From: a bacterium
Lineage (GTDB): Bacteria > Sysuimicrobiota > Sysuimicrobiia > Sysuimicrobiales > Humicultoraceae
DNA length: 10,448 nt
Assembly: GCA_041497675.1 (NCBI GenBank)
Contig: JBGQGY010000123.1
Location: 1-10,448 of the forward strand
Reading direction: 5' to 3'
Part shown: positions 1 through 10,448 of the stretch, piece after piece
Numbering within the stretch: the stretch's first letter is position 1
How the letters are laid out: every line of letters starts with the position of its first letter
Translations under genes and position numbers: made by a program
Notes under the pieces: model-generated
The model's input: only the letters and a program-made list of their open reading frames with translations
Told to the model about the DNA's origin: nothing
The model's database searches: none

Positions 1-316
1 AGAGCTTGCTGGACATTTCGAACACTTCGAGCAGTTCGGCGATCGTGCGTTCGCGCTCGCGCGTGTCGTTCGACCGGATCGCCGTGGACGCGCAGGTTTC
101 GAGATGATCTTCGAGGATCATCGCATTCACGCGGTCCAAGGCGCGCTGGATCGCCAACACCTGCCGCATCACGTCCACGCAGTACGCGCCGTCCTCGACC
201 ATCCGCTCGACGCCGCCCACGTGCCCGGCGACGCTGCGCAGCCGGGCCTGGATCTTCTGCCGCTTCTCCTTCGACCCGTGGGACCCGTGCCGGACAAGGG
301 GTATCGTGGCAGCCAT
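1..316 (-). CDS. csoR: CsoR/RcnR-family metal-sensitive transcriptional repressor, probably Cu(I)-sensing CsoR (stop codon at or beyond the window edge)
   Basis: Manual translation from ATG at 316: MAATIPLVRHGSHGSKEKRQKIQARLRSVAGHVGGVERMVEDGAYCVDVMRQVLAIQRALDRVNAMILEDHLETCASTAIRSNDTRERERTIAELLEVFEMSSKL (105 codons to position 2). It has the RL-x-x-(I/V)-x-G(H/Q) motif, Y45-C46, and H71-x3-C75, i.e. the x-C-H-C fingerprint. AGGAG SD lies about 9 nt upstream. It is absent from the ORF track because no stop lies inside the window. Confidence 0.93.
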   Translation of the reverse strand, partial: MAATIPLVRHGSHGSKEKRQKIQARLRSVAGHVGGVERMVEDGAYCVDVMRQVLAIQRALDRVNAMILEDHLETCASTAIRSNDTRERERTIAELLEVFEMSSKL

Positions 317-335
317 GAGCGCGTCTCCTGTCGTC

Positions 336-361
336 GACCCCCTCCCCTGGGGGGAGGGGTC
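336..361. promoter_or_regulatory. Putative CsoR operator (C-tract/G-tract inverted repeat)
   Basis: The sequence is GACCCCCTCCCCTGGGGGGAGGGGTC, with perfect 9-bp arms CCCCTCCCC (339-347) and GGGGAGGGG (351-359). It lies between the predicted transcription start and the SD. CsoR-family operators are typically C/G-tract pseudo-palindromes. Confidence 0.65.
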
Positions 362-368
362 AATTTCC

Positions 369-398
369 AGCATACCCCGTCCATGGAACTGTTGTCAA
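369..398 (-). promoter_or_regulatory. sigma70-type promoter of csoR
   Basis: On the minus strand: TTGACA (398-393), an 18-nt spacer, then TATGCT (374-369). This is a perfect -35 and a 4/6 -10 in very GC-rich DNA, about 53 nt upstream of the csoR ATG. Confidence 0.75.
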
Positions 399-503
399 CG
401 CTGGGCGCCTTCGTCTAGCGGCAAGCCGCATCCGGTTCGGCAGGGCGCCCTGAGGCAGTCAGCGAATCGCAGCAGAGAATTTCGTGAGCGAGGAGGCGAG
501 ATC

Positions 504-1769
504 ATGAGGACGCGCGTACTAGTCGGCATCGCGACCTGCCTGATCGCACTGGTGCTCGTGCCGGCGCACGCACAGGGCCCCGTCACGATCACCTGGTCGA
601 CGCTGGCAACCGGCGGGCCGAGTGTGTCAGACGTCTACCGGGCACTGGCGCTGCAGTTCGAACGACAGAATCCCAACGTCAGAGTGAATTTGCAGATACA
701 GCCGGGTACCTCCGGAGAACAATACAATCGATACGTGACGTTGTTCGCGGCCAAGGATGCCTCGGTGGACGTGATCTCGATCGACGTGATCTGGCCCGCC
801 CCGATGGCCGCGGCCGGCTGGCTCGCGCCCCTGGATCAATGGTTCTCGCGAGACAAACGCGAGGACTACCTGCCGGGCGCTATCCAGGCAAACATCATCG
901 GTGGCAAGATCTACGGCATCCCCTGGTACACGGATGCCGGGATGCTCTATTACCGCAAGGACCTCCTCCAAAAGCACAACGTGAAGGTCCCAACGACATG
1001 GGATGAATTGATCGCGAGCGCACAGCGCGTCGTCCAGGCCGAGAACAACCCTCAGTTGATGGGTTTCTTGTTCCAGGGCGCGCGGATCGAGGCCCTCGCC
1101 AACTTCTTCTTCGAGGTCCTCTGGAGTAACGGCGGCGATATCCTGGACGGCACCGGCAAGGTCGTCGTCGACAACGGCAAGGGTCAGGAGGCTGCCAACT
1201 TCATCCTCGATCTGATCCGCAAGCACAAGGTCACCCCGCAGGGCGTCACCACCCTGCCGACCGACGACACGCGGGCGGTGTTCCAGGACGGCCGTGTCGT
1301 GTTCATGCGCAACTGGACGTACGCGTACGGTCTCTTCCAGGGTGAGAACTCCAAAGTCGTGGACCGGGTCGGTATTGCGCCGCTCCCCAGGGGCAGCGCC
1401 GGCAGTGCATCTACCTTGGGCGGCTGGAACCTGGCGGTCAGCAACTTCTCACGCAACAAGGAGGTCGCCTTCCGCTTTGTCGAGTTCATGACCGGCGGCG
1501 TCGCGGAGAAAAGCATGGCGCTGCAGTTGAGCACGGTGCCGACGCGCAAGGATACGTTCGGCGATGCCGTGGTCAAGCAGAAGTCCCCCCACTACCCGGA
1601 CATGTTGAAGGTGGTTTTGAACGCGCGCCCGCGCCCGCAGATCGCCGACTACCCGCGGCTGTCGAGCATCGTGCAGACAAACCTGCACGCGGCGTTGACC
1701 AACCAGATCAGCGGCGATGAGGCGGTCACCCGCATAGCCCGGGAGATCCGGGGGCTGCTGAACCAGTAG
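504..1769 (+). CDS. Carbohydrate ABC transporter substrate-binding protein (family 1, trehalose/maltose-binding-like; SmoF-like)
   Basis: Start reassigned to ATG 504 because AGGAGG lies at 491-496 and a Sec signal peptide follows (MRTRVLVGIATCLIALVLVPAHA|Q). Motifs: DVIWPA, TDAGMLYYRKDLL, PTTWDEL, FMRNWTY, STLGGWNL, ARPRP. 421 aa. Confidence 0.93.
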   Translation: MRTRVLVGIATCLIALVLVPAHAQGPVTITWSTLATGGPSVSDVYRALALQFERQNPNVRVNLQIQPGTSGEQYNRYVTLFAAKDASVDVISIDVIWPAPMAAAGWLAPLDQWFSRDKREDYLPGAIQANIIGGKIYGIPWYTDAGMLYYRKDLLQKHNVKVPTTWDELIASAQRVVQAENNPQLMGFLFQGARIEALANFFFEVLWSNGGDILDGTGKVVVDNGKGQEAANFILDLIRKHKVTPQGVTTLPTDDTRAVFQDGRVVFMRNWTYAYGLFQGENSKVVDRVGIAPLPRGSAGSASTLGGWNLAVSNFSRNKEVAFRFVEFMTGGVAEKSMALQLSTVPTRKDTFGDAVVKQKSPHYPDMLKVVLNARPRPQIADYPRLSSIVQTNLHAALTNQISGDEAVTRIAREIRGLLNQ

Positions 1770-1782
1770 CGGTTCCCCGCGC

Positions 1783-2721
1783 ATGGCCGCGCCGTCGCTC
1801 GCCCTGGCGGGATCGGGATCGCGAACGGTCCGGCGGTGGCTGACGGGCCAGTTCACCGAGCCGGAACTGGCCGCGGTGCTGCTCCTACCCTGTTTCCTCT
1901 TCCTGGCCGTCTTCGCGCTGTATCCAATCGTCAGCGCGTTCTGGACCAGCCTGCACCAGTTGCGGCTGGACCAACCCCTGGTCGGCTTCCCGTTCATCGG
2001 GCTGCGCAACTTTGGTCGGGCTCTGGGCGACCCGGACGCCTGGCACGCGATCCGTGTCACGCTCATCTACACGGTTGTCACGGTCGCGTCGCAGTTCGTC
2101 TCTGGGCTGGGTATCGCGCTGGTGATCAATCGCATGGGCCGCGGCAAGGGGTTCGTGCGCACGGCCGCGTTGCTGCCGTGGACCATGGCTGCGATCCTCG
2201 TCGGCCAAATGTGGCGGTGGCTCTTCAACGATCAGGCCGGTGTGATCAACGATCTGCTGCACCGGGTCGGGCTGATCGATCAGCAGATCATCTGGCTGGG
2301 CGTGCCGATCCTCGCGTATGTGGCCGTCGTCGTCGCGGCGACCTGGAGCGCGGGTTCCTACATGGCGCTCATCCTGCTGGCCGGCCTCCAGGGGATTCCC
2401 GACGAGATGTATGAGGCCGCGGGCATCGACGGGGCCACGCCGGTACAGGCGTTCTTTGCCGTCACGCTGCCCATGCTGCGAAACGCCATCATGGTCTCGC
2501 TGGTGCTGCGGACCCTGGGGGCGCTTCAGGCCTTCGACCTGCCATTCCAGATGACCGGCGGCGGCCCGGGGAACGCCACCGAGACGTTTGCCCTCTTCAT
2601 CTACAAGAACACCTTTCAGTTTTTGGACTTTGGGTACGGCGCGGCGTTGTCGGTGATCCTGCTCTTTGTGGCCCTGGGGTTCGCGGGAACCTACTACCGC
2701 GTGCTCGCACCGAGAGACTGA
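1783..2721 (+). CDS. Carbohydrate ABC transporter permease (MalF/UgpA type)
   Basis: Multiple TM segments, FIGLRNF, EAA loop (LQGIPDEMYEAAGIDGA), MTGGGPGNATET and FGYGAALS. No strong SD, so the exact start is less certain. Confidence 0.92.
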   Translation: MAAPSLALAGSGSRTVRRWLTGQFTEPELAAVLLLPCFLFLAVFALYPIVSAFWTSLHQLRLDQPLVGFPFIGLRNFGRALGDPDAWHAIRVTLIYTVVTVASQFVSGLGIALVINRMGRGKGFVRTAALLPWTMAAILVGQMWRWLFNDQAGVINDLLHRVGLIDQQIIWLGVPILAYVAVVVAATWSAGSYMALILLAGLQGIPDEMYEAAGIDGATPVQAFFAVTLPMLRNAIMVSLVLRTLGALQAFDLPFQMTGGGPGNATETFALFIYKNTFQFLDFGYGAALSVILLFVALGFAGTYYRVLAPRD

Positions 2722-2724
2722 ACG

Positions 2725-3558
2725 ATGGCGGGACGCAGCCGGCTGGGGACGTACGGGTTCTACGCGCTCGTGGTATTGGTGGTCGTCTATTCGCTCGCGC
2801 CGTACGTGTGGACTGTCTTCACATCCTTGAAGACCGAGCGCGAACTCTACCAATTTCCGGTCACCTACGCTCCTCGCAGACCAACCATCAACAACTACGT
2901 ACAGGTCTTCATCCAGAACCCATTCGGGCGGTTTCTGCTGAACAGCGCCGTTGTGTCGGTGACGTCGACCCTGATCTGCCTGCTGATGGCGGCGCTGGCC
3001 GCCTACGCCTTTGCAAGGCTGACGTTCCCACGGAGCCAGGTTCTGCTGGTCGCCATCCTGATCGTGGCGATGATCCCGCTGATCACGGTCATCGTCCCCT
3101 TGTACATTCTGGTCAGGAACCTGGGACTGCTGAACACCTACTGGGGGTTGATGGCGCCGTACATCACCTACTCGCTGCCGGTGGCGATCTTTATCCTGTC
3201 GGCGTTCTTTCGCGAGATCCCGCGCGAGCTTGAGGAGGCGGCGCTCCTCGACGGATGTACCCGGCTCAACACCCTGTGGCGGGTGATCGCTCCGCTGTCG
3301 GCGCCGGGGTTGATCACCGCCGGCATCATCGTGTTCATCCAGACGTGGAACGAGTTCCTGGTGGCGCTGACGTTGACAAGCACCCCAGCGGTCCGCACGA
3401 TCACGGTGGGCATCGCGTTGTACCGGGGCGAGTTTGCCTTTCCGTGGGGCGTGATCTCGGCAGCCGTGATCCTCGCCACCATTCCGATCGTGACGCTGAT
3501 CTTGCTCGGACAGCGGCTGATCGTCCGCGGGCTGACCGCCGGGGCGGTCAAAGGGTGA
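2725..3558 (+). CDS. Carbohydrate ABC transporter permease (MalG/UgpE type)
   Basis: TSLK, LNS, AAYAFARL, LGLLNTYWGL, EAA loop (IPRELEEAALLDG), WNEF, and a C-terminal GLTAGAVKG. Confidence 0.94.
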   Translation: MAGRSRLGTYGFYALVVLVVVYSLAPYVWTVFTSLKTERELYQFPVTYAPRRPTINNYVQVFIQNPFGRFLLNSAVVSVTSTLICLLMAALAAYAFARLTFPRSQVLLVAILIVAMIPLITVIVPLYILVRNLGLLNTYWGLMAPYITYSLPVAIFILSAFFREIPRELEEAALLDGCTRLNTLWRVIAPLSAPGLITAGIIVFIQTWNEFLVALTLTSTPAVRTITVGIALYRGEFAFPWGVISAAVILATIPIVTLILLGQRLIVRGLTAGAVKG

Positions 3559-4889
3559 CACGGGTCGGGTTGGTGCCGATCGTCCGGCCGCTCTTCCGGG
3601 GCGCGCAGATGGGGTTGTGGGAGCGCAGCCAGCGGCTGCTTGCGGAGGCGGCGTCGCGGCTGGGGTTCTCACTGGCGTTTGCGTCGCCGCCGGTGGCCGA
3701 GGTCCATGAGGCGCGCGCGCAGGCCGAGGCCGCGGCCCGCGCTGATCTCGACCTGCTACTCGTGCAGCACGTGACGTTTGCCACCGGGGATCTGCTGGTT
3801 CCGTTTCTCGAACTGCCGCTGCCCCTCGGTCTGTGGGCGTTGCCCGAGGCCACGGCGTCGGGTCCCCTCCCGCAGAATGCACTATGCGGCCTCAACATGA
3901 GCATGAGCCTGCCGGTCAGGCGATCTGTGCCGGTCAAATGGTTTTACGGTGACCCTGCGGATGAGGCGTTCGAGCGGGCTCTCGAGGCGACGGTGCGGGC
4001 GCTCGCCGGGCGCCGTGCGGTGATGCGCGGGCGGCTTCTGTGGATCGGTGGCACGGCCCCCGGATTCTACGGGATCGAGACGAAGCCCGACCTCCCGTTG
4101 CAGATCGACGAGGCGCCGCTGGAGCGGTTCTTCGATGCGCTCGATGGTGTGACGCCGTCGGAGGTCGACGCGCGCCTGAAGGATGTCGACGAGGTGACCA
4201 CCTTTCCACGGTTGGATCTGCGCGCCTCCGTGCGGGTGGAGCTGGCGCTGGAGCGTCTCAGTCACGGATACGATGGAATTGCGCTGCGGTGTTGGCCGGA
4301 ACTCCCGGAGCGGACCGGCGCGATGGCCTGCGCCGCGTTCGCGCGCCTGGGCGACCGCGGACTTCCGCTCGCCTGCGAAGGCGATATCGGCGGGCTGGCG
4401 TCCATGCTCGCCGTGGCGGCGGTGACGCGCGGGCCGGCGGTGATGCTCGATCTTTCACACTCGCGGGAAGACGCGTTGTTGTTCTGGCACTGCGGCAACG
4501 CGCCGCGGGCCTGGGCCGGGGGTGAGACGAGGCTGACGCCGCACTTCAACCGGCAGATCCCCGCGGTACGCGACATGCGCCTGCGGCCGGGACCGGTGAG
4601 CGGCCTCCGGCTTCTGGAAGACCGCACGGCGGCGGTGTACAGCGGGCACGTTATGCCGCCTTCGGGAGGCTACGACGGCGTGTCGGGGTGGATCGGGGCG
4701 CTGCGCTGGGCCAGGAATCCGATCACGCCCCACGGATATGTCGCGACGGTGCTCAACCACCGGCTCCCCCACCACTTCATCTGGGGATTGGGTGATGAGC
4801 ACTCGGCGATGCTCGAATGCTGCGACTGGCTCGGCTACCGCGTGTTGCCCGCCGATCCCGAGCCACGGGTGGTCACATGGCCCGCGTAG
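3555..4889 (+). CDS. L-fucose/L-arabinose isomerase-superfamily sugar isomerase (SqvD/SftI sulfoquinovose isomerase-like)
   Basis: GTG start overlaps the permease stop (GTGA, 3555-3558); 444 aa. Motifs: QHVTFA, ALRCWP, ACEGD (E275), D299 exactly 24 residues later (the E337/D361 spacing of E. coli FucI), FWHCG, HFNR and a C-terminal PHH (metal His). Confidence 0.82.
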   Translation: MTRVGLVPIVRPLFRGAQMGLWERSQRLLAEAASRLGFSLAFASPPVAEVHEARAQAEAAARADLDLLLVQHVTFATGDLLVPFLELPLPLGLWALPEATASGPLPQNALCGLNMSMSLPVRRSVPVKWFYGDPADEAFERALEATVRALAGRRAVMRGRLLWIGGTAPGFYGIETKPDLPLQIDEAPLERFFDALDGVTPSEVDARLKDVDEVTTFPRLDLRASVRVELALERLSHGYDGIALRCWPELPERTGAMACAAFARLGDRGLPLACEGDIGGLASMLAVAAVTRGPAVMLDLSHSREDALLFWHCGNAPRAWAGGETRLTPHFNRQIPAVRDMRLRPGPVSGLRLLEDRTAAVYSGHVMPPSGGYDGVSGWIGALRWARNPITPHGYVATVLNHRLPHHFIWGLGDEHSAMLECCDWLGYRVLPADPEPRVVTWPA

Positions 4890-5767
4890 TCGCCCTTGGC
4901 ACCGCGAACGACGATCATCGTCTCTGGGTCAGACATTTCCCTCCAGACGCTCCCCGGACACGCGCCACGGACTACCTGGAGGATCTCGGCGGGCCGGCCG
5001 CCGTCGCGGCGCGCGCAGCGGCGCGGCTCGGCGGAGAGACGGTCTTTGTCGGGCGCCGTGGTGATGATGATGCGGGGCGCAAGCTGGAAGAGTGGCTCGC
5101 AGGCGACGGGGTGGACACGCGTTGGTTCGCTGCCACCCCCGCCGCGCGGACGCCGGTGAGCATCGTGCTCATCTCGCCGGATGGGGAGCGGCACATCTTC
5201 CACTACGCCGGCGAGGGGCTGCCGGAAGACGGCCACTGGGATCCGGACGCGCTGCTTGATCGGGTCGGCGTCGTGCTGGTCGACCTGCGGTGGCCCGCGG
5301 CCGCGACGCGTCTGGCCCGCGACGCCCGCGCGCGCGCGATACCCGTGGTCGTGGACATGGACAAAGATGTCCCCGAGGCCTGGTCGCTTGCCGCCTTGAG
5401 CACACACACGATCGCCGACGGCCTGATGGCCAAAGTCACTGGGGGCGTCGACCCCCTGCTGGCCCGCCTACACGATCTCGGTGTCTGGGGGGCGGTCACG
5501 GTTGGACGCGAGGGCGTGTGGTATCGTGGAGGCCACGTGCCGGCGTTTCCCGTGACGGTACGCGACAGCACGGGCGCCGGTGACGTCTTTCACGGCGCGT
5601 TCGCGCTGGCCCTGGCCGAGGGACGCCGGGAGGGCGACGCCCTGATCTTCGCCTCAGCGGCGGCGGCACTGCGTTGCGCGACTGCGGCGGTGCCGTACCG
5701 TCGAGACGTGGAGCGATTCCTGGAGGTCGGACATGCCGCACACCCCTCAGACCATCACGCCGGGTAA
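4877..5767 (+). CDS. PfkB-family carbohydrate kinase (sulfofructose kinase YihV-like)
   Basis: ATG 4877 overlaps the isomerase end by 13 nt; 296 aa. GGPAA..A.AAARLG, G.RGDD, DGER, DLRW, and the anion-hole motif DSTGAGDVFHGA (catalytic D236). Confidence 0.9.
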   Translation: MARVVALGTANDDHRLWVRHFPPDAPRTRATDYLEDLGGPAAVAARAAARLGGETVFVGRRGDDDAGRKLEEWLAGDGVDTRWFAATPAARTPVSIVLISPDGERHIFHYAGEGLPEDGHWDPDALLDRVGVVLVDLRWPAAATRLARDARARAIPVVVDMDKDVPEAWSLAALSTHTIADGLMAKVTGGVDPLLARLHDLGVWGAVTVGREGVWYRGGHVPAFPVTVRDSTGAGDVFHGAFALALAEGRREGDALIFASAAAALRCATAAVPYRRDVERFLEVGHAAHPSDHHAG

Positions 5768-6731
5768 GGCTCGGAGCCTCGCCCGGATCTCGGACGGCGA
5801 AGGACGCTACGCCGTCCTGGCCATCGATCAGCGATGGCAGCTCTTCGAGTTCATCAGCCGCCTGCTGGGCAAGCCGGCGGACGCGGTGGACGCGGAAACG
5901 GGCGAAGTCAAAGCCGTCCTGGCATCGGCGCTGGCCTCGAACGTCACGGGGCTGCTGGTGGATCCGTTCTGCGGCTACCATCGGGTGGTCCCGGATCTGC
6001 CTCGAAGTGTCGGCCTCTTGCTCACCATGGAAAACCACGAGTTCGTGACAGACTCCGACGGGCACCGCCGTAGCCTGCTGATGCCGGGGTGGAGTGTTGC
6101 CGCGGCCGTGCGTGCCGGCGCCGAAGCCTTGAAAGTGCTGGTGTGGTACCGGCATGATGCGCCGGCGCCGATCCGCGCGTTTCAGCGGGACTTCGTCCGC
6201 ACGATGGGTGACGACTGCCGCGCTGCCGATCGCCCCCTCGTGCTCGAGATCTTGCCGTATCGTCTGCCCGCGGAGACCGAAGCCGAGTACGCGCGCAGTC
6301 TGCCGCACCTGACAGTGGGTCTCGCCGAGGCGTTCGCCGACCCTGCCCTCCGCGTCGATCTCTACAAGCTGGCTTTGCCCGGTAGTCCGACCGGCGTCCG
6401 TGACTGGAACGGCAGTCTCTACGCTCTTGCCGATCTGCGCGCGCACATGACGCGGATCACAGATATGCTGCCCGCGCCGTGGGTGTTGTTGAGTGGCGGC
6501 ATGCCGTCGCATCAGTTCGTCGACGCGCTCCGGGCCGCGCTCGATGGTGGCGCGCGCGGTTACCTGGCGGGTCGAGCCGTGTGGTGGGAACCGCTGCAGG
6601 CCTACCCCGATCTCGCGGCCGTCAGGAGAAACCTCCGGACCAGCGGTCTGGCCACACTGGCGGCCCTGAACCGCGAGATCGAACGGCTACCGGCGCAGCG
6701 TCCCGACGCGTCGTGGCGCCTGGGGGGCTGA
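5733..6731 (+). CDS. Class I aldolase, tagatose-1,6-bisphosphate aldolase (LacD)/sulfofructosephosphate aldolase (YihT) family
   Basis: GGAGGT SD at 5722-5727. Motifs: VLAIDQR, ALKVLVWY, LVLEIL, DLYK (Schiff-base K212), PWVLLSGG and GYLAGRAVW. Confidence 0.9.
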   Translation: MPHTPQTITPGKARSLARISDGEGRYAVLAIDQRWQLFEFISRLLGKPADAVDAETGEVKAVLASALASNVTGLLVDPFCGYHRVVPDLPRSVGLLLTMENHEFVTDSDGHRRSLLMPGWSVAAAVRAGAEALKVLVWYRHDAPAPIRAFQRDFVRTMGDDCRAADRPLVLEILPYRLPAETEAEYARSLPHLTVGLAEAFADPALRVDLYKLALPGSPTGVRDWNGSLYALADLRAHMTRITDMLPAPWVLLSGGMPSHQFVDALRAALDGGARGYLAGRAVWWEPLQAYPDLAAVRRNLRTSGLATLAALNREIERLPAQRPDASWRLGG

Positions 6732-6733
6732 GC

Positions 6734-8818
6734 ATGGGGTTGGATCTCCGAGGATTCAGGCGGCTCGAGTCGCGCGCCACAAGCGACACCGGCGACGTCG
6801 ACGTGAGCGTGTATGCGCGCGGCATTGTCCGGTTGCGCGCCGGACCGGCTGTCGCCCATGACTACGGGCTCTTGGTGGGCCCGCCGCAGCCGCCGTCAGG
6901 CCCCGGAGCGGGGGATCTCGCGGCGCTCGACATCCTCCCTGCTCCCTTTCGCGTGCGGTTGTCGCGTGCCGGTCACATGGTGCTCGAATCGACCACGGAC
7001 GGCCACATCCGTGGTGGGCTGCGGGTACCCCCATTCGCGTTTCGTGCGCCGGACGAGGCCGGCGGTGCGGCGTGGATGGTGTCGTTTGCCCTGGACCGGG
7101 ATGAACCCGTCTACGGTCTCGGCGAGAAATTTGGATCCCTGAACCATCGGGGCCAGTTGATCACGTCGTGGAACGAAGACGCCTGGGGCGTGAACGGCGA
7201 AGCCTCGTACAAAAACGTGCCCTTTGCCTGGAGCCCCGCGGGATGGGGCGTGTTCGTGCACACGACGGCGCGGGTGCACCACGGCGTCGGCTATCCGCAA
7301 TGGTCCACCCGCAGCTATGTGCTGCGGGTGGACCATCCTACGTTAGATCTTTTTCTGTTCGCCGCGGAGACACCGGCCGGCCTGCTCGAGCGCTTCACAT
7401 ATCTGACCGGCCGCACGCCGCTGCCGCCCCGCTGGAGCTTTGGGGTGTGGATGTCGCGGTGCTACTATCGCACGGCCGGCGAGGCGATGGAGGCGGCGCG
7501 GATGTTGCGCGAGCGACACATCCCCTGCGACGTGCTGGTGCTCGATGGGCGGGCGTGGCTGAAGGTCGACACCCGCTTTGGGTTCGAGTGGGACGCCGAG
7601 CGGTATCCTGATCCGCCCGGTTTCATACGCGACCTGAAGGCGCTCGACTTTCGCCTGTGTCTGTGGGAGTACCCGTACGTCTCGGTCCATAACCCGCTGT
7701 TTGAGGATCTCGCCGGTAGGGGCTTTCTGCTGCGCGATCGGGCGGGGAAACCGTTTGTCTATCACTGGAGTTCCGAACCGTTCGCCACGCTGCTGACTCC
7801 CCTTCCTCCAAGCGGCATGATCGACTTCACACATCCCGGCGCATATGCCTGGTATCAGGATGCCCACCACGCGCTCTTCGCCGCCGGCGCCGACGTGATG
7901 AAGACCGACTTCGGCGAGCAGATCCCCGAGGATGTGGTGGCACACAACGGCGACAGTGGACACCGGCTCCACAACGTCTATCCCCTCCTCTACAATCGGT
8001 GCGTCTATGAGGCGACCGAGCGCTTCGGTGCCGGCGGCGCGATGGTCTGGGGACGATCAGGGTGGACAGGGAGCCAGCGGTACCCGGTGCAGTGGGGCGG
8101 CGATCCGCAAACGGACTGGGACGGTCTGGCGGCCAGCATTCGAGGCGCGCTGTCGTGGGGGATGTCTGGGGTTCCCTTCGGTACCCACGACATCGGCGGG
8201 TTCTACGGCGATCCCCCAGACGCCGAACTGTACGTCCGGTGGACGCAGGCGGGTGTGATGGCGTCGCATACGCGGTTTCACGGGACGTCTCCGCGCGAGC
8301 CGTGGCACTTCGGCGAGGAGGCCGAGCGGATCGTCCGTCGGTGGTTGGAGTGGCGCTACCGGTTGATTCCCTATCTGGAAGGGTGCGCGCTGGAGGCGCA
8401 GCGCACAGGGATGCCGGTCATGCGCGCCATGCCGCTGGCGTTCCCAGAAGATCGCGCGGCGTGGACCTTTGAGCACCAATACCTGTTTGGGGCCTCGTTG
8501 CTCGTCGCGCCGGTGTTGACGCCAGGCGGTGCTGTTCGCTTCTACCTACCCGCGGGTGGCTGGTACGATCTACAGTCGGGAGACCGGCTGGAAGGCCCTC
8601 GTGCGGTCGAGATGGTGATGCCGCTCGATGTGATGCCCTTGTATGGGCGCGAGGGATACGTACTGCCGCTGGGACCCGTCGCCCAGCACACGGGCGAACT
8701 GGATCCACAGCGGCCGCTCGAAGAGATCTGGGTCTTCGGTGACCAGAAAGAAGACCACAAGATCGATCTTCCCACCGGTGTCCGCGCGCGAATCTTTGCG
8801 TCCGAACGATCCGTCTAG
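6734..8818 (+). CDS. Glycoside hydrolase family 31, YicI alpha-xylosidase-like
   Basis: ATG 6734 lies 2 nt after the aldolase stop; 694 aa. YGLGEKF, SYKNVPF, LTGR..LPP.W.FG, nucleophile motif KTDFGE (D392), HNVYP, acid/base WGGD (D457), HDIGGF, and PVMRAM. Confidence 0.92.
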   Translation: MGLDLRGFRRLESRATSDTGDVDVSVYARGIVRLRAGPAVAHDYGLLVGPPQPPSGPGAGDLAALDILPAPFRVRLSRAGHMVLESTTDGHIRGGLRVPPFAFRAPDEAGGAAWMVSFALDRDEPVYGLGEKFGSLNHRGQLITSWNEDAWGVNGEASYKNVPFAWSPAGWGVFVHTTARVHHGVGYPQWSTRSYVLRVDHPTLDLFLFAAETPAGLLERFTYLTGRTPLPPRWSFGVWMSRCYYRTAGEAMEAARMLRERHIPCDVLVLDGRAWLKVDTRFGFEWDAERYPDPPGFIRDLKALDFRLCLWEYPYVSVHNPLFEDLAGRGFLLRDRAGKPFVYHWSSEPFATLLTPLPPSGMIDFTHPGAYAWYQDAHHALFAAGADVMKTDFGEQIPEDVVAHNGDSGHRLHNVYPLLYNRCVYEATERFGAGGAMVWGRSGWTGSQRYPVQWGGDPQTDWDGLAASIRGALSWGMSGVPFGTHDIGGFYGDPPDAELYVRWTQAGVMASHTRFHGTSPREPWHFGEEAERIVRRWLEWRYRLIPYLEGCALEAQRTGMPVMRAMPLAFPEDRAAWTFEHQYLFGASLLVAPVLTPGGAVRFYLPAGGWYDLQSGDRLEGPRAVEMVMPLDVMPLYGREGYVLPLGPVAQHTGELDPQRPLEEIWVFGDQKEDHKIDLPTGVRARIFASERSV

Positions 8819-9456
8819 CCCGCCCGCAGCGCGCTCCCGGCCCAGCCAATCCACACAATCGTCAGAAGAAACCCACCGAGCATGATCGGCGCCACACCTG
8901 CGGCAAAGAGCCCCAGCACGCCGAGAACGCCCGAGACGATGCCGACATAGGCCGCGCCAGCCGGCAGCACCTTCGTGTTGAGGATCGCCCATCCCGCGAG
9001 GATGGCGCCGACGCCGGTGAAAGCCCCGCCCAGCCCGTCGAAGGCCGCGCCGATCGCCGACAGGGTGGCCCAAGCTGCGGTGCCGCTGGCCTGATCCTTC
9101 GCGGCGAGATCGATGATCTGGCGCCCTCCCAACATCCAGATCGTCGAGCCAAGCGCGTAACTCGCCAGACCAATCAGAGAGATGTACAAGAAGGCTCTCG
9201 CTCGAGTCGGCGCGCCGTCCCGCAACCTGGTCGCGAGTCCCGTGACGAACAACACCGCAAAACCCGCTGCCAGAAGGCCGACGAATGCCGTCAGATTGAA
9301 GAGGCTCCACTTCTGCGTCGTCGCCGCCAGGCTTTTTGCGGGATCGCCTGGCGTCATAATGTCTTGTCCAAGAGCGAAGAAGAGGACGAAGAGTACAGCG
9401 AGGAGCACCGCCGTCACAAGACCGGCCGTTCCGCCGTTCTTTTGCACGCGGTCCAT
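8815..9456 (-). CDS. Multi-pass membrane protein of unknown function (DUF4386-like)
   Basis: Start reassigned to ATG 9456 because GGGAGGT SD lies just upstream; 213 aa with about 6 Gly/Ala-rich hydrophobic helices ending ...IVWIGWAG. The DUF4386 assignment is from overall resemblance only. Confidence 0.75.
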   Translation of the reverse strand: MDRVQKNGGTAGLVTAVLLAVLFVLFFALGQDIMTPGDPAKSLAATTQKWSLFNLTAFVGLLAAGFAVLFVTGLATRLRDGAPTRARAFLYISLIGLASYALGSTIWMLGGRQIIDLAAKDQASGTAAWATLSAIGAAFDGLGGAFTGVGAILAGWAILNTKVLPAGAAYVGIVSGVLGVLGLFAAGVAPIMLGGFLLTIVWIGWAGSALRAG

Positions 9457-9544
9457 CGCGCACCTCCCGGCGCGCTCATCCTCCATGGTGCGAGCGCGAC
9501 TATGGCAGCACTACGCGCTGCACCGGCGAATCCCTGTCGGCGGA

Positions 9545-10448
9545 TCAGCGTGGCGCGTGTCCGTGAGAGCGGGACGTCTGTTCGAGGAGTTTGGCGACGA
9601 GCGCCGTCCAGCCCGTTTGGTGGCTGGCGCCGAGCCCCTCGCCCGTGTCGCCGTGAAAGTACTCGTGGAACAACAGATAGTCTCGCCAGTACGGATCGCG
9701 CTGCAGGATCTCGTTCGCGCCGTACGCGGGCCGACGGCCGTCGGCGCCGCGCAGGAAGATGGCGATCAGCCGCTGTGAGAGGTCCTCGGCGATGTGCCAC
9801 AGCGTGCGCTTCGTCCCGCTCCCCGTGGGATGCTCGACCAGGAACTCGTCACCGTAGTAGTGATGGAACTTCTGCAGTGCCTCGATCAACAGGTAGTTGA
9901 TCGGGAACCAGATCGGCCCGCGCCAGTTGGAGTTGCCGCCGAACACCCCGGACGTCGACTCTCCGGGGTCGTATTGGACCACGTGATCCGTGCCGTCGAC
10001 GGTCAGCACGTACGGGTGCTGCACGTGGTACCGGCTGAGGGCGCGGACGCCGTAGTCGCTGAGGAACTCGGCGGGGTCGAGCATCCTCCGCAGCAGCCGC
10101 TTCATCCGGTGCCCGCGGGCCAGCGCGAGCAGCCGGCGGTCACCCTCCCCCGGCACGTGCCACCGCGAGACCAGACTCGCCAGGTGCGGGCGGTAGGTCA
10201 AGAACCACTCCATGCGCCTGCGGAAGTTCGGTAGGGCCTCGAGCAGGTCGGGTTCGATCGTCTCAACCGCCAGCAGTGGGATCAAACCGACCAGGGACCG
10301 GGCCTTGAGCCGCAGCGACCCGGCGTCCGTGTGCAACACGTCGTAGAAGAACTCGTCCTCGTCGTCCCAGAGCGCGATACCTTCGCCGCCGATGTTATTC
10401 AAGGCCCCGGCAATGTACATGAAGTGCTCAAAGAACTTTGTGGCGACG
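9545..10448 (-). CDS. Glycoside hydrolase family 63 (MGH1-like/mannosyl-oligosaccharide glucosidase-like), 5'-truncated by the window edge
   Basis: The frame stays open to the edge (..VATKFFEHFMYIA..). Motifs: LWDDEDEFFYD, RSLVGLIPL, EFLSDYGVRALS, GGNSNWRGPIWFPINY and FHEYFHGDTGEGLGASHQTGWT. Confidence 0.9.
   Translation of the reverse strand, partial: VATKFFEHFMYIAGALNNIGGEGIALWDDEDEFFYDVLHTDAGSLRLKARSLVGLIPLLAVETIEPDLLEALPNFRRRMEWFLTYRPHLASLVSRWHVPGEGDRRLLALARGHRMKRLLRRMLDPAEFLSDYGVRALSRYHVQHPYVLTVDGTDHVVQYDPGESTSGVFGGNSNWRGPIWFPINYLLIEALQKFHHYYGDEFLVEHPTGSGTKRTLWHIAEDLSQRLIAIFLRGADGRRPAYGANEILQRDPYWRDYLLFHEYFHGDTGEGLGASHQTGWTALVAKLLEQTSRSHGHAPR

Follow-up and report, generated by a model that had tools for sequence, protein, structure and literature searches.

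What sugar would a bacterium process with two ABC permeases and their binding protein, a glycosidase, an aldose-ketose isomerase, a kinase and an aldolase encoded in a single run of genes? The question is raised by a locus in the genome of an uncultured Armatimonadota bacterium (GCA_041497675.1), which we analyzed in a window comprising the 10,448 nucleotides of contig JBGQGY010000123.1. A first-pass annotation had proposed seven overlapping or abutting genes at 504..8818 forming a sulfosugar catabolic operon, and the open reading frame listing and family scans recover seven tightly packed + strand genes whose first start and last stop are these coordinates. They encode an ABC substrate-binding protein (SBP), two permeases, an AraA/FucI-fold isomerase, a PfkB kinase, a LacD/DeoC-family class I aldolase and a GH31 glycosidase. 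A GGAGG lies 7 nt before the ATG of the SBP gene, whose product has a signal-peptide-like N-terminus. The isomerase gene starts with GTG and overlaps the permease 2 gene by 4 nt, the kinase gene overlaps the isomerase gene by 13 nt, and the aldolase gene overlaps the kinase gene by 35 nt. All seven frames are intact and catalytic residues are conserved. No ABC ATPase gene occurs within the operon, and neither a mutarotase nor a dedicated regulator was found in the window.

The kinase (4877..5767, + strand; Pfam PfkB) points toward a sulfonated substrate. Its best match in the PDB is the sulfofructose kinase YihV (7ag6) at 139.5 bits, with the runner-up at 98.7, and it is 36% identical to the E. 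coli enzyme. The YihV triad K27/N109/R138 corresponds to R27/H109/R138 in the window kinase, so that R138 is kept, together with the catalytic Asp and GAGD motif, while Lys27 is replaced by Arg and Asn109 by His. Where YihV has K27 and R138, E. coli ribokinase carries T30 and E143. R27 and R138 make the window kinase cationic at two positions of the sulfonate triad, and the same holds in 7/7 cluster kinases examined; the N109 position is not kept among them and is occupied by H, P or R. With YihV as its closest solved relative and Arg138 retained, the YihV-like kinase that had been proposed is borne out as a candidate sulfofructose 1-kinase.

The enzymes on either side of this step are more distant from their proposed counterparts. 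For the isomerase (3555..4889, + strand) the sole family match is NCBIfam SftI, 'sulfoquinovose isomerase' (E 1.9e-25), at 89.5 bits, far below the equivalog cut-off of 700; there is no Pfam match, and thus none to PF02952, and no sequence match in the PDB. An AlphaFold2 model (pLDDT 88.7) finds L-arabinose and L-fucose isomerases as its top Foldseek matches (TMq 0.71-0.80), and the FucI/AraA fold superfamily is common to the window protein and SftI. The SqvD/SftI-like character proposed for this candidate sulfoquinovose-to-sulfofructose isomerase therefore holds at the level of fold and family, but the relationship is very distant, and unlike SftI/SqvD-type systems the locus has no SqvB mutarotase gene nearby. 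Homologues of the isomerase are encoded in Armatimonadota, Deinococcota, Trueperaceae and further metagenome-assembled genomes (MAGs). The aldolase (5733..6731, + strand; Pfam DeoC) matches NCBIfam PRK12858 at 215 bits, above the cut-off of 184, and this is also the best model for E. coli YihT. Its best solved relative is 8tnf, an unnamed DUF2090 protein (183 bits), followed by LacD (about 98) and YihT (65-69), to which it is 27% identical. The Schiff-base Lys K212 together with R281 and S254 aligns with YihT K193, R253 and S226; these residues are also expected in LacD enzymes and so do not discriminate between YihT and LacD. Of the YihT/LacD-like label given earlier, membership in the LacD/DeoC class I family stands and particular proximity to YihT does not; the protein is a candidate sulfofructose-1-phosphate aldolase.

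The glycosidase (6734..8818, + strand; three GH31 Pfam domains) had been likened to YihQ, which the comparison does not bear out. It scores 491 bits against the NCBIfam alpha-xylosidase model (cut-off 606) versus 238 for the YihQ model, its PDB matches are 5f7c (405 bits), YicI (374) and YihQ (168), and it is 38% identical to the alpha-xylosidase YicI. The catalytic D392 and D457 are kept, but residue comparison finds the RWY motif of YihQ (R301, W304, Y508 in the E. coli enzyme) to be absent. The protein falls instead in a YicI-like clade marked by a DGRAW motif, in which an Arg (R273) is inserted where YicI has C307/F308, giving G-R-A. This Arg is invariant in 121/121 clade members, whereas at the T355 column 68 of them have P, 45 have T and 7 have S. 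SqgH of Alteromonas macleodii, which defined a second GH31 sulfoquinovosidase clade in 2025, is a characterised YicI-like sulfoquinovosidase that also does without RWY, with predicted residues R302, T377, K412 and F513 (PMC12780224). The window counterparts would be R273, T355, K390 and F490, a likeness that rests on spacing only: T-to-K is 35 in both and K-to-F is 100 versus 101 in SqgH, whereas R-to-K differs (117 versus 110). Both enzymes lie near GH31 subfamily 3, lack RWY and keep the Asp-Asp catalytic pair, and neither has a signal peptide, according to PMC12780224 for SqgH and judged by eye from the translation for the window protein. In that source's account SqgH is recorded only from marine Gammaproteobacteria, adjoining a sulfo-SDO pathway, whereas the present enzyme is from Armatimonadota. 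By these sequence comparisons the window GH31 appears to resemble SqgH and is a candidate sulfoquinovosidase.

Uptake would depend on a CUT1-type SBP (504..1769, + strand; Pfam SBP_bac_1, 166 bits) and on permeases 1 (1783..2721, + strand) and 2 (2725..3558, + strand), both Pfam BPD_transp_1 and, in NCBIfam, UgpA/MalF-like and GlcU/MalG-like, respectively. ABC/SmoF-type importers have been reported in sulfo-EMP clusters (PMC8940949, PMC8873060). The SBP shares its subfamily with SmoF, which binds sulfoquinovosyl glycerol in Agrobacterium, but scores higher against MalE3 (335 bits) and TMBP (277) than against SmoF (246). The SmoF residues for the sugar hydroxyls, D67, D113, W276 and R345, are retained; MalE3 and TMBP share them. 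SmoF T220 (motif TDDTR) corresponds to T253, where MalE3 has E, and S43 to S70; G166 is replaced by A197, and the Q12/H13 region is unaligned. A Deinococcus sp. copy of the cluster encodes an SBP that matches SmoF best (398 bits versus 262). The earlier description of a SmoF-like system thus suits that copy better than the window SBP, which is nearer Thermotoga MalE3 but remains a candidate binder of sulfoquinovosyl glycerol or sulfoquinovose.

Several lines of evidence come from related loci. Using the isomerase we fetched 47 loci and searched within 9 kb by tblastn (E<=1e-8, >=40% of the query); many end at contig ends, so gene counts are lower bounds. The synteny check suggested at the outset shows that the grouping recurs: at least 46 loci carry the isomerase, 40 permease 2, 38 permease 1, 36 the kinase, 35 the SBP, 25 the aldolase and 11 the GH31 gene, which indicates that the gene order is not due to chance. 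Neighboring genes encode SuyA-like and SuyB-like proteins, resembling the two parts of sulfolactate sulfo-lyase (at least 26 loci each), a D-2-hydroxyacid dehydrogenase (at least 24), an Ldh_2 protein (at least 23) and a GntR/FCD regulator (at least 27). The ComC-like Ldh_2 protein has L-sulfolactate dehydrogenase as its best NCBIfam match (197 bits, below the cut-off of 500). These dehydrogenase and SuyAB-like neighbors fit the SlcC/ComC-SuyAB route, which converts S-sulfolactate to pyruvate and sulfite (PMC12421959). In Meiothermus, the SuyB-like protein shares 58% identity over 97% of its length with a UxaA-family pair in an annotated hpsN-hpsO cluster of Cupriavidus pinatubonensis. Meiothermus-type loci are without GH31 and encode a Gfo/Idh/MocA protein whose best PDB matches are 8zn9, 8qc2 and 8qc3 (219-210 bits; runner-up 71), entries that occur in papers on GH188 sulfoquinovosidases. 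The 11 GH31 loci and the 6 loci with this GH188-like protein do not overlap. Two loci (L006 and L007) have an extra sulfite-oxidase-like molybdoenzyme. On plasmid pDEIPE01 of Deinococcus peraridilitoris, GabD-like dehydrogenase and GntR genes diverge from a run encoding SBP, two permeases, isomerase, kinase, aldolase, GH31 and an AEC transporter. Cultured strains with the cluster include D. peraridilitoris DSM 19664, Meiothermus taiwanensis DSM 14542 and Calidithermus chliarophilus DSM 9957. Trueperaceae variants have kinases and aldolases 36-38% identical, no SuyAB, and neighbors that are not SqgA-like.

The host genome itself is sparser. At 98.6% completeness, neither the window nor the rest of the genome encodes a SuyAB homologue, and the best candidates for a sulfolactaldehyde dehydrogenase and reductase are not close (40% and 35% identical) and lie in unrelated contexts; several aldehyde dehydrogenases are encoded. 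The kinase is found in 3/30 other related genomes at E<=1e-30, a patchy distribution. In a genome of the same genus (G001), the kinase and aldolase genes are present but those for isomerase, transporter and GH31 are missing at this site, and the stretch directly 5′ of its kinase gene is 96% identical to a putative 28-nt leader element (427..454, + strand) upstream of the operon. Because G001 keeps these two genes alone, the kinase-aldolase pair may serve another substrate as well.

We infer every substrate assignment from the genes present, their folds and families, residue patterns and the context conserved among relatives. The operon is probably the upper half of an Embden-Meyerhof-Parnas-type route of sulfoglycolysis, acting on a glycoside of the plant sulfosugar sulfoquinovose. 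The SBP and permeases would import the glycoside, probably sulfoquinovosyl glycerol, with an ATPase encoded elsewhere in the genome, and the cytoplasmic GH31 would free sulfoquinovose. The isomerase would convert this to sulfofructose, the kinase would form sulfofructose-1-phosphate, and the LacD-like aldolase would yield the glycolytic intermediate dihydroxyacetone phosphate and the sulfonated three-carbon aldehyde sulfolactaldehyde. In the family scans no operon protein scores above the curated equivalog cut-off of any sulfosugar enzyme, and support for the sulfosugar reading comes mainly from the context in relatives.

The same genes could instead handle a neutral or unusual alpha-glycoside, from which GH31 would free a rare hexose, 6-deoxyhexose or pentose to be isomerised, phosphorylated at C1 and cleaved to dihydroxyacetone phosphate and a neutral aldehyde, following the logic of fucose or rhamnose catabolism. 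The proximity of GH31 to YicI, of the SBP to maltose/trehalose binders and of the aldolase to LacD rather than YihT is consistent with this, as is a host genome without sulfonate-handling genes; in principle the SuyAB-like dehydratase and two 2-hydroxyacid dehydrogenases could handle glycerate. We nevertheless consider it unlikely, since the kinase is closest to YihV with Arg where ribokinase has Glu, GH31 has the invariant G-R-A in place of YicI C307/F308, and relatives' clusters include the SuyB related to that of the hpsN/hpsO cluster, a GH188 sulfoquinovosidase homologue, a SmoF-like SBP and a sulfite-oxidase-like enzyme. As the route from uptake and glycoside cleavage through isomerisation and 1-phosphorylation to class I aldol cleavage, the sulfosugar reading first proposed remains the best one.

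A different sulfonated sugar, such as sulfofucose degraded via sulfotagatose, would suit an aldolase of the tagatose-bisphosphate aldolase family, and LacD enzymes are loose on C3/C4 stereochemistry. Sulfofucose catabolism in Paracoccus is moreover coupled to SlcC/ComC-SuyAB, but that published route is of the Entner-Doudoroff type and uses no isomerase (PMC12421959). The SBP keeps the SmoF residues that bind gluco-configured 2-, 3- and 4-hydroxyls, and relatives carry homologues of SmoF and of GH188 SqgA, which act on sulfoquinovose glycosides, making a different sulfonated sugar an improbable substrate. An incomplete or decaying locus, a patchwork no longer able to support growth on any sulfosugar in this organism, is very improbable. 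No sulfolactaldehyde enzyme, exporter, regulator or ATPase is recognisable nearby and the distribution is patchy, as G001 illustrates; against this, the seven tightly coupled frames are intact, and the missing functions could be supplied by a generic aldehyde dehydrogenase or reductase and by a shared ATPase.

Compared with E. coli sulfo-EMP, a sulfoquinovose pathway at this locus would operate without YihS, YihR, YihU, CsqR or an MFS transporter. Hybrid or mosaic sulfo-EMP1/2 clusters in print from 2021 to 2026, including those of Wei et al. 2022 (PMC9594981), Sharma et al. 2023 (PMC10665668) and ISME J 2026 (PMC13372026), the last with experimental demonstration in Vibrio, weaken the idea that no combination of this kind had been described. 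As these sources outline them, the hybrids pass through the same intermediates and mix non-orthologous isozymes in a like manner, with a FucI-superfamily isomerase replacing YihS, a PfkB kinase and a class I PF01791 aldolase. They have been reported from Proteobacteria, Actinobacteria and Firmicutes, whereas the present operon belongs to Armatimonadota, its relatives to Deinococcota and further MAG lineages, and it differs in its isomerase without Pfam match, its divergent aldolase and its non-YihQ glycosidase. In the literature searched on hybrid sulfoglycolysis, neither the exact gene set nor these host phyla were found. None of the enzyme types combined in the operon is itself new. In a cultured relative, the corresponding genes are annotated 'L-fucose isomerase', 'PfkB family carbohydrate kinase' and 'tagatose 1,6-diphosphate aldolase', and GH31 homologues carry the JGI label 'alpha-D-xyloside xylohydrolase', so that, as had been anticipated, routine annotation would hide a sulfosugar pathway in these lineages.

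The seven plus-strand genes at 504-8818, which are separated or overlap by at most 35 nt in the ORF listing and are assigned by family scans to a substrate-binding protein, two permeases, an isomerase, a PfkB kinase, a DeoC/LacD aldolase and a GH31 glycosidase, form an operon that is real and conserved. We consider it probable that this operon encodes the upper part of a sulfoquinovose pathway, in which sulfoquinovose would be converted via sulfofructose and sulfofructose-1-phosphate to dihydroxyacetone phosphate and sulfolactaldehyde. The window is an entire contig (C123, 10,448 bases) of a genome of 3.97 Mb (98.6% complete), which, judging from its RpoB, whose nearest named proteins are sequences from Armatimonadota MAGs at 90–91% identity, belongs to the Armatimonadota. 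The flanking genes appear unrelated to the operon and include, upstream, a CsoR/RcnR-like metal-sensing repressor found by family scan (2-373, minus strand) and, downstream, a DUF4386 membrane protein (8815-9486, minus strand), whose stop shares 4 nt with that of the GH31 gene, and the C-terminal part of a GH63/MGH1-like hydrolase, again by family scan (9545-10447, minus strand). A partial frame at 2-418 on the plus strand, considered as the end of an aldehyde dehydrogenase by comparison with the Fervidifonticultor loci, was rejected because it has no family match and the opposite frame encodes the CsoR/RcnR-like repressor. The promoter and terminator scan of the plus strand upstream of the operon yielded nothing usable.

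In the PDB the kinase scores best against the sulfofructose kinase YihV (139.5 bits, the next match scoring 98.7), and identity to the E. coli enzyme is 36%. The protein has the PfkB fold (Pfam PfkB, 115 bits) and the catalytic Asp of the GXGD motif, with its TGAGDVFHG aligning with YihV D244. The sulfonate in YihV is bound by K27, N109 and R138 (PMC8006165, in excerpt), and the corresponding residues in the window are R27, H109 and R138, so that position 27 is still cationic. The position of N109 is occupied by P or R in the kinases of relatives, and Arg is found at both cationic positions (27 and 138) in all seven cluster kinases examined; in the ribokinase of E. coli, K27 and R138 are replaced by T30 and E143. 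The aldolase is more remote from its E. coli counterpart, at 27% identity to YihT. It keeps the Schiff-base Lys, the Arg and one Ser (K212/R281/S254 for YihT K193/R253/S226), residues that are not specific to YihT, and has G in place of S227. Its top PDB match is the DUF2090 structure 8tnf (183 bits), for which our literature search found no description of the protein, and LacD also outscores YihT. The first-pass annotation had argued that routine annotation would hide a pathway of this kind, and this is borne out: NCBIfam contains neither a YihT nor a YihV model, and even the E. coli proteins are named generically, YihT best matching the same "tagatose 1,6-diphosphate aldolase" model as the window aldolase and YihV best matching ribokinase, so the routine names are uninformative.

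The sole family match of the isomerase is the NCBIfam sulfoquinovose isomerase model SftI (NF048012) at 89.5 bits (E 1.9e-25), far from the equivalog cut-off of 700 bits. Searches found no Pfam match, PF02952 included, and no sequence match in the PDB; by both score and domain content the protein lies outside SftI/SqvD as defined. An AlphaFold2 model (12 homologues, pLDDT 88.7) has its structural matches, at TMq of 0.71–0.80, among isomerases of L-arabinose and L-fucose, and the modelled fold is that of AraA/FucI. The original assignment as an aldose-ketose isomerase therefore stands, with its relation to SftI being remote. For the substrate-binding protein, the PDB ranking places SmoF third, after Thermotoga MalE3 and Thermococcus TMBP. 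In the comparison with the SmoF pocket (Q12-S43-G166-T220), S43 and T220 correspond to S70 and T253, G166 corresponds to A197, and Q12 lies outside the aligned range. The threonine of TDDTR (T220) is common to the two proteins and is a glutamate in MalE3, and the residues by which SmoF binds gluco-configured hydroxyls are kept.

The glycosidase had been proposed to be of YihQ or YicI type, and the second half of this proposal is the one that holds. The sulfonate pocket of YihQ consists of R301-W304-Y508 (the RWY motif), with Q288 or E (PMC8006165 and PMC12780224, in excerpt). In a MAFFT alignment with E. coli YihQ this motif is absent from the window protein, R301 falling in a gap and W304 and Y508 both being F, and the catalytic Asp pair is retained at YihQ D405 and D472; the protein falls outside the YihQ-type sulfoquinovosidases (GH31_13). 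Its identity to the alpha-xylosidase YicI is 38%, and compared with YicI it carries one inserted arginine, D-G-R-A-W against D-C-F-W, and an extra eight-residue insertion (…LLTPLP…). In older mutagenesis work, C307 and F308 of YicI are reported to control specificity at C6 of the substrate. The arginine of the DGR(A/S)W motif (R273), absent from YicI, occurs in every one of the 121 members examined, comprising the best 120 database homologues and the Deinococcus copy. In an exhaustive search, DGR[A/T]W occurs at the site in 11 of the best 150 representatives, with eight of these among the best 19 and the other three being truncated proteins that ranked lower; a twelfth match to the regular expression was excluded because it lies elsewhere in its protein. 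The clade also has members in Limnochorda pilosa and in Galdieria, a thermoacidophilic red alga whose protein is annotated as an alpha-xylosidase.

A precedent for a YicI-like sulfoquinovosidase is SqgH of Alteromonas macleodii (WP_014951134.1), a GH31 enzyme without RWY that adjoins subfamily 3 (YicI), whose clade is placed beside GH31_3 and GH31_6, which has no activity on PNP-xyloside or PNP-glucoside, and whose predicted binding residues are R302, T377, K412 and F513 (PMC12780224, 2025, in excerpt). The window protein has R273, T355, K390 and F490, with spacings of 82/35/100 against 75/35/101 in SqgH, a comparison of spacing rather than an alignment. K390 and F490 are common to YicI and the window protein, and the T355 column is variable in the clade. 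The apparent likeness to SqgH is best described as an indirect match. No Alteromonas GH31 homologue was found by tblastn against plasmids or by the exhaustive search followed by cluster look-up of 10 representatives, and the best 120 matches in a word-index protein search were all closer relatives.

The strongest evidence for the sulfosugar reading is the gene context in relatives. We retrieved 47 loci via the isomerase and scored them by tblastn (E<=1e-8, at least 40% of the query, within 9 kb), with the counts being lower bounds because many loci end at contig ends. The kinase is present in at least 36 of the 47, the aldolase in at least 25 and GH31 in at least 11. A small SAF protein paired with a large subunit of the UxaA family, the architecture of SuyAB, occurs in at least 26, a D-2-hydroxyacid dehydrogenase in at least 24, an Ldh_2 dehydrogenase in at least 23 and a divergent GntR/FCD regulator in at least 27. 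The top NCBIfam match of the Ldh_2 protein is L-sulfolactate dehydrogenase, below the cut-off. In a published route the SlcC/ComC racemase and the SuyAB lyase convert S-sulfolactate to pyruvate and sulfite (PMC12421959, in excerpt), and the dehydrogenases and SuyAB-like proteins predicted in the relatives would match this scheme. The large subunit from Meiothermus is 58% identical to a UxaA-family protein encoded after hpsN and hpsO on a plasmid of Cupriavidus pinatubonensis. The C. pinatubonensis pair is reported to be the SuyAB of the dihydroxypropanesulfonate pathway (Mayer et al. 2010). The full seven-gene order is found on plasmid pDEIPE01 of Deinococcus peraridilitoris DSM 19664, flanked by a GabD-like dehydrogenase, a GntR regulator and an AEC transporter, and the substrate-binding protein of a Deinococcus MAG matches SmoF with 398 bits.

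The glycosidase position varies among these loci. Meiothermus-type loci are without GH31, and six carry a Gfo/Idh/MocA protein instead, with no overlap between these six and the 11 GH31 loci. The copy from Meiothermus taiwanensis DSM 14542 (locus L018, 15685-16902, minus strand), the one covered by the PDB search, matches 8zn9, 8qc2 and 8qc3 at 210–219 bits, the next match scoring 71, and these codes occur in excerpts of papers on GH188 NAD-dependent sulfoquinovosidases. Between this gene and the aldolase gene lies a 452-aa protein with no family match (13188-14546, minus strand) that is kept in several Meiothermus loci. Two loci from MAGs labelled Thermotogae and Bipolaricaulia (L006 and L007) add a sulfite-oxidase-like molybdoenzyme, with a sulfatase nearby, and have an NAD-dependent GH4 glycosidase directly after the aldolase, at the usual place of GH31 (13265-14767 in L006). 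Since GH4 enzymes act on 6-phospho-glycosides, this protein could be a further kind of sulfoquinovosidase. A remoter version of the cluster, with kinase and aldolase 33–38% identical to those of the window, occurs in Trueperaceae and related MAGs (L039, L041, L042, L044, L045 and L024). These loci are without SuyAB, and after the aldolase they carry a pair of Gfo/Idh/MocA genes whose products do not resemble SqgA of GH188, the best PDB match being 3ezy; upstream in L039 are a CoA-transferase and a sugar-phosphate-isomerase-like TIM-barrel gene. The Trueperaceae-type clusters may serve a different substrate.

The description of the operon as a mosaic of parts from different pathways fits more literally than was meant, in that gene blocks are present or absent separately among related genomes. 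A genome of the same genus (G001, locus L058 on contig C222) is collinear with window positions 1-454, 4876-6717 and 8815-9243, and shares with it the CsoR-like gene, a leader of 28 nt at 427-454, the kinase and aldolase genes, which are 81% identical in nucleotide sequence, and DUF4386. The block from substrate-binding protein through both permeases to isomerase and the GH31 gene are both cleanly absent from this site, and the isomerase was not found elsewhere in this genome (91% complete). A multihaem cytochrome c gene lies upstream there instead. In the window, G+C is about 0.70 across the isomerase, kinase and aldolase genes (3500-6500) versus 0.62–0.66 over the transporter genes and GH31. 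A genome from another family of the same order (G026) has the substrate-binding protein, two permeases, isomerase, kinase and GH31, with the aldolase absent from the cluster. Fervidifonticultor-type loci (L003, L005, L009 and L043) combine GntR, SuyAB-like proteins, an aldehyde dehydrogenase, the substrate-binding protein, two permeases, isomerase and GH31; the SuyAB and aldehyde dehydrogenase pattern is that of the four of five such loci with the upstream flank recovered, the fifth (L002) showing only the part from substrate-binding protein to GH31. Kinase and aldolase homologues were not found at E<=1e-20 in five Fervidifonticultor-type Armatimonadota genomes (G031-G035, completeness not given), and so sulfofructose would be cleaved some other way in these organisms, perhaps by a transaldolase. 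The kinase is patchy more broadly, occurring in three of 30 other related genomes.

Family scans of the window found no ABC ATPase, dedicated regulator, mutarotase or sulfolactaldehyde enzyme. Compared with a complete sulfo-EMP pathway, the window has neither a dehydrogenase or reductase for sulfolactaldehyde nor an exporter for sulfonates, all of which the clusters of relatives do have. No SuyAB homologue was found in the organism's own 98.6% complete genome, where generic aldehyde dehydrogenases reach no more than 40% identity and a reductase resembling YihU reaches 35%, all in unrelated contexts. Three candidates for the sulfolactaldehyde step were rejected on their neighbours (peptide/amidohydrolase, choline-kinase/EamA and CoA-transferase/thiolase genes). 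With respect to described pathways, sulfo-EMP2 combines SqvD, a kinase of the PfkA family and an aldolase of class II (PMC9594981, in excerpt), whereas the operon has a PfkB kinase and a DeoC/LacD aldolase and therefore does not represent sulfo-EMP2. Hybrid clusters with isozymes drawn from both sulfo-EMP1 and sulfo-EMP2, termed mosaic, are described in Proteobacteria, Actinobacteria and Firmicutes (PMC10665668), and one hybrid pathway has been confirmed in Vibrio by proteomics and knockout (PMC13372026). Sulfo-EMP clusters with ABC importers (PMC8940949, PMC8873060) and tandem pathways of sulfoglycolysis and SuyAB (PMC12421959) were also known, all as given in excerpts of these sources. The first-pass annotation regarded the combination as undescribed, which is too broad for the hybrid principle, already in print, and appears correct for the exact set. 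Each enzyme type is likewise already known; the apparent novelty lies in the exact gene set, in the clades of divergent isomerases and aldolases, in the YicI-like GH31 with its inserted Arg, and in the host phyla. Our search, which covered text outside the figure and supplement lists of hybrid combinations, found among the papers listed no publication tying sulfoquinovose catabolism to Meiothermus, Deinococcota or Armatimonadota, and the excerpts of a 2026 review (PMC13436972) and of the ISME J paper (PMC13372026) do not mention Deinococcota or Armatimonadota.

A wider reading, to which we give an even chance, is that the DGR[A/T]W GH31 clade represents widespread unrecognised sulfoquinovosidases in Armatimonadota, Chloroflexota, Deinococcota and Limnochorda, with a homologue in Galdieria, and that it either extends the SqgH group or marks a third origin within GH31. 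Together with the divergent isomerase clade it would form an exchangeable front end joined to lineage-specific back ends: kinase and aldolase in the window, no such pair in Fervidifonticultor-type genomes, and full desulfonation by SuyAB in Meiothermus. Few organosulfur compounds are as abundant as sulfoquinovose, and surveys of its degraders use marker genes, chiefly YihQ with RWY, plus YihS or SqvD and YihT or SqiA, all of which would miss a cluster of the window type. If the operon works as read, the invariant Arg of the DGRAW clade would be a new sulfoquinovosidase marker, and sulfoglycolysis would reach the Armatimonadota and also the Deinococcota, among them strains of Meiothermus, Calidithermus and Deinococcus that are in culture. 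If the reading of an exchangeable front end is also true, thermophilic mat heterotrophs of phyla new to sulfoglycolysis would mineralise sulfoquinovose completely.
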